A DNA stretch of 62,872 nt, taken from the IMG/VR virus record IMGVR_UViG_3300037566_000044, positions 1 through 62,872 of that record. One strand, given 5' to 3'. The position numbers and the translations under genes are program-made. How positions within the stretch are numbered: the stretch's first letter is position 1; every line of letters starts with the position of its first letter. The notes beneath the pieces are model-generated. The model saw nothing but the letters and a program-made list of their open reading frames with translations. It was not told the DNA's origin and made no database searches. Positions 1 to 62,872 of this stretch are shown in pieces. Source of the DNA: a virus. Lineage: Duplodnaviria > Caudoviricetes.

Positions 1-2
1 CA

Positions 3-62
3 AAACACCTCGGCATAGGCAGATCAACAGCTTACAAGGTGATCAGAAACACCACGCCATAA
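3..62 (+). CDS. 3' end of serine recombinase/resolvase (C-terminal HTH), partial
   Basis: Translates KHLGIGRSTAYKVIRNTTP*, matching the resolvase HTH pattern LGIGRSTxYK. Confidence 0.7.
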   Translation, partial: KHLGIGRSTAYKVIRNTTP

Positions 63-279
63 GCCATGTTTATGCTTCGTTCTTCCTTAGCGTGGTTCTA
101 CGAAGAAACCTTCCGATGGGGCCAAATACTCCGAGAGTGATCGGCGGCACTGCAAGAACCACAATCACAAACCGATCCGCACTGCCTTCTCGCGCGCTGC
201 CCGCCGGGCCGCCCGTGCTCAGGCAAAGGCTTTCGTGCGTGAACACGACCTGATGGATTGTGCGCGGGAAGATTGATCA

Positions 280-312
280 CCTGCCGCAACCCGTCGTCGC
301 ATCTGCTATTTT
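280..312 (+). promoter_or_regulatory. Non-canonical phage promoter, first of 8 copies (also 4021, 5999, 10581, 11365, 12310-12342 minus, 52977, 55977)
   Basis: Consensus CCWGCCGCAA-YCCG-N10-TGC-TATWNT with identical spacing in every copy. Confidence 0.7.
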
Positions 313-313
313 G

Positions 314-331
314 TAAGTAAGCGTTTAGTTA
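314..331. promoter_or_regulatory. 18-bp palindromic operator TAAGTAA-N4-TTACTTA, first of about 22 copies
   Basis: taagtaagcgtttagtta; full list given in findings. Confidence 0.8.
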
Positions 332-343
332 AGGAGTAACGCA

Positions 344-730
344 ATGAAGTTGACCGACCTGAAACCCGGGATGATCGTGGTGGCTGATGAAGGCTTCACC
401 TGCCTCGATGCCGGCGAATATGTCGTGCAGGAGCATAACGGCAACCTGTTCATCCCCTGCCGTGGCGGTGAAAACGATGCTGACACCGATCCCGGATATG
501 TCGAGCGGCACTATCTCGACGGTCAGGTCGGAGACGACGGTGAGCTGATCGGTCTGTCGACCCCTCCGACGCGCGCCATTCTGATCCACCTGACAACCAA
601 GGAGTTGGAGATCATCAACGCCATCTTCGACGTTGTGTCCGATGACGACGATGAAAACGGCGCTGTCGCGGCAAAGCTGTCGATTGCTGTCGCCGAGATC
701 CGCTCTGCGCCCGTGAGCGTGGCGGAATGA
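344..730 (+). CDS. Hypothetical phage protein
   Basis: ORF with AAGGAG RBS directly after promoter and operator. Confidence 0.75.
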   Translation: MKLTDLKPGMIVVADEGFTCLDAGEYVVQEHNGNLFIPCRGGENDADTDPGYVERHYLDGQVGDDGELIGLSTPPTRAILIHLTTKELEIINAIFDVVSDDDDENGAVAAKLSIAVAEIRSAPVSVAE

Positions 731-828
731 TCCCGATCCCTCGCATCACCTATGAAACGCTCTGCGCGATTTGGGGGAAGAACCTTGTCTCAAGGTTCTA
801 CCACCCCGCCCCGACCGGAACCTTCTGA
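727..828 (+). CDS. Small hypothetical protein (33 aa)
   Basis: ATGA overlap with the upstream stop. Confidence 0.4.
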   Translation: MIPIPRITYETLCAIWGKNLVSRFYHPAPTGTF

Positions 829-885
829 TCCCTGCGACGACTGGTCCTTGCACGACCTGAGCAAGCTAACGAAAGGCAAGAGCTA

Positions 886-1269
886 ATGCCGCTTCTCTAC
901 CAACACCGGATCTATCGCACGGATCTGACCAACAACCCGAAGGTGCTCTACGTCTTTGGCGACAACTCAAAGCGCGTCGGCATGGCAGGTCAGGCGCGCG
1001 AGATGCGCGGCGAGCCCAATGCTGTCGGTATCGCCACCAAATGGAAGCCCGACATGAACCCCGCCGCGTTCTTCTCGGATCGCCTGATCGAGGAGCAAAA
1101 GCGCCTGTTCGAAGGCGACATTCGCCCGGTCATGCAGGCACTTGTCGCTGGTCGGATCGTGGTCTGGCCGTCTGACGGTATTGGCACCGGTCTGTCTGAG
1201 GTGCCGGAGCGATCGCCCAAGATGTGGGCGTTCATGGAAGAGGTTCGCAAAAGATTGGAGATGATCTGA
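886..1269 (+). CDS. Conserved phage protein, possible macro-domain-like fold
   Basis: YVFGDN...G.AGQA...RGEPNAVGI...GIGTGL motifs. Confidence 0.6.
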   Translation: MPLLYQHRIYRTDLTNNPKVLYVFGDNSKRVGMAGQAREMRGEPNAVGIATKWKPDMNPAAFFSDRLIEEQKRLFEGDIRPVMQALVAGRIVVWPSDGIGTGLSEVPERSPKMWAFMEEVRKRLEMI

Positions 1270-1757
1270 TGGACATTGTGTTCGATATCGACGGCACTCT
1301 CGCCGACGCATCCCACCGACTGCCGCATATCACAAACCCCGAGCAGCCCAAGAACTGGGATGCCTTCTTTGATGGCGCCGTGAATGACACGCCGATCCCG
1401 GAAGCCTGGGAGATCCTCTATTCGCTGCTCAGCCAGCATAACCGGATCATCTTCATCACCGGCCGTCCAGAGCGTCTTCGCACTCCGACCTATAACTGGC
1501 TGACCGACACGTATTGCGAGCACCGCGCAAATTCTGCCTGGTATTGGCAGGAATGTCCGTCGTCACGAAAACCGGTTCTTTACATGCGTGGAAATGGCGA
1601 CCGCCGACCCTCCAGCGAGGTGAAGCGCGACCTGCTGCAAAAGGCGCGCATGGATACCTTCGACCCCAAGATCGCATTCGAAGACCGCGCGGCCGACGCC
1701 AAGATGTGGCGCGACGAAGGTCTGTTCTGCTGCAACGTCAATGAAGGGCAATTCTGA
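1269..1757 (+). CDS. HAD-family phosphatase (T4 PseT 3'-phosphatase-like)
   Basis: DIDGTLA, ITGR, K and EDR HAD motifs; start reassigned to the coupled ATG at 1269. Confidence 0.85.
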   Translation: MDIVFDIDGTLADASHRLPHITNPEQPKNWDAFFDGAVNDTPIPEAWEILYSLLSQHNRIIFITGRPERLRTPTYNWLTDTYCEHRANSAWYWQECPSSRKPVLYMRGNGDRRPSSEVKRDLLQKARMDTFDPKIAFEDRAADAKMWRDEGLFCCNVNEGQF

Positions 1758-1918
1758 TGGCCATGTCACCCGAAGAACGCAAACCGACCATCCTCAACGT
1801 GATCTCCGACCTGGAGGCGCTGCTGAGCGAGGCGGAGGACCGCGAAATGACCGATGAAGAGTGGCGTGACGCTCAAAGCGCCGCGGAATACATCACCGAG
1901 AACGAGGCGCATCTCTGA
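1757..1918 (+). CDS. Small hypothetical protein (53 aa)
   Basis: TGATG-coupled to the genes on both sides. Confidence 0.6.
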   Translation: MAMSPEERKPTILNVISDLEALLSEAEDREMTDEEWRDAQSAAEYITENEAHL

Positions 1919-2175
1919 TGGGCGAGCGCAGCGTAGAGGTTCAGGCCTGGGTCAAGCAAGGGTGCATGCTGGTCAACACCAGCGCCCTCGATCCGGACCA
2001 TGAAATGCACCCTTATAACCAGATCGTTCGCCAAGGCGAGCGCCCGGAAGATTTCGGCGTTCATCACCCCTACACGGAGATGTTCAAGGGTAAAGCAAGA
2101 GGCGAGCTTTGTGCGGAGATCGTGAAGCTGCGCCAAGAGCTGGAGGCGGCTCACAGAATAATGGCGATGATCTGA
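1918..2175 (+). CDS. Hypothetical protein
   Basis: Translationally coupled ORF. Confidence 0.65.
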   Translation: MGERSVEVQAWVKQGCMLVNTSALDPDHEMHPYNQIVRQGERPEDFGVHHPYTEMFKGKARGELCAEIVKLRQELEAAHRIMAMI

Positions 2176-2501
2176 TGTGCCGACGTTCCTCTATCCGCGA
2201 GAAAGTGATGGATCGGGTCGAAGTGGTTCCGAACATCGAGATGGAGACGCCCTGTTGGCTCTGGACCGGAGCTGACAGCGGTGACGGCCGCGGCGGTGGC
2301 TACCCACGCATGAGCCTCGATGGTCAGACCGTCGCGGTTCACAAGGTCATGTATGTCAATGAGAACGGCTTCGTTCCGGGCAAGAAACAGATCGACCACA
2401 AATGCCGCAACCGCATGTGCGTGAACCCAGAGCACCTGGAGATGGTCACGCATAAGGAAAACCAGAAGCGCCGCGCCAAGGCGGCGAAGGAGGCTGCATG
2501 A
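2175..2501 (+). CDS. HNH endonuclease
   Basis: CWLWTG...GY...H...IDHKCRNRMCVNPEHL...N motif. Confidence 0.9.
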   Translation: MCRRSSIREKVMDRVEVVPNIEMETPCWLWTGADSGDGRGGGYPRMSLDGQTVAVHKVMYVNENGFVPGKKQIDHKCRNRMCVNPEHLEMVTHKENQKRRAKAAKEAA

Positions 2502-2704
2502 CCAAACCCTGCGAAGTAGGTGACCGGATCAAGCTGATCCTGATGGGTGACGATCCCTGCCCTATCCCGCCCGGCACAACAGGCACCGTGCGCTATGTCG
2601 GTAAGGCCTGGACTGGAAGTCGCCAGATCCAGGTGGATTGGGATATCGAGCGCAGCCTGAATCTGGTGTGGCCCGTGGATCAGTTCGAGGTGATCAATGA
2701 ATAA
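2498..2704 (+). CDS. DUF4314-like small beta protein
   Basis: GDRIKL..M.DDP.PIPPGT.GTV...VDWD..RSL pattern. Confidence 0.7.
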   Translation: MTKPCEVGDRIKLILMGDDPCPIPPGTTGTVRYVGKAWTGSRQIQVDWDIERSLNLVWPVDQFEVINE

Positions 2705-2939
2705 TCGCACCCTATTGATTGGTCGCTGCTCGTCTGTCCTGGCGGCTGGCATCTCCGAAATCGAAGTATCAATGACCGCCTTTGCGAAGGATATGGGGCG
2801 CCGATTAGATGAGGATCGAATTGCCGACATTGATGCCCAAAGGCTAGATTTCCGTGAGCCGAAGGCAGAGCCGCCGGTTCCGCATCTTCACCGCAACCGG
2901 CCGCGAAACGATCACCCGAAGCGCTATCGTCGAAGGTGA
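2697..2939 (+). CDS. Hypothetical protein
   Basis: Overlapping start; followed by a terminator. Confidence 0.55.
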   Translation: MNNRTLLIGRCSSVLAAGISEIEVSMTAFAKDMGRRLDEDRIADIDAQRLDFREPKAEPPVPHLHRNRPRNDHPKRYRRR

Positions 2940-2961
2940 CGATCGATCAAAATGTTACAGC

Positions 2962-2982
2962 GGGGCAATTTGCCCCTTCTTT
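2962..2982 (+). terminator. Intrinsic terminator
   Basis: GGGGCA-ATT-TGCCCC followed by TTCTTT. Confidence 0.55.
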
Positions 2983-3035
2983 AATTGAAAATTAGGGCTT
3001 ATTGCCCTATCTTATTCGTGTGAGAGGGAGAACTC

Positions 3036-3239
3036 ATGCCTAGAACCATGTCTTTTATGGCTAATAATGCCATCAAAAAGAAGTCCGTCCGCACCGTGCG
3101 GAATCCGGGCTCTGTTGTCGTGTCTGGCAAGTTTGTAGGCAAAAACAACATCTCGGCGCAAGATCGAAGCGAAAAGCTCCGTTCGATCGCCAAGGACGCT
3201 GAAAAGCGCCTCAAAGGCTCGATGAAGCTCCTCGCCTAA
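3036..3239 (+). CDS. Putative antitoxin of the Doc toxin
   Basis: Small basic ORF, TAATG-coupled directly upstream of doc. Confidence 0.6.
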   Translation: MPRTMSFMANNAIKKKSVRTVRNPGSVVVSGKFVGKNNISAQDRSEKLRSIAKDAEKRLKGSMKLLA

Positions 3240-3655
3240 TGTCATTTGCATTGCCGGAAGACCTGGATGAGGTTGATTTCCTCACTAGAGAAGATGTGAT
3301 CGACATCCACGATAATGTCGCGCTGATCGAAGGTGGCCGGCCGGGCATTCTCAAAGAGGGTGATCTGCTAGGCTCGATCGGGCGGCCAGTCCAGGCGGCG
3401 CTGTATGATGAAGATGCGGATCTCATCAAGATCGCCGCCTACTACTGGCACGGCATCTCTACAAGCCACGGCTTCAATGATGGAAACAAGAGAACCGGGC
3501 TTCTGTCCGCCATCTCATTTCTCGGCATGAATGGCATCGGATTTGATATGGACGAGCTGGAGCCCGGAGAAAGCATCAATGGGTGGATGGACCGGGGAGA
3601 GTTCACGCTAGAGCGCCTGGACACTTACCTTCGCACCCATTGTTTCGTGGCCTAA
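3239..3655 (+). CDS. doc: Death-on-curing (Doc/Fic family) toxin
   Basis: HGFNDGNKRTG Fic motif with the Doc-type Lys. Confidence 0.85.
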   Translation: MSFALPEDLDEVDFLTREDVIDIHDNVALIEGGRPGILKEGDLLGSIGRPVQAALYDEDADLIKIAAYYWHGISTSHGFNDGNKRTGLLSAISFLGMNGIGFDMDELEPGESINGWMDRGEFTLERLDTYLRTHCFVA

Positions 3656-3945
3656 GAACAACGATAGGCGCGCTCGACCCAGGTGTAGTAAGAGCCGGAA
3701 GTGCGCGTCCATTCATCGGTCATACGCGCGCTCTGCTTGCCCATATTCTGACATTCCGTAGTGGCCAGGCCATCCATGTGTGCCAGGATGTCCGCGACCT
3801 CGCTTGACTGCCGGTTCATGTTGCCGATATTGACCTGGTAGTTGACCGCATCGGCGCTGCGCCGGGTCACCTCGTAAAACATGCTCTCTGGCGATGCGCA
3901 GGCGGCGAGTCCCGCCAGGGCCGCTAATCCGATCAGTAATCTCAT
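3652..3945 (-). CDS. Small lipoprotein, possible superinfection-exclusion factor
   Basis: MRLLIGLAALAGLAAC lipobox; start reassigned to 3945. Confidence 0.7.
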   Translation of the reverse strand: MRLLIGLAALAGLAACASPESMFYEVTRRSADAVNYQVNIGNMNRQSSEVADILAHMDGLATTECQNMGKQSARMTDEWTRTSGSYYTWVERAYRCS

Positions 3946-4088
3946 TCTACATTCCTTAGCTAAGTGCCTACTTAGCTTTATAGCTAGGCAATCTAGGGTT
4001 GCAATGGAATCCTGTCGAACCCAGCCGCATACCGTCGCGTCCTCTGATATAAGTAAGTTGTTACTAATCAGCAACGCGAGAAAACAAG

Positions 4089-4490
4089 ATGCTCCACATC
4101 AATCATAAGATCGCCATCGAGTTTGTCCGCTCTGACGAGCGCCGCAATAACGGCAACCCACTCATGCGCGTGATCCTTTTCGAGGAGGATCTGAACATTC
4201 CGGGGTGCTGGTCGGTCAAGGACATCATGGAATACCAGTCATCCGACTTCAAAGGCCTCTACTCGACGATTGGCACGCTGATCGACGGTCACAAATGCGG
4301 CACGCACGGCGAGATGAAGTCCATCTACCTCTGCGACGACGATGGCAAGATCCTCGATATCGAGTGCGAACGCGGCAACACCGACGGCTACATCCTGTCG
4401 GTCATCAAGGCGGTCTATACCGAGTGGGTCGACCAGGTTGATCCAACCATGCTGGACCAGTTCCTTGCTGTTGTTGGGGAGTCTGTCTGA
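4089..4490 (+). CDS. Hypothetical protein
   Basis: ORF after promoter 4021 and operator 4050. Confidence 0.7.
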   Translation: MLHINHKIAIEFVRSDERRNNGNPLMRVILFEEDLNIPGCWSVKDIMEYQSSDFKGLYSTIGTLIDGHKCGTHGEMKSIYLCDDDGKILDIECERGNTDGYILSVIKAVYTEWVDQVDPTMLDQFLAVVGESV

Positions 4491-4852
4491 TGCCCGACGC
4501 TGTTCGCAACAACATTGGCGCCTTCCCCTCCTACCTCTGGAATGACGAGGCGCAGATCATCAACCGCATCATCACCGAGGTTCTGAACCGCAAATGCGTG
4601 ATCTCCGTCCACAACGGAGAGGAGTGGTCGGTCAAGAAGTCGAGCGACCGAAAGGCGATCCAGAAAGAGGTCGCTGCCACCGACATAACGCAGTTCCGGG
4701 TGCGTGACGCTGAAGGTCAATACGCCGGATGGTTCATGCTTATCCACGGCAATCGCACCGACGTTCTGTCCGACTACTCCGACAACGAGTTCTGCGAGGA
4801 GATCTGGCAGGCAATCAAACCCACCGTAGAGCGACTGGAGGCGAACCTCTGA
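4490..4852 (+). CDS. Hypothetical protein
   Basis: Coupled ORF. Confidence 0.7.
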   Translation: MPDAVRNNIGAFPSYLWNDEAQIINRIITEVLNRKCVISVHNGEEWSVKKSSDRKAIQKEVAATDITQFRVRDAEGQYAGWFMLIHGNRTDVLSDYSDNEFCEEIWQAIKPTVERLEANL

Positions 4853-5055
4853 TGCCGAAATTCACTGTCGTCATATGGGAGCAGCGTCGGATCGAGATGG
4901 AGGTCGAGGCGGAAAACAAAGACATGGCGGACGCACACGCGGTCGCTGTCTGGGACGGGATCAATGAAGACCCGACCATCGACCAGGCTCCGGAAATCAA
5001 GGCGATCGACGAGCACGACGCAAAATCCATCCATGTTGAGGAGAAAGCAGAATGA
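4852..5055 (+). CDS. Hypothetical protein
   Basis: Coupled ATG at 4852. Confidence 0.65.
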   Translation: MPKFTVVIWEQRRIEMEVEAENKDMADAHAVAVWDGINEDPTIDQAPEIKAIDEHDAKSIHVEEKAE

Positions 5056-5213
5056 CCGCCTGGTGCGATGAATCCAATCCCAGGGGCTGGTGTGACGAGG
5101 AGATTAGCGACTACTTCGACACCAACCCTGATCTCACCCTTGCCGCCTTGGCACGTATGACCGGGCGCACGGTTCCGGAGCTGCAACAGATCCTGATGAA
5201 GGGGGCGTCATGA
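5052..5213 (+). CDS. Small hypothetical protein (53 aa)
   Basis: ATGA overlaps at both ends; MTAWCDES...ILMKGAS. Confidence 0.6.
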   Translation: MTAWCDESNPRGWCDEEISDYFDTNPDLTLAALARMTGRTVPELQQILMKGAS

Positions 5214-5470
5214 GCGCCTCTCTGACCCACGAACTGCGCCGACTGATGCGCCATCGCCCTGTCACCGAACGTGTGCGCCTCTGGTGGCTGCTGCGCCGGC
5301 TGAACCACCTGGAATACAAGCTGGAGACCACTCTGGTTGGTGGCGCCGGGTTTGCGCTCAGCAATCACCTGAATGGCGGCCGGTGTGACGCTATCCGCTC
5401 GAAGATCATCCGTGTGGAGGATCAGATCCGAGCAATCACGCAACCTGTCATGAACGGAAAAGCTGCATGA
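5210..5470 (+). CDS. Hypothetical protein
   Basis: Coupled ORF. Confidence 0.6.
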   Translation: MSASLTHELRRLMRHRPVTERVRLWWLLRRLNHLEYKLETTLVGGAGFALSNHLNGGRCDAIRSKIIRVEDQIRAITQPVMNGKAA

Positions 5471-5898
5471 CCCTGAGAACCGCACAAAAGAAATTCGACG
5501 ACGCCACATACGCCGCGGTCAACGCGCTTGGCCTGTCACCGGAGGAGCAGCCTCATCTGTGCCTGATGCTCGTAAAGGCCATTCGCACCTGGTCCAAAGA
5601 CCTGGTCACCGACGACGGGGAAGAGGCGGCCGATCCCGAGCCCGTCAAGACCTATGGCATCCAGGTTGGTCGTGATGCCCGGGAATATTTCAGCGCCACC
5701 GCGACATGCGCCCTGTCCGATATCAGGGAGAATGTAACGCGGCACGGCTATGCCGGTGACGTTGACGACGGTTGGAAAGGCATTGGCACGGAGATCTACG
5801 ATGCGGTCGAGGTGGTCAATGTGACTGATCCGGACACGGGCAAGGTCATCGCGCGCTGGACTGAAGGTGATGGCTGGGAAGAATCCCCAGAGTCCTAA
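5467..5898 (+). CDS. Hypothetical protein
   Basis: Coupled ORF. Confidence 0.7.
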   Translation: MTLRTAQKKFDDATYAAVNALGLSPEEQPHLCLMLVKAIRTWSKDLVTDDGEEAADPEPVKTYGIQVGRDAREYFSATATCALSDIRENVTRHGYAGDVDDGWKGIGTEIYDAVEVVNVTDPDTGKVIARWTEGDGWEESPES

Positions 5899-6065
5899 GA
5901 CTCATTTTCCGCCCCTTTTGCGCATGACTACGGCAGAAGGGGTGGAAGCGCATTACTCCCGATAACTTACGATTATCGCGTGTAATCGCCTGCCGTCGCC
6001 AGCCGCAATCCGACGCGCCCTTCGCTATTCTTAAAACATGAGAAAAATCAACTCAGGAGAGCTCT

Positions 6066-6380
6066 ATGAGCAAGCCTAAATTCATCGATGGTGAAGACCG
6101 CAGCCGCCGCAACCCCGACACCTTCCACATTCCCGATGTTGCTGATCGGTGCAGTCTCCGGATCGGCGATCACGCGAAAGTCGGGCTGGAAAGCGAGGAA
6201 GGTGGCGAGCGCTTCTGGGTGAAGATCACCGAGGTCAACGCCAAGCAGAAGGGCGCGGTCTACAAAGGCACCGTGGATAGCGACCTAGTGGTGTTCGATC
6301 TGCCGATTGGTCACGAGCTGTCCTTCGAGCCCTGGCATGTGCTGGGCATCCTGCGTCACGACGAGGAGATCGCGGCGTGA
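6066..6380 (+). CDS. Hypothetical protein (DUF2314-like ERFWV motif)
   Basis: AGGAG RBS after promoter 5999. Confidence 0.7.
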   Translation: MSKPKFIDGEDRSRRNPDTFHIPDVADRCSLRIGDHAKVGLESEEGGERFWVKITEVNAKQKGAVYKGTVDSDLVVFDLPIGHELSFEPWHVLGILRHDEEIAA

Positions 6381-6823
6381 GTGAGAGCGAGCTAGAACGG
6401 CGGCTTCGTGAGGCCATAATCGAGTCGAAGCCAATAGCCCCGCCGGTCGGTGAGGAAGAGAACGCCCTTGATGGCGTCCTCGACGGCATGGCGCATGTCG
6501 AGAAACGACCCAGCGACAGCCTGCCGAAGCCAAAGCCGCCGGCGGAGCTGACGCAGGAGCAGAAAGAGATCCTCGACGAGCTGCCGGATGAGCCGGGCTT
6601 CTACTGGGTCGAGAACAACTACAATAGGGAGCGCGCTGTCGCCTGGATCGACCGCAACGCAGAATTGGGCACGGTCAAGTTCGGCTACCAGCACATGCAC
6701 GCCAGACCGGCTGATATCGGCGTCATCGATCGCTTCCTTACGACATGGACGGTGCTCGGCACATGCGAGCCGTTCAAAGACACCAACGACTACAACACCA
6801 ACAACACTTTTGGGATGTTCTAA
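6377..6823 (+). CDS. Hypothetical protein
   Basis: Coupled ORF. Confidence 0.7.
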   Translation: MSESELERRLREAIIESKPIAPPVGEEENALDGVLDGMAHVEKRPSDSLPKPKPPAELTQEQKEILDELPDEPGFYWVENNYNRERAVAWIDRNAELGTVKFGYQHMHARPADIGVIDRFLTTWTVLGTCEPFKDTNDYNTNNTFGMF

Positions 6824-7449
6824 TGGGAATCCGCATGCACAAAGCCGTGGGATACGGCCTCGATATCACCGGTATGAACCTGGATGCTCTTAACTGGGAG
6901 AAGCTGGAGGATAGAAGCCTCTTCGAGCAGTTCATCGAAGAGGTCCGGTCTTATGCCAAAGAGCATGACGATCTTCGGGAGAGAATGGTCTTTCACCCGA
7001 ACCAGATGGATCAGATGCAGCGCCGTCTGCCGACCAATTTCTACGAAATGGTGAAATATGATAGTGAGTTTGGCTTTGCCGAAAAGTTGCTACTGATCCC
7101 GTTTGGCTACACTGAGTCCTGGCACCGCTATGGCGATCTACTGGACACCTTCGAATACGAAGCCTGCAACGACTTTGACGGTCCTAATTGGATGGCGCCG
7201 GAGTGGATCGAGAAGAAGGGCACGCTCTATCCGTTCGTAGGACTAATGAAAGCTAACCCCGAGAAGCCGTTCGGTATCGAGGAATACTGGATCTCCTGCT
7301 ATCTCAGCGACGAGCGGCACAAAGACGCTACCCCGGTCGCACCGATGCATCTTTGGTTCGTGATCAAGCTTCTTGGCCTGGCGCCGGAAGACCAGGTGAC
7401 AGAGACGTTCCTGAAGCTACGCCCGACCATCTACAGGTGGTGGAGCTGA
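6823..7449 (+). CDS. Hypothetical protein
   Basis: TAATG-coupled start at 6823. Confidence 0.7.
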   Translation: MGIRMHKAVGYGLDITGMNLDALNWEKLEDRSLFEQFIEEVRSYAKEHDDLRERMVFHPNQMDQMQRRLPTNFYEMVKYDSEFGFAEKLLLIPFGYTESWHRYGDLLDTFEYEACNDFDGPNWMAPEWIEKKGTLYPFVGLMKANPEKPFGIEEYWISCYLSDERHKDATPVAPMHLWFVIKLLGLAPEDQVTETFLKLRPTIYRWWS

Positions 7450-7453
7450 AGCC

Positions 7454-7900
7454 ATGAAACGCACGGTAGCAGCCCTTGTCGTCGCCCTCTCCTGTCTGAC
7501 GCCGGTTCACGCAAGCCAGCCTCTCCGGGTCGGAAACGATCGGGGTGGCTACCTGCACGACCGCCTGATCGAGATCCAGAACCTCCTGCGCAACGGCATC
7601 AAGATCGAGATCCGCGGCCGTGTCTGCTTCTCGACATGCACCATGTTCCTGGGTCTACCGGGAGTATGCGTAAGCCCGGACACGACGTTCGGCTTTCACG
7701 GCCCGTCGCGCAGCGGTCGATCCCTGCCGCCTGACCAGTTCGACTATTTCAGCGAGGTCATGGCGAGCTTCTACCCTGCCCCGCTCAAAAAGTGGTTCAT
7801 GGAGACCGGCCGGCACCGCATCAACGGCGTCTACAAGATCAAAGGCACCGAAATCATTCGTATGGGCATTCCCGCCTGCTCAGAAAAGGACAAATCATGA
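7454..7900 (+). CDS. Secreted protein, ClpP/crotonase-like signature
   Basis: Signal peptide; ND.GG...I.G.C.S.CT..L......C......FGFH. Confidence 0.65.
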   Translation: MKRTVAALVVALSCLTPVHASQPLRVGNDRGGYLHDRLIEIQNLLRNGIKIEIRGRVCFSTCTMFLGLPGVCVSPDTTFGFHGPSRSGRSLPPDQFDYFSEVMASFYPAPLKKWFMETGRHRINGVYKIKGTEIIRMGIPACSEKDKS

Positions 7901-8256
7901 CCGCCAACCGCATTTCACTGGGCATGATCGGCGAGCTCAAGCACCCGGTCTCTCGAAGGCACCGAGCCGCGGCTGTAAGGATCGCGCAGCGCTATGGGCT
8001 CGGGGTCAACAAAGAAGGCACCCTGATCTACCAGAAGCAGGTGAGCAAACCTATTCCGGCCAACATGGACATCTTCCTGCTCGCCGCGGCAGAACATGAA
8101 AAGGTGGCCTTCTGCGAAAAGGTCTGGAATGCAGGATTCGAGACCGCATACAACAAGACGTGTCCATTCGTGGACCTTTCCGTGGAGGGTAAAGATCACG
8201 CCTATGACGTGATGACCCTGGCTGAATTCCGTAAATCAACAGGACAAGCATCATGA
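7897..8256 (+). CDS. Hypothetical protein, tandem paralog A
   Basis: Similar over its length to 8253-8624. Confidence 0.75.
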   Translation: MTANRISLGMIGELKHPVSRRHRAAAVRIAQRYGLGVNKEGTLIYQKQVSKPIPANMDIFLLAAAEHEKVAFCEKVWNAGFETAYNKTCPFVDLSVEGKDHAYDVMTLAEFRKSTGQAS

Positions 8257-8624
8257 GTGATAACCAGATCACCTTCGGTCTCATCGGCGAGCTAACGGAA
8301 CCGATCGCTGAGGAGAGTATCGACTTTGCGACCGAACGGTTCGACGAAATCGGGCTTGGGCTTAACTACGAGGGCACGTTTGTTTACCAATGCGACAAGC
8401 ACGGCCCCATCAATGAGAACTTCACGATCCACATTCTCAGCGATTTGGAGCTGGAGCGACAAAGGTTCTTCGCCAAGATATGGAATCTCGGGTTTCATAT
8501 CACCATCGACAACATCCACCCCTTCGTCGATCTCTGGTATGACGGCGTAGATAGCAACCACGCCGACTTGACGGTCGAAAAGTTTCGGAAGATGACGGGT
8601 CAAACAGAAGGATCAGACGCATGA
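8253..8624 (+). CDS. Hypothetical protein, tandem paralog B
   Basis: Similar over its length to 7897-8256. Confidence 0.75.
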   Translation: MSDNQITFGLIGELTEPIAEESIDFATERFDEIGLGLNYEGTFVYQCDKHGPINENFTIHILSDLELERQRFFAKIWNLGFHITIDNIHPFVDLWYDGVDSNHADLTVEKFRKMTGQTEGSDA

Positions 8625-8911
8625 AGCGCTACATGGTCTTCGCCGGAGAGGAATACTACTCGTCCGGCGGCGCTACCAATCTCCTGGGCACCGCAGACAC
8701 GCTCGAAGAGGCATGGGAGATGGTTGGCCCCTCTTCATTCAAAGACCGCGAAAACGGCAAGTATGATTGGTGCCATGCTTACGACACGCAGGAGGACAAG
8801 ATCATAGCCCGGCCTAACTGGGGCGGTGAGACACACTTAGAGGGTCACGCACGCGGTCATGGCACCGGTGTTCGCTATCCTGAAGGTGAAGACGAGTGGA
8901 GCGACTACTGA
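8621..8911 (+). CDS. Hypothetical phage protein
   Basis: Coupled ORF, MKRYMVFAGEEYY.SGG. Confidence 0.7.
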   Translation: MKRYMVFAGEEYYSSGGATNLLGTADTLEEAWEMVGPSSFKDRENGKYDWCHAYDTQEDKIIARPNWGGETHLEGHARGHGTGVRYPEGEDEWSDY

Positions 8912-8912
8912 T

Positions 8913-9167
8913 ATGAAGACCATCAACATGAACGACACCGTCCGGGTCAAACTGACGGACCTGGGCAGGCAGATCCACAAGGAGAAGCACGGCGAAGTCT
9001 GCACACGCGCCAATGTGAGCTACCAGCCGCCACAGGAAGACGAGGACGGCTATAGCAAGTGGCAGCTGTGGCACCTCATGAGCTTCTTCGGTGAGCATCT
9101 CTCACTGGGTCTGGAGATCCCGTTCGAACCGCGGATCGTTCTGGATACGGTCAAGGAGACGACATGA
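8913..9167 (+). CDS. Hypothetical phage protein
   Basis: MKTINMNDTVRVKLT.LG...QLW.LM..FG. Confidence 0.7.
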   Translation: MKTINMNDTVRVKLTDLGRQIHKEKHGEVCTRANVSYQPPQEDEDGYSKWQLWHLMSFFGEHLSLGLEIPFEPRIVLDTVKETT

Positions 9168-9442
9168 GCGACGAAACCAAATGCCTACTGATCGTGACAG
9201 ATCCGCGATGCTATGAAACGGCGTTCTTCGGCAGCGAAGGAGACTTTGGTGATCCGGACGAACCGGGCATCTCAGAGGTGGAACAGGCGCACCGCAAGTA
9301 TTCCCGGGTGCCATTGATCGACCGGGCAGAGATGAAGCTCAAGCGCCTCATGAGAGAGAATCCGAAGATCAAAAGAGCCGCAATCTTGGACGCAGATACA
9401 GGTGAAGTCCTGCGCATCTACGACGACACAAAGGTTGCATAA
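9164..9442 (+). CDS. Hypothetical protein
   Basis: Coupled ORF, last gene of the operon. Confidence 0.65.
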   Translation: MSDETKCLLIVTDPRCYETAFFGSEGDFGDPDEPGISEVEQAHRKYSRVPLIDRAEMKLKRLMRENPKIKRAAILDADTGEVLRIYDDTKVA

Positions 9443-9449
9443 GGTTGAC

Positions 9450-9602
9450 AAAGGTTTACATCCACCCCTCGCGGGATCGACGGATGTAAACCTTTCGACC
9501 TCAAAAACACCCCAAAATCAGGCCAAAGGTTTACACTAAGTTTACATTAAGTTGACAGATTTCGGCTCAAAACCAGTTTTTCAGACCAAAATGTAAACCT
9601 TT
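9450..9602. repeat. AAAGGTTTACA repeats including a perfect 14-bp inverted repeat
   Basis: AAAGGTTTACATCC 9450-9463 / GGATGTAAACCTTT 9482-9495; further copies at 9525 (+) and 9591 (-). Confidence 0.8.
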
Positions 9603-10215
9603 GAATCAGAGAAACCCAATAAAACATGGCTCTCTGAAAACAACACATCCGAACCAAGGCCAGAAAAGCGCACAGAGCGACGAAACACAGGCCAGACGAC
9701 ACCTGACACTCGTAAGAGAACGGATGCAACACAGGCCAGCGTAGAGAGCGTCTGAGCTAAAACCTCATAGAGAGCAAACACACAGGTCTAGGCCAGCAAA
9801 GCTATTGAGCTACTCCGGAGACGAAATACCGACGATTGCTCATAGAGCGGAAATAGACAGGTCTTTGCTTTAGTGATGAACACACCACAGAGACAGGCAC
9901 ACTAGAGAGAACCGCACATAGAGCACGACAAACAGGTGTGAGAGAGAAAGCCCCTGTAGAGAGCGTGTGTGCCTAGAGAGAAGAGGTGATCGTAGGAGGG
10001 AGTATCCAGGGCCGGCGCCCTATCCACATCCTTCTTTTCCCAGGCAACCCCACACCTCCCCTGCCCTTCCGAACCCGTCCAGATCCACTTCTAACCCTTT
10101 CAGCCCTGTGATATTCTGAAATTGTTGATGCGCTTGTCCGGAAGTGCTCTTGAGAGCCTCTATTGAGGACTTTCTCTGACGTTGCTGATCCTGGCCCGGA
10201 ATGCAGGTGACACTT

Positions 10216-10250
10216 GGGGCGGTTCTCTCACGAGGCCGCCTCTTTCTTTC
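10216..10250 (+). terminator. Intrinsic terminator within the non-coding region
   Basis: GGGGCGGT...GCCGCCTC followed by TTTCTTT. Confidence 0.55.
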
Positions 10251-10675
10251 CCGGAGCAGTATCGATCCTGAGCAGGAAAGAGGAGCTTTGCCTACTTTAT
10301 GTATAATATACCTAAGTAAGAGCTTATATATTAGTAGAGAGACGGCTTTGGGAGCTTAACGGAAAGAGGAAGTTCCGGGTCTGGAACCTCAATCCGGAAT
10401 GGATAGCCTTTTATTTCAACACCTTAGCAGGAATGGATGCACATCCGGGTAGGAATGGGCCTCGGTGTGGACGTGCCGTTTTATGGCGAATGAGGATGCG
10501 GAAAGGGTGCGGATCGGATGAGGGACCGGCCGGCCCGTTCGCCCTAACCCTCTGGAAAACCAGCCTAAATCCAGCATGTGCCTGCCGCAATCCATACCAG
10601 ACAAGCGTATCTTATGAATATGAGCAGCACTGGAGCTGGCTCAAACAGACACGCGACAGATGAAAGGATCGCACC

Positions 10676-11317
10676 ATGACCAAGAAATCGAACCCAGACC
10701 AGCAGAGCCTGATGGATATGGCAGCCGCGGTGAGCAAGGCACGCGCCGAAACACGGATGAACCACCTCAGCGATGGCTTTGAGGCCCGGGCAGTGTTTGA
10801 GGCCACGCACAAGCCCGCCAACACGTCGATCCAGGACAAGCTGAAGGCATATCGCAAAAAGCTGGTCGTGCCTGGGATTGCGGCCCTGACGCTGGCCGCT
10901 GACATGGACCCGAACTTCATGAACGGATCGAGCAACGGCTCCGGCGCACGGTTCAACGTCTACGCCATCGACAAGCTGGCGGATCTGCTGCACGGGCTCA
11001 ACTCCGGGCACATCAAGAACGCTGTGAACCGCTCGATCGTCGCCTCGCTCTTCCGGTGTGCGGATGCTGGCATCACATTCACCGGCATAGCGGCTCAGGC
11101 AGCCGTGTGTGGCACCATGAAGGTCGAGAAAGACCTGGCAGCCGCCCTGGTGCGTCACACAGCCTCTGAGAGCACCGCACCGACCCAGGCGAGCTCCACG
11201 ATGAATGCCCTGGCTGTGCTGGGCGCTGTGGCGAACAAAGGCACGCCGAAGCATCCGGTGTGGCAGCTGACCGACGCACCTGTTGTCGAGCGCCTCAAGG
11301 AGGTGATTGCGGCGTAA
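10676..11317 (+). CDS. Conserved hypothetical protein, distant paralog of 12742-13284
   Basis: AAGGA RBS, upstream promoter 10581, downstream hairpin. Confidence 0.8.
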   Translation: MTKKSNPDQQSLMDMAAAVSKARAETRMNHLSDGFEARAVFEATHKPANTSIQDKLKAYRKKLVVPGIAALTLAADMDPNFMNGSSNGSGARFNVYAIDKLADLLHGLNSGHIKNAVNRSIVASLFRCADAGITFTGIAAQAAVCGTMKVEKDLAAALVRHTASESTAPTQASSTMNALAVLGAVANKGTPKHPVWQLTDAPVVERLKEVIAA

Positions 11318-11402
11318 GGAACAAGGGGCGGCTCCCGCGGCCGCCTCTCACTCACCGGCCGACGCCAGAAGCAACCCGAGCGCGCGTCTGCTATATTGAA
11401 TT

Positions 11403-11601
11403 TACGAAAGAGAGTTGAACGCGAGACGCGCAACGCACGAACCCAGGAGCTGACTATGAAGAAACTGTAGCAAGGCAGTATAGGCCATAGACTGATGATC
11501 GCCGCTTAAATATCGAACCGTGCGCCCGACCTCAGAGTCCAATAGGGAAAGCCGGACACCCCAGAGCCAGGCCGGAAACCCGTGTGCCTGGCTTTTTCTT
11601 T
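11403..11601 (+). ncRNA. Candidate ~200-nt small RNA carrying a 4-codon minigene (MKKL, 11456-11470)
   Basis: Bounded by promoter 11365-11397 and terminator 11565-11601; no long credible ORF. Confidence 0.4.
11565..11601 (+). terminator. Intrinsic terminator
   Basis: AGCCAGGC/GCCTGGCT stem followed by TTTTCTTT. Confidence 0.65.
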
Positions 11602-11802
11602 GGGTCGAGCTCCGGGGTAGGAATGGCTTAGGATCAAGGGATCGACCGATGCAGGCCCAGGCAGACACACAGGCCCTCTGCCCCGGCCGCGGCCCGAGGA
11701 AAGGGTCATGCGCCCCGGGCCGGCGCATCCCGATCCGCGCCCTTTCCTCATCCGCTTTTCCGAGCAAAAGAGAAGGCGCGCATCGCACGCCCTCTCCGCT
11801 GC

Positions 11803-12072
11803 TCAGAACCGCAGAGCCCGAAGCTGCTGCTGATCGAGAATCCGATCGCTCTCATCCGCAATCCAACCTGCTGCCTCGTAGCGAATGTCCTCCGGAATTG
11901 AGAGCATCAGTTTCGCCACAACCGCGCTGCTCTTTGCCCGAAGCTCAGTGATTGCGTGATGCACCCGATCCGCGCAGCGCATGCTTGGAACCAGCGCCTC
12001 GTGATATGCGTTTGCTTCCGCCGCTTTCTTCATTGCGACGCGAACAGATGGGCAAAGTGTGTCGATATTCAT
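11803..12072 (-). CDS. Hypothetical protein
   Basis: GGAG RBS and TAATCT -10 upstream. Confidence 0.65.
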   Translation of the reverse strand: MNIDTLCPSVRVAMKKAAEANAYHEALVPSMRCADRVHHAITELRAKSSAVVAKLMLSIPEDIRYEAAGWIADESDRILDQQQLRALRF

Positions 12073-12134
12073 GAGATTTCTCCGTTTTATCTCGTTGCTG
12101 ATGTATTCAGATTATTAGCTAGATAGCTGGATAG

Positions 12135-12281
12135 CTATTGGCTTACGATGGTAAGCTGCTGGGCAGTCCAGAAGCCCTGCTCGATCGCTGCGGCGGCTGG
12201 GTCGACCACGGCTGCGTAAACCCAACCAACGGTCAGTGCGACGGCGGCGATGAAGAAGGCGTTTTCCAGTGTCTTGAGCAT
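12135..12281 (-). CDS. Small membrane protein (48 aa)
   Basis: MLKTLENAFFIAAVALTVGWVYAAVV...; GGAG RBS; promoter copy 12310-12342. Confidence 0.6.
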   Translation of the reverse strand: MLKTLENAFFIAAVALTVGWVYAAVVDPAAAAIEQGFWTAQQLTIVSQ

Positions 12282-12479
12282 GTCTGATCTCCAATCTTGC
12301 TACACAGACAGAGTCGCATGCTCAGCGATGGGTTACGGCTGGTGAGTGATGGCTCTCAGAGGCGCTCAGAGGGGCGCAGGAGACGCGGAGAGACGGTTCC
12401 GGGGTAGGAATGGCTTAGGTTTGCGGGATCGCCCGATGGGCACCCTGCCCTGCCCCTCTTTAAGGGGCCAGCGCACACC

Positions 12480-12510
12480 AAAAAGGGCTGCACGGTGGCA
12501 GCCCTTGTTT
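12480..12510 (-). terminator. Intrinsic terminator, possibly bidirectional
   Basis: AAGGGCTGC/GCAGCCCTT stem flanked by A and T runs. Confidence 0.6.
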
Positions 12511-12741
12511 GGGTGGTCTGAATCTGTGGTTAGGCCGGCACCTCCTGGAATGTGATGGGTGCGTGGACGACCTCTGGCTCCACCTCCGGATGGTTCGAGA
12601 TAAAGGCCAGGACGAAAAGAAGCAGGTGCCACATGGTGGTGTTCCGGATATTTGGAATGGAAAGGAAGAATGGAGGCGCCGCCAGGGACGCCCCGGTGGG
12701 CAGGTGGTGCTACCTAGCTTTTTAGCTAGGTAGCTATCTGC

Positions 12742-13284
12742 TTAGACCGTTACTTGCGCGAAACGATCCTTGAACATTTGAGTGAGCGGCGTGTCCTTGA
12801 TCTGGAACACGTTGCGCGCGACCTCTTGCGCAATGCCCAAGGTCTTGATCACGTCAATACACTGTTGGACCTGCGCAGTGGCGGAGATTTTGTTCTGACG
12901 CTGGAACACAATGTGTTCGCGATCCTTTGCGACTTTCGCGTCCGCGAGAATTGCGCTTTCGATATCCGCTTTTGTCAGGTGCTCGTCGTGCTCCATTGCG
13001 TTAAGCGCCGACTTGATCACCGCGAAAGTGTTTTTCTCAAGGTCTGCAACGCTCAGCACGTCGCGCGTCACCTCATAAACAACCTTTACGCATTTCTCGG
13101 TCGCATACAAAGCGCGAGCGTTGAAACGTGCTGGGTCAACATTGTTCTCTGTCAGAGTGTCAACCACGCGCGCGTCGTTTGCGAGCAAGATCAGCTTTTG
13201 GATCTTTTTCTTGTTGGACGCGTTGTATTCTTTCTCTTCCGAGAGTTTCACGATTGCAGCTTTGAATTTGTTTGCTTTAGCCAT
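12742..13284 (-). CDS. Conserved hypothetical protein, distant paralog of 10676-11317
   Basis: TTTACT-17-TAATCT promoter overlapped by operator 13359. Confidence 0.8.
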   Translation of the reverse strand: MAKANKFKAAIVKLSEEKEYNASNKKKIQKLILLANDARVVDTLTENNVDPARFNARALYATEKCVKVVYEVTRDVLSVADLEKNTFAVIKSALNAMEHDEHLTKADIESAILADAKVAKDREHIVFQRQNKISATAQVQQCIDVIKTLGIAQEVARNVFQIKDTPLTQMFKDRFAQVTV

Positions 13285-13839
13285 TGTCTTGTCTTTCTCT
13301 TTTGTGCGTTGCGTTGTCAGCGTTTCGTCGCTGATGAGATGAGATTACGTCCAGTAGATAAGTAAGTAAAGACTTATCCCACGGGTTTTGTGTTTTTTTT
13401 CAGGGGTTTAGCAGAATATTTGTGTAGCTCGGTAGAGCCAGCGGGACCGACGGTGAGCGCTCCAAGAGGGTTCAGCTATGTCCACTCAGATGAATGCGTT
13501 AGAGCTCTGAGGGACCACCCCAGCGCTCCGGGTGAGCTATAAAATGTGAAGTCCTAGAATTTCCGCGAAAAGCTTAGGGGGATGCCTTCTGGCTCGCCGA
13601 CGCTTCCCCGGACCAATGCTCCCATACGCTAAACCGTAAAAACCGGAGATATACTCTCCAGCGTAAACCCCATTCCCCGGCACCCCGCTACCCGGAACCC
13701 AACACCCTACCCCGTTTTGATAGCTCGGTAGCTGGATAGCCATTTAGCTATTGACGGATATCGCCTGTCTCACGTATAAGCGCCGCCATGACACGCATGA
13801 CCTCGATAAGAACCAACAGGTATCGCAGCTCCTAACTCT

Positions 13840-13925
13840 GGGGCGGCTCTCCTATTGGCGAAGGTCAGAGACTGTAAATCTCCCGCTGCAAAGCTGTGTC
13901 GGTTCGACTCCGACCCTCCCCACCA
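13840..13925 (+). tRNA. tRNA-Tyr(GTA), atypical
   Basis: GAGA-CTGTAAA-TCTC anticodon arm, long variable arm, GGTTCGACTCC T-arm, encoded CCA; C-U mismatch in the acceptor stem and C at position 8. Confidence 0.8.
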
Positions 13926-13933
13926 TACCATTC

Positions 13934-14010
13934 GCAGATGTGGCTCAACTGGACAGAGCAGCTGACTTCTACTCAGCCGGTTGCAGGTTCGAATCCTGCC
14001 ATCTGCGCCA
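13934..14010 (+). tRNA. tRNA-Arg(TCT)
   Basis: GCAGATG/CATCTGC acceptor stem, GCTGA-CTTCTAC-TCAGC anticodon arm, GGTTCGAATCC, CCA. Confidence 0.95.
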
Positions 14011-14139
14011 AATCCCCAGCCAGATAAGGGTTTGGCTCAATCCTCCTATAGCTAGGTAGCTACATACGCATAAGTAAGCATTGACTTACTATTAGGCGGA
14101 GGTTAGGTTTTTCGTCATACCGCAACCCGTGAGGATCTC

Positions 14140-14421
14140 ATGCCCAACCCGCTGCCCGTCAAGGGCTACACTGCTCAGACCGAAGACAAGATCGTTCTGG
14201 TGGATCAGAGCAAAATGATCGAGGAGCTGGCCCTACGCCAGGTCGATCGCCACGTCGCAATGGAAAATGTGGATCAGCGCTTTGTCGCATTGGCGCGCAC
14301 GCACCTGCAGGAGGCGTTCATGTGCCTCAATCGCGCGGTGTTTCAGCCCCAGCGACTGGACGACAGCCAAATGAATGGCGCCGAAGATCTGGCGAATTAC
14401 CTGCTGGGAGGGATCAAATGA
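14140..14421 (+). CDS. acb2: Acb2-like cyclic-oligonucleotide sponge (anti-CBASS)
   Basis: VKGY...I......K and R..A.A.T.LQ..FM...RA..QP pattern in a ~90 aa helical protein. Confidence 0.7.
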   Translation: MPNPLPVKGYTAQTEDKIVLVDQSKMIEELALRQVDRHVAMENVDQRFVALARTHLQEAFMCLNRAVFQPQRLDDSQMNGAEDLANYLLGGIK

Positions 14422-14765
14422 GCTTCCTAGACCGGGCAAAACGGGCCGCACAGGGCGCTAAAGGGGTTTTGAGCGATAGTGCCGCTCTGGTGGCACAAGC
14501 GGCCTCTGAGGGCTCTCAGATCGTCTCTGAGAAGGTAGATCACATCCGAGAAGAGGTCGCGATCACCATCGAAGCGCGCAAATTGGAGCCCCTACCGCAT
14601 GCGCTGAAGTTCTTTCTGGACAACGAAACGGCCCGGGTGATGCTCGCTGATGCGATTGCCTCGGCTGAAGGCGAAGCCAGCGAAGAAACATCCTGGGACG
14701 ACATTCTCAAGGCCGCGCTGCTCGACCTGGCTGGCACTCCGTTGGGAGAAATGCCGCGTGAGTAG
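14418..14765 (+). CDS. Hypothetical protein
   Basis: ATGA-coupled start at 14418. Confidence 0.65.
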   Translation: MSFLDRAKRAAQGAKGVLSDSAALVAQAASEGSQIVSEKVDHIREEVAITIEARKLEPLPHALKFFLDNETARVMLADAIASAEGEASEETSWDDILKAALLDLAGTPLGEMPRE

Positions 14766-15099
14766 CATCGAAACCATTGCCCGCCTGGCGCATGAGGTAA
14801 ACCGCATCTACTGCGAAAGCCTTGGCGATACCAGCCAGCTCCCCTGGGACGAAGCGCCCGAGTGGCAGCAACGCTCAGTCCGGAGCGGTGTCATCCACCT
14901 GCTGACGCACAAGGATGCGACCCCGGAAGACAGCCATGCGAACTGGCTCAAGGACAAGGAGGCTGAGGGCTGGAGCTATGGCCCGGTCAAGAACGAGCTG
15001 TTCAAGACCCATCCGTGCTTGGTGCCTTACGCGGAGCTGCCCGAGCAGCAACGCTACAAGGACGCCCTCTTCCACACCATCGTCCGGAGCCTGGCCTGA
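14758..15099 (+). CDS. RyR-domain protein
   Basis: H..W...K..EGWSYGP.K....KTHPCLVPY.ELPE..R.KD motif. Confidence 0.85.
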   Translation: MSSIETIARLAHEVNRIYCESLGDTSQLPWDEAPEWQQRSVRSGVIHLLTHKDATPEDSHANWLKDKEAEGWSYGPVKNELFKTHPCLVPYAELPEQQRYKDALFHTIVRSLA

Positions 15100-15150
15100 T
15101 CTGGCTATTTAGCTAGATAGCCAACTGGATATCTGAGGAAATAAAGGCAA

Positions 15151-15627
15151 ATGACCACAATCGTCTATCGGGATGGAAAGCTGGCCGCAGATACTCGCGC
15201 TTACTCTGCTGGCCCGACACCAATCGGTATGAAGACCAAGATCGCCAGGCTTGGTGACGGCACACTGGTTGGTGTCTCGACCACTGAGCCCGGTATTGGC
15301 GAAGCTGTCATCGGTATTCTGGCTGAGCATCGGAACATGCACGAGGCGCGCGACGAACTTCTGGCGCTCGGCGACAAGCTGAAACTGCAGGCCCTGGTGA
15401 TCCGACCGAATGGCCATGTGTATTACCTCAGCGACAGCCCGTATCCGTCCGGGCCGCTCCGGGGCGCGTTCTTCGCTATCGGCTCAGGCTCGGAATATGC
15501 GATCGGCGCGCTCTCAGCCGGCGCAGGCGCTGAAGAAGCGGTTCGTATCGCGGCCGAGCACGATGCCTGGACAAATGCCGAGATCGAAATCCTCGAAATC
15601 CAAGAAACTAAGGAAAAGGCTGCATAG
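15151..15627 (+). CDS. Ntn-hydrolase, HslV/proteasome-beta-like protease
   Basis: N-terminal (M)TT...AAD.R, K and AIGSGS..A.GAL motifs. Confidence 0.75.
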   Translation: MTTIVYRDGKLAADTRAYSAGPTPIGMKTKIARLGDGTLVGVSTTEPGIGEAVIGILAEHRNMHEARDELLALGDKLKLQALVIRPNGHVYYLSDSPYPSGPLRGAFFAIGSGSEYAIGALSAGAGAEEAVRIAAEHDAWTNAEIEILEIQETKEKAA

Positions 15628-15663
15628 CTATCTGGCTATGCAGCTACCAAGCTAGAAAGGGAA

Positions 15664-15822
15664 ATGCCTATGTTTGAACGCGAAGCACGCCTGGAGACCA
15701 AATTCTCAATCGTGGTGTCCACGATCATCTTATCCATGCTTCTGGCGTTGGGTGTCGCGCGCATCGTGCATTCCCAGCCGGCCGTGATCCCAACCCAGGC
15801 TACAGAGGAGATGCTGAATTGA
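15664..15822 (+). CDS. Small membrane protein (52 aa)
   Basis: RBS; hydrophobic stretch FSIVVSTIILSMLLALGVA. Confidence 0.5.
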   Translation: MPMFEREARLETKFSIVVSTIILSMLLALGVARIVHSQPAVIPTQATEEMLN

Positions 15823-16118
15823 TCTGGTGGTGGTTCTTTCGATACTGGATCTGGAACATCCTGATTTGGATCGATCAGGGCGGGAATGTCATTTTCCTGT
15901 TCGGTGATCCGGATGAGACGATCAGTTCGAACACTGCAAAGCGCGCCCATAAGCGCGGCTGGAAGCAATTAGGGCGGTTCTTGGAATGGATCGACCCGGG
16001 GCACCTGGATAAATCGCTTGAAGCGGACGAGGGGCGTTACAGCGCCATGAACCGTGCCAAGCGTAAGGTTGCTGAAATCGACGCTCAGAAAATGGCAAGG
16101 GAGCCACCCGGCGGGTAA
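15819..16118 (+). CDS. Conserved phage membrane-associated protein
   Basis: IDQ..N....GDPDETISS motif. Confidence 0.65.
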   Translation: MIWWWFFRYWIWNILIWIDQGGNVIFLFGDPDETISSNTAKRAHKRGWKQLGRFLEWIDPGHLDKSLEADEGRYSAMNRAKRKVAEIDAQKMAREPPGG

Positions 16119-16170
16119 CTCCCATTAGTTGCTTCCACCAATATAGCCATGTAGCCATCTAGCTACATGG

Positions 16171-16422
16171 CTATTTCTTTGCTTCCTGTTCACGTTTCCA
16201 GGCGGCAAAGCATTCGAACAGAAATTCCTTCATGCTGCCGTAGCCGTGGATGATCGAGGTGGTCTTGAACTCCGTATGCCAGTCCTTTGGCATGTTGAAG
16301 GTCATCGGAACCTCTTTCTTTTCCTTCATATTGTTGGCCGGCTGCACCGCCTTGGTGTCCGGCAGGAAGCTCTTCTGCTTTGGGGGTGGCACAGCGGCAC
16401 GGGTCTTCTTTGCTTGGGTCAT
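16171..16422 (-). CDS. Small partition adaptor (ribbon-helix-helix, ParG-like)
   Basis: Coupled downstream of parA; flexible N-terminus then MTFNMP..WH..FK...SMKEFL RHH pattern. Confidence 0.75.
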   Translation of the reverse strand: MTQAKKTRAAVPPPKQKSFLPDTKAVQPANNMKEKKEVPMTFNMPKDWHTEFKTTSIIHGYGSMKEFLFECFAAWKREQEAKK

Positions 16423-17066
16423 GCTGCGCGCTCCTGCACTTGGTTGACGAACTCTACGATCTCCGCGGCCAGAAGATCCGCGCGCTCAGCCAGCTTACCG
16501 ACGTGATCTGCGACCTCTGAGATCGCCTGACCGTGGTTCTGGGCGCGCTGATAGCTGTTCTTGGCCACAATGTCCTGATCGGCCACTGCGAAGCCGTCCA
16601 GGTATTCACGCGCCTCCCGGAGCGCAACCTGGCTGTCGTCGGTCTTGTTGAGCACGAAGAGTATCCGACCGGCGTCAACGCCTTTTGACGCGAGCTCCTT
16701 TGCAAAGGCAAGCTGCGGCTCCAGGTCATCGAGCGCCAGGCCGGTGGGGAGTATAACCAGATCCGAAACCTTGGCGATGTCCAGGCTGGACTGGTCAGAG
16801 TCCGGGCGGCCATCCGCGACCACCAGGTTGTAATCTTCGCGGCGCAGGCGGGTAGGGGAGATGAACGCCTCTGCGTCGATCTTCGGCTCTATGCCCTTTT
16901 CAGCGCGACTTCTGGCCCATTTCTGAGATGTGAGCTGGGTTGTGTTGAAATCGCATATTTTCACCGTCCAGCCAGCGGAGGCGTAGGTTCGCGCAACCAG
17001 TCGAGCGACCGTGCTCTTACCAACGCCGCCCTTTTGGCTCAGGCATGCGATAACGAGATCTGCCAT
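16419..17066 (-). CDS. parA: ParA partition ATPase (type Ib)
   Basis: KGGVGKST deviant Walker A; short, no N-terminal HTH. Confidence 0.92.
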   Translation of the reverse strand: MADLVIACLSQKGGVGKSTVARLVARTYASAGWTVKICDFNTTQLTSQKWARSRAEKGIEPKIDAEAFISPTRLRREDYNLVVADGRPDSDQSSLDIAKVSDLVILPTGLALDDLEPQLAFAKELASKGVDAGRILFVLNKTDDSQVALREAREYLDGFAVADQDIVAKNSYQRAQNHGQAISEVADHVGKLAERADLLAAEIVEFVNQVQERAA

Positions 17067-17135
17067 TGGTGCCTCATGTAGCTATTTGTTGTTATAGCTA
17101 CATGGCTACACCATTAGATATGGATTCGTCCAGTT

Positions 17136-17525
17136 TCAGAGCGGTTTGAACTTTGGACTGTCGAAAAGTGTCTCATATTGGTCGAGGGTAGGGCAGAGCA
17201 CATTCCAACTGAACCGAATTCGGTCAGAGGGAATAGACTCCATTCGGATCGTCTCGGACTCGGCATAATCCGGAATCCGATGAATCTTGCGCGCCTCACG
17301 GATGGTCATTTCCGCCCGACCGGTCAGCTTCTCGATACGGTCCAGCGCGACCTCGCACAAGCGCCGGGATGTAGGCAGCCAGAGCATGCTGCTCATACTG
17401 GCCACATCGGGGCCGTGTTTCAGGGTGCTCGCGGTTTCCTCAATGAACGCGACCTCGGCGGCTTCAGGATTTGCACCCTGAAGCTCACCAACCAGGCGGT
17501 CTTCGAAATAGACCTGGATCGTCAT
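17136..17525 (-). CDS. Hypothetical protein
   Basis: Coupled to the upstream kinase gene. Confidence 0.65.
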   Translation of the reverse strand: MTIQVYFEDRLVGELQGANPEAAEVAFIEETASTLKHGPDVASMSSMLWLPTSRRLCEVALDRIEKLTGRAEMTIREARKIHRIPDYAESETIRMESIPSDRIRFSWNVLCPTLDQYETLFDSPKFKPL

Positions 17526-18070
17526 TGCTCGATTACGTCCGAGATGCGCTCCAGCAGGCGGAGGAGGGCGTCGTCTTCGTGCAGACCTTCGGCCAGGCCG
17601 TCATTCAGGACGGTGTGATGCACGGCAGCTTTGGAATAGGTGTCGAATTCGTATTTGGAGGGGCCGGCTTCGGGATTGTCGATCTCAATCACGGTGGCGC
17701 CCAGATCGGCCCAGTAATGGCCTTGCTCGCGGCGGCAGGAGGCGAGCACGTATTTGGTGCCGGGCTTCATCTGGTTGTAGGCCATCAGCGGGATGATGTC
17801 GCCGCCGAACCTCTCTTCCAGCGCATTGCCCAGCTCTCCGAGGATCTCGCGCGCTTCAACCTCGCGGCCCAGCAGGTTGACGACTTCGGATTTGCCGGTT
17901 TGGGTGAACACCTGGTCTTCTGTCAGGTTTAACCATTTGACGGCGAATTCGCGCATGGGCAGGCCGTCATCCACTTGCTCATATCCAAAGGCTTCATGCA
18001 GCAGCTCGGCCGCGGTGGTTTTGCCTGAGTTGGGATTTCCGCAGAAGACGACGATATCGGGAAGGTTCAT
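17522..18070 (-). CDS. dNMP kinase-like P-loop protein
   Basis: GNPNSGKTT Walker A; RE.L..LG motif. Confidence 0.7.
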   Translation of the reverse strand: MNLPDIVVFCGNPNSGKTTAAELLHEAFGYEQVDDGLPMREFAVKWLNLTEDQVFTQTGKSEVVNLLGREVEAREILGELGNALEERFGGDIIPLMAYNQMKPGTKYVLASCRREQGHYWADLGATVIEIDNPEAGPSKYEFDTYSKAAVHHTVLNDGLAEGLHEDDALLRLLERISDVIEQ

Positions 18071-18188
18071 ATTGGGCTCTCTTGTTTAAGTAAGTGCTGA
18101 CTTACTTATAACGGAGAGATAAGTGATTGCTTACATTTCCGGAGAAGTTCTAGCTATGTGACTTTTTAGGCACATAGCTAGTTAGCTA

Positions 18189-19766
18189 TCAGGCGGCTTT
18201 TGCTTCGGAGAAGAGCGACCAATCGAAATCCTGGCCATCAGGCAGGATACCTTCGGCAAAGCCGGGCGTGCGCTGAACGATGCGCTTGCGCTGACCCTGG
18301 TGCTCCCGGAGGTAGGTGTTCAGGTTGCAGCTGTAATCGGCGATGAACGCGATGTTCGGGCCTTTCTTCTTGGCACGCAGGCCGCGGCCGATGCGCTGGC
18401 GCAGGGCAACCTCTGCCTTGCCACCGCCACAGAGCCCGACCAGGCCCACTGCAGGCACGTCAACACCGACATCGAGGATGGTGGTGCCGATAATGCCGTC
18501 CAGCTCGCCGGAGACGAGTTTCTGGATCTGGGCCTTGCGGTTCTTCATGTCATCCTCGCCGCGGAGGAACTCAAAGCGCAGCCCGTTGGTCTTCAGCACC
18601 TTCCGGAGCAGCTCGCCGTGGTTCTTCCTGGCCACCAGCAGCAGGGTAGGGAGCTTATACGTCGCGGCCATGCGACAATCCTTGACGATCTCGGCGTGCA
18701 TATTCGGGTTTTCCGTGAACCCGAACTTGAGGGCGCGCTCGTAGGGCGATGATTTGCGCAGCTTTTCATGCGGCTCGACATCGGCAAACTTGAAATAGGG
18801 CTTGGCCAGGATGCCGCGGGAGATCAGCAGATCCTCGGACACGTCGATCAGCACCGGGCCGAAGGCAGCCATCAGGCGCATGTTGTCGGCTGCAGAGGAG
18901 CGCATGAACGGTGTCGCGGTCAGAGCAACCCGGATCGTCGCATTCTTGCAGTGGCGCAGGATCTCGTAATAGGAGGTGCCGCCAACCTCGTGGGCCTCTT
19001 CCCCGATCACAACCTCGACCATCGACAGGAACTTGATGATGGCATTGCGCTTGCGCACCTTCTTGTCGAAGCGCTCCTGAGCGATCTTGGCGATCTCCTC
19101 GTAGGGCATGTTCTCGTCTTTGTCCTTGGCGGTATGGATCGACTTCACCACGGCCCGGTGCTCGACATCGAGGCTGGGCTCTTCCAGCGCCTGGACCAGG
19201 GTCTGCACCATGCCAAGGTTGATACCGCGCACCACCTTCATTTGACTGTCACCGATCACGCCGGAGTTGAATCCGATGTCATCCAGCTGGTCTTTCATCT
19301 GGTAAAGCAGAATTCCGCGCGTCGTCAGGAACAGGGTCATGCGCCGATAGCGCGCCATGATCAGTTTAGCGATCTTCGACTTACCGCCGCCGGTAGCGAC
19401 ACGAATGATGCCAGCCCCATGCTTTTCCACCTGGCGCAGCGCTTTGATCTGGAAATCATAGCGAGGATCGTCATTTCCGAACTCATCGACGATCGGGTTC
19501 TCCGGGCCGAGCGGTTCCGCATGCGGTTTCTGGATGATGTGAACGGTGTGTTCGAGCTTGGTCAGCTCCGCCTGCACAACATTGAGAAAGCCCGCCGGGA
19601 ATGTGCCCGTTGCTGCGTTGAAAAAGGAGCTCTTGCCGGAGAAGGAACCGAAGCCGCCTGACTCCACCTCATAGGAGAGCAGGGAGGTGACGAAATTCGC
19701 TACATTGGGCGGTGGGTCGATCAGCTTTGCAGCGACGGCGTTCCTCGCAATTTTGATGTTGGCCAA
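18189..19766 (-). CDS. Superfamily II DNA helicase
   Basis: ATGGGKS, EEAH, LTATP, GVDVP and QRIGRGLR motifs. Confidence 0.92.
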   Translation of the reverse strand: MANIKIARNAVAAKLIDPPPNVANFVTSLLSYEVESGGFGSFSGKSSFFNAATGTFPAGFLNVVQAELTKLEHTVHIIQKPHAEPLGPENPIVDEFGNDDPRYDFQIKALRQVEKHGAGIIRVATGGGKSKIAKLIMARYRRMTLFLTTRGILLYQMKDQLDDIGFNSGVIGDSQMKVVRGINLGMVQTLVQALEEPSLDVEHRAVVKSIHTAKDKDENMPYEEIAKIAQERFDKKVRKRNAIIKFLSMVEVVIGEEAHEVGGTSYYEILRHCKNATIRVALTATPFMRSSAADNMRLMAAFGPVLIDVSEDLLISRGILAKPYFKFADVEPHEKLRKSSPYERALKFGFTENPNMHAEIVKDCRMAATYKLPTLLLVARKNHGELLRKVLKTNGLRFEFLRGEDDMKNRKAQIQKLVSGELDGIIGTTILDVGVDVPAVGLVGLCGGGKAEVALRQRIGRGLRAKKKGPNIAFIADYSCNLNTYLREHQGQRKRIVQRTPGFAEGILPDGQDFDWSLFSEAKAA

Positions 19767-19850
19767 ATCTAAGGTTCCTTTTTGGTTGCAATGGGAGCTT
19801 TCGTTCGTCTATATGATAAGTAATTGCTTACTTAAACGGAATATCTGTTG

Positions 19851-20600
19851 ATGCCCGAAGTTCAATATCTCACCGTGTCGGTGAGCGAGCTGCGCAAGAA
19901 CCCCTGGAACTCGAACCAGGTGAGCGCAGAAAACGAGGCCAAGATCCGCGAGTCGATCAAGCGGAATGGCATCTTCAAGCCGATCATTGTCCGGGAAGTT
20001 GAAGGGCAGGGCGGTTACGAGATCATTGGCGGTGAACACCGCTGGGAACAGGCCGCCGAACTGGGTCATACCGAAGTGCCCATCGCCAATCTCGGAACGA
20101 TCGATGACCGGCGCGCAAAAGAGATCGGTGTCATCGACAATGCCCGCTACGGGATCGACGACACGCTCAGCCTGGGCGAAATCCTGAAGGATATCGGCGC
20201 TGACGATCTGCAAGATTACCTCCCTTATGGTGACACCGATCTGCAAGCGATCTTCTCTGCTTCTGATATAGCGCTGGATGATCTGGATATTGATGAATCC
20301 TTCGAAAAACCCTCTGAAAATGAAGAGGAAAACGAAGAACCCATCGAAAAGCCCGCCAAAACGCACACCGTGATGCGCTACAAGTGCTCTCTGGGCGATG
20401 CCGAGCGTCTGACAGCGCTGATTGCGCGCACCCAGAAAGAGCAGGGCCTGACGACATCAGACGACCTGACGAACGCCGGGGATGCTCTGGTCTTCTTGCT
20501 GAGCGCGCACCTGGCGCCGGCCGCGTCGAATTCCGATCCGGAATCACTGGAAAACATCAATGCCGAGCTCGATGCCATCGATGCCGGAGCTGAGGAGTAA
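19851..20600 (+). CDS. ParB/sulfiredoxin N-terminal domain protein 1
   Basis: NPWN...SI...G..KPIIVR...IIGGEHRW motif; acidic tail. Confidence 0.85.
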   Translation: MPEVQYLTVSVSELRKNPWNSNQVSAENEAKIRESIKRNGIFKPIIVREVEGQGGYEIIGGEHRWEQAAELGHTEVPIANLGTIDDRRAKEIGVIDNARYGIDDTLSLGEILKDIGADDLQDYLPYGDTDLQAIFSASDIALDDLDIDESFEKPSENEEENEEPIEKPAKTHTVMRYKCSLGDAERLTALIARTQKEQGLTTSDDLTNAGDALVFLLSAHLAPAASNSDPESLENINAELDAIDAGAEE

Positions 20601-20604
20601 ACCC

Positions 20605-21294
20605 TTGTCAAATACTGAAGCCCCGTCACTGGCCATTGAGATCTGGGAAACCGAGAAACTGGTTCCTTACGAGCTCAACGCCAAGAAACACCCCCAGGAA
20701 CAGGTCGAGAAGCTCGCCAAGCTGATCCAGAAGTCCGGCTGGACCCAGCCGATCGTGGTCTGGACCAATGGTGAGATCATCGCCGGTCACGGCCGCCGGC
20801 TGGCCGCGCTGCATCTGGGCCTGAAGAAGGTTCCGGTCGTTGTGCGCTCGGATCTCAGCAAGGCCGAGGCAGATGCGCTGCGTCTGGCGGATAACCGGGT
20901 CACCTCGACCGAGTATGACCAGGGCATGATCCAGGACGAGCTGCGCCGGCTGTCCGACGAGCTGGCAGGGGCCAATATCGAGATTGGCGATCTGGGCTTT
21001 GACGCCAAGGAGCTCGACTTCTCGCTCTCAAACCTGGGCGAGATCGATGACAGCTTCTTCACCGAAGATGTCGGCGAGGCGGTGGAAGAGCAGCGCAAGG
21101 AAAACGAAGCCTCGATCGAGGAGACCGATCAGACGGCCGCCCCGGTCGGTGATGCACTGGGCTTCAAGCGCGTGAGCGTGATGCAGTCGCGCGCGATCCG
21201 CTCCTACATGGCCAAAATCGAAGCCGAGACCGGCGAGACCGGGCCGGATGCGTTGCTGGACTTCTTCAAGTCGAAGCTGGGAGATGCCGCGTGA
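20605..21294 (+). CDS. ParB/sulfiredoxin N-terminal domain protein 2
   Basis: PY..NAK.H...GWTQPI...IIAGHGR..AA...RLADNR; TTG start after GAGGAG. Confidence 0.85.
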   Translation: MSNTEAPSLAIEIWETEKLVPYELNAKKHPQEQVEKLAKLIQKSGWTQPIVVWTNGEIIAGHGRRLAALHLGLKKVPVVVRSDLSKAEADALRLADNRVTSTEYDQGMIQDELRRLSDELAGANIEIGDLGFDAKELDFSLSNLGEIDDSFFTEDVGEAVEEQRKENEASIEETDQTAAPVGDALGFKRVSVMQSRAIRSYMAKIEAETGETGPDALLDFFKSKLGDAA

Positions 21295-21698
21295 CCGATA
21301 ATGTCGTGCGTCTGGGCACCGGCCAGTCCCTCGCCGAGGAAAACGCCGAGTATGAACGTGTCCTGGCGGCGCATCAGGAACATCTGGATGAGGCCGCCGA
21401 GGCGCATCACAAGAACCTGCTGACGCTGCTGGACAACACGCGCGCCCTGGTGGAGGCCGGAAAGCTCGACGGGCTCTGTATCGCCGGGCGCAACCCGGAG
21501 AACGGCACCTTCATGTCCGTGATCACCCTGAACACCTCTGACACGCGCGTTGATACCTATCACGCCTATGCCGGTGTTCTGGGCTCGATGCAGCAAGACG
21601 TGAGCGACCTGGCCTGTTCCGGGCCGTTCATGAACTCCGACGGCTCGTATTTCGCCATCGGCAATCCCGAAATGGATATTCTGGGAGAGGAAGAATGA
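21291..21698 (+). CDS. Hypothetical protein
   Basis: Coupled ORF within the module. Confidence 0.7.
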   Translation: MTDNVVRLGTGQSLAEENAEYERVLAAHQEHLDEAAEAHHKNLLTLLDNTRALVEAGKLDGLCIAGRNPENGTFMSVITLNTSDTRVDTYHAYAGVLGSMQQDVSDLACSGPFMNSDGSYFAIGNPEMDILGEEE

Positions 21699-22339
21699 CC
21701 GATTACACCATCTCGCGCGCCTTCACGTCCTCTGTTGAGCGCACGCCGCGTGTTCTGGAGATCGCAGAGGGCTTCGGTCTGGGTCTGACCGACAAGGAAT
21801 TCGTGATCTACGACAACCTGAATATCGCAATCGAGCCTTCAGATGTCGTTTATATCACCGGACAGTCCGGATCGGGCAAATCGCTCTTGCTGCGCGATCT
21901 GGTTTCCCGTATGCGCGCCGACGGCTTGAAGGTTGCGGATCTGAACGAGATCGAACTGGAAGACCGGCCTGTTATTGAATTGGTCGGTGAAACCACCACT
22001 CACGCAACGGAGTTGCTGGCGAAAGCCGGCATCTCCGACGCCTGGATCTACATCCGAAAACCCTCTGAACTCTCGGACGGCCAGCGCTACCGCCTGAAAC
22101 TGGCGAAAGTGATGGAATCTGACGCCGATGTCTGGGTGGCGGATGAGTTTGGCGCCGTTCTGGACCGGGAGACAGCCAAGGTTGTGGCCTTCAACATGCA
22201 GAAGGTTGCCCGGCGTGAAGGTAAGACCCTGATGGTTGCCACCACCCACACCGACCTGCGCGAGGAGCTCGGGCCGAACCTGATGATCATCAAGCGGTTC
22301 CAGGAGCGCGTGGATGTCGAGGTGGATCATGCAGCTTAA
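21695..22339 (+). CDS. Stand-alone ABC-type ATPase
   Basis: GQSGSGKS, LSDGQ signature, WVADEF, TTH; no membrane partner nearby. Confidence 0.88.
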   Translation: MTDYTISRAFTSSVERTPRVLEIAEGFGLGLTDKEFVIYDNLNIAIEPSDVVYITGQSGSGKSLLLRDLVSRMRADGLKVADLNEIELEDRPVIELVGETTTHATELLAKAGISDAWIYIRKPSELSDGQRYRLKLAKVMESDADVWVADEFGAVLDRETAKVVAFNMQKVARREGKTLMVATTHTDLREELGPNLMIIKRFQERVDVEVDHAA

Positions 22340-22553
22340 AGTCGAGATCCACCGCAACGAGACCAGCCAGCCGATCGTCTACCGCGAGGCTGACAATGCC
22401 TACACCAAGGGCGAGATGTATTGCGTTCTGATGGGCGGGGAAGTGCATAAATACCCGCTGTCATCGATCTTTCGCGTGATCGAAACAAAAGAGCCCAGCA
22501 GAAGCTCTGCCGCGATAGAGCAGGCGCTCAGAGCAAGCGCAGGGAGCGCATAA
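22329..22553 (+). CDS. Small hypothetical protein
   Basis: ORF between the ATPase and the GNAT. Confidence 0.55.
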   Translation: MQLKVEIHRNETSQPIVYREADNAYTKGEMYCVLMGGEVHKYPLSSIFRVIETKEPSRSSAAIEQALRASAGSA

Positions 22554-22555
22554 AC

Positions 22556-23431
22556 GTGACTTCTGACACCGAGACACTGATCGAACGCTTTGACGCTCCC
22601 TGCGCGCGTTTTTCGCTTGCGGATGAGATGTTCGTGGAGCGCGGCACCAAGGATGACTGGGATCTGCTGCACAACCTCCATTACAAGGCAGAAAAGCTGC
22701 CGATCGGGCCGCGGTTCTGGCGGCTTGATCTGCGTGGCAACACCATTGGCGTTCTGGTCACCGGGACGCCCAAGGGCATGCTGCGCGAACGGCATATGGT
22801 GTTTCCAAATCTCAAGCCCGGCTCCGGCGAGACCCGACTGACCAACACCAACCGCTATCACTACATCAATGCCAATTTCCGGGTGATCTCGCGTTTCGTG
22901 ATCGACACGATGTATCGCGGCATCGGCGCTGGCTACAAGATGATGAACCTGGTCTCGCGCATGGAGTGTAACACCTTCATGGAGATCCAGTCTTCGATGT
23001 CCAAGTTCAATGCTTTCGGCCAGAAAGCAGGGTTCAAATTCGTCAAGCCGATGAATGCGAACAACTACGACAAGGTGATGAAATTCTTCCGCATGAATTT
23101 CTCTGCCTCGCCGCAGGATTTCGAAGCGATCATCCAGGAGATCGAAAGCAAGCCGGAGGCTGAGCGCGCCAAGCTGGCGGAGCTGTGCAAGGATTTCTAC
23201 TTCCGCAACTCTGCGATGGAGAACACCTCCAACGGTGGGGCTGCGATGGACCGCCGCCGCGAGGCCATGACAACCCGGGAGGTCGTCAAAGGTATCCAGC
23301 AGATCGGGCTTAGCTCGCCGATGTATGGCATTTGGAAATGTCCTGATCCGAAAGGCTCCGTGCCGGACAAGCTGCCGCTGACTGCCTTCGATTGTCAGAA
23401 ACCGAATGAAAGGCTGAAATGGCATGGCTAG
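22556..23431 (+). CDS. GNAT-fold acyltransferase (Mom-like)
   Basis: LHY motif; ISRFVIDTMYRGIGAG acyl-CoA binding motif. Confidence 0.75.
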   Translation: MTSDTETLIERFDAPCARFSLADEMFVERGTKDDWDLLHNLHYKAEKLPIGPRFWRLDLRGNTIGVLVTGTPKGMLRERHMVFPNLKPGSGETRLTNTNRYHYINANFRVISRFVIDTMYRGIGAGYKMMNLVSRMECNTFMEIQSSMSKFNAFGQKAGFKFVKPMNANNYDKVMKFFRMNFSASPQDFEAIIQEIESKPEAERAKLAELCKDFYFRNSAMENTSNGGAAMDRRREAMTTREVVKGIQQIGLSSPMYGIWKCPDPKGSVPDKLPLTAFDCQKPNERLKWHG

Positions 23432-23693
23432 ACCGGTGCGTTTGACCCAGAAGCAAAAGAACATCATGGGCCTGATCTTGCAGAAAGCAGGGCAGGGCAC
23501 CTTCCTGACCGTGAAAGAACTGCATGAAGCGGTGAGCCACGGTGACGGGTGCAGCTACGGTGCGATCCGGAAGAGCCTCGATGTGCTTGAGAATGCCAGC
23601 ATGATCGTGCGAGAGCGCCGATCCGGTGAGAACACGAAAGAAGTGAAACCGACCCAACAGGGATATGACTGGTTCAGACCACTCCGGGATTGA
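23424..23693 (+). CDS. Winged-helix DNA-binding protein
   Basis: LT.KQ..I..LI...LTV.EL...S.GAIR.SL..LE...I pattern. Confidence 0.75.
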   Translation: MARPVRLTQKQKNIMGLILQKAGQGTFLTVKELHEAVSHGDGCSYGAIRKSLDVLENASMIVRERRSGENTKEVKPTQQGYDWFRPLRD

Positions 23694-23700
23694 ATGATTT

Positions 23701-23776
23701 CCGGAACCGTTTCTCTACATATATTCTATACTATAAGTATTTACTTACTTACTATATAGTAGAGAGACGGTTCCGG
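23701..23776. repeat. 18-bp inverted repeat enclosing a 40-bp AT-rich spacer, upstream of terS
   Basis: CCGGAACCGTTTCTCTAC / GTAGAGAGACGGTTCCGG (17/18 complementary). Confidence 0.85.
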
Positions 23777-23795
23777 GAAATCCTGACGACAAGGT

Positions 23796-24443
23796 ATGGA
23801 AATGAGTGAAGAAACGAAACCTTCCGGAACGGAAACAAGCTCCGGTGATCGCATGACTGATGCGGATTTCGCATCCGCACGCGAACGCTATGAGCTGGGC
23901 ACAGCCACGCTTGTCGAGCTGGCCGAGGAATACAAGGTTTCGCGCCAGGCCCTGTCGAAGCGGTTCAAGAATAACGGCGTCAAGAAGGGCTCCCGGGCGC
24001 ACGAGGTCAAGGCGGCGACAGGGGAGGGCGTCAAGAAGGCTGCAGAGGCGGCTGCAGCGGCTCAGGAGCGCTTCCAGGACAAACGCGCGGAGTGGATTGA
24101 GGAAACCCGGCTTCAGGGCTTTCAGGCGCTTAAACAGGCGCGTTTGATCGGACAGAAAGCCGTCGTCGATGAGATGAAGGCTGGCGGCAGCATCGAGCGG
24201 ATCGATGGATCGCTGAAAGCGCTCGGCCGCTACAACAAACTCCTGATCGACAACCTCGACGCAACGCTCCGGTTGCTGAACTCCGATGAGCACATCGATG
24301 AGGAAGATCTGCCGAACCTGATCGTCGAGGATCTGACCGACGAGGAAATTCTCCAGCACCACAAGAACACCGGGGCGCTTCCTGAAGACGCCACCGTGGA
24401 GGAGATGCTGGCTGACGAGATCGAAATCGACGGGGTGTCCTAA
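23796..24443 (+). CDS. Terminase small subunit (putative)
   Basis: N-terminal HTH; TAATG-coupled to terL. Confidence 0.75.
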   Translation: MEMSEETKPSGTETSSGDRMTDADFASARERYELGTATLVELAEEYKVSRQALSKRFKNNGVKKGSRAHEVKAATGEGVKKAAEAAAAAQERFQDKRAEWIEETRLQGFQALKQARLIGQKAVVDEMKAGGSIERIDGSLKALGRYNKLLIDNLDATLRLLNSDEHIDEEDLPNLIVEDLTDEEILQHHKNTGALPEDATVEEMLADEIEIDGVS

Positions 24444-25768
24444 TGGCGGTCTCCGTCGCAGAAGCCAAGCCGAAGCCGTTTGAGAACCCGTTTCCGAAGC
24501 CGAAGAAACGGCAGGCGCTCAAACTGCACCGGTTCCAGAAGATCGTTCACCGGGATCAGACACGTTTCCGGGTGATCGTTGCCGGCCGCCGCTGGGGTAA
24601 AACTCAGCTGGCGCGGATCTCACTGGTCATGGCCGCGGCGAAGAAGCGAAACCAGCTCGTCTGGTATGTGGCGCCGACCTACCAGATGGCGCGCGACATT
24701 CTGTGGGACGAACTGCGTGCCTCGATCCCGCGTGCCTGGATCAAGAAGACAAACGAAACCCGGATGGAGATCAAGCTGGTCAACGGCTCGAAGATCGCCC
24801 TGAAGGGTGCCGACAAGCCGGACACGCTCCGCGGTGTTGGTCTGAACTTCGTGGTCATCGACGAGGCGCAGGACATCAAAGAAGAAACCTGGGAGATGGT
24901 TCTGCAGCCGACCCTGGCGACCACGCATGGTAACGCCATCTTCATCGGCACGCCCAAATCCTACAACTGGCTCTATGACCGCTACATTCTGGGTCAGCGC
25001 TCCCGGATCGTGAAGGATGCGCGCGGCCGGGATGTGGCCAACGAGTGGATGAGCTGGCAGTTCCCGACCATCACCTCGCCGTTCATTCCGCGGCAGGAGA
25101 TCGAGGCCCGCCGGCGCGATATGGACCCGAAATCCTTCCGCCAGGAATTCGAGGCCAGCTTCGAGACCATGTCCGGCCGGGTCTACTACCAGTTCGACCG
25201 CAACATCCATGTCGGCGACTATGCCTTCAATCCGCACCTGCCGATCTATATCGGCATGGACTTCAACATCGACCCGATGTCGGCCATCATCTGCCAGGAG
25301 CAGGCCAATGGCGAGATCTGGATCGTGGATGAATGCGTGCTCTACGGATCGAACGCGCAGGAGACAGCCGACGAGCTGGCCCGACGCTATTACAAATACA
25401 TGGATCAGATTTCGATCTATCCTGACCCTGCAGGCAGTAACAGAAACCACGACCGCGGTGAAAGCTCGCTCGACATCTTGCGCGAGGCAGGGTTCGACAA
25501 TCTCTATTACAAGGCCAAGCACCCGCTGGTTATGGATCGTGTGAACGCGGTGAACCGGGTGATGCGCGCAGCCGATGATTCCATCATGCTGCGTGTCAAT
25601 CAGAACTGCCGGAAATTCATCGATAGCGCAGAGCAGACGATCTACAAGCCCGGGACGCGCGAGGTTGATAAGAGCCAAGGCACAGAGCACGCAATGGATG
25701 CGTTCGGCTATTACATCGACTATCGGCACCCGATGCGGAAGGTGGATATTCTCGGGGTTTCCATTTGA
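24443..25768 (+). CDS. terL: Terminase large subunit
   Basis: AGRRWGKT, VIDE, GTP; GMDFN...D..H.MDA nuclease motifs. Confidence 0.95.
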   Translation: MAVSVAEAKPKPFENPFPKPKKRQALKLHRFQKIVHRDQTRFRVIVAGRRWGKTQLARISLVMAAAKKRNQLVWYVAPTYQMARDILWDELRASIPRAWIKKTNETRMEIKLVNGSKIALKGADKPDTLRGVGLNFVVIDEAQDIKEETWEMVLQPTLATTHGNAIFIGTPKSYNWLYDRYILGQRSRIVKDARGRDVANEWMSWQFPTITSPFIPRQEIEARRRDMDPKSFRQEFEASFETMSGRVYYQFDRNIHVGDYAFNPHLPIYIGMDFNIDPMSAIICQEQANGEIWIVDECVLYGSNAQETADELARRYYKYMDQISIYPDPAGSNRNHDRGESSLDILREAGFDNLYYKAKHPLVMDRVNAVNRVMRAADDSIMLRVNQNCRKFIDSAEQTIYKPGTREVDKSQGTEHAMDAFGYYIDYRHPMRKVDILGVSI

Positions 25769-25819
25769 TCTTGCATATAAGTAACGATTTACTTATTATT
25801 CAGCGAGAAAGGAACCTTC

Positions 25820-27439
25820 ATGCCGGCCAAAGTAGACAACACCCAAGCGGAAACCTTGCGCGCCTTCTATGACCGGCGTCATCCGATGTATGCCGAGCTG
25901 GCAGATCATTGGAAGTTCCTCGATGCGACCTACAAGGGTGGCCGGGCATGGTTCGAAGAGAACCTGTTCAAATACCTCAAGGAAGGTCCGACAGAATTCA
26001 AGGATCGCAAAAAGCGCGCCTACCGCTTCAACCACACGCGCGAGGTGGTGGAGCTGGTGCAGAAATACCTGTTCAAGGCCAAGATCGCCCGGAACGAGGA
26101 AGATGCGCCGGATGCCGTAACCAAGTTTTGGGAAAAGGCGATGCTGAACGGTTTCGATATCGGTCAGTTGATGCGCCAGGCGTCGGTGAAATCCTCGATT
26201 GGCGGCCGGATCGCAATCGTCGTGGACAACAACCTCGAAGCCAAGACCGATGCAGAGGGCAACCCTCAGCCGATGTCGCTGGCCGAGGTCGAAGGCTCGC
26301 GCATCTATGCTTACGCCGTCGGCGCGCAGGACGTTCTGGATTACGCCTGGGACGAAGATGGTGACGGTGAGCTGCTCTGGATCAAGCTGCGCGAGTGGGT
26401 GCGTGATGACGCAGACCCGGTGAACAGCACCGGGGTTGTCGAGGAGCGCATTCGTCTTTGGACGCGCACCGGCTGGGTGCTCTACAAAGAAACCGAAGAG
26501 AAGTTCCGCTCCGGGCGCAACAGTGTCTACAAGGTGGAAGAGGTCGATGCCGGCACGCACAATCTGGGCGAGGTGCCTGTGCGCCTGGTCGATCACACCG
26601 TCAGTTCAGATCCGTATCACTGCCCGGGCCTGATCGATGACATCGCTTACCTGGACCGCGCGGTCGCAAACTACCTGTCAAACCTCGACGCGATCATTCA
26701 GGACCAGACCTTCAGCCAACTTGCGATCCCGGCGCAGGCGATCCAGCGCGGCGACGATATGTATAACAAGGTGCTCGACATGGGCACCAAGCGGATCTTT
26801 GTCTATGACAGCGGGCAGGGCTCTTCAGCCAAGCCTGAATTCCTGTCGCCCGACCCGAAACAGGCCAACGTGATCCTGACGGTGATCAACAAGATCATCA
26901 ACGAGATCTACCACACGGTCGGCCTGGCCGGTGAGCGCACCAAGGAAGACAACGCGGTTGGAATCGACAACAGCTCCGGCGTGGCCAAGGCCTATGACTT
27001 CGAGCGCGTGAACTCGCTGCTCCTGTCCAAGGCGGCAAGCTGTGAAGCGGCCGAGAACTGGCTGGTTCACATGGTCATGCTGTGGCTGGGCGAGAAAGAC
27101 TACACCAAAAAGCTGGTCACTTATCCGACAACCTTCGACGTGATGCGTCTGGTAGATGATCTGGTGACAGCCGAAGCCCTTCAGAAGATCAACGCGCCTG
27201 ACGAGATGCGTCGTGAACAACTGCGGATGATGGTCGACAAGATCTTCCCGCAACTGAAGGACGACATCAAGGAACGCATCCTGAATGACATCAAGTCGTG
27301 GAAATCCACGCCGGATGCCAGCCAGATGCCTAAACCGTCCGGTGACAAACCCGCCGCGGCTTCAAGCCGTCAGGGTTCGGTCACGCAGGACACCCCCGAC
27401 ACCAAGGATGATGCCAAGAAACCGGCTACATCGTCCTGA
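25820..27439 (+). CDS. Portal protein
   Basis: Position after terL, size, SGVAKAYDF motif. Confidence 0.85.
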   Translation: MPAKVDNTQAETLRAFYDRRHPMYAELADHWKFLDATYKGGRAWFEENLFKYLKEGPTEFKDRKKRAYRFNHTREVVELVQKYLFKAKIARNEEDAPDAVTKFWEKAMLNGFDIGQLMRQASVKSSIGGRIAIVVDNNLEAKTDAEGNPQPMSLAEVEGSRIYAYAVGAQDVLDYAWDEDGDGELLWIKLREWVRDDADPVNSTGVVEERIRLWTRTGWVLYKETEEKFRSGRNSVYKVEEVDAGTHNLGEVPVRLVDHTVSSDPYHCPGLIDDIAYLDRAVANYLSNLDAIIQDQTFSQLAIPAQAIQRGDDMYNKVLDMGTKRIFVYDSGQGSSAKPEFLSPDPKQANVILTVINKIINEIYHTVGLAGERTKEDNAVGIDNSSGVAKAYDFERVNSLLLSKAASCEAAENWLVHMVMLWLGEKDYTKKLVTYPTTFDVMRLVDDLVTAEALQKINAPDEMRREQLRMMVDKIFPQLKDDIKERILNDIKSWKSTPDASQMPKPSGDKPAAASSRQGSVTQDTPDTKDDAKKPATSS

Positions 27440-27521
27440 ACCAGTTCCGGCCGAGATACTGGCCTACAACCGCGCATGAGCGCACCAACGGATGCCCGAG
27501 AGACTGGGCGAAGGAGACAAT

Positions 27522-28448
27522 ATGAAACGCTTTAACCCTGCATTCCTGCGCATGGGCACCTCGGCTATGGTTTTTGACAAGCCGAATGAAGGTGGCACCG
27601 GCGGCGCACCGAATGACGACGCAGCCGCACAAGCTGCTGCTGAAGCGAAGGCCGCACAAGAAGCGGCTGACCTGAAAGCTGCTGAAGAAGCCGAAGCAAA
27701 GGCCAAGGCCGAAGCTGAAGCTGCTGCTGAAGCCGCCAAAGGTGGTGACGAAGACGCAAAGAAACTGGCCGAGGAAAAGGCCGAGTTGCTGCGCGAAGTC
27801 ATGGACAAGAAAACCAAGCTGAAAGAAGCCCAGGACGAGGCCGCGGATGCGCGCGCCAAGCTGGCTGAATTCGGCGATGTCGATCCGGCCAAGGTCAAGG
27901 AGTTGATCCAGGCGGAAAAAGACGCTGAGCAGGCCAAGCTGGAAGCCAGCGGCGAGTTCGAGCGCGTCAAGGAAATGATGGCGACCGAGCATGCCAAAGA
28001 GATGGAAGCTGCAAAAGCTGAGATCGCGGCTCTGAAAGAGCAGGTGGCCTCGAAAGACGGAACCATCGACAAGCTGACGGTTGGTCAGTCCTTCTCGACA
28101 TCGAAATTCATTCAGGACGAGCTGATCCTGTCTGCAAACAAGGCACGCCAGCTTTATGGCAGCCATGTCGGTCTGCAGGACGGCGAGGTCGTTGTGTTTG
28201 ATAAGCCTTCGACTGCAAAAGATCGCACCGTGATGGTCGATGGCGCAGGCAATGCTCTCTCTTTTGAGGAAGGTCTGAAACGCCTGGTCGATGCTGATCC
28301 GGACAAGGACACGCTGATCAAGACCAAGATGGCGCCGGGCAGTAAGTCGAAAAGTCAGACGCCGGCCGGCAAACCGAAGCCGAAAGATCCCGGTCTGACT
28401 GGCGCAAGTCGCATCGTTGCGTCGCTCTCCAAGGACGGTGAGCTCTAA
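27522..28448 (+). CDS. Capsid scaffolding protein
   Basis: Coiled-coil, Ala/Glu/Lys-rich, directly before the major capsid gene. Confidence 0.75.
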   Translation: MKRFNPAFLRMGTSAMVFDKPNEGGTGGAPNDDAAAQAAAEAKAAQEAADLKAAEEAEAKAKAEAEAAAEAAKGGDEDAKKLAEEKAELLREVMDKKTKLKEAQDEAADARAKLAEFGDVDPAKVKELIQAEKDAEQAKLEASGEFERVKEMMATEHAKEMEAAKAEIAALKEQVASKDGTIDKLTVGQSFSTSKFIQDELILSANKARQLYGSHVGLQDGEVVVFDKPSTAKDRTVMVDGAGNALSFEEGLKRLVDADPDKDTLIKTKMAPGSKSKSQTPAGKPKPKDPGLTGASRIVASLSKDGEL

Positions 28449-28559
28449 ATATCACGTAACTGTGGCTAAAATGTCACTTTCTCCTTGAGCAAGGGGTCGC
28501 TGTTGTGGTAAGTAAGTGGTGACTTATATCGCAATGGTGATCCCAAGGAGAGAAGATAC

Positions 28560-29462
28560 ATGCCTTTGCTTGCAGCAGAAGCCGAAAAGCTGTCGATTGA
28601 GGATCGTCAGCGCGGCGTAATCGAAGAGATCATCGACAACGATGAACTGTTCGCCCTGCTTCCGTTCGTGGAAGCAAAAGACGAGGTTTATTCCTACGTC
28701 CGTGAGAAAACTGCACCCGGTGGTGCATGGTTCTCGGCCTACGAAGACCTGGAAGAGAGCGCAGCTGAGTTCGACCCTGTGTCGGTCAAGCTGAAGCGTC
28801 TTGCTGGTCAGGTCGACATCGACAACTTCCAGGACGAGGTTCAGTCGAACCTGAACAACCAGGTCGCCATCCAGATCGCCGCCAAGGCGAAAGGTATGGG
28901 CCGCGACTTCCGGAATGTCCTGGTCAACGGTAACGCAACCACTCTGCCGAAGACCTTCGACGGTCTGCGCACTCTGACTCCGGCCGCTCAGACCCTGACC
29001 GCCGGCGCAAACGGTGCCGCTGTTTCGTTCGCAATGCTGGACGAACTGAAGGACGCAGTGAAACTGGGCGCAGACGTGCTGATGATGCGTCAGGGCACCT
29101 GGCGTGCAATCCGCGCTCTGAACCGCACGATGGGTGGCAACACTGCCGACCACATCATGCTGGACAACTTCGGCCGCGCTGTGAAGGCGTATGATGGCAC
29201 CCCGGTCATCATCAACGACTTCCTGCCGACTGACGAAGTTCAGGGCACCGAGAACAACTCGACCTCGATCTACGCTCTGCGTCTGAACGAAGCCGATGGT
29301 TTCCACGGTATCTTTGGCGGCCCTGCAGCCGGTTTCCGCATGGAAAAAGTCGGCCTGTTGGAAAACAAAGACGCGACCCGCTGGCGGATGAAGTGGTATG
29401 TGGCTGCGGCCCTGAAAGCCACCCACGCTGTTTCGCGCGTCAAAGGCGTGACCAACATCTAA
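28560..29462 (+). CDS. Major capsid protein
   Basis: LLPF...GQVDID.F...FDGL pattern; biased codon use; downstream terminator. Confidence 0.88.
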   Translation: MPLLAAEAEKLSIEDRQRGVIEEIIDNDELFALLPFVEAKDEVYSYVREKTAPGGAWFSAYEDLEESAAEFDPVSVKLKRLAGQVDIDNFQDEVQSNLNNQVAIQIAAKAKGMGRDFRNVLVNGNATTLPKTFDGLRTLTPAAQTLTAGANGAAVSFAMLDELKDAVKLGADVLMMRQGTWRAIRALNRTMGGNTADHIMLDNFGRAVKAYDGTPVIINDFLPTDEVQGTENNSTSIYALRLNEADGFHGIFGGPAAGFRMEKVGLLENKDATRWRMKWYVAAALKATHAVSRVKGVTNI

Positions 29463-29499
29463 GCTTGCCCTTGATGGTAAGTAAATGATTACTTATGAT

Positions 29500-29526
29500 A
29501 GGGCGGGAGCAATTCCCGCCCTTTTC
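29500..29526 (+). terminator. Intrinsic terminator after the major capsid gene
   Basis: GGGCGGGA-GCAA-TTCCCGCCC-TTTT. Confidence 0.75.
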
Positions 29527-29541
29527 ACATGAGGAAACACA

Positions 29542-30336
29542 ATGGCTGAAAAGAAGTTCCTGAAACTGACGCAAAAGGGGTTCCAGAATTACTCCGGGCC
29601 GATCAGCGTCTACGAATTCAAGGATGGTGTCTCGGTAGAACCTATTCCGCAGCACGAGCGAGATCGCCTCGCGGCAATCATGGAATTTGACGAGATCGCA
29701 GAGAACGGCAAGGAAAACCCTGCCGGTATCGCTCAGCGCCTGGTTGTCGAAAGCGAACAGCGCGCGCCGAAGAAAGAAGTCTTCGCGGTTCAGACCGCAG
29801 AAGAGAAGATTGCTGAGGAAAAGGCTGCCGCTGAGAAAGCCGCCGGCGATCTGAAGAAGATCTACACCGAAGACGAGCTGGACCAGATCATCGATGATGG
29901 TGGTATCGCGGCCCTGCGTCGTGTTGCCAAGATCTGGAACGTGAAAAACCGCTCCATTCCGACCCTGCGCCAGATGGTGCTCGACGAGCAGGAGAAATAC
30001 CTGGCCGAAGAGGGCAGCCGTGTTGAGCGTCACAAGAAGGCGGTCGAAGAGGTTGTGCGTCAGACCGAGGCGGCCAACGCTCCGGCTCAGACTGAAGATC
30101 AGGTCGAAGATGTCACCGAAGACGACGACGATGCGGATGATGACATTATCGATGCCGCAGTGACCGGCGATCTGTCGGCTGCGCTGTCAAACGATGACGA
30201 TGACAGTCTCGGCACCGAAGACAAGGTTGATCCGACCGACCCGTTCGAGACTGATCCGGAAGCTCCGCTGCATAAGCGCGCCGATGAGGAAGCTGAGAAC
30301 TCCCGGCCCGAGACGGCTGAAGAAGGGAACGCCTGA
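29542..30336 (+). CDS. Conserved morphogenesis-region protein, acidic C-terminus
   Basis: GAGG RBS; GI.ALR..A......R.I..L helical motif. Confidence 0.75.
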   Translation: MAEKKFLKLTQKGFQNYSGPISVYEFKDGVSVEPIPQHERDRLAAIMEFDEIAENGKENPAGIAQRLVVESEQRAPKKEVFAVQTAEEKIAEEKAAAEKAAGDLKKIYTEDELDQIIDDGGIAALRRVAKIWNVKNRSIPTLRQMVLDEQEKYLAEEGSRVERHKKAVEEVVRQTEAANAPAQTEDQVEDVTEDDDDADDDIIDAAVTGDLSAALSNDDDDSLGTEDKVDPTDPFETDPEAPLHKRADEEAENSRPETAEEGNA

Positions 30337-30338
30337 TC

Positions 30339-31127
30339 ATGAACTTCTACCCCGAGAACTACGCCGCCGCTATCACCATCCCGCTGACAGACCCGACGGG
30401 CGCTGAGAGCGTGCCGACGGGACTGACCGCTAAGCTCCTGGATGGAGACGGTGCCGAGATTGTGGATCTCGGGGCTCAAACCGTTGGCAGCGGCGCATCA
30501 CAGGTCATCACCGTGCCTGGCGCCCACAACACACTCCCGGTCGGCGAGCTGCGCACCGTGCGTATCCTGGTCGTGAGCTACACCTATGCCGCCGGCACGT
30601 TCGAGCGGCGCTTCTCTTATGGTGTCGAGGCAGCCCTGCGCCTGGAGCTGATGAAAAACAGCTTCATGACCTACGAGCTGGCCGAGGTCACCTCCGCTGA
30701 TTTCGTCAATGCAACCGGCTGGGCCGTTGCAGATGCGAACCTGCGCAAGACTGCCCTGATTGAATCCTTTGCGCGCCTGACCATGATCCCGATGAAATAC
30801 CATCCGCTCGATGCCAATGGTGAGCCGGATCGCACCGTTGAAAACGTGATCCTGCGCGATGAATGGGTGGCAATGAATGCCGCTGGTTACAACGCTCTGC
30901 CGGTTCACTTACGTCGGGCGCTGCGCCGGGCTCAATTCATCGAAGCCAACGAGCTGCTGCAAGGCGATGTGCTCAGCCAGAAGCGCCGCGCTGGTGTTCT
31001 GTCCGAGACGATCGGTGAAAGCTCTGTGCGGCTCAATGCTGGAGTGATCGATTATGGTGTCGGCACTGAAACCCTGTCGGCCCTGGCTGGTTACATCCAC
31101 TTTAACATGAAGATTGTGAGAGCCTGA
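30339..31127 (+). CDS. Head-tail adaptor (putative)
   Basis: Position; SETIGESS motif. Confidence 0.65.
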   Translation: MNFYPENYAAAITIPLTDPTGAESVPTGLTAKLLDGDGAEIVDLGAQTVGSGASQVITVPGAHNTLPVGELRTVRILVVSYTYAAGTFERRFSYGVEAALRLELMKNSFMTYELAEVTSADFVNATGWAVADANLRKTALIESFARLTMIPMKYHPLDANGEPDRTVENVILRDEWVAMNAAGYNALPVHLRRALRRAQFIEANELLQGDVLSQKRRAGVLSETIGESSVRLNAGVIDYGVGTETLSALAGYIHFNMKIVRA

Positions 31128-31474
31128 TGTTCACCCCGAACCTGAAAGGCACTCTGGAGAAGGTGGTTGGTCGTGACATTCATGGCCGGCCCACGCTCGG
31201 CGCTGCAATCCCGTGTCCGTTTGGGTCGATCAGCCTGAAGGTCTCCGCACAGGAAACCACTGTCCGGGCTGACAGCTCCGCCTCGCGCGGCAACGCAGAT
31301 GAGATGGTGACCGAGCGCGGCCGGATTCTGATCCCGGCATTCATCAAGCCGTCGCAGGGTGACATCTTCACCTTCAACGGCATGCGCTACAAGATCGCCT
31401 CTCTGCATGATCGCTACTCCATCGGCGGCAAGCTCGATCACTGGGAATGCGACCTGGAGAGCTACGTCGGATGA
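31127..31474 (+). CDS. Head closure protein (putative)
   Basis: Position and size. Confidence 0.6.
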   Translation: MFTPNLKGTLEKVVGRDIHGRPTLGAAIPCPFGSISLKVSAQETTVRADSSASRGNADEMVTERGRILIPAFIKPSQGDIFTFNGMRYKIASLHDRYSIGGKLDHWECDLESYVG

Positions 31475-31959
31475 AAATGGGCCTGGACGTTTCTGACATC
31501 GGCCGAGGCAGTGTCGAAAGCATGTTGCGCAACATTGCGCGACGTGTGCCTGATGCTGCACGCGGCCAGATGAAGCGTTCAGCCGAGCGCACCGTGAAGC
31601 TGGCCAAGCAGATGACACCAGAAGACGAGGGACATCTGGCCGACAGCATCCGGATCGAGAAGACCTATGGCGACCACGGCCGCCTGCAGATCGACATCGT
31701 GGCGGGCAAGGGCCGGGCCACGCGCGTCAACGGGCGCACCGTGGATCTGGAGCAATATGCGCTGCTGGTTCACGAAGCCTATGAAACCGCCGTCGCGCCC
31801 AATGGGCCAGGCAAGAACACGCGCCGCAAAATGGCGGCAAATCCCGGAGTTCAGATCGGCTCGGGCTTTCTGGTGCGCGCCTTGCAAAAGGAAGCCGAAG
31901 CCTTCGAGCGCGTGATGATCCAGGTCATCAACAGAGCCATCGTGGAGGAAGGCGGATGA
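31471..31959 (+). CDS. HK97 gp10-like neck/tail completion protein
   Basis: TP.D.G.L..SI...YA..VHE...FL.RA motif. Confidence 0.75.
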   Translation: MKMGLDVSDIGRGSVESMLRNIARRVPDAARGQMKRSAERTVKLAKQMTPEDEGHLADSIRIEKTYGDHGRLQIDIVAGKGRATRVNGRTVDLEQYALLVHEAYETAVAPNGPGKNTRRKMAANPGVQIGSGFLVRALQKEAEAFERVMIQVINRAIVEEGG

Positions 31960-32363
31960 TTTTCGACATTCTTGAGCAGAAGATCCAGGATGCAGGGCTG
32001 GCGGTGGCAGGGCAGACGTTGTTCCGCAACAACATGCCGGCGGATGTGATGATTGGCGTCATGACGCGCGTGCCGCTGGAAGGTCTGCAGGTCGATGCGA
32101 ACATGCCCGGGCGTCACAAAGGGCGTATGCAGGTCATCACCCGCCACACCGACCCGGTTCTGGGTGCAAAGCTCTCCGCAGATGTGACCAAGGTGCTGCA
32201 GGTCCAGGCGATGGAGCGCTACGATGCGACAGCCGAGCGGGGCAGGGCGTCGATCTCGCTCTTCTATCCGGAGACATTGCCGATCCAATTTCCGCGCCTC
32301 GATGGCGGTGGATTGGAGTTCTCGCAGCATTTCAAGGTGGTTTTTACCTGTGATCCGCTCTGA
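31956..32363 (+). CDS. Tail terminator (putative)
   Basis: Position before the tail tube gene. Confidence 0.6.
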   Translation: MIFDILEQKIQDAGLAVAGQTLFRNNMPADVMIGVMTRVPLEGLQVDANMPGRHKGRMQVITRHTDPVLGAKLSADVTKVLQVQAMERYDATAERGRASISLFYPETLPIQFPRLDGGGLEFSQHFKVVFTCDPL

Positions 32364-32454
32364 GAGATAAGCAATCGCTTACTTTCTGTTGCGGTTCTGC
32401 CACACATGGGGTAAAGTAAGTCACGATTTACTTATTTCCATGTAGGAGACCCAC

Positions 32455-33282
32455 ATGACTTCGTCCACGGAGAACGTGAAACTGGGAACCTGTAACATCT
32501 TCTTCGACGGTGTGGATCTTGGTCTGACCAAGGGCGGCGTCGAGGTCGAGGTTTCCACATCGACCCATGAGGTCAAAGTCGACCAATTCGGTGAAACCCC
32601 GGTTGGCGAGCTGATTACTGGTCGGACAGTGATGGCCAAAGTGCCTATGGCTGAGACCACGCTGGACAACCTGCTGAAGATCATGCCTGGCGCTGAGCTG
32701 GTAACGGACGGTGCATTCGCAACCGGCACCGTGACCTTCTCGACCGCGGCCCCTGTGAACGGCGACAAGATCGAGATCCTGGGCCGGACTTTCGTCTTCC
32801 GCACCACGCCGAAGACCGAGAACGACATCAAGATCCCTTCGACCATCAACGAAGCTGCTGAAGCGCTGGCTGACACCATCAACAGCGTCGTGATGCCTGC
32901 TTACGCCACCGTTTCCGGCGCCGTTGTGACCGTTACCGCTGAAAACCGCAGCACCGGGGATAACGTGGCAATCGTTGCGACCTTCGCAACCAGCGCCAAC
33001 GTCGCGGCTGTTGGTCTGACTGGCGGTCAGGATATCACCCTGGCGCGCGTTGACGTGCCGACCGGCGTGAACATCAACCTGTTGGAGCAGGCCAAGCAAC
33101 TGCGTCTGCGCCCGATCGGCACCACTGGTTCGGATGACTTCATTCTGCACAAGGCTGCAACGCCGGGCGGTCTGAACTTCACCTACAACATCGACCAGGA
33201 ACGGATCTTCAACGCCGACTTCAAAGGCTACCCCGACACCAGCGGCAAGCTGTTCTCGGTGGGTGACGAAGACGCCGCCTAA
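32455..33282 (+). CDS. Major tail tube protein
   Basis: LG.C...F.G.DLG.TKGGVEV...DQFG motif; downstream hairpin. Confidence 0.85.
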   Translation: MTSSTENVKLGTCNIFFDGVDLGLTKGGVEVEVSTSTHEVKVDQFGETPVGELITGRTVMAKVPMAETTLDNLLKIMPGAELVTDGAFATGTVTFSTAAPVNGDKIEILGRTFVFRTTPKTENDIKIPSTINEAAEALADTINSVVMPAYATVSGAVVTVTAENRSTGDNVAIVATFATSANVAAVGLTGGQDITLARVDVPTGVNINLLEQAKQLRLRPIGTTGSDDFILHKAATPGGLNFTYNIDQERIFNADFKGYPDTSGKLFSVGDEDAA

Positions 33283-33290
33283 TTGAATTA

Positions 33291-33314
33291 GCGGGCTGGC
33301 TTCGGCTGGCCCGC
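33291..33314 (+). terminator. UUCG-loop hairpin after the tail tube gene
   Basis: GCGGGCTGGC-TTCG-GCTGGCCCGC; weak U-tract. Confidence 0.5.
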
Positions 33315-33348
33315 CGCAACCCTCCCTTCAATTTGGAACTGAACTGAA

Positions 33349-33696
33349 ATGACCAAGGTTATCAACCTGCAGGAACTGGCGCGCAAAGAACCCGATGTTG
33401 TCATCGTGACAACCGACGGAGAGCGCCACGAGATGATCCCGGCCACCGTCGAGAGCTTTATCGAAAACGTGAAGCTGGTCGAAGGTCTGGGCACCGCTGC
33501 TTCCGTCGTCGATGAGATGGAAGTGATGATCAAGATCATCACCCGGTCTTTCCCGACAATCAGCGAAGCCGAAGTGCGCTCCTGGCCGCTGGAGAACCTG
33601 CAATCGATCTCCGACCTGGCCCGGGGCCAGAATGGTGAGCTGGTGACAACCGACGAAGAGAAGCTGGACGAGGCGATCGAGTCGGGAAACGGCTGA
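33349..33696 (+). CDS. Tail assembly chaperone (gpG-like)
   Basis: Between tail tube and tape measure; slippery GGGAAAC at 33684-33690. Confidence 0.8.
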   Translation: MTKVINLQELARKEPDVVIVTTDGERHEMIPATVESFIENVKLVEGLGTAASVVDEMEVMIKIITRSFPTISEAEVRSWPLENLQSISDLARGQNGELVTTDEEKLDEAIESGNG

Positions 33697-34067
33697 AAGG
33701 CGATCTGACCTCCGTCGATTTCGGATTTCTTTTCGCCAAGGTCATGCGGGAATACGGGATGGCATTCGATGCCGTCCTGGACACCCCGCTCAAACGGTTC
33801 TGGTTTTTGGTCAATCAGATCGACCGGCTCAAAGCGGAGGAGAACCTTCGCCTTCTGCAGGTCACAGGCGCCGCAAATGACGCCGAAGCGATCCAGATTG
33901 CTCTCGAAAACCTCAAAAACGAAATGGGCCAGGTCTTCGTTTGGGAAGAACAAGCGCCCTCTGAAATAAGGATCGATCCGGAAACCGACACTGATCCTGA
34001 GTTCGACAAAGGAGGCTTGGAGCGCCTGAAAGCTCTGAGCGGGTTGAGAGAAGGACAGACGGTATGA
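33684..34067 (+). CDS. Tail assembly chaperone extension (gpT-like, reached by -1 frameshift)
   Basis: The -1 frame is open from the slippery site to 34067. Confidence 0.75.
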   Translation, partial: GKRLKGDLTSVDFGFLFAKVMREYGMAFDAVLDTPLKRFWFLVNQIDRLKAEENLRLLQVTGAANDAEAIQIALENLKNEMGQVFVWEEQAPSEIRIDPETDTDPEFDKGGLERLKALSGLREGQTV

Positions 34068-37000
34068 GCGGCATTCGTGTCGAGCTACAACTCAAAGACG
34101 GTTCTTTTACGACTGGCATGCTTCGCGCAGGCCAGTCGGTTTCGTCTTTCCGGAAGGAATTGTCGCGGGTTGATCCGCATTTCCGCAAGCTCGACGCTTC
34201 CGGCAAGGGTGTCGTTAAAACCGTTCGCAAGGCTGATGTCGTCAGCCGGGACTTTCTGAGCACCCTGCGCGATGTCTCCATTGTCTCGGGCGCGGTCACA
34301 CTGGCCTTCCGGGGCATCACAGGCACCGCCGGCGGACTGGTCGGCTCCATCACTCAGGTCAATGCCGAGATCGAGCGTCTGAAATACCAGATGCTCGGCA
34401 TGTCCACGTCTGCCGAACCGATGCGCGAAGCCGCGGCGTCGGTCGAATATCTGCGCCAGAAGGCACTCCAGGTGCCGTTCTCGCTCAACGAGCTGGCAAC
34501 CTCATTTGTGAAGCTGAAAGCAACCGGCACCGATCCGATGGCAGGATCGCTACAAGCCGTTGCGGACGGTATCGCCGCCTTTGGTGGCACTGACGAACAA
34601 CTCCACAGGGTAACGCTTGGCCTCGTCCAGATGTCGGGTAAGGGCGTGATCCAGATGGAAGAGATGCGCCAGCAGCTCGGCGAATCCATGCCCAACGCGA
34701 TGCGTATCATGGCGCGTTCGATGGGTGTGTCCGTCGCTGAGCTGACACAAGCGATCTCGACTGGCCGGGTTGAGGCAGGCGCTGCCCTGCAAGCCTTCTA
34801 TGCCGAACTGGAGCGCACCTATGGCGGTGAAGCCCAGCGGATGATGGAGACATTCTCCGGTCAGGTTTCACAGCTCAAGGCAAACCTGCAGCTCCTGGCC
34901 ACCGGCGAGGGGATGAAGGGCTTCTTCGAGGAGCAAAAAGCCGGGCTGATGGAGATCAACGACTTCCTGAAGTCGGATGAAGCCAAGAAATTTGCCAAGG
35001 AGATCGGCGAAGCCCTGACTGCGATGGTGCGCGGTATCCGGGTTGCGACCAAGACGATCTACGAATTCCGCGAAGAGATCGGAATGGTGATCTCGGTCGT
35101 GGCCGGTGGTGTCGCATTGCGCACCTTCGGACGCATGGCCGCCAGCATGGCGACCTCTGTTCGCTTCGCCACAATGGCGCTTACTGGTCTTGGCACTGAA
35201 ATGTCGCGTGCGCGCCGGATGACCGCTTTGGGTCTCACTGGCATGAAGACCTTTGGTGTCACTGCACGCACGACCGGGCTGGCCGTAGGTGGTCTGCGCG
35301 CCGCTGTTGTCGGGTTTGGATCTGCTGTCACTGCGGCGGCACCCTGGATTGCGATCATCGGCACCGCCATTGCCCTGGCTGCCGACAAGATGGGCATGCT
35401 CAGCGACAAGACCGACGAGGCTTATGAGAGCCTGCGGAAATACGGTGCTGAGAGCCAAGAGCAGGCGCAAAGCGTCCTGGCCGCAAAAGAGCTTGAGCTG
35501 CGTCGGAAGCTGAATGACGCCGAAAACTCGTTCTTCATCGGCAGCAAGGAAAGCCGTCGGGCGCGCAAGAACGCACTGATCGAAGCACGCCGGGCCGAGC
35601 TGGAAGAGTTCATCAAGGAGCGGGACCGCATCCTTGCCAATTCCGAGGAAGACAGCACCCAGCACAGCATCCAGCAATATGAGCGTGAACTGGCGGGCAA
35701 ACTCCGGGTTCACAACGAGGATTATCGTCAGCGGCAGGTTGTGCTGGATCAGCAGCGCGATCAGGAGCTGGCGCGCACGGCTGAAACTGGCAAGAAATCC
35801 TATCAGATCACCGATGAGTTCCAGAAAAAGACGCTGGAAAACCGCAAAGAGCGCTCAGAGGCGATCATTGAGACCATCGATGACGAGCTGGCTCGTCTGA
35901 AAGCGCTTCAGGCGGATACGACGCATGAAGACAAGGCGCGTGATCTTGGCCGCCTGATCGACTTCCTCAACGGCAAACGTGTCGAGGCTGCCGAGCAGGC
36001 CCGGGCAAATGGCGAGTTCGGCATCACCTTCACGGCAAATGTCGAGAAGGAAGAAGATAAGATCAAGCGCGGCTCGAAGCTGCTTCAGAACCTGCAGGCC
36101 AAGGTCAAGGGTCTGTCGGCTGAAATGGCCGGAGCTGGCAGCGAATACGCCAAGCTGAGCTTCCAGATCGCACGCGGCGATTATGGATCGATCGAGCAGG
36201 GCGGTGACGCGGTTCGTGAACTGCATGAGGCGCTCCGCGAGGCTGTGGCTCAGAAAGAAGCGCTCGATGCGCTGATGGAAGGCGACCGCAAAGCCTCCAG
36301 CGAGATCGAGAGCCTGCGGTTGCGCGTATTGGAGCGTGAGCGCGAGCTCCGCGCCGAGCTTGCCAATGGCGAGATGACCGATGCCGAGAAGTTCCTCTTC
36401 CGGCTCAACGATGGCGCCTATAAAGGCCTTGGTCCGCTGGAAAACATCCAGAGCGACATCGAGGGTGTTGGCACAGCGATGCGTGACGATGCTTTCGGGC
36501 AAGGCACCCTGTCGGCGATTGAAAAGGTCAAGCGCGCGCTGGCTGGCGTCCGGGATATCGTCACCGGGATCAAGACGGCCGCAAGCGGTGGCATGGGCTT
36601 TGCATCGGCTGCACTGGGCTCCTTTGCAACCGGCAATATGCGGGATCTGATCGCAAGCGTGGAATCCAGCAAGGATGGCTATAACGCCACGCTGGATAAC
36701 GGTCGCTGGACGGGCGGGTCGCAGAACCTGACCTCCATGACCCTCAACGAGATCCTGGCGCTGCAAAAGCAGATGCTGGCAAACCCTGAAAACCGCGCGC
36801 TCTACGGCGACGGCTTGGGCTCCTCTGCGCTGGGTCGCTACCAGATCGTCAGCAAGACGCTGCGCGGCCTCATCAAAGAGATGGGCCTCTCGGGCAACGA
36901 ACTGTTTGACCAGGGCATGCAGGATGCGATGGCAGATCGTCTGCTGGCGCGTCGTGGCGGCAACCTGGTTGGTCTGCGTCAGGAATGGGCCGGCCTGAAG

Positions 37001-38572
37001 AACGTCCCGGATCACGTCATTCAGGCCGCGCTTCAGGGCTCGCAGGGCATCAATGCAAATGCCGGCACGCTTCCGGCACTGCCTAGCCTGGTGAGCGATC
37101 GCCAGGCGCGCACCGAAGAGCTCCGCACTCAGGCGGAGGAGGTGCGAAAACAAGAAGAGGCGAACCGTGAGCTGGAATTCCAGCTTGCGCGCAAGAAAGA
37201 GCTGGAACGCCTGATGGCGGAGAAGTCCGGCTCCAGCATTGCGCTCGATGAAGGGGCTGGCAAAAACTTCTCGTCGGTTGTCGAGAAGATCCAAACCGGT
37301 CGCCTTGGTGGCAGCCGCGACATCAATGCTGCGGAATATGCCGAGATCCTGAAGATCGCCAAGGAGCTGGACGAGACCGATAAGCGCATGGCCGAGCGCA
37401 AGAAGGCCGAGCGTCAGTCCACTGAACAGCTCAAAACGCTGGAAGAGCAGCGCGCCGATATCGCAACGCGGATCGCCGAAGAGCAGGAGCGGGTCAAAGA
37501 TCCGAACTATGTTGGCCAGAGCAACGAACTGCGCCGGCTGATCGAGGATCTGGATCAGTATGTCGACCGGGTTCGGACTGCTTACGGTGCAGACAGCGCG
37601 GCCTATGCAGAGGCGCAGCGCTATCGCAAGCAACTGATCGGTCAGCAGAAAGCTCTTGATGCGACCCAGCGCCAGGCCGGGATCGCCAATGAGGTGCGCG
37701 ACATTCAGGAAGGCCTGATGACGCAGAACCAGCTCCGGCTGACCCAGATGAAGCGCGACCTTGCACGGATCGATGACTGGGTTGCGGCTGCGCGTGCAGC
37801 AGGGCTCAGCGAAGTTGAGATCGTGCGCCAGGCGGAAGAAGCAAAGGAAGCCATCCGGGCCAAATACGGCGCGGAAATGAACCCCGTCATGCAGCAGATG
37901 GAGGAGTGGAAAGACTTCTCCGGCAACATGATGCAGGAGGCGACCAACTGGACCGGCACATTGTCGTCGGGCGTAACCAGCCTGATCACCGGAACGGGTG
38001 ATCTGCGCAGCGTCTTTGGCGGCCTGGTGAACGACATGCTGAGCGCCGTGGTCAGCAACCAGTTCAACTTCCTGTTCTCCTCGATGGCTGGCGGCAAGGC
38101 TGCAAGCGGCGCTGCGGCGGCCGGGAGTAAAGGGTCAAAGGCAGCCGGCGGCGCAAAGATGGCTGCTCCGATCCGACACACAGGCGGCATGGCCAACTAT
38201 CGTGGCGCGCGTCGCATGGTATCGGCCAGCACCTTCGCAAATGCACCGCGCTTCCATACTGGCGGCATCGCAGGTGCGCCGAAGCTGAAACCGAATGAAG
38301 TGCCGATCATCGCTGAGAAGGATGAAGGCATCTTCACCAAGGAGCAGATGGCGTCCCTGGCACCGGTTGGCACGGGTGGAATGGGTCCGGTGACGATCAA
38401 CGCGCCTGTCACGGTCAGCGGATCGAGTGGCACTGCTCAGCAGAACGCGGATCTGGCCGAACGCATGGCCAAGGAGATGGAAAGCACGATGCGCGGCGTG
38501 GTTGTTGATGAGCTTCGGAAGCAAGGCCGCCCGGGCAACATGATGAACAACAGACGGCAGGGGGCTCGCTAA
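34064..38572 (+). CDS. Tail tape measure protein with an internal lysozyme-like domain
   Basis: QM..KG..Q.EE...QL.E tape-measure motif; ES...SSALGRYQIV..TL...EWAGL; FHTGG. Confidence 0.92.
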   Translation: MSGIRVELQLKDGSFTTGMLRAGQSVSSFRKELSRVDPHFRKLDASGKGVVKTVRKADVVSRDFLSTLRDVSIVSGAVTLAFRGITGTAGGLVGSITQVNAEIERLKYQMLGMSTSAEPMREAAASVEYLRQKALQVPFSLNELATSFVKLKATGTDPMAGSLQAVADGIAAFGGTDEQLHRVTLGLVQMSGKGVIQMEEMRQQLGESMPNAMRIMARSMGVSVAELTQAISTGRVEAGAALQAFYAELERTYGGEAQRMMETFSGQVSQLKANLQLLATGEGMKGFFEEQKAGLMEINDFLKSDEAKKFAKEIGEALTAMVRGIRVATKTIYEFREEIGMVISVVAGGVALRTFGRMAASMATSVRFATMALTGLGTEMSRARRMTALGLTGMKTFGVTARTTGLAVGGLRAAVVGFGSAVTAAAPWIAIIGTAIALAADKMGMLSDKTDEAYESLRKYGAESQEQAQSVLAAKELELRRKLNDAENSFFIGSKESRRARKNALIEARRAELEEFIKERDRILANSEEDSTQHSIQQYERELAGKLRVHNEDYRQRQVVLDQQRDQELARTAETGKKSYQITDEFQKKTLENRKERSEAIIETIDDELARLKALQADTTHEDKARDLGRLIDFLNGKRVEAAEQARANGEFGITFTANVEKEEDKIKRGSKLLQNLQAKVKGLSAEMAGAGSEYAKLSFQIARGDYGSIEQGGDAVRELHEALREAVAQKEALDALMEGDRKASSEIESLRLRVLERERELRAELANGEMTDAEKFLFRLNDGAYKGLGPLENIQSDIEGVGTAMRDDAFGQGTLSAIEKVKRALAGVRDIVTGIKTAASGGMGFASAALGSFATGNMRDLIASVESSKDGYNATLDNGRWTGGSQNLTSMTLNEILALQKQMLANPENRALYGDGLGSSALGRYQIVSKTLRGLIKEMGLSGNELFDQGMQDAMADRLLARRGGNLVGLRQEWAGLKNVPDHVIQAALQGSQGINANAGTLPALPSLVSDRQARTEELRTQAEEVRKQEEANRELEFQLARKKELERLMAEKSGSSIALDEGAGKNFSSVVEKIQTGRLGGSRDINAAEYAEILKIAKELDETDKRMAERKKAERQSTEQLKTLEEQRADIATRIAEEQERVKDPNYVGQSNELRRLIEDLDQYVDRVRTAYGADSAAYAEAQRYRKQLIGQQKALDATQRQAGIANEVRDIQEGLMTQNQLRLTQMKRDLARIDDWVAAARAAGLSEVEIVRQAEEAKEAIRAKYGAEMNPVMQQMEEWKDFSGNMMQEATNWTGTLSSGVTSLITGTGDLRSVFGGLVNDMLSAVVSNQFNFLFSSMAGGKAASGAAAAGSKGSKAAGGAKMAAPIRHTGGMANYRGARRMVSASTFANAPRFHTGGIAGAPKLKPNEVPIIAEKDEGIFTKEQMASLAPVGTGGMGPVTINAPVTVSGSSGTAQQNADLAERMAKEMESTMRGVVVDELRKQGRPGNMMNNRRQGAR

Positions 38573-38922
38573 TGCCTTTGGTGACATTTTCTCCTTCGAT
38601 CGCGCCCTCTCCGGGCACCAAGATCAATCCGAAGGTCAACCTCTTCGAGGCAGAGTTCGGCGACGGATATACCCAGTCCGCGCCGAACGGCCTGAACCAT
38701 ATCAAGCGTGAGATCACGCTGACCTGGACAGGTCTGACCGAGGCTCAATACCAGGAGCTCGACGGCTTCTTCTTTGGTCGTGGCGGCTACCGGCCGTTCT
38801 ACTATCAGCCGCGCGGTTTCTCGACGCCGTTGAAGTGGACCTGCAAGGAGTGGTCCGGCACAGATCGCACGCCCTGGAGCTTCGAGGCCAAGCTGGTCGA
38901 GCACTTCACCACCGAGACTTGA
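38572..38922 (+). CDS. Distal tail protein (lambda gpM-like)
   Basis: FGDGY.Q....GLN motif. Confidence 0.85.
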   Translation: MPLVTFSPSIAPSPGTKINPKVNLFEAEFGDGYTQSAPNGLNHIKREITLTWTGLTEAQYQELDGFFFGRGGYRPFYYQPRGFSTPLKWTCKEWSGTDRTPWSFEAKLVEHFTTET

Positions 38923-38980
38923 TGGATTTTGGCCTTCCCTTTTTGTAAGTAAGCTGTTACTTATTATTCAAGAGGTGCCA

Positions 38981-39697
38981 ATGTCCATTAAGCAGGAAGT
39001 CCAAAAGCTCGCCCCGACTGCGATTGTCAGTCTGTTAACGCTGGATACGACCAGCATGGGCGGCCCTGTTATGCGTTTCGTTCAGTCCAAGAAGACGAAT
39101 GATCAACCCATCGTCTTCTCTGGCCTGACCTACGAACCCGTCGATGTGAAATTCGAAGGTCTGGAGACCAGCGGGGTAGGGGCCATGCCGACCCCGCAGA
39201 TCAAGCTGGCCAACACAAACGGCGTGATCCAGGCACTTGTGAACAGCTACGGCGACCTGAACGGCGCAAAGCTCATGCGTGTCCGGACCTTCGCGCGCTT
39301 CCTCGATGGTGAGCCCGAAGCTGATCCGAACGCATTCTTCGGTCCCGACCAATACCGCATTGAGCGCAAGACCGATGACAACCCTGAATTCATCCAGTGG
39401 GAACTGTCCACGGCGATTGACCAGGAAGGCACGATGATCCCGGGCCGGGTCATCATCAAGAACACCTGCCTGTGGCGCTACCGCTTCTGGGACAAGACCA
39501 AGAATGCTGGTGCCGGCGGCTTCGACTACTCCAAGGCGCAATGTCCTTACACCGGGTCGCAAGCCTACGACATCAACGACCAGCCCGTTTCCAATGAACT
39601 CGACAAGCCGTCGCGCACGCTGAACTGCTGCCGCGTCCGGTTTGGCGCCGATCAACCTCTGCCCTACGGCGGATTTTTGGGAGTGCCTGATCAATGA
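38981..39697 (+). CDS. Tail tip protein (lambda gpL-like)
   Basis: T.A.FLD...ADP; C.W.Y...C.Y.G...C..RFG. Confidence 0.9.
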   Translation: MSIKQEVQKLAPTAIVSLLTLDTTSMGGPVMRFVQSKKTNDQPIVFSGLTYEPVDVKFEGLETSGVGAMPTPQIKLANTNGVIQALVNSYGDLNGAKLMRVRTFARFLDGEPEADPNAFFGPDQYRIERKTDDNPEFIQWELSTAIDQEGTMIPGRVIIKNTCLWRYRFWDKTKNAGAGGFDYSKAQCPYTGSQAYDINDQPVSNELDKPSRTLNCCRVRFGADQPLPYGGFLGVPDQ

Positions 39698-40497
39698 CCC
39701 AGAGCTTTGAGACCGCCTACGCAGCCGCAAAAGAGCACGCACGCAAGGTTTTCCCCGAGGAGAGCTGCGGCTTTGTCGTCGATGGCGAATACATCCCTGT
39801 TCAGAACCAGGCGGCCGATCCCGCGGTTCATGATGAAGAGAGCAACACCTGCCCCTGTCGGCTGTGCTCCTTCAAGATTTCCAGCGCAGACCGGGCCAAG
39901 TATCTTGGTTCGGCTCAGATGATCCTCCACTCGCACCCCAATGGCCCGGTGTTCCCCTCCCGCCCGGACATGGAAGGTCAGATCGCAACCGCGGTGCCGT
40001 GGGGGATCATCGCGCTGGATGAAGAACGCATTGGCGAGCCTGAGATCTGGGGCGACCAGCTGCCGGTTTCTCCGCTGCTGGGCCGCAGCTTCATGCACGG
40101 CATTCGGGACTGCTACTCGCTGATCCGCGACACCTTCCGGCTCGGCCGCGAAGGGCTTGCAGAGCAAGATATCACGCAGAACTGGCCGCTCGATCCGATC
40201 CTCCTGAAAGACGTGCCGCGCGATGACGCCTGGTGGGACCAGGCTGATGACTTCTATGGCCTGCTGCCGCCGTCTTACGGCTGGAAAGAGATCAAGATGG
40301 AAGAGGCCATGCCCGGCGATGTCTTCCTGATCAAAATCCGGTCGCAGAAATTCAACCACGCTGGCGTGCTGGTCGATCAGGATCTGATCATGCACCACCT
40401 GCCCGAGCGCTTCTCGCGTCGTGAACCTGCTGGCCTCTGGGCGCGGCAGGCGGGTCGCTGGCTGCGCTACACTGGCGAGGTCACTGCTGATGCGTAA
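39694..40497 (+). CDS. Tail tip assembly protein (gpK-like; JAB plus NlpC/P60)
   Basis: ESCG, HSHP...S..D, DC..L.RD, NHAG. Confidence 0.9.
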   Translation: MTQSFETAYAAAKEHARKVFPEESCGFVVDGEYIPVQNQAADPAVHDEESNTCPCRLCSFKISSADRAKYLGSAQMILHSHPNGPVFPSRPDMEGQIATAVPWGIIALDEERIGEPEIWGDQLPVSPLLGRSFMHGIRDCYSLIRDTFRLGREGLAEQDITQNWPLDPILLKDVPRDDAWWDQADDFYGLLPPSYGWKEIKMEEAMPGDVFLIKIRSQKFNHAGVLVDQDLIMHHLPERFSRREPAGLWARQAGRWLRYTGEVTADA

Positions 40498-41173
40498 GAT
40501 CCATCTGCACGGTGCGCTCGCCAAGCATGGCGAGGTGCTGGAGCTCGACGTTCAGACGGCAGGCGAAGCGGTTGTGGCAATCGCTGCCAACTTCCCTGAC
40601 TTCCTCGAAGATCTTCGGGTCGGCTCCTGGGTCGTTATGCGTGGTGATCCGGATACCGGCATCTGCCTTGATGAGGAGATGATCCCGCATCTGCGTCTGG
40701 GTGAAGCGGATCTGCACATCATGCCCGAAGTGATGGGTGCGAAACGAGGCGGTATTCTGAAGGCCGTTTTGGGTGTCGCCCTGATCGCCGTGTCTTTTGG
40801 CTCGGCTGCGTTCCTGGCTGCGCCGATCAGCACAACCTTGCTGGGCGCGACCACCTGGGGCAACGCCATTGGTCAGCTTGGCCTGGCAATGACGCTCGCC
40901 GGGGTTGCCACGATGCTGGCGCCGGAAACCGAGAGCACCGGCGAAGAAGACAGCAACAAATCCTACACCCTGTCCGGACCTCAATCGACGATGGGGCAGG
41001 GCCACGGCATTCAGATCGTCTACGGCGGCCCGGTCATTACCGGCGGCATGATGATCTCCGGCGGCATGGATGCAAACGGCCTCAAGTCTGTGAAGCAGAA
41101 GCCCAAGACCCAGCCCACCGTGAGCACCGTTCTACTCAACCCCTTCAATGATGATGACAACGAGAACCGATGA
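40490..41173 (+). CDS. Tail assembly protein (gpI-like)
   Basis: I.L.G.L...QG....I.YG motif; start at 40490. Confidence 0.85.
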   Translation: MRKIHLHGALAKHGEVLELDVQTAGEAVVAIAANFPDFLEDLRVGSWVVMRGDPDTGICLDEEMIPHLRLGEADLHIMPEVMGAKRGGILKAVLGVALIAVSFGSAAFLAAPISTTLLGATTWGNAIGQLGLAMTLAGVATMLAPETESTGEEDSNKSYTLSGPQSTMGQGHGIQIVYGGPVITGGMMISGGMDANGLKSVKQKPKTQPTVSTVLLNPFNDDDNENR

Positions 41174-44100
41174 AAGACCATATTGACGAAATCGTCGGTC
41201 GCGGTGGCGGCGGCAAGAAAGGTGGCGGTGGAGAATCCGCTGAAAACACGCTGCGCTCCAGCGCAACGGCGCGCATTGTTGAGGCGATCTCGGAAGGTCC
41301 GATCGTTGGTCTCATCGATGGGTCGAAGTCTGTCTTTCTGGACGAAACCCCTCTGCGGAACGAATTCAACGGCTGGAACTTCAAAAACGTCTCTTGGCAG
41401 CAGCGTCGCGGCACGCCCGATCAGACCCATGTAAACGGTCATGGCGGCGTTGAGTCGCTTGAGACGGTTGAGGTCGAGGTCAAAAAGGCCACGGGCGATG
41501 TGACGCGCACCATCAATGATCCGAACGCGGATGCTGTCCGGGTGGTGATCCGGGTCGACTCCCTGTTCAAGATCGATGACGAAGGCAAGGCCCAGGTCAA
41601 TACCCTGCGCTACAGAATTCATGTGCGGCCTTTTGGCGGCGCCTGGACAACTGCCGTTTACCAGAAGCTGGACCGGGAAAAGACCACGTCCGCCGTTCAG
41701 ATGGCGCACCGGATCGAACTGCCGCTTGGTGGCCATCCTTGGGATATCCGGGTTGAACGGGTTTCCTCGGATAGCACCGACGACAAGGATCAGAAATCCT
41801 TTACCTTTGAGAGCTTCACAACGCTGGTAGAAGGTCGCTTCACCTATCCGCACACCGCGCTTATCGCAATGAAGGTGGATGCGGAGACGGTTGGCTCGAC
41901 CATCCCGCAACGCGCCTATGAAGTGATGGGTCGCATCATCTCGGTGCCGAGCAACTACGACAGCGAAGGCTCGCGCGCCTATACCGGCGTCTGGGATGGC
42001 ACATTCAAGCAGGCCTGGACCAACAACCCGGCCTGGATCTTCTACGATCTGCTGGTCAACGACCGCTATGGTCTGGGTGAGTTCATTTCCGATGCCGAAG
42101 TCGCATCGTTGAAATGGAAGCTCTACACCATTGGTCAATATTGCGACCAGCTGGTGCCGTCGGGCTTCAAGGATGACAGCGCTCAAGACATCATGGAGCG
42201 CCGTTTCACCTTCAACGGTGTTATTCGGAACCGTCAGGAGGCCTATCACGTCCTGGCATCGATCACGACGGCATTCCGGGGCATGGGCTACTGGGCGCTC
42301 GGCCAGGTCTTTGCGACCGCCGACATGCCCGCCGATCCGGTCAAGCTGGTTACACCGGCCAACGTCATTGGCGGCCGCTTCAACTATTCCTCGACCGCAT
42401 CCAAGGCGCGTCACTCGGTTGCCATCGTCAAGTGGAACAACCCGGATCTGTTCTTCCGGACTGACACTGAGGTTGTTGTCAACGATGATGCCCTGCACAA
42501 GCTGGGCTGGCGCGAAAAGCGTCTGGATCTGCCGGGTTGCACCTCGCGCGGTCTGGCGCATCGCTACGGCAAATGGGCGCTCGATGTCGAGAACACGGAA
42601 ACGGAGACGGTCGAATACAAGGCCAGCTTCGATCATATGGACATCGTGCCGGGCGACATCATCTCGATTGCCGATCCGCGCAAGGCGTCGGTTCGCATGG
42701 GCGGTCGGATTGTCGCGCACACGGTTGTTGATGGCTCCACCGATGAGATCGAGCTGGATGCGGCTGTCGCATTCCAGAATGGCGAAACCTACAAGATCTG
42801 GCTGACCAAGCCCGATGGCACCCTGACAGAGTGTGACATCAGCTCCTACTCGCCGGACATGACGAAGGTGCAGATCGCCACCGAAGCCGTGCGTGCGGAG
42901 GCCGATACGGTTTTCGTCATCACCGCGTCCAATCTCAAGCCGCGCCAGTATCGCGTGCTGACGATCAACGAAGCCGAAGAGAATATCTTCCAGATCACAG
43001 CCCTGTTCCACGATCCGACCAAATACGCCCGGATCGAGCAGAATGTGAGCTTTGAACCGATCCCTTACAATGTCGATCTGTCGGCCCAGCCGGTGCAGAA
43101 CCTGACTGTCGATGAGATTGCCTATATCGACGAGAACGGTGTCGCGCGCACCAAGACGCGCCTGTCCTGGAGTGCGCCGAGCGGTGTCATTGTGCGTGAA
43201 TACGTGGTGCAGGCGGATACGCCGACTGACAAGCTGCAATTCATCACCTCGACCAAGAACACCACGGTTGATCTGACCGATCTGGATCGCGGCGATCATG
43301 TCTTCCACATCACCACGGTTGACCGTATGGGTCGCGTGTCCGTTGCGGCCTCGATCCCGCATACCGTAACCGTCTCGGACTCGATCTCGACCGGCGCGGT
43401 ATCGAACCTGAAGCTGACTGACAGCAATGGCTCGACCGAGTTCTTTGGTCGTGACGTGCGCGTGCAGTGGCAGAACCTTTACCCGAGCGTCTCCGGCGGC
43501 CCGGCAGACAAGGAAAATGCCGCGCTCTACGACTTCAACACCGTCAAGGTCTATGACCACGGTAGCAACACGTTGCTGCGCACCGAGATCGTGCGTGGCA
43601 ACACCTACACCTACAGCTTCGATTACAACCAGCGTGACTGCACGACGGCCGCCCTCTCCGTCGTTGCATCACGCAACCTGCGCTTCGAGGTCACCAATAC
43701 CTCGAAGCGCGCCAATGTCTCGCCGACAACGACCCTGACGGTCAGCAACCCTGTGCCTTCAGCGGTAGTGCCGGCGATCGCCAAGAGCGGCCACAACCTG
43801 AACATCTCGCTGCCGAGCACCGCAGATCCCGATATCCGCGGCATGAAGGTCTGGGTTGAAACCTCAAGCGGCTTTGATCCCAATGTGGCCACGCCGAAAT
43901 TCGACAGCACAGCCACGTTCGTCACCTGGCCGGGCCTGCCGAACACGACTTACCACATCCGGGCCGGTTACTATGACCACTTCGATGACACGGTAAGTCT
44001 GTCGGCGGAAATTTCGGTCACTACAGACAGCACGCTTGTTGGTGTGGCACCTGCAACGCCGACCGGGCTCGCCCTGAGCACCGAGCTGCTCGACAATGGC

Positions 44101-47100
44101 CGCTCGCGGATCACTGCAACCTGGGACGCCAACAGCGAGCCTTACCTGTCGCATTACGATCTGCTGGTTGCCGAGAATGGCGGCAATGAGATCGGTCACT
44201 CGACTGTAACCACCCAGTTTCAATGGGATGTGCTTCCGGGCGCATCGCTCAGCATCCGGGTGCGCGCGGTATCCGACACAAATAAGCCGTCGAGCTACAC
44301 GGCCGCTGTGGTTCAGTCTGCCGCGAAAGACAACATCGCTCCTGCGACACCGACGGGCCTGACCCTGACTGCTGGTCTGGGCACCATCTGGGCCGAATGG
44401 AATGCAAACGTAGAACCGGATCTGGATCACTACGAGGTGTCCATTTTGGACACCAATGCAAATCCCGAGCGCCTGGATATTCCGGCCACGTTTGATGAGG
44501 GCAAGGAACAGTGGCGAGAGGCGGGCGTAACCAGCCTGTCGATCACCACCAAGCCGGGCGGGACGATCACCGACCTTCCGGAAGGCAAGTCTCTGCGCCT
44601 GTCGAGCCAGAAGATCATCCTGTCATCGGCAACTGCTCTCCCTGTTGACACGACGCGCAGCTACCGGATCACGATCCGACACCGCCTGACTACCGCGCAT
44701 TCGGTGAATGGAATGGGGCGGATCGTGCCGATCGTTGGTTACTATGACGCCGCCGGCACGCGCATCACGCCGTTCGATCAGATCCAGATCACCGACAACA
44801 TCGCTCAATCTGCCGACTTCATCGATTACTCGGTGGATTACACACCGCTTGCCACGCATAGCAGCCAGGCAACCGTGAGCTGGAAACCTGCCTTCCATCT
44901 GGGCATGGACAGCGGCACATGGGATGCCGGTGATGGCGTTGTGGACATTCTGTCCTTCAAGATCGAAGACATCACCAGCGGCCAGATCATTCTGGATGTG
45001 CCTGGCACCGCCCTCGTGCGCTCGGGCCTGCCGAATGCAACCGAGAAGTTCTTCAGCGTGCGCGCGGTCGACACCTCCGGGAATGCCTCGAACTGGACGC
45101 CTCTGGTCGCGGCCACCACCGATGACGAGATTTCGGCTATTCCGCCGGATGGCTCGATCACTGAGGTTAAGATTGCCAGTGACGCAATCACGGCTCCGAA
45201 GCTTGCAGCTGGTGCGGTTACTGCGTCGAAACTGACATCCGGTGAGCTGATCACCCTGTCGGCTCAGATCAAAGATGCGATCATCACCAATGCCAAGATC
45301 GCCAGCCTGTCGGCGGCCAAGCTGCAAGCTGGAACAGCTCTGACAAGCTCGCTGACGGTTGATGGCACTGCGCTGAGCACAGTCGGTCAACGTGCGGCCG
45401 ATCCCGCTGCGCGGATCAACGGTGTTGCGACCCAGATCGATCCGGGCAAGATCCTGATCTCGGGCAGCACTTCGCTGGCGGACTGGCGTGATGGTGGTGA
45501 TGCAACCAAGATCGATGGCGGCAATATCAGCGCCAACTCGATCACGGCGAACCAGCTTTCGGTTGGTCTGCGTGGCTTCCGGATGGCCGGAATTGCCTTT
45601 GAGGCCAATGCGCCGGTAGACAATGATGTGTCCTGGACGGCGGGCGAGATCCACCGCACCAAAAACGATGGCACGCAGCACATCAACAATATCTCGGCTG
45701 GGTCTGCGAGCTGGACCGCAGGAAACCTGTTTGTTTACTGGAACCTGACCTACCCGAATATCCTGCAGGCGACGACGGACCCGTTGGTGGCCTATGGCGA
45801 TGAAACGGTTGTGGTTGCTATCTACAATGGCGGCACCAATCTGACCACGGATGTCGGCCGCACAATCATCGATGGCGCGTTCCTAAAAACAGAAACCATC
45901 GAGGCGCAGCATATCGTGCTGAAGTCGATCACTGGTGATCAGATCGCAAACACCACCATTGACGGCGGCATGATTGTCACGGAGTCGATCGGTTCAACTG
46001 AGATTGCCGCACAAGCGATTGAAGCCGACAAGATCAACGCCGAGGCTGTCACCGCCGACAAGATTGCGGCGGATGCGATCAACGCTTCGCACATCGCTGC
46101 TGGCGAGGTCACGGCCTCGAAGATCACCGTGGATGAAACCCTGGACATCGATGCTCAGGATGCCGGCTTCCGCATGGACAAGCAAAACGTCGCGGACTTT
46201 GCGAATGACGGCGTTTACATGGGGCGTCACCTCGATGGTGGGAACAATCCGTCCTTCGGCTTCTTCATGGGCAGCACCGTCAACGGTGTGGAGCAATATG
46301 TCCGCCTAACCAAGGAAGACGGCCTGAAGATCAAGAATGCCGAATACCTGATCGGGTCCGGTATTCACTCCGATACCACCTACACGTCGAGCCAGACAGT
46401 CTCCCTGGCCGGTAAGAAAACCTTCTCGGCACAGCTTTACGGTGGTGGCGGCGGTGGTCGCGGCGGCACGGCCTACAACAGCGCTGGTGGTAATAACGGC
46501 GGCAATGGTGGAAACACCGTCCTTCAGCTCTATGACGGGGCGGTTCTGAAAGCCACCTGGACTGCGAACGGCGGCGCTGGCGGCTCGTCCACCCACAGCT
46601 CGTCCCAGTCGGGCCAGACCTCGTCGTTTAGCCCCTATGGTAACTCCGGCGGCGGCGGCTCAAGAGGTTCGCGGAAACAGCGGACCTGGAATGACCGGCA
46701 GGCCTCCTGGGGAAGCTGGCTCTGGACCTACGGTAAGTATGGTGACAACGGTATCAAAGGTGGCACTAAGACCATCTCCAACTATGATATTTCCAGCTTT
46801 GCTGATCCCAAGATCGTTGTCACGGTTGGTGGCGGCGGTGCTGGTGGTGCCGGTGGCGGATCAAACGGTGGGGGAACGACAACCGGCTTTAGCACCGTTC
46901 AGTATCAAAACTACAAGGGCGGCAACGGCGCGTCTGGTAGCGCTGGTGCGGTAAAAGTTCAGACCTCCGCTGATACGTTCCAGGCTGCCGGGCCTATCGC
47001 TGTCAACCCGACTGCGAACGGCACATTTGCTTCAGGCACCGGCGTCAAGAACTTCCCGAGCATTCTGCCGGGGCGTGGCTTCTGGACGATCATTTGCTTT

Positions 47101-47244
47101 GGTTCGAACATCACGATCAATCCGGGCGCCAATTGGGTCACTGCAAAGGCTGGTCAATCCACGTCGTTCTTCTCCCAAAACACGCCGATAATCCAATCAA
47201 GCAGCGCCAACTCGACTGTTTACTACACCTTCAGAGCGATGTGA
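41170..47244 (+). CDS. Central tail fibre / host specificity protein (gpJ-like) with FN3 repeats and a Gly-rich C-terminus
   Basis: ISEGPI.GL, YP.TA, WDGTFK.AW.NNPAW motifs. Confidence 0.92.
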   Translation: MKDHIDEIVGRGGGGKKGGGGESAENTLRSSATARIVEAISEGPIVGLIDGSKSVFLDETPLRNEFNGWNFKNVSWQQRRGTPDQTHVNGHGGVESLETVEVEVKKATGDVTRTINDPNADAVRVVIRVDSLFKIDDEGKAQVNTLRYRIHVRPFGGAWTTAVYQKLDREKTTSAVQMAHRIELPLGGHPWDIRVERVSSDSTDDKDQKSFTFESFTTLVEGRFTYPHTALIAMKVDAETVGSTIPQRAYEVMGRIISVPSNYDSEGSRAYTGVWDGTFKQAWTNNPAWIFYDLLVNDRYGLGEFISDAEVASLKWKLYTIGQYCDQLVPSGFKDDSAQDIMERRFTFNGVIRNRQEAYHVLASITTAFRGMGYWALGQVFATADMPADPVKLVTPANVIGGRFNYSSTASKARHSVAIVKWNNPDLFFRTDTEVVVNDDALHKLGWREKRLDLPGCTSRGLAHRYGKWALDVENTETETVEYKASFDHMDIVPGDIISIADPRKASVRMGGRIVAHTVVDGSTDEIELDAAVAFQNGETYKIWLTKPDGTLTECDISSYSPDMTKVQIATEAVRAEADTVFVITASNLKPRQYRVLTINEAEENIFQITALFHDPTKYARIEQNVSFEPIPYNVDLSAQPVQNLTVDEIAYIDENGVARTKTRLSWSAPSGVIVREYVVQADTPTDKLQFITSTKNTTVDLTDLDRGDHVFHITTVDRMGRVSVAASIPHTVTVSDSISTGAVSNLKLTDSNGSTEFFGRDVRVQWQNLYPSVSGGPADKENAALYDFNTVKVYDHGSNTLLRTEIVRGNTYTYSFDYNQRDCTTAALSVVASRNLRFEVTNTSKRANVSPTTTLTVSNPVPSAVVPAIAKSGHNLNISLPSTADPDIRGMKVWVETSSGFDPNVATPKFDSTATFVTWPGLPNTTYHIRAGYYDHFDDTVSLSAEISVTTDSTLVGVAPATPTGLALSTELLDNGRSRITATWDANSEPYLSHYDLLVAENGGNEIGHSTVTTQFQWDVLPGASLSIRVRAVSDTNKPSSYTAAVVQSAAKDNIAPATPTGLTLTAGLGTIWAEWNANVEPDLDHYEVSILDTNANPERLDIPATFDEGKEQWREAGVTSLSITTKPGGTITDLPEGKSLRLSSQKIILSSATALPVDTTRSYRITIRHRLTTAHSVNGMGRIVPIVGYYDAAGTRITPFDQIQITDNIAQSADFIDYSVDYTPLATHSSQATVSWKPAFHLGMDSGTWDAGDGVVDILSFKIEDITSGQIILDVPGTALVRSGLPNATEKFFSVRAVDTSGNASNWTPLVAATTDDEISAIPPDGSITEVKIASDAITAPKLAAGAVTASKLTSGELITLSAQIKDAIITNAKIASLSAAKLQAGTALTSSLTVDGTALSTVGQRAADPAARINGVATQIDPGKILISGSTSLADWRDGGDATKIDGGNISANSITANQLSVGLRGFRMAGIAFEANAPVDNDVSWTAGEIHRTKNDGTQHINNISAGSASWTAGNLFVYWNLTYPNILQATTDPLVAYGDETVVVAIYNGGTNLTTDVGRTIIDGAFLKTETIEAQHIVLKSITGDQIANTTIDGGMIVTESIGSTEIAAQAIEADKINAEAVTADKIAADAINASHIAAGEVTASKITVDETLDIDAQDAGFRMDKQNVADFANDGVYMGRHLDGGNNPSFGFFMGSTVNGVEQYVRLTKEDGLKIKNAEYLIGSGIHSDTTYTSSQTVSLAGKKTFSAQLYGGGGGGRGGTAYNSAGGNNGGNGGNTVLQLYDGAVLKATWTANGGAGGSSTHSSSQSGQTSSFSPYGNSGGGGSRGSRKQRTWNDRQASWGSWLWTYGKYGDNGIKGGTKTISNYDISSFADPKIVVTVGGGGAGGAGGGSNGGGTTTGFSTVQYQNYKGGNGASGSAGAVKVQTSADTFQAAGPIAVNPTANGTFASGTGVKNFPSILPGRGFWTIICFGSNITINPGANWVTAKAGQSTSFFSQNTPIIQSSSANSTVYYTFRAM

Positions 47245-47253
47245 GGAAACATC

Positions 47254-47838
47254 ATGACCGTAAGTGTCGCGTTCTACGAACCTGATCCGAGCGATCCGAC
47301 CTCCGGGCCGGTAACGAATACATTCCAGGGAGATCCGAGATTTATCCCTGAAGATGTCTCAACCGTGCCGATCCCGGACAACCTGGTGCTCACAGACGTT
47401 CGTATGTGGGGTGTTCAGAGTGGCCAGCTGGTCAACGTGCCTTATGTGATCGATCCCGTCGAAGTGAATATGGAGCGGGATCGTCGCGTTGCGCTCGGCA
47501 AGGCGTTTGATCTGTCCACCTATGGCTACTCGACACCGATCCCGGTTGGTGGTGACCCGACCACGCAGACAAACCTGCTGGGTCTGGCGCTTGCCGTGAT
47601 TATGCGAAACCTGCTGCGTGATACGAACTTTCAGAACCTTCTGGCATCAGATCCGACGATGACGGAATACCGGGATGAGGTGAACACGACCCACTCGCTC
47701 AACTCGCTCCAGATGGCGATGCTATGGAGCCTGGGCGCGTCTTATGTCTCGGATGTCTTCCAGCATTCCTGGCCGCTGAAGGAGGGCACGATCCCGGAAG
47801 ACTATGCAGATGACGCAAACTGGCCGAGCCAGGCTTAG
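47254..47838 (+). CDS. Tail fibre-associated protein (DUF4376-like)
   Basis: VN.ERDRR...DY.DD..WP pattern; position after gpJ. Confidence 0.6.
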   Translation: MTVSVAFYEPDPSDPTSGPVTNTFQGDPRFIPEDVSTVPIPDNLVLTDVRMWGVQSGQLVNVPYVIDPVEVNMERDRRVALGKAFDLSTYGYSTPIPVGGDPTTQTNLLGLALAVIMRNLLRDTNFQNLLASDPTMTEYRDEVNTTHSLNSLQMAMLWSLGASYVSDVFQHSWPLKEGTIPEDYADDANWPSQA

Positions 47839-47898
47839 GGTTGTCAGATTCCGTCTAATGTAGTAAGTAAATGCTTACTGATATTCTTGGAGAATGGT

Positions 47899-48195
47899 AT
47901 GACGACCCCAACGCCTCCTGCAGTCACTCTTACCCAGCCGCGGATCGCGTTCCTGATGTCACTGGTTGCATTGGCGGGGCTCGTCTACACGGGCACCAAC
48001 AAGCTGGTCCGCACCCAGATTGAATTCGAAGCCCTCAAGGAGTCCTACGTGGAGCTCAAAGAGGGTCAGGACGCCCTGAAAGACGAAGTGAAGTCGCTGC
48101 GCGACACGGTGGATGGAGAAATCCGCCACATGACGCTGGCGATCAATCGCCTGACCGACACTCTTGAAGTCACGGTAGGGGAGGCCACCCAATGA
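47899..48195 (+). CDS. Membrane protein with coiled coil, first gene of the lysis cassette
   Basis: One TM helix; follows operator 47864. Confidence 0.6.
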   Translation: MTTPTPPAVTLTQPRIAFLMSLVALAGLVYTGTNKLVRTQIEFEALKESYVELKEGQDALKDEVKSLRDTVDGEIRHMTLAINRLTDTLEVTVGEATQ

Positions 48196-48770
48196 GCTTC
48201 TTCTCCCGTATGAAACGCCGCGCTCGCAAGAAAGAGCGCCTTGTTCTGCCTCTGAGCTGGATGCCGCGCGCCCCGATGCGCCGCATTCACCTGCACTGGA
48301 CGGCCGGCAGCTATGTCGCCTCATCGCTCGACAGAGAGCACTATCATTTCCTGGTCACCTTCGAGAACGGCAAGCCCGAGGTCGTCCGCGGCCAGCTCCC
48401 GATCGACGCTAATGTGCCGCCCCTGGTCGAAGGTGAATATGCCGCGCATACGCGCAAGGCCAACAGCTACGCCATCGGCATCGGCATCTGTGCCATGTCC
48501 GGGGCGAAGACACAGCCGCTCATCGGTGGCAAATACCCGGTCACCAAGGCGCAGTGGGAAACCGCTGTTTCGCTGATCGCGGCCCTGGCACATCGCTACA
48601 ACATCCCGGTCACCGAAAAGACCATCCTGACCCATGCCGAGATCCAGCCTAATCTGGGGATCTGGCAGCGTGGCAAATGGGATATCGCCTGGCTGCCGTT
48701 CTGGACCAAAACCATGTCGGCCAAGGCCGTCGGTGACAAGCTGCGCGCCGAGGTGAAAGAGCTTGTCTGA
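48192..48770 (+). CDS. Endolysin, N-acetylmuramoyl-L-alanine amidase
   Basis: HWTAG, YHF, AHT...NS..IG and THAE motifs. Confidence 0.88.
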   Translation: MSFFSRMKRRARKKERLVLPLSWMPRAPMRRIHLHWTAGSYVASSLDREHYHFLVTFENGKPEVVRGQLPIDANVPPLVEGEYAAHTRKANSYAIGIGICAMSGAKTQPLIGGKYPVTKAQWETAVSLIAALAHRYNIPVTEKTILTHAEIQPNLGIWQRGKWDIAWLPFWTKTMSAKAVGDKLRAEVKELV

Positions 48771-49011
48771 GGATCAGACACAAGAGAAGTCCAAGCGGAC
48801 ATTCTCGAAGCGTCTGATCGTGGCCAATATTGCTGCGGCATGGGTGACGCTGGCGGTCAGCTTCTTCACGAACAACGTGGAAGCGATCATCACCCATGTC
48901 TTCAGCTTCGTGACCGTCAATGTCGGGATCTACGCCGGCATCGGTCACATGGACTACCGCAAAATCCTCGATGTCACAGAACGCGCTGCTGAGCGCTTAA
49001 AGGAGCGTTGA
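48763..49011 (+). CDS. Holin (putative, 2 TM)
   Basis: Two hydrophobic helices, charged C-terminus, next to the endolysin. Confidence 0.65.
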   Translation: MSEDQTQEKSKRTFSKRLIVANIAAAWVTLAVSFFTNNVEAIITHVFSFVTVNVGIYAGIGHMDYRKILDVTERAAERLKER

Positions 49012-49424
49012 TGCGTCTGATACTGCAAAAGATCACGGTCGTGCTCCTGTGCGCGTCTCTCGCAGCCTGTAGCCCAGGCCAAGCGCTCAATCTGCTGACA
49101 GGCGGCGGGCCGAACGTCGCAGCGAATGTTCAGGCAGGCAAAACCAACACCCAGACGATCGGCACGACCAAGGTGACTGAGCAAAAGCTGGTCCGGCCAC
49201 AGGCGCGCACGGTTCGTCAATCGAGCGACACCAATTCGGTTCAGGCCGAGCAGGTTCAGCAAGTTGTGGTTAACGAAGGCGCGCCCTGGTCGCTGGTCTA
49301 CGCACTGATCGCACTTTGCATGGTGTTTCTGGCGCTACCCCGGGCAGATCAGATCTGGAGTGCCTTCAGAGAAGGAAATCAAGACGGACGGGACGCTTCC
49401 CGGAACCGTCTCTCTACTAATTAA
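49008..49424 (+). CDS. Unimolecular spanin (putative)
   Basis: N-terminal LAAC lipobox plus C-terminal TM helix (WSLVYALIALCMVFLAL). Confidence 0.7.
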   Translation: MMRLILQKITVVLLCASLAACSPGQALNLLTGGGPNVAANVQAGKTNTQTIGTTKVTEQKLVRPQARTVRQSSDTNSVQAEQVQQVVVNEGAPWSLVYALIALCMVFLALPRADQIWSAFREGNQDGRDASRNRLSTN

Positions 49425-49471
49425 ACATCTTCTATAGAAGGTATATAGAATATGAAGAAAGACGGTTCCGG
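49400..49471. repeat. Second inverted-repeat/AT-rich cassette
   Basis: CCGGAACCGTCTCTCTAC ... GAAGAAAGACGGTTCCGG with a 36-bp spacer. Confidence 0.8.
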
Positions 49472-51338
49472 AAAGACGCGCGAGCAGGAATTTGCGGACA
49501 TCTACAATGATGTGAAATCCTATCCTCACATCCGGGATGTCGCTATCGCTTTGGGACGCTCATATCAGACCGTCCGAAACTACGCGACGATCCTACGCGG
49601 CCGGACCGAGAAAGACCCCAATGTGCCGAAGCTGGTCTCACGCGCAGCGCCTCCGAAAAAGAAAAAGAAGACCGAGATCCCGCGGCTCTCGACCGAAGAC
49701 CTGGCCCAGGTGCGCGCAACCGAGCTGTCCAATGACATGCACCGGCTGTTTACTGATACGCTCTATCCGGTGACGAACCCCCAGGCCATGCAGATTGTGC
49801 CGGCCTTCACGTATCGGGCGAACAAATACAACGGTCGAAAAGTTAAGATCGAGGGTGCGCCACGCACCTGGTTGAGCGACACTCTTCGGGTAGCGCCGGT
49901 CGAAGACGCGCGTAACCGTGTTTTCATCTTCACTGGCGCTCAGAATGACACGCCAATTCACGCACCATTCTGGCGTAATCTGAACGCTCTTGCGGACGAG
50001 CTGGACGCAGACATCGTTGTTGGTCCTTGGACCTACGAGACCAACTGGTGGATTGAGAATAACCCGGCCAGTCGCAGTTATGACAACGCCATCTCAGATC
50101 ACCTGTGTTTCGGCCAGATGGAGATCGGCAAGGAGTTCGTGTTCTGCGGCGAGATGAACACGCTGCCGACCGCAGCCAGGCCGATCAACGATCTGACCAC
50201 CTATACACGCGGCCGCTGGGGTGTGTTCCCGCATGCACGCATTCAGCTCCTGTCGGTTCCGGCGATCAATCCCGCCGAACAGGCCTTTCAGATCATGACC
50301 ACGGGCTCTGTGACTATTCCCCAGGTGATCCCGCGCAAGGCCGGTATCAAGTCGATCTCGCATCACACCATTGGCGCCACCATCGTCGAGTTCGACGCAG
50401 AGGGCGATTTCTTCTGCCGTCAGATCATTGCCGAGGCGGACGGTTCGTTCCAGGATCTCGATACCGTGGTTAGGAATGGACGCGTATCCCGCGGTAATCC
50501 TATCGAGGCCCTTACAACCGGCGATTTGCACCTGGCGAAGCTGGGGTCGAAGAACGCGCTTGCGACCTTTGGCTTTGACTATCGCACGGGCCAGACCCGA
50601 ACCAACTCTTTGCTGGAGAGCCTGAAACCCGAATGGGTCTTCCTGCATGACATTCACGACCACGAAAGCCGAAATCATCACCATAAGGACGATGTAAGTC
50701 ACGCTTTCGAAATGGCTTATCGTGGTCGTGAATCCGTGCGGGAGGAGGTCGATCGCTCAGTCTCCTTCCTGCAGCAGATCCGCGGCCGGGTGAAGAATGT
50801 CAAAGTGGTCGAGTCCAATCACGACCTGGCATTGGAGCGCTACATCCGGGAAGGCCGCTATCGCGGCGACGGGATCAATCACGTCTTCGGGCTGGAGCTC
50901 GACAAGGCCTATCACGAATGGCGTCAGCGCGTTGCTGATGACCTTGATGCAGAGCTGTCACCCGAGAAGTTCTCGCTGCTGGAATGGGCGGTCAGAAATC
51001 AGTCGGCCACCGACCTCGATCACGTCAGCTGGGTCTATGACAACGACAGCTTTATCCTAAACGGCGTGCAGCTCGGCTTTCACGGCTTCCGGGGTGCAAA
51101 CGGCGCGAAAGGCACGATCACCGGCTACGCACGGATGGGCAACAAGATCACCATTGGCGACAAACACTCGCCCCAGATCCTCGATCTCGTCTACTGCGCC
51201 GGCGTCATGGAGCTGGAGCACGGCTATAACAAAGGGCCGAGCGGCTGGGCTGTCTGCCATGTGGTGCAATACCCCAATGGACACCGGACATTGGTGACCA
51301 TGAAGAAAGGAAAATGGCGCGCAAATTTTTCTGCCTAA
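49452..51338 (+). CDS. T5 A1-like calcineurin-type metallophosphoesterase/nuclease with N-terminal HTH
   Basis: T.AQN.T...F..NL; GDLH, HD..D, SNHD, HG and GDKHS motifs. Confidence 0.7.
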   Translation: MKKDGSGKTREQEFADIYNDVKSYPHIRDVAIALGRSYQTVRNYATILRGRTEKDPNVPKLVSRAAPPKKKKKTEIPRLSTEDLAQVRATELSNDMHRLFTDTLYPVTNPQAMQIVPAFTYRANKYNGRKVKIEGAPRTWLSDTLRVAPVEDARNRVFIFTGAQNDTPIHAPFWRNLNALADELDADIVVGPWTYETNWWIENNPASRSYDNAISDHLCFGQMEIGKEFVFCGEMNTLPTAARPINDLTTYTRGRWGVFPHARIQLLSVPAINPAEQAFQIMTTGSVTIPQVIPRKAGIKSISHHTIGATIVEFDAEGDFFCRQIIAEADGSFQDLDTVVRNGRVSRGNPIEALTTGDLHLAKLGSKNALATFGFDYRTGQTRTNSLLESLKPEWVFLHDIHDHESRNHHHKDDVSHAFEMAYRGRESVREEVDRSVSFLQQIRGRVKNVKVVESNHDLALERYIREGRYRGDGINHVFGLELDKAYHEWRQRVADDLDAELSPEKFSLLEWAVRNQSATDLDHVSWVYDNDSFILNGVQLGFHGFRGANGAKGTITGYARMGNKITIGDKHSPQILDLVYCAGVMELEHGYNKGPSGWAVCHVVQYPNGHRTLVTMKKGKWRANFSA

Positions 51339-51416
51339 AGTGATAAGTCAATACTTACTTATCTATTCGGAATGAGGTAGATTCCTGTAAAAGACCACCT
51401 CTCAAACGGAGACGAA

Positions 51417-52193
51417 ATGCCCAAGAAGCGCGCCGCCAATCGCCAAACAAGACAGGAGCGGCGTGCTGATCGCCGCAAAGACAAGAGAGGGCAGGGGCAC
51501 GACAAGCCCAACTTCCACGACAATGAAAACCAGCCGCCACGCAAGGGTGTAAAACCCTGGCCGGATGATAAACCGATTGTGCCTCTGACCGAGCGCCAAG
51601 CGGATTACGATGATGCGTTCCAAACCCACAAGATCGTCTTCGGCGTAGGTCCGGCTGGAACCGGCAAGACCTGGTTTGCGATCATGCGCGCCTCTCAGGC
51701 ATTGAACCGCGGCGAGATCGACAAGATCGTCCTAACCCGGCCGGCGGAATCGGCTGAAGAGGAGATGGGTCACCTGCCGGGTGAGCTGGAAGAGAAATAC
51801 GACCCCTATCTGCGTCCCGTGAAAGAGGCGCTGGAGGAGTATTTCGGCACCGGCCATCTCGAATACCTGCTGCGCAACAAGATCGTTGAGGCAATTCCGC
51901 TGGGCTTCATGCGCGGCGCGACCCTGAAAAACGCCTGGGTGATCGCAGACGAGATGCAGAATGCCACCAAGGGTCAGATTAAGATGTTTCTGACCCGGTT
52001 CGGTGAGAACGCGAAGTTTGTCGTCAATGGCGATCCCAAGCAGGTCGATATCGACGCTTACAAGTCCGGTCTGATGGATGCGGTCCAGCGCACAGCCCAT
52101 ATCGACGCGATCAAATTCATCCAATTCACCAAGGATGACATCGTGCGCGAGGGTCTCGTCCAAGAGATTGTCGAAGCTTACGAAGAAGCCTGA
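51417..52193 (+). CDS. phoH: PhoH family ATPase
   Basis: GPAGTGKT, TRP, LPG, MRG.T, ADE.QN, GD..Q.D. Confidence 0.93.
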   Translation: MPKKRAANRQTRQERRADRRKDKRGQGHDKPNFHDNENQPPRKGVKPWPDDKPIVPLTERQADYDDAFQTHKIVFGVGPAGTGKTWFAIMRASQALNRGEIDKIVLTRPAESAEEEMGHLPGELEEKYDPYLRPVKEALEEYFGTGHLEYLLRNKIVEAIPLGFMRGATLKNAWVIADEMQNATKGQIKMFLTRFGENAKFVVNGDPKQVDIDAYKSGLMDAVQRTAHIDAIKFIQFTKDDIVREGLVQEIVEAYEEA

Positions 52194-52257
52194 CGGGAAA
52201 AACGAAAAACCAACTCTGCGCTGCTATAATTGAGACATGCAGCGCAGAGGAAGAAAC

Positions 52258-52986
52258 GTGATCCGGACCTATTTCATGATGTTTGATGCAGATGCAGAAC
52301 GGGAACTGTCCTTTGAGGACGATCTTGTTATGCAGATGCACGTCCCTAAAAAGCTACAGGGGTTCGATCCCGACTTGTTTCAGACCAAGTGGTTTGATTA
52401 TCGTCGCATGACACCGGTTCAGGCGACATGCGCTTATATTAAGGCCTATACGAAGGTGTATCGGGAGATTTATGCCCGTGACATCGATCATGAACGGGCT
52501 AAGCATGTGCAGCCCACGACAGTCACGGGTCTGTTCGCTGCGCTGGCCAATAATGATGCGAAGGCCAAGCGCAAGCTCTCCGGGTTCTGGCGCGGCCGTC
52601 AGGTGGCCGATGCACTCGGTATGCCCTATGAGCTCTACATCGAGCACGCCTTTACCTATCGCATGAGACGCTGGCAGCGCGCCTACCTGCCGCAGCCCGA
52701 ACACCTCTACCACGAGTTCGACGTGGAGAAGATTCAGGAGCTGTGGGAGGAGCTGCAAGCTGGTCGCCTCTACCTGCCGGAAGACCCGGCCTTCCTGGTC
52801 CAGAACTACCAGGACATTCCGTATCAGAACGACTTCCATGAGTGGCTGTTCAAACAGGCCAAGCTTCGGGGAGACGAGGCCTACACGCTGGCCAATTTGA
52901 TAGAAAAAGACCTGATGCCGATCGACAAGGTTGCCAACCGGATCGAGCCCAGCCTTTACGAGCGCGTCGAGAGTTACCTGCAGTAA
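52258..52986 (+). CDS. Conserved protein upstream of dnaB (possible helicase loader)
   Basis: TKWFDYR.M.P motif; GTG start after GAGG. Confidence 0.7.
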   Translation: MIRTYFMMFDADAERELSFEDDLVMQMHVPKKLQGFDPDLFQTKWFDYRRMTPVQATCAYIKAYTKVYREIYARDIDHERAKHVQPTTVTGLFAALANNDAKAKRKLSGFWRGRQVADALGMPYELYIEHAFTYRMRRWQRAYLPQPEHLYHEFDVEKIQELWEELQAGRLYLPEDPAFLVQNYQDIPYQNDFHEWLFKQAKLRGDEAYTLANLIEKDLMPIDKVANRIEPSLYERVESYLQ

Positions 52987-53076
52987 CCCGTCGAACGCGC
53001 TGCTATACTTAAACAAGCGCTTATTTTTTTTCACTCATGCAGTAAGTAAGCGCTTACTTCACCAGAGGAGACGCCC

Positions 53077-54396
53077 GTGTCGGAAGCGGAAGCAACATAT
53101 GATTTTGACGAGGCCTTTCAGGAGCGCATTGCAACCATGCTGGTGCGCGACACCACCTTTGCACTCAGAGCAAAGGATCTGGTGAAGCCTGAATACTTCA
53201 CGACAGAGGCGGCCCAAGCCCTTGTGCGCGTCACCCAGAACCACCTGAATGTCTATCGCACAGCGCCCGATGTGTCGCTGATGCCGATGCTGATCAAAGA
53301 CGCGCTCACGGCCAAGCAGATCCGCAAGGACACCGTGCCGGAGATCAAGGAGCTGCTGCGTCGGGTGATGCACGGCAATACGGCCAATCCCGGGTTCGTG
53401 ATCGATCGGGTTGCTGACTTCGCCAAGCACCAGGCGATGGAGCAGGCCATTCTCGAAAGCGTCGGGCTGCTGGAGAAGGGTGATTTCGGCAAGATCGCTG
53501 AGCGTATGAAGTCGGCCCTGGCTGTTGGCGATGTCAATGAAGGCGAGGATTACGACTTCTTCAAAGAGGTCGAAAGTCGGACCCAGAAGCGCGAGGATAT
53601 CGCCGCCGGCAAGATCGTCAAAAACGGCATCACCACCGGCTATTCCGGGATCGACAAATATCTCTATCACGCCGGATGGGGCCGCAAAGAGCTGTCCTGC
53701 ATCATGGGGCCTGCAAAATCAGGGAAGTCGCTCTCGCTCGGGGATTTCTGCAAGAACGCCTCGCTGGCGGGCTACAACGTCCTCTACGTGTCTCTTGAGG
53801 TGGCTAAGGAGATCATCGCCGAGCGTGTCGATGCGGCCATGTCCGACACCATGATGCGCGAGATGCACAAGAAGCCGCAGGACGTGAAGGCAGCTATTCA
53901 GAAGGCGGAGACCGGCGCAGGCATCTTCAAGCTACAGGACCGCGCGTCAGGCACCATGAAGCCGTCACACCTGCAAAGCATGATCGAGAAATACCGCTCT
54001 GACGGGATCATCTTCGATCTGATCGCTGTGGACTATGCCGACATTATGGCTGCCGAATATCGCTCCGATGATCTGCGCGAGAACCTGCGCACCATCTACA
54101 TCGATCTCCGCGCCCTGGCTCACGAATACAACATCGCCATGCTGACAGCGACCCAGACGAACCGAGATGGCGCCAAGTCTGTGACCGCCAAAGCGACCGA
54201 CGTTGGTGATGACTGGAACAAGGCGCGCACCGTGGACATTCTGATCGGCCTGAACGCGACCGATGCAGAGAAGCGGGCAGGGGAGGCGCGTCTCTACTGG
54301 GCTCTGTCTCGAAACACCGAAGATGGCTTCACCGTCCGGATCAAGCAGAACCGCGAAAAGATGCAGTTCCTCACCGAAGTCGTTGGGAAAGAGTAA
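53077..54396 (+). CDS. dnaB: Replicative DNA helicase (DnaB-like)
   Basis: GITTG, GPAKSGKS, SLE, VDYAD, ATQ.NR. Confidence 0.92.
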   Translation: MSEAEATYDFDEAFQERIATMLVRDTTFALRAKDLVKPEYFTTEAAQALVRVTQNHLNVYRTAPDVSLMPMLIKDALTAKQIRKDTVPEIKELLRRVMHGNTANPGFVIDRVADFAKHQAMEQAILESVGLLEKGDFGKIAERMKSALAVGDVNEGEDYDFFKEVESRTQKREDIAAGKIVKNGITTGYSGIDKYLYHAGWGRKELSCIMGPAKSGKSLSLGDFCKNASLAGYNVLYVSLEVAKEIIAERVDAAMSDTMMREMHKKPQDVKAAIQKAETGAGIFKLQDRASGTMKPSHLQSMIEKYRSDGIIFDLIAVDYADIMAAEYRSDDLRENLRTIYIDLRALAHEYNIAMLTATQTNRDGAKSVTAKATDVGDDWNKARTVDILIGLNATDAEKRAGEARLYWALSRNTEDGFTVRIKQNREKMQFLTEVVGKE

Positions 54397-54740
54397 TGCA
54401 CGTCCTGGTCTGCGGTGGGCGAGATTACAAGGATCGGTCGAAAGTTTTCGCTGTCCTTGATCTCGTCCACAGCCGCCGGCCGATCACGCACGTCATTCAC
54501 GGTGAAGCGGAAGGTGCTGACACGTTCGGAAGGGAATGGGCCGAGGCTAGAGGCGTCATCGAAAAGGGACATGAGCCGGACTGGGATCTCTACGGAGGGT
54601 TTGCCGGAAATGTCAGAAACCAATGGATGCTGGACCGCGAACGGGTCGATTTGGTGATCGCCTTCCCGGGCGGCCCAGGCACCAGAGATATGAGAGGTCG
54701 GGCCAAAAGGGCCGGCAAGCCAGTTTTGAGGGTGAAGTAA
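54396..54740 (+). CDS. SLOG-family (DUF2493/YspA-like) protein
   Basis: VLVCGGRDY...IHG.A.GAD...RN..M...AFPGG.GT. Confidence 0.85.
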   Translation: MHVLVCGGRDYKDRSKVFAVLDLVHSRRPITHVIHGEAEGADTFGREWAEARGVIEKGHEPDWDLYGGFAGNVRNQWMLDRERVDLVIAFPGGPGTRDMRGRAKRAGKPVLRVK

Positions 54741-55831
54741 TGAGCCGACTTTCATTTGAGGAGATCGAGGAGGAGCTTGACCTGGAGTTCTTCCTCGACC
54801 GCGAGAGTATCCCGTTCAAGATGGGTCGCGGCGTCTCCGGGATGCAGTTCAACATCAAGACCTGCCCGTCCTGCGGTGACTCCCGCTGGCGCACATATAT
54901 GGGCGAAGAAACCGGGCGCGGAAACTGCTTCGTCTGTGGCGAAGGGTTTAACAAGCTCAAATTCGTCCACGCGCATCTGGGCAATGACAAATGGGGGCCG
55001 ACCATGTCGGTCGTCAATGAATTGCTGCATGAGCAGGGTTGGCGGCCCAAGCGTAAGGCGATGGCAGCCACGTTTGACGACGAGGTAGAGCTGCCCGCCT
55101 CGACACCCTTGCCGACAGAGGATGGGCAGAACCTGGTCTATCTGGAGCAACGGGGCTTCAACGGCGAGATTTCACGCTATTTTGGGCTGCGCTACTGCCA
55201 GTTCGGCTGGTGGAAATTCAAGAATGACGACAACACTCAGGGAACGCAGGATTTCTCCAATCGCGTGATCATTCCGGTCTACGATCTGGACGGCAAGCTC
55301 AAGACGTTTCAGGGGCGCAGCCTGCTCAAGGAGCACCCCACTAAATACCTGTTCCCGAAGGCATTGCCTGGCACCGGGCGCTATCTGCTGAACGGTCACA
55401 ATGTCATGGCCACAGACAGCGCCTGTATGGGCGAAGGCGCCTTTGACGTGGCTGCAATCAAGGTGGCCTTCGATGAGGATCATGATCTGCGCAGCGTCGT
55501 GCCGGTCGGCTCCTTCGGCAAGCACCTGTCGTATGGCAGCCAGGAAGGAGATGACCAGCTCGGCCGCTTCAACCGCCTCAAACAGCGCGGCCTCAAATTC
55601 CTGACGATCATGTGGGACGGCGAGGAGAAAGCCCTAATTGCAGCACTCAATGCCGCCAAGCTGCTGACCGGAATCGGCCTGACCGTCCGGATCGCGCTGC
55701 TGCCGCATGAGAAAGACCCGAACGAGGTCACGCCGGACGTGGTGCGCAAGGCTTACTATGAGGCTACCACCTGGACTCCGGCGATCGATGTCAAATGGCG
55801 GCTGCGCAATCCTTATCGGAGGGCTGCGTGA
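54740..55831 (+). CDS. DNA primase (zinc finger plus TOPRIM)
   Basis: CPSC...CFVC, EG.FD, WDGE, KDPNE; TAATG-coupled start. Confidence 0.88.
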   Translation: MSRLSFEEIEEELDLEFFLDRESIPFKMGRGVSGMQFNIKTCPSCGDSRWRTYMGEETGRGNCFVCGEGFNKLKFVHAHLGNDKWGPTMSVVNELLHEQGWRPKRKAMAATFDDEVELPASTPLPTEDGQNLVYLEQRGFNGEISRYFGLRYCQFGWWKFKNDDNTQGTQDFSNRVIIPVYDLDGKLKTFQGRSLLKEHPTKYLFPKALPGTGRYLLNGHNVMATDSACMGEGAFDVAAIKVAFDEDHDLRSVVPVGSFGKHLSYGSQEGDDQLGRFNRLKQRGLKFLTIMWDGEEKALIAALNAAKLLTGIGLTVRIALLPHEKDPNEVTPDVVRKAYYEATTWTPAIDVKWRLRNPYRRAA

Positions 55832-56106
55832 TGGCGATTTCAAAGATACCAATCGTGCCGTGGGACAGGGTGAACATGCTCTCGTCCAACCACGGGCAGC
55901 CTAACTGGTTTAGCAGTATATTTTTCAATGATGTCAAAACCATATCAAACACAACCCAAGAGACAACCGAGAGTTTCCGTCAGCTATCCGCAGTGCAAAC
56001 TGCTATAAGTGAAGAAACGCGAAAAGAATTCGCAAGCACCATTCGAAAGAACGTCGAAAGACACATCGAGGAGGCCGTTTTAGGTCCGGCTCCCAAGGAG
56101 AAAGCT

Positions 56107-56667
56107 ATGCCTGCAAAGCAACTGGTATATCCGATCACAGTCGAGAGTGTCTCGCTGGATCACAAGGGCGGAACCAAGTCCTATCACCTCAAGCTGGTCC
56201 ACTCTAAGAGCGGCAATTCCCTGGTCATCTATCGCTGGGGCAAGACAGGTGAGTTTGGCTCTGTGAAGGTCGAGAAGTTCGTCTTTGCCGAGGAGGCCAG
56301 CAAGGCTTTCGAGAAAAAGATGACCGAGAAGATGCGCAAGGGCTACGCGGTCAATTCAAAGCACGATCCTGCGCCCAAGACGGCGGATGATTTCGCTGAT
56401 CTGCGCAAGCTCGTTGGAAGCCCGGTTATGAGCAAACTGCAGGCGGACGAGCTCAAGCACATCGATCCCGACGCCGACACGAAAGGCATGCGCGAACGCG
56501 AAGATCCGCGCTTCACTGAGGATGGCAAGTGGGATGCAGACGCCGCGGACAGACGTGCGCGTGAGAAGCAGGCAGAAATTCGCAAGGCCCAAGAGGAGGC
56601 TAAGCGCAAAGAGGAGCAGGAAGCTCAGCAAGCCTACGCCAATGACCCTAACTTCGGAGCATTTTGA
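56107..56667 (+). CDS. WGR-domain protein
   Basis: K.Y.L...RWGK.G..G...A...F.K...EK..KGY; AAGGAG RBS; promoter copy 55977 (the ORF is open back to 55831). Confidence 0.75.
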   Translation: MPAKQLVYPITVESVSLDHKGGTKSYHLKLVHSKSGNSLVIYRWGKTGEFGSVKVEKFVFAEEASKAFEKKMTEKMRKGYAVNSKHDPAPKTADDFADLRKLVGSPVMSKLQADELKHIDPDADTKGMREREDPRFTEDGKWDADAADRRAREKQAEIRKAQEEAKRKEEQEAQQAYANDPNFGAF

Positions 56668-57224
56668 TGGGATATCAGACACTCGCAGATGACAACCAGT
56701 TCCGGTTCAAATGTCCGATCTTCGGCGCTGAAACTAAGATGTCCTCGTGCATCAAGCTTCGCACCCTGTTCTGGAAAGGCAGACGCCCGGATCAACGCAA
56801 AGGCTGCCAGGCCTGCATGGAGGCCGGTAAGTGCCCTGCCGCGGTGATTGCGCAGCGTATGGCCCTGTCCAATCCTCGCAACCCTGTGGCTGATGAATAC
56901 GGCTCCACAACGTCTGTCATGGGCAAGCTGCGGCAGGACATCCTCGCGCGCATCCTGCCGACGATGGTGATGCCCGGCCTGCTTACCCGACACGGCGTCT
57001 CATCCAAAGAGGCTGCCGCGATTGAAACCGCCAATGATCGCATCCGCGCCATGATGGGCTCTGCTCCTGCAGGAACCACCGGCACCAAGGCCACGATCAA
57101 AGGCAAGACGCGCAAGAACCGCAAGCTGGTCAGCCCGAAAGCGACGACGCCGGAAGCGACACAAGCCGCGCCGAGCAAAATTGAGAAAGCCGCCGCAACC
57201 GGCGATCTCTCCGCAGCGATTTAG
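56667..57224 (+). CDS. Cys-rich hypothetical protein
   Basis: CP...C...CQAC...KCP. Confidence 0.7.
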   Translation: MGYQTLADDNQFRFKCPIFGAETKMSSCIKLRTLFWKGRRPDQRKGCQACMEAGKCPAAVIAQRMALSNPRNPVADEYGSTTSVMGKLRQDILARILPTMVMPGLLTRHGVSSKEAAAIETANDRIRAMMGSAPAGTTGTKATIKGKTRKNRKLVSPKATTPEATQAAPSKIEKAAATGDLSAAI

Positions 57225-57316
57225 AGGTGGCGTTCTGGGAAGACGCAGCTGTTATCCTGACGATTTTCGCGATCGTTGCCGTGATGGTTAAGAGATCAAC
57301 AAGTGGAAAGAAATAG

Positions 57317-58834
57317 ATGAACGCAAGCGATGTAATTGCAACGATCCGGGATATCGAGATTGTTCCGGGTCGTAATGAGAAAGCCGAGCTGCTGCGCAAG
57401 CTGGTGGGGTCCGATCTGGGTCGCTGGGTTGTTCAGATGGCCTACGATCCCTTCAAGACATGGGGTTTGAAAACACCACAGCTCAATCAGATCAAGGGCG
57501 GCGATAACATTGTCGAATTCCAGCGCCATTTGATTGAGCCGTTACTGCTAAGCCTGTCTACGCGAGAGACTACTGGCAATGACGCTCAAGAGAAGGTGAT
57601 GCAGGTATTCCAGATCCTCGACGATGACGGTCGTGATCTGCTCTACCGCATTCTATCCAAGGATCTGAAATGCGGCATCGGTGAAAGCACGATCCTGCTG
57701 GTCGCGCCGAACCTGATCCCGTCCTTTGCGGTGATGCGCGCACAGCCCTATGAGGAGCGGCACGTCAAGAAATGGCCGATGAAGGGCGAATTCAAGCTCG
57801 ACGGGCAACGCAACGCCTTTCTCTGCAAAGAGGGCAGTGGCGCCTTTTTCACGCGCTCTGGCAAGCATGTCGCGGCCCTGGACTTCTTTGTGCCGAACCT
57901 GCTCAAGGTCGCAAAGCAGGCCGTGGCGGTCGATCCCGATCTCGCGCATGTCCTGCTGGATGACGACGACCGGCTGAGCTTCATGCTGGACGGCGAGGCT
58001 CTGATGGGTCTGTTCGAGGAGACAGGCGCGCTGCGCCGCAAGGACGTGGATGCGCGCGGTGCTGAACTGCATCTCTACGACATCCTACCCTTCCGGGACT
58101 TCGACGCCACAGGCAGCGTTGGTGGGCCGCTCTGGCAGCGCCGGAACGCCCTGCAGCGCTTCGTCCGGGCCGCTAAGTCGATCCTGTCTGAAACGGACAC
58201 GCCGGACATGATCCAGATGGTGCCGCAGTATTTCCTGAACAGCGATCAGGAGGTGCAGGATCTCTTTGCTCTGGCGCGCAGCAAGACGCTGGCCTCTTAT
58301 TTGGCGCGTGGTGACGCTCAGCGCGAAGCCGAGCTGCTGAAAACCACGATCGACAAGGCCACGGGCAAGCCCAAGGTGCTCGAAGGCGTCATGGTGAAAA
58401 ACCCTGAAGGTCTCTACGACAAGAAGAAGTCGCGCGGCTGGCTCAAGGTGAAAGCCGAGGAGACCGAAGACCTGCCTGTGGTTGGAGCCTTCCCGGGTGA
58501 GCCTGGCACCAAATACGAGCATTGCCTGGGCGGCCTGATTGTGGACCGCAATGGCGTCGATGTGCGTGTTGGTGGTGGCTTCACAGATCAGGAACGCGAG
58601 GCGCTGTGGCAGGACTGGCAGGATGTGATTGCCAAGCCGCATATTCCCGAGCTGCTGCGCGGCGCTAAGCGTGGCGGCCAGGTGATTGTCGCGGATGTGC
58701 CCGAACACCCCACCGATCTCTGGGGTCGCCTGATCGAGGTTGAGTTTCACGAGGTTACGCCTGACGGATCACTGCGCCATCCGCGCTTCATCCGTTTCCG
58801 TGACGACAAGCAAGGGGAGCAAGAGGCCGCATGA
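57317..58834 (+). CDS. ATP-dependent DNA ligase
   Basis: KLDG.R, LDGE, EGVMVK, WLKVK, VGGGF, SLRHPRF. Confidence 0.95.
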   Translation: MNASDVIATIRDIEIVPGRNEKAELLRKLVGSDLGRWVVQMAYDPFKTWGLKTPQLNQIKGGDNIVEFQRHLIEPLLLSLSTRETTGNDAQEKVMQVFQILDDDGRDLLYRILSKDLKCGIGESTILLVAPNLIPSFAVMRAQPYEERHVKKWPMKGEFKLDGQRNAFLCKEGSGAFFTRSGKHVAALDFFVPNLLKVAKQAVAVDPDLAHVLLDDDDRLSFMLDGEALMGLFEETGALRRKDVDARGAELHLYDILPFRDFDATGSVGGPLWQRRNALQRFVRAAKSILSETDTPDMIQMVPQYFLNSDQEVQDLFALARSKTLASYLARGDAQREAELLKTTIDKATGKPKVLEGVMVKNPEGLYDKKKSRGWLKVKAEETEDLPVVGAFPGEPGTKYEHCLGGLIVDRNGVDVRVGGGFTDQEREALWQDWQDVIAKPHIPELLRGAKRGGQVIVADVPEHPTDLWGRLIEVEFHEVTPDGSLRHPRFIRFRDDKQGEQEAA

Positions 58835-59064
58835 TTGAGGTTTTGGCCAGGCTGATGAAGCGAGAGACTCCGCAGGAGCGCAACATTCGCCTGGCTAAAA
58901 ACGACCGGTGGCGAGAGGAGAATTGCTTCCGACCGCCGTGTCACGAGCCGGGCGGGGTAGGGATTTGCCCTGACTGTGGTGAGAAAGAGCTTCGGCACCG
59001 TGCCGAAGGTGGCGCGACCGTAATTCTGGTCTGTCGAAGCTGTGAGAAAGGGTTTTATGTATGA
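58831..59064 (+). CDS. Small zinc-ribbon protein
   Basis: CPDC...CRSC. Confidence 0.55.
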   Translation: MIEVLARLMKRETPQERNIRLAKNDRWREENCFRPPCHEPGGVGICPDCGEKELRHRAEGGATVILVCRSCEKGFYV

Positions 59065-59339
59065 CCTACGACGAGTGGTTTAAGAAATACGAGCCGCGCA
59101 AGAACATTTACAACGGCAACGCCTCGTTTGATGGCTGCATGTTTGAGACCTTCGGTAATGAGGTCGAGTATGTGCGGTCGAAGCCGAGCGAGCTGGTTTG
59201 GACCTGGGTCGATGACGGCGAGCATTCGGCGATCACCAACGGTTTCATGACCGTGAACCGGCAAGGCTATTTCATCGCTTCTAAGCCTTATGACGAGGCT
59301 GAACCCTTTACCGACATCGATCTGAATGAGGATGAGTAA
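59061..59339 (+). CDS. Hypothetical phage protein
   Basis: FET.G.E...V...VWT...G...VNR.GY. Confidence 0.7.
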   Translation: MTYDEWFKKYEPRKNIYNGNASFDGCMFETFGNEVEYVRSKPSELVWTWVDDGEHSAITNGFMTVNRQGYFIASKPYDEAEPFTDIDLNEDE

Positions 59340-59477
59340 CGAGTGATCTGTTGGTGAGTGATGGCGAGGGACACGTTCTCTCGCCATTTTAGGGTGTTAG
59401 ATTCGAGTTAATATACGTGTTACGCCTGTGGATTGTTCGGATTCGCTCAGTTTCTTCAATTACTTACGCCATACCCC

Positions 59478-59769
59478 CGTGTGTAAAGTGGTGATTCCGT
59501 GTGTGCAGAGTGGTGATTCTGCGTGTGTAAAGTGGTTGTGGTAAGTAAATATTTACATTATCGGCTTGCGCAGATCGTTTTGATCCTTCATATGGCGCAA
59601 GAACCGTGTGTGAAGTGTCGTTTCTGCCTTCAACCGTGTGTAAAGTGTCGTTTTAGACCCCATGCGTGTGTAAAGTGTCGTTTCTGGCACTAACCGTGTG
59701 TGAAGTGTCGTTTTTCTCCTTGGCGTGTGTGAAGTGTCGTTTTATGGTCGACCCGTGTGTGAAGTGTCG
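59478..59769 (+). repeat. Iterons / plasmid origin of replication
   Basis: Six CGTGTGTRAAGTGTCG at 59605, 59635, 59665, 59695, 59724 and 59754, plus three variants at 59478, 59498 and 59522. Confidence 0.9.
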
Positions 59770-59781
59770 AAAGGATTCGCC

Positions 59782-60810
59782 GTGGCCAACGACTACCCAC
59801 TCTTACCTGATCGTCATCCGCAGGGTGACTTCTTTGTTTGCGATATATTTGACGCCGCTCCGAAAGGCGACATTGCCAGTATGGAGCATCCGATCTTCTC
59901 GCTTTCGACAAAGCCAGACACACGACCCCGAAAATACGAACACAACGGCGTCACCGTCGAGATCAAGCCATCAACGGACGGCCTGGCAACGGTGCATGAC
60001 CGCGATATCCTGATCTACTGCATCTCGAACCTCATCCGGGGCATGAACGAGGGCAGGGAGCCGCAACAGGTTGTCAGGTTCCACGCCTCGGACTTGCTCA
60101 AGGCCACCAACAGAATGACCACCGGTCGCGGCTACGACCTGTTGAAGTCGGCAATGGAGCGCCTCACCGGAACGAGGATCTCGACCAACATCACCACGGG
60201 CGGCCAGGAGGTGTTCGAAACCTTCGGCTTAATCGACCGGGCTAGGATCGTGCGCGAGACGCGCGACGGGCGCATGCAGGAGATCGAGGTCAAGCTGAGC
60301 GACTGGGTTTTCAATGCGATCAGAGCGCAAGAGGTTCTCACGCTTAGCCGCGAATACTTCCGGCTTAGAAAACCGCTAGAGCGCCGCATCTACGAGTTGG
60401 CTAGAAAGCACTGCGGTCATCAGAAAGAATGGGTGATCGGTCTAGCGACATTGCAGAAGAAATGCGGCTCCGGTTCGTCCTTGAGAGAGTTCCGAAGATT
60501 GGTCTCTGCAATCGCCTCTGAGGATACCGAATACAACCATATGCCTGACTACGAGATCCGCTTTGACGAGAAGAAAGATAGGATGCTTGTTAGAAGCAAG
60601 GGAACGGTTTCTCACAAACTTGTAGATGAGGTGAAGATACCGCCACTCGACCCAGAGGTTTACGAGATGGCGAGAGAAGCAGCTCCCGGATGGGATGTAA
60701 GAGTAATCGAACAAGAGTGGCGTAGTTGGGCTACCGAACCACCAAGGAATCCGGAAATGGCATTTCTGGGTTTTTGCCGAAAATGGTTCGAAAAGAGAGG
60801 TCGCCCGTAA
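59782..60810 (+). CDS. repA: Plasmid replication initiator protein A
   Basis: LLPDRHPQ.DFF.CD..DA.PK.D..SMEHP.FSLS; RRIYE.ARKHCG.Q; GTG start after AAGGA. Confidence 0.9.
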   Translation: MANDYPLLPDRHPQGDFFVCDIFDAAPKGDIASMEHPIFSLSTKPDTRPRKYEHNGVTVEIKPSTDGLATVHDRDILIYCISNLIRGMNEGREPQQVVRFHASDLLKATNRMTTGRGYDLLKSAMERLTGTRISTNITTGGQEVFETFGLIDRARIVRETRDGRMQEIEVKLSDWVFNAIRAQEVLTLSREYFRLRKPLERRIYELARKHCGHQKEWVIGLATLQKKCGSGSSLREFRRLVSAIASEDTEYNHMPDYEIRFDEKKDRMLVRSKGTVSHKLVDEVKIPPLDPEVYEMAREAAPGWDVRVIEQEWRSWATEPPRNPEMAFLGFCRKWFEKRGRP

Positions 60811-61074
60811 TGACCCATAATTGAGATTATGTTAAGTAAGCTAAGGGTAATGTATTCCTTACTGGCGATAACCTGCTGAAATTAACTATTAAAACCCCTG
60901 CTTGACGTGTGGTCATGTTTGAGGAAAAGTAAGTAAGCAAATAATGACTTTTTTTCAGGAAAATGAGTTTTCCCGTTTAAGTTAGTCTATAACGAATATA
61001 CAGACTTTTTCGAAATTGGCTAACACACGAAACAATGGAAGCAGTAGAACCGAATGAATACTCGGAGGGGAATA

Positions 61075-61371
61075 ATGACAGAAGGTAAACAGCTTTCTCG
61101 GTTAGCGGTGCTTATAGGTAACCGTGTTGAGGAGCTAAAAGGAATTAAGTCGCAGGGAGACATAGCGCGCGCCGCTGGTTACCCGAATGTGAACATGATC
61201 TCTATGATCAAACAAGGACACTCTAAGGTTGCGCTTGATAAAGCGTCCGCTCTTGGTCGCGCACTAGAAGTTGATCCGAAAGAATTCATGCTCTTGGCGC
61301 TTGAGCAATTCTACTCCCGTGAGGTCACCGAGCAGATCCTCAAGGATCTCGGACTAAAGATCAGAAAATAG
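61075..61371 (+). CDS. XRE-family HTH regulator (candidate immunity repressor)
   Basis: SQ.DIA..AGY...N.IS.IK.G; operator-like sites upstream. Confidence 0.8.
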   Translation: MTEGKQLSRLAVLIGNRVEELKGIKSQGDIARAAGYPNVNMISMIKQGHSKVALDKASALGRALEVDPKEFMLLALEQFYSREVTEQILKDLGLKIRK

Positions 61372-61466
61372 ATCAAGCCGAGAAACGAACCGCTATAGCT
61401 GACAGGCAACCCACCTGTCAGCGATGACTTTTGAATCTACCACTAACCCCAGAAGGAACTTCTCAT

Positions 61467-61685
61467 ATGTCATCAACCAATGCCGTAAGAGACGATATGA
61501 AGCGCGGTCACGAAAGCCTGGAGCAATACGACGCCGCGGTCATGGTGATGGGCCTGACCAACTGCATCAAGATCGAACTCGAAGGTGTGGATATCGTTCG
61601 CGGATATCATGAAAAGCACGGAAACGTGACGCTGGTTATGCCGGCTGCTGGGCAATCTTGCCTTTTGTATCCTTTTGAAAAGTAG
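61467..61685 (+). CDS. Hypothetical protein
   Basis: AAGGA RBS. Confidence 0.55.
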   Translation: MSSTNAVRDDMKRGHESLEQYDAAVMVMGLTNCIKIELEGVDIVRGYHEKHGNVTLVMPAAGQSCLLYPFEK

Positions 61686-61743
61686 TGCGTTTTTTGTTAC
61701 TTTGAATAGTAAGTAAGCACTTAGTTATGGCAAGCGAGGGCAC

Positions 61744-62751
61744 ATGAGACGCGAGATTGCAGAACTCCGCGAGGTTGTTCAGAAACTGGTTCCGCTGCTG
61801 GCGGGCAAAGGCTTGAAAGTGACCCAGCGTGGCTCTCAGGCTTACGTCAAGACGGACCCGGTTACGCGCAAGCCCGTCATGGTCAATATCCCGAATATCC
61901 CGGACACGGCGTCAGATAGCTTCATCCGGGCTGTTCAGGGCTTCATTGACCACGAAGTCGCTCACGTCCTCATCACCGACTGGAACTTCTACGCAGGGGC
62001 TCCTACCCCTTCCGAGCTCCGTAAGCCCGAAGTCCAGAAGCTGATGAACTGCCATAACATCATCGAGGATACGATGATCGAGCGGGAGATCGTCAAAATC
62101 TTCCCTGGCTCCAAAAAGAACATTGCCGATTTGCGTGAACACTTCATCCGCAAGGTCACCAAACCGGCAATGCTCAAAGCTCGCTCTCCGCAAGAGGAGC
62201 TGAGCTACCTGATGGTCCCGGCCATGCGCGCACTCGCAGGGCATGTGGAATTTCAGGAATTCATGGATGAGAACAATTACTGGGATCATTCCGAGATCAA
62301 GAAGCTGGTTGAAGGCTTCCGGTCTGAAACCCTTGAAGATTTGAAAACCTGCGCGACCACCGAGCAGACGCTGGAGATCGCCCGGGAGCTTTACGACATC
62401 CTCTATAAGCCGAAGCCCGAGGAGCCTGAGCAAGAGCCTGAATCCGGCCCGAGCCAGGACAAGCCCGAGAAAGAGGCTGGCGAAGGCGATGGTGATGGCG
62501 AGCGCGATCACTCCAAGCAGGAGGAGAGCGACGACGAAGGCAGCGAAGGAGATGACGGCAAGGCGGCCGCTCCCGAGCAGGACGAAGGTGATCAGAAAGA
62601 CGACGACGGCGAAGAGGCCCAATCGGGTGGCGATGCTGACGACGAGCAGGAAAAGGAAGATGGCGATGACGGTGATCAATCTGATGGAAGCTCGGAAAAA
62701 GAGGACGGAGAAGGCGACGACGACTCCGACACCTCTGACGACGGATCGTAA
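61744..62751 (+). pseudogene. CobT-like (metallopeptidase + acidic linker + vWA) gene, truncated in the acidic linker
   Basis: GFIDHEVAH...NIIED motif; ends abruptly inside the D/E-rich linker. Confidence 0.6.
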
Positions 62752-62872
62752 GCGTTAGCTGGATGGCACCAGCGGATTAGCTTGACGGCGCAAATTTCCA
62801 CGGCAGAAGGTCGTCAAGGCGGCTTTGCGGGTGGCCGTTGGCGATTGCTGAGAGGGTGGCCTTGAGATAGGC
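62748..62872. mobile_element. Probable IS66-family element end, partial
   Basis: Begins GTAAGCGT, typical of IS66 termini, and supplies the premature TAA. Confidence 0.5.

Follow-up and report, generated by a model that had tools for sequence, protein, structure and literature searches.

Mom of phage Mu, encoded by the phage and made during lytic growth, is a GNAT-fold enzyme that modifies adenine in DNA. At its locus there is neither an ATPase partner nor a ParB, and no linkage to terminase, unlike the module described here. TmcA and NAT10 share the logic proposed for that module, an NTPase unit coupled to a GNAT whose substrate is a nucleic-acid base, but they are cellular, acetylate RNA cytidine, use a helicase-like rather than an ABC ATPase and carry RNA-binding domains. 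A phage system for acyl modification of DNA nucleobases, built from a GNAT and an ABC ATPase, is described as predicted and unproven in the available portion of Iyer et al. (Viruses 2021, PMC7824862), which credits the prediction to Iyer, Zhang, Burroughs and Aravind (NAR 2013) and takes phage pT24 as exemplar. In Tenacibaculum phage pT24 the two domains are likewise phage-encoded and split into adjacent genes: gp038 matches our ABC ATPase (tblastn 1.3e-18), and gp037 matches the GNAT profile weakly, in the motif A region only (2.4e-4). The module here adds two ParBs, an optional 135-aa gene, a variable slot and a winged helix-turn-helix (wHTH) gene. ParBs come into the picture from another direction. 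The accessible part of a report on the 5mYOX system (PNAS 2026, PMC13229309) describes experiments in which a DNA T-dioxygenase is activated by a phage ParB with no obvious DNA-binding domain, with terminases in 19.2% of ParB-dioxygenase clusters. As in our locus, that ParB has nucleotide-binding and C-terminal domains and sits beside a DNA-modifying enzyme, often near terminase; as described there, the enzyme is an Fe/2OG dioxygenase rather than a GNAT, with one ParB rather than two and no ABC ATPase.

The window, by which we mean the whole 62,872-nt stretch of DNA analysed, is about half of a tailed phage or phage-plasmid of the RHEph10/SSU5 type. The phage that carries the block here is of roughly 116 kb, whereas pT24 is a jumbo phage. 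Seven plus-strand ORFs occupy 19848-23693 (Table 1), followed by terS, terL and portal. Neighbours overlap by 4-41 nt or are spaced by 2 nt, and so the preliminary description was right to call them closely coupled; its observation as a whole was confirmed. Its gene order stays colinear in all 80 related IMG/VR loci, and again in Salmonella phage SSU5 and Rhizobium phage RHph_X66, which supports the proposal of a single packaging-linked unit. We read these genes as a conserved lytic-cycle module adjoining the terminase. Its best-conserved gene is the ABC ATPase (median 74% identity, 76 of 80 loci; terL, 65%), and the two enzyme genes, ABC and GNAT, both rank with the best kept, above portal, across the 80 related loci. 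The helicase upstream, on the opposite strand, recurs in 59 of the 80 and in SSU5. The 135-aa ORF is not present in the SSU5 block and has no match in Pfam, PHROGs, NCBIfam or PADLOC; every Atlas match was below 0.9. The 79-aa ORF was detected in 2 of 80 loci, in a slot where ABC-to-GNAT spacing ranges from 45 to 2160 nt. RHph_X66 has two hypothetical genes there and a DUF2829 gene, presumably of the Tad2-like anti-Thoeris family. The last gene was rightly read as a wHTH: its model resembles MepR, MarR, PerR, Fur and ZitR (Foldseek TMq 0.70-0.75).

Table 1. Features of the terminase-side module and its flanks (positions in the window)
Feature	Coordinates	Strand	Evidence
ResIII/Helicase_C helicase, divergent, syntenic with module	18189..19766	-	PF04851 7e-13, PF00271 3.6e-9, phrog_16
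Palindromic operator-like site AAGTAA-N4-TTACTT	19818..19833		15 nt 5' of ParB1 start
ParB1: ParB_N nucleotide-binding domain, acidic linker, conserved C-terminal domain	19848..20600	+	PF02195 5.4e-15, phrog_723 5e-62
ParB2: ParB_N of the phage-methyltransferase-fusion kind, without methyltransferase	20560..21294	+	PF02195 8.8e-9
135-aa acidic ORF, family unassigned, optional member	21291..21698	+	27/80 related loci
Soluble ABC-type ATPase, N-terminal half of split ABC::GNAT enzyme	21695..22339	+	PF00005 2.2e-12, phrog_293
79-aa ORF, variable slot between ABC and GNAT	22314..22553	+	phrog_10299 1.9e-23
Divergent GNAT-fold acyltransferase, C-terminal half of split enzyme	22556..23431	+	phrog_886 1.3e-112; AF2 pLDDT 89.1
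89-aa winged helix-turn-helix protein	23424..23693	+	AF2 pLDDT 87; topology H-H-H-b-b-H; 43/80 related loci
Long inverted repeat/hairpin between module and terS	23698..23779		21-nt arms, 90% complementary
Small-terminase-like DNA-binding protein (terS)	23796..24443	+	phrog_867 4.2e-37; weak N-terminal HTH matches
Large terminase subunit (terL)	24443..25768	+	PF04466 3.6e-9, PF03237 1.4e-7, phrog_2 2.3e-56

ABC and GNAT together make up a single enzyme, each gene encoding one half. A phmmer search of 1.84 billion representatives returned 210 matches at E<=1e-3, many of them 450-500 aa long and matching at residues ~200-400; in all 10 long matches scanned, PF00005 lies N-terminal to the GNAT-like part. 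One viral contig encodes a 501-aa ABC::GNAT fusion, a search with a profile built from the fusions reached at least 474 viral contigs, and fusions also occur in archaeal MAGs. The fused proteins of archaea are homologous over their full length and keep the same invariant residues, and in some archaeal relatives a TFIIB repeat (P0166) or Gins51_C (P0192) is joined on. The two separate chains are predicted to form a complex, ABC residues 190-203 lying against GNAT residues 2-21, with an ipSAE of 0.62 (runs 0.61-0.66; best of three controls 0.00), contacts agreeing to at least 89% and partner pLDDT of at least 78. Scores at this mark occur in 58 of 80 solved complexes as against 2 of 110 mismatched pairs. 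A solved structure of such a complex is not known to us; the pair are halves of a naturally fused protein. Fused homologues and predicted complex together support the idea that ATPase and GNAT act jointly. The same domain pair appears in records of homologous genes from Escherichia phage Cyrano and Klebsiella phage ST13-OXA48phi12.3, named 'MK0520, ABC-type ATPase fused to a predicted acyltransferase domain'; here it is two genes with one small gene between. We take the MK0520-named family to be COG2401, for which a literature search found no paper.

Both halves have intact catalytic motifs. All 9 aligned ABC homologues keep Walker A, the LSDGQ signature, the Walker B DE and the H-loop unchanged. 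The 291-aa partner reaches no better than E=0.012 against Pfam Acetyltransf_10, yet its AF2 model finds 24 GNAT structures in the PDB at E<=1e-3 (Foldseek), and R121-G-I-G124 is GNAT motif A, invariant in 26 sequences, so the assignment of a GNAT with RGIGAG was borne out. D34, H42, Y43, R79, R113, R121, G124, E143 and N152 are invariant. The preliminary description had also seen a Mom-like HY motif. Likeness to Mom exists at the level of fold only: a Mom homologue is the top viral match (BFVD, E 8.5e-6, TMq 0.41, TMt 0.57; PDB 8bv8, TMq 0.36), whereas sequence similarity to Mu Mom was not detected (hhalign probability 0.5% over 12 columns), and our protein has a 120-residue C-terminal helical/beta extension that Mom lacks. 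The ATPase-coupled nucleic-acid acetyltransferases NAT10 and TmcA are also among the PDB fold matches (9j3c, rank 18; 2zpa, rank 25). Small-molecule and protein N-acetyltransferases head those matches (agmatine/polyamine NAT at 4.7e-5, HP0935, Ard1), and we count the rank of Mom (19) and of TmcA (25) against DNA modification. The basic character of the protein (pI 9.28) counts in its favour.

Neither ParB matches HTH_ParB models at E<=0.1, as expected from the earlier view of two ParB-domain proteins without an obvious HTH, and PF02195 is found in both. ParB1 has a pI of 4.28 (4.97 for its nucleotide-binding domain) and a box, GGEHRW, whose H and R are invariant across 16 sequences; the degenerate arginine box (GEHRW) and strong acidity weigh against DNA modification. 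ParB2 keeps an invariant GHGRR box and matches phrog_930 (2.8e-74), phrog_498 'DNA methyltransferase' (2.5e-38) and PADLOC MTase_II (8e-25). All 10 longer homologues of ParB2 are ParB-N6_N4_Mtase fusions, with PF01555 in all 10 and PF02195 in 9. The N-terminal half of such fusions (PF02195+PF01555; phrog_498) is 34-46% identical to ParB2, in which a short acidic linker and small C-terminal domain replace the methyltransferase.

The enzyme lies beside terL in several differing gene orders. A Phycisphaerales MAG contig has ABC-GNAT-terL, and locus L086 has terL-ABC::GNAT. Among 80 archaeal-type loci terL is directly adjacent in 47 and within 3.3 kb in 6 more; in 27 the terL HMM found no match near the ABC::GNAT gene. 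A ParB-like gene, ABC::GNAT and terminase follow one another in Gordonia phage BiggityBass (genes 1, 2 and 4) and Leptospira phage LE4 (gp14, gp15 and gp19), and Jace has ParB-like and ABC::GNAT genes in the same arrangement (gp85, gp86). The ParB pair is near ABC::GNAT in 1 of the 80 archaeal-type loci and absent from 79, so the enzyme does not require ParB.

The module also shares its control sites with structural genes. It was thought to stand under one operator, at 19817. The palindrome is there, at 19818-19833, but it belongs to a window-wide set: AAGTA-N(6-10)-TACTT occurs 8 times against 0.08 expected, with copies preceding ParB1, terS, portal and four other plus-strand genes of the structural region. 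By our own reading, several of the 8 appear to lie between -35-like and -10-like hexamers. The copy upstream of ParB1 is present in 14 of 59 relatives. Nor does the operon run straight into terS as had been proposed, for a 102-nt gap intervenes and holds a hairpin (MFE -42.7 kcal/mol, z -8.8) whose tip carries another copy of the operator (23735-23750). In 54 of 71 relatives a similar structure (z<-4) lies ahead of terS; among coding controls the figures are 2 of 32 and 6 of 40. The gene beyond is probably terS, by its position; its stop overlaps the start of terL.

What, then, does the module do? According to many database annotations both enzyme genes encode ABC-transporter subunits, with records for each named, for example, 'putative ABC transporter ATP-binding protein', and the ATPase does match PF00005. 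We give this next to no chance. The 291-aa protein has the fold of a GNAT and not of an ATPase, its relatives are ABC::GNAT fusions, and permease families were not found in Pfam or PHROGs. None of the seven products holds a 19-aa window with a Kyte-Doolittle mean of 1.6 or more; membrane-spanning segments are therefore absent and the operon has no permease, just as a soluble ABC ATPase without one had been claimed. Fold model, fold matches and hydropathy scan together contradict the transporter reading. It is very improbable, too, that ParB1 and ParB2 serve plasmid partition or KorB-like transcriptional silencing, their place beside ABC and GNAT being functionally meaningless. Their ParB_N domains do have Spo0J, Noc and ParB as best PDB sequence matches, and the available portion of Pfeifer et al. 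2021 (PMC7969092) describes the two ParB copies of related phage-plasmids as partition genes. Against this, the ParBs have no detectable HTH_ParB domain, and 2.8 kb away on the other strand a ParA-like gene (16419-17066, PF01656 2.1e-7) followed by an 83-aa gene is, on its sequence, compatible with a type Ib partition pair. ParB also accompanies ABC::GNAT in BiggityBass, where the two are genes 1-2 at one end of the genome, and in LE3/LE4, without sign of a plasmid state; the title of the Leptospira phage paper terms LE3/LE4 lytic. This company, and the methyltransferase fusions that make up every longer ParB2 relative, support the view that the pair is not of partition type.

It strikes us as improbable that the module serves counter-defence or host takeover through a small molecule and lies near terminase only since that region gathers accessory genes. 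Candidate substrates would be a polyamine, a signalling nucleotide or an antibiotic-like compound. Agmatine, polyamine and arylalkylamine N-acetyltransferases are indeed top PDB fold matches, the ABC-GNAT slot is variable and holds DUF2829 in RHph_X66, and an aspartate decarboxylase gene adjoins ABC::GNAT in Jace. Yet ABC and GNAT are conserved better than portal, which sets them apart from accessory genes; the terL linkage outlasts changes of gene order in very distant viruses; and PADLOC shows only ParB/MTase and generic ABC matches, with no other defence-system membership. Rather less easily set aside, though still unlikely, is an ATP-gated protein acetyltransferase that leaves DNA unmodified and acts on a packaging or virion protein (terminase, portal and capsid are the targets named) or on a host DNA-bound protein, with the ParBs tethering it to DNA-bound targets. 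Protein N-acetyltransferases (HP0935, Ard1, Naa60) are among the best fold matches, the tight linkage is to terL and not to nucleotide-metabolism genes, and the archaeal TFIIB-repeat and Gins51_C fusions hint at DNA-bound protein partners. To our knowledge, however, acetylation in phage packaging has no precedent. The ParB context is that of DNA-modifying enzymes, and DNA is the target favoured by the contextual analysis in the available text of PMC7824862.

We lean, at a little short of an even chance, towards a conserved terminase-side module whose two-polypeptide ABC-GNAT enzyme acylates phage DNA, with help from ParB, against restriction. The split enzyme, the terL linkage and the kinship of ParB2 with methyltransferases make DNA modification a reasonable reading. 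It is not a new one, having already been published as a computational prediction; a limited literature search turned up no account of DNA modification in phages like SSU5 or RHEph10. The original idea of an ATP-dependent acyl modification is thus supported in part, by the conserved packaging-linked module, the ATPase-GNAT pairing and the non-partition ParBs, while DNA as target, the acyl donor, the part played by ParB and what the modification is for are what we infer. The C-terminal strand of the ABC ATPase would dock on the N terminus of the basic GNAT-fold acyltransferase, reconstituting the single-chain ABC::GNAT that many viruses encode beside terL. Binding and hydrolysis of ATP by an ABC dimer would gate the GNAT active site on its substrate, and the GNAT would then take an acyl group off an activated carrier, such as acyl-CoA, and place it on a base of the phage DNA after replication, either just ahead of packaging or while packaging proceeds. 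The two ParBs without a DNA-binding domain may, in bacterial lineages, load the enzyme on DNA or activate it there. The acyl mark would guard the incoming DNA from restriction.

The window, catalogued in IMG/VR as a virus, has an estimated completeness of 54%. At the nucleotide level, its nearest neighbours are the Rhizobium phages B1VFA, V1VFA-S and RHph_X66 (about 70% identity over 79% of a 6-kb query); RHEph10, Pseudomonas phage nickie and the SSU5-type phage-plasmids are more remote kin. Our subject is a block of seven + strand genes bounded on one side by a helicase gene and on the other by terS, terL and the portal gene. In order, the block encodes two ParB-like proteins (ParB1 and ParB2), a 135-aa protein, an ABC ATPase, a 79-aa protein, a GNAT-like protein and an 89-aa protein. 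Adjacent genes overlap by 4 to 41 nt or are parted by 2-nt gaps, and gene layout, family matches and folds all bear out the seven-gene operon of the preliminary description. By its AF2 model and a fold search, the 89-aa protein has a winged-helix fold. For the 135-aa protein, Pfam, PHROGs, NCBIfam and PADLOC offer no family, and its Atlas matches all fall below 0.9; the 79-aa protein matches its PHROG but nothing in Pfam, NCBIfam or PADLOC. Sequencing-run contigs that match the window come without exception from pond metagenomes, with no RNA run among them. Four such runs compared with the window gave short, low-depth pieces in which no starts or ends were seen, and one contig (2264 nt) spans the hairpin that precedes terS. 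A metagenome joint from 21237 to 22816 we distrust, its short side being only 21 nt long.

Coordinates of features in the window, with family matches where there are any
Feature	Position	Strand	Remarks
Polynucleotide-kinase-like gene	1224-1757	+	phrog_415; left arm of window
HslV-family peptidase gene	15151-15627	+	phrog_1040; left arm of window
ParA-like gene	16419-17066	-	2.8 kb off; own 83-aa partner
dNMP-kinase-like gene	17522-18070	-	phrog_139, 9e-16; adjoins helicase gene
Helicase gene	18189-19766	-	divergent from the block, on its upstream side
ParB1 gene	19848-20600	+	
Palindrome sites	18088, 19818, 23735, 25779, 29479, 32414, 38947, 53044		pattern search of window
Inverted repeat (82 nt)	23698-23779		between winged-helix gene and terS; second operator copy at tip

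At the heart of the block are two proteins. PF00005 marks the 214-aa protein as an ABC-type ATPase, and its Walker A, LSDGQ, Walker B DE and H-loop are all invariant among aligned homologues. The 291-aa protein matches the Pfam GNAT models marginally (E 0.012). Its AF2 model (pLDDT 89.1, pTM 0.76) has a GNAT core and a C-terminal extension of about 120 residues, and the R-G-x-G of GNAT motif A is invariant in its alignment. Searched against the PDB, the model gave 24 matches at E<=1e-3, every one a GNAT, with small-molecule and protein N-acetyltransferases at the top; BFVD gave 18 at the same threshold. Database records mostly name both genes 'ABC transporter', and the nucleotide-binding motifs are indeed common to the ATPase and to transporters. 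The membrane permease partner of a transporter was not found. As the preliminary description had it, the operon lacks a permease: none of the seven products has a membrane segment (a 19-aa window with a Kyte-Doolittle mean of at least 1.6) and none belongs to a permease family in Pfam or PHROGs. That the two genes encode transporter subunits is thus a reading to which we give next to no chance.

The ABC and GNAT proteins look like one enzyme in two polypeptides. A full HMMER search with the GNAT-like protein (1.84 billion representatives) returned 210 matches at E<=1e-3, many of them proteins of 450-500 aa that match through their C-terminal half. PF00005 lies N-terminal to the GNAT-like part in all ten long homologues scanned, and the invariant residues of both halves are preserved in the fused proteins. 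(A word-index search for longer GNAT relatives had given none among 2006 candidates, a false blank, the full HMMER search having found the fusions.) Clusters of fused proteins derive mostly from Nitrososphaerota and Thermoproteota MAGs, and one from a Planctomycetota MAG. Two archaeal relatives of the fusion carry additional domains: P0166 (665 aa) has a C-terminal TFIIB repeat, a transcription-initiation module, and P0192 (554 aa) an N-terminal Gins51_C domain, a replication-initiation module. For the separate proteins of the window, the predicted complex has an ipSAE of 0.62 (0.61-0.66 over three runs; 0.00 for the best of three controls), with contact agreement of at least 89% and partner pLDDT of at least 78. 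In the predicted interface, residues 190-203 of the ATPase, its C-terminal strand, pair with residues 2-21 at the N-terminus of the GNAT, which is what a split chain would lead one to expect; the motif-A region of the GNAT (117-123) also contacts the ATPase. The model supports, without proving, that the two proteins bind each other.

The block is strongly conserved. The GNAT gene is present in 31 phage records, including SSU5-type phage-plasmids of Salmonella, Klebsiella and E. coli as well as Rhizobium, Pseudomonas and Stenotrophomonas phages, and it has 562 relatives (E<=1e-3) in a 90%-clustered protein collection, many of them encoded on contigs 100-120 kb long. SSU5 itself, whose record opens with the terminase genes, has a helicase gene on the minus strand, ParB, ParB, ABC, a small gene, an 'ABC' gene that is really the GNAT and another small gene; the same order is found in RHph_X66. 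We used the GNAT gene to retrieve 80 IMG/VR loci, and all 80 show the detected genes in colinear order on a single strand. ABC was detected in 76, the four misses all having less than 800 nt of upstream sequence, and ParB1 in 67, the GNAT gene lying at most 2.7 kb from a contig end in all 13 misses. terL was detected in 75; the five misses end within 3.4 kb past the GNAT start, although in one of them (L072) about 1.1 kb of remaining sequence gave no terL match. Median identities across these loci (ABC 74%, GNAT 66%, terL 65%, portal 58%, ParBs 54%) indicate that the ABC and GNAT genes are constrained at least as much as the packaging genes. Less constant are the 135-aa gene (27/80) and the winged-helix gene (43/80 at E<=1e-5). 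ABC-to-GNAT spacing ranges from 45 to 2160 nt, so the slot between them is variable; in RHph_X66, it holds a DUF2829 gene (L082:14512-15315) and two hypothetical genes.

Linkage to terL extends to distant carriers. A Phycisphaerales MAG contig runs from ABC to GNAT to terL, and an IMG/VR contig, L086, has a GcrA-like gene, terL and a fused 501-aa ABC::GNAT gene, with a ParB_N+HTH_ParB gene 3.6 kb downstream. Scanning genome contigs with a profile of the divergent stand-alone GNAT group gave a single locus. The archaeal-type fusion profile matches at least 474 viral contigs in IMG/VR, and in the best 80 of these we sought terL with a custom HMM. It lies directly upstream of the fused gene (<300 nt) in 44 of the 80, directly downstream in 3 and 0.3-3.3 kb away in 6, and has no HMM match in 27; Pfam confirmed all three of the upstream terL calls that were checked. 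In 13 of those 27 loci, the upstream neighbour is a protein of 530-1013 aa, with a YQBQ-like domain in the one member tested. The fused proteins of these contigs (e.g., L094:6466-9416 and L147:6387-9410) are 37-48% identical to P0164, the fused protein of a cluster drawn from Nitrososphaerota MAGs, and GC content is about 45% in the six loci measured. Many archaeal-type contigs stop a few bases past the fused gene, as if at a genome end. Downstream of the fused gene, three archaeal-type contigs each encode a different DNA-directed enzyme: an N6 methylase/Eco57I-like protein (L094:10175-12481), a methyltransferase-HerA fusion (L146:9426-11993) and an AlwI-type restriction endonuclease (L147:10939-12744).

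Cultured phages carry relatives too, 99 records matching a fused-protein query. In Gordonia phage BiggityBass, a ParB-like gene 1 is followed by gene 2, ABC-like and encoding about 410 aa, by gene 3, annotated as a methyltransferase, and by gene 4, the terminase; the annotation of the gene after the ABC/GNAT (L168:1823-2473) is tRNA methyltransferase. Phage Jace has a ParB-like gp85, an ATP-binding gp86 and an aspartate decarboxylase, gp87 (L169:6628-7053); that the decarboxylase hints at a beta-alanine-derived donor is pure speculation. In Leptospira phage LE4, gp14 is ParB-like, gp15 a 'GNAT' and gp19 terL. The GNAT profile matches the C-terminal parts of all three (LE4 1e-9, BiggityBass 1.4e-5, Jace 1.6e-5).

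ParB1 and ParB2 both contain PF02195. A canonical type Ia partition ParB has an HTH_ParB domain and an adjacent ParA; sequence search found no HTH_ParB (PF17762) in either protein at E<=0.1, whereas the ParB of L086 matches that model at 8.4e-6, and no cognate ParA was found beside them. The sole ParA-like gene of the window, on the opposite strand, can account for partition together with the small gene downstream of it. That the two ParBs serve partition or regulation only, as their family might suggest, is therefore very improbable. ParB2 points elsewhere: its N-terminal 160-180 residues match phrog_498 'DNA methyltransferase' (2.5e-38) and PADLOC MTase_II (8e-25), and its longer homologues are ParB-N6_N4_Mtase fusions in 10 of 10 cases (PF01555 in 10, PF02195 in 9). 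Its arginine box, GHGRR, is invariant and its nucleotide-binding domain basic. ParB1 is of another kind. Its box, GGEHRW against GxxRxxA, is degenerate, one arginine having become His and the last Glu, and the protein is unusually acidic for the ParB family (pI 4.28, 53 D+E in 250 residues, nucleotide-binding domain pI 4.97). Direct DNA binding by ParB1 is unlikely, and it is conceivable that it acts as a DNA mimic or adaptor. The ParB-like genes of BiggityBass, Jace and LE4 make ParB a recurrent partner in bacterial phages, unlike the archaeal-type contigs, where it lies beside the fused gene in 1 of the best 80 of at least 474. The closest experimental precedent for a possible role of ParB1 and ParB2 is a DNA thymine dioxygenase shown to require a phage ParB that has a nucleotide-binding and a C-terminal domain and lacks a DNA-binding domain (PNAS 2026, PMC13229309); the paper also reports terminases in 19.2% of such clusters.

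The preliminary description placed the block under one operator. The palindrome AAGTA-N(6-10)-TACTT is there, at 19818-19833, but it is one of eight copies in the window, against 0.08 expected. All eight stand 13-48 nt upstream of a start codon, and the genes behind them are the dNMP-kinase-like gene (on the minus strand), ParB1, terS, portal and four more + strand genes of the structural region. This places the module, together with morphogenesis genes, in what looks like a regulon spread over the whole window. At several sites, read by eye, the palindrome falls between -35-like and -10-like hexamers; a sigma-70 consensus promoter scan found no site in 19600-24600. Only closer relatives keep the palindrome at corresponding places (14/59, 14/71 and 15/65 loci). 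The winged-helix protein as operator-binding protein is unsupported: the related locus with its closest counterpart (L010, 64% identity) has no palindrome in its 11 kb. The inverted repeat before terS folds at -42.7 kcal/mol (z -8.8), and 54 of 71 relatives have a structure of comparable stability ahead of terS, against 2/32 and 6/40 for coding controls under the same best-window procedure. Among the related IMG/VR loci its position is conserved and its sequence is not. It lacks a T-run, and its candidate roles are those of a pac-related element, an insulator and a processing site.

The module is an instance of an already predicted system. An ABC ATPase coupled to a GNAT was proposed as a phage system for acyl modification of DNA bases (Iyer et al., Viruses 2021, PMC7824862); the passages of that paper on the system name Tenacibaculum phage pT24, cite Iyer et al., NAR 2013, and call the activity uncharacterized. 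Both elements are present here, the GNAT-superfamily domain by fold and motif A, and the coupling by fusion in relatives such as L086 and by the predicted complex. The pT24 system is likewise split, into gp038 and gp037. The window ATPase matches gp038 (tblastn, 1.3e-18), the broad GNAT profile matches gp037 weakly and in the motif A region only (E 2.4e-4), and the fused L086 protein matches pT24 at 4e-16. Given this homology of both halves, the idea of DNA modification in the preliminary description repeats a published computational prediction.

The likening of the GNAT to Mom in the preliminary description holds for the fold and fails for the sequence. The top BFVD match of the model is a Mom homologue (E 8.5e-6, TMq 0.41), and the Mom structure 8bv8_B matches at E 6.6e-4 (TMq 0.36, TMt 0.49), the shared GNAT-like fold being a feature of every GNAT; hhalign of Mu Mom against a 26-sequence GNAT profile gave a probability of 0.5% (E 0.12, 12 columns), that is, no sequence relation. 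Likeness to TmcA/NAT10 is also limited to the GNAT fold: their ATPase is helicase-type, fused N-terminal to the GNAT and accompanied by an RNA-binding domain, whereas that of the window is ABC-type. Two of three papers on Mom (PMC7261163, PMC13219725 and bioRxiv 2023.03.24.534169) describe a tRNA-dependent chemistry for it, which widens the range of possible acyl donors for GNAT-fold DNA modifiers.

In a limited literature survey we found no experimental characterization of the ABC+GNAT module. Searches on COG2401, on an ABC-type ATPase fused to an acetyltransferase domain, and on SSU5 with ParB-like and terminase found nothing; SSU5 with ABC transporter led only to plasmid-genomics papers, and a search linking large terminase, acetyltransferase and ABC ATPase in archaeal viruses gave nothing relevant. 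A paper on Thaumarchaeota mobile elements (PMC6563490) has no 'ABC' term and a sole, unrelated mention of an acetyltransferase, and one on wheat-phyllosphere phages has no relative of the module. The portions consulted of the pLM21S1/RHEph10 papers (PMC4447125, PMC5537653) and of a phage-plasmid paper (PMC7969092) leave the module genes undiscussed, save two ParB copies in a related group; by one of these three accounts, pLM21S1 is without a DNA methyltransferase gene.

What, then, does the enzyme modify? We put the chance that it is DNA a little short of even. The case is contextual, built on the kinship of ParB2 to methyltransferase modules and the ParB-dioxygenase precedent, on terminase linkage, a basic GNAT and lytic-cycle co-regulation, and on fold-level likeness to Mom and NAT10/TmcA. 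Against it stand the want of a sequence relation to Mom, the dispensability of ParB in archaeal-type viruses, and the small-molecule and protein N-acetyltransferases that are the best PDB matches. A protein target, to which the last of these would lend itself, strikes us as rather unlikely, and a small-molecule or counter-defence role as improbable. Returning to DNA, a broader reading would make ABC::GNAT a standard companion of terL in a set of tailed viruses that is very large and for the most part uncultured, and that takes in archaeal-type contigs as well as phages of Proteobacteria, Actinobacteria, Spirochaetes and Bacteroidota. There it would put an acyl group (acetyl, aminoacyl or similar) on DNA as the packaging motor receives it. 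This we regard as possible and on balance doubtful.

Our analysis goes beyond the earlier prediction in relating split and fused forms, with a model of the complex in support, in counting how often terL and ParB accompany the enzyme in distant viruses, in tying ParB2 to methyltransferases, and in describing the operator regulon and the conserved hairpin before terS. Several carriers can be grown on laboratory strains, so the question of chemistry is directly testable. If DNA is modified, phage anti-restriction would gain a new chemistry, and ABC ATPases and ParB proteins a new use; sequencing, cloning and host range of the carrier phages could be affected as well. Were the broader reading true, a widespread class of virion DNA modification would have been overlooked, including in the enterobacterial SSU5-type phage-plasmids. 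Even with a target other than DNA, an enzyme so closely tied to terL in both bacterial and archaeal-type viruses suggests that packaging includes a step not yet described.
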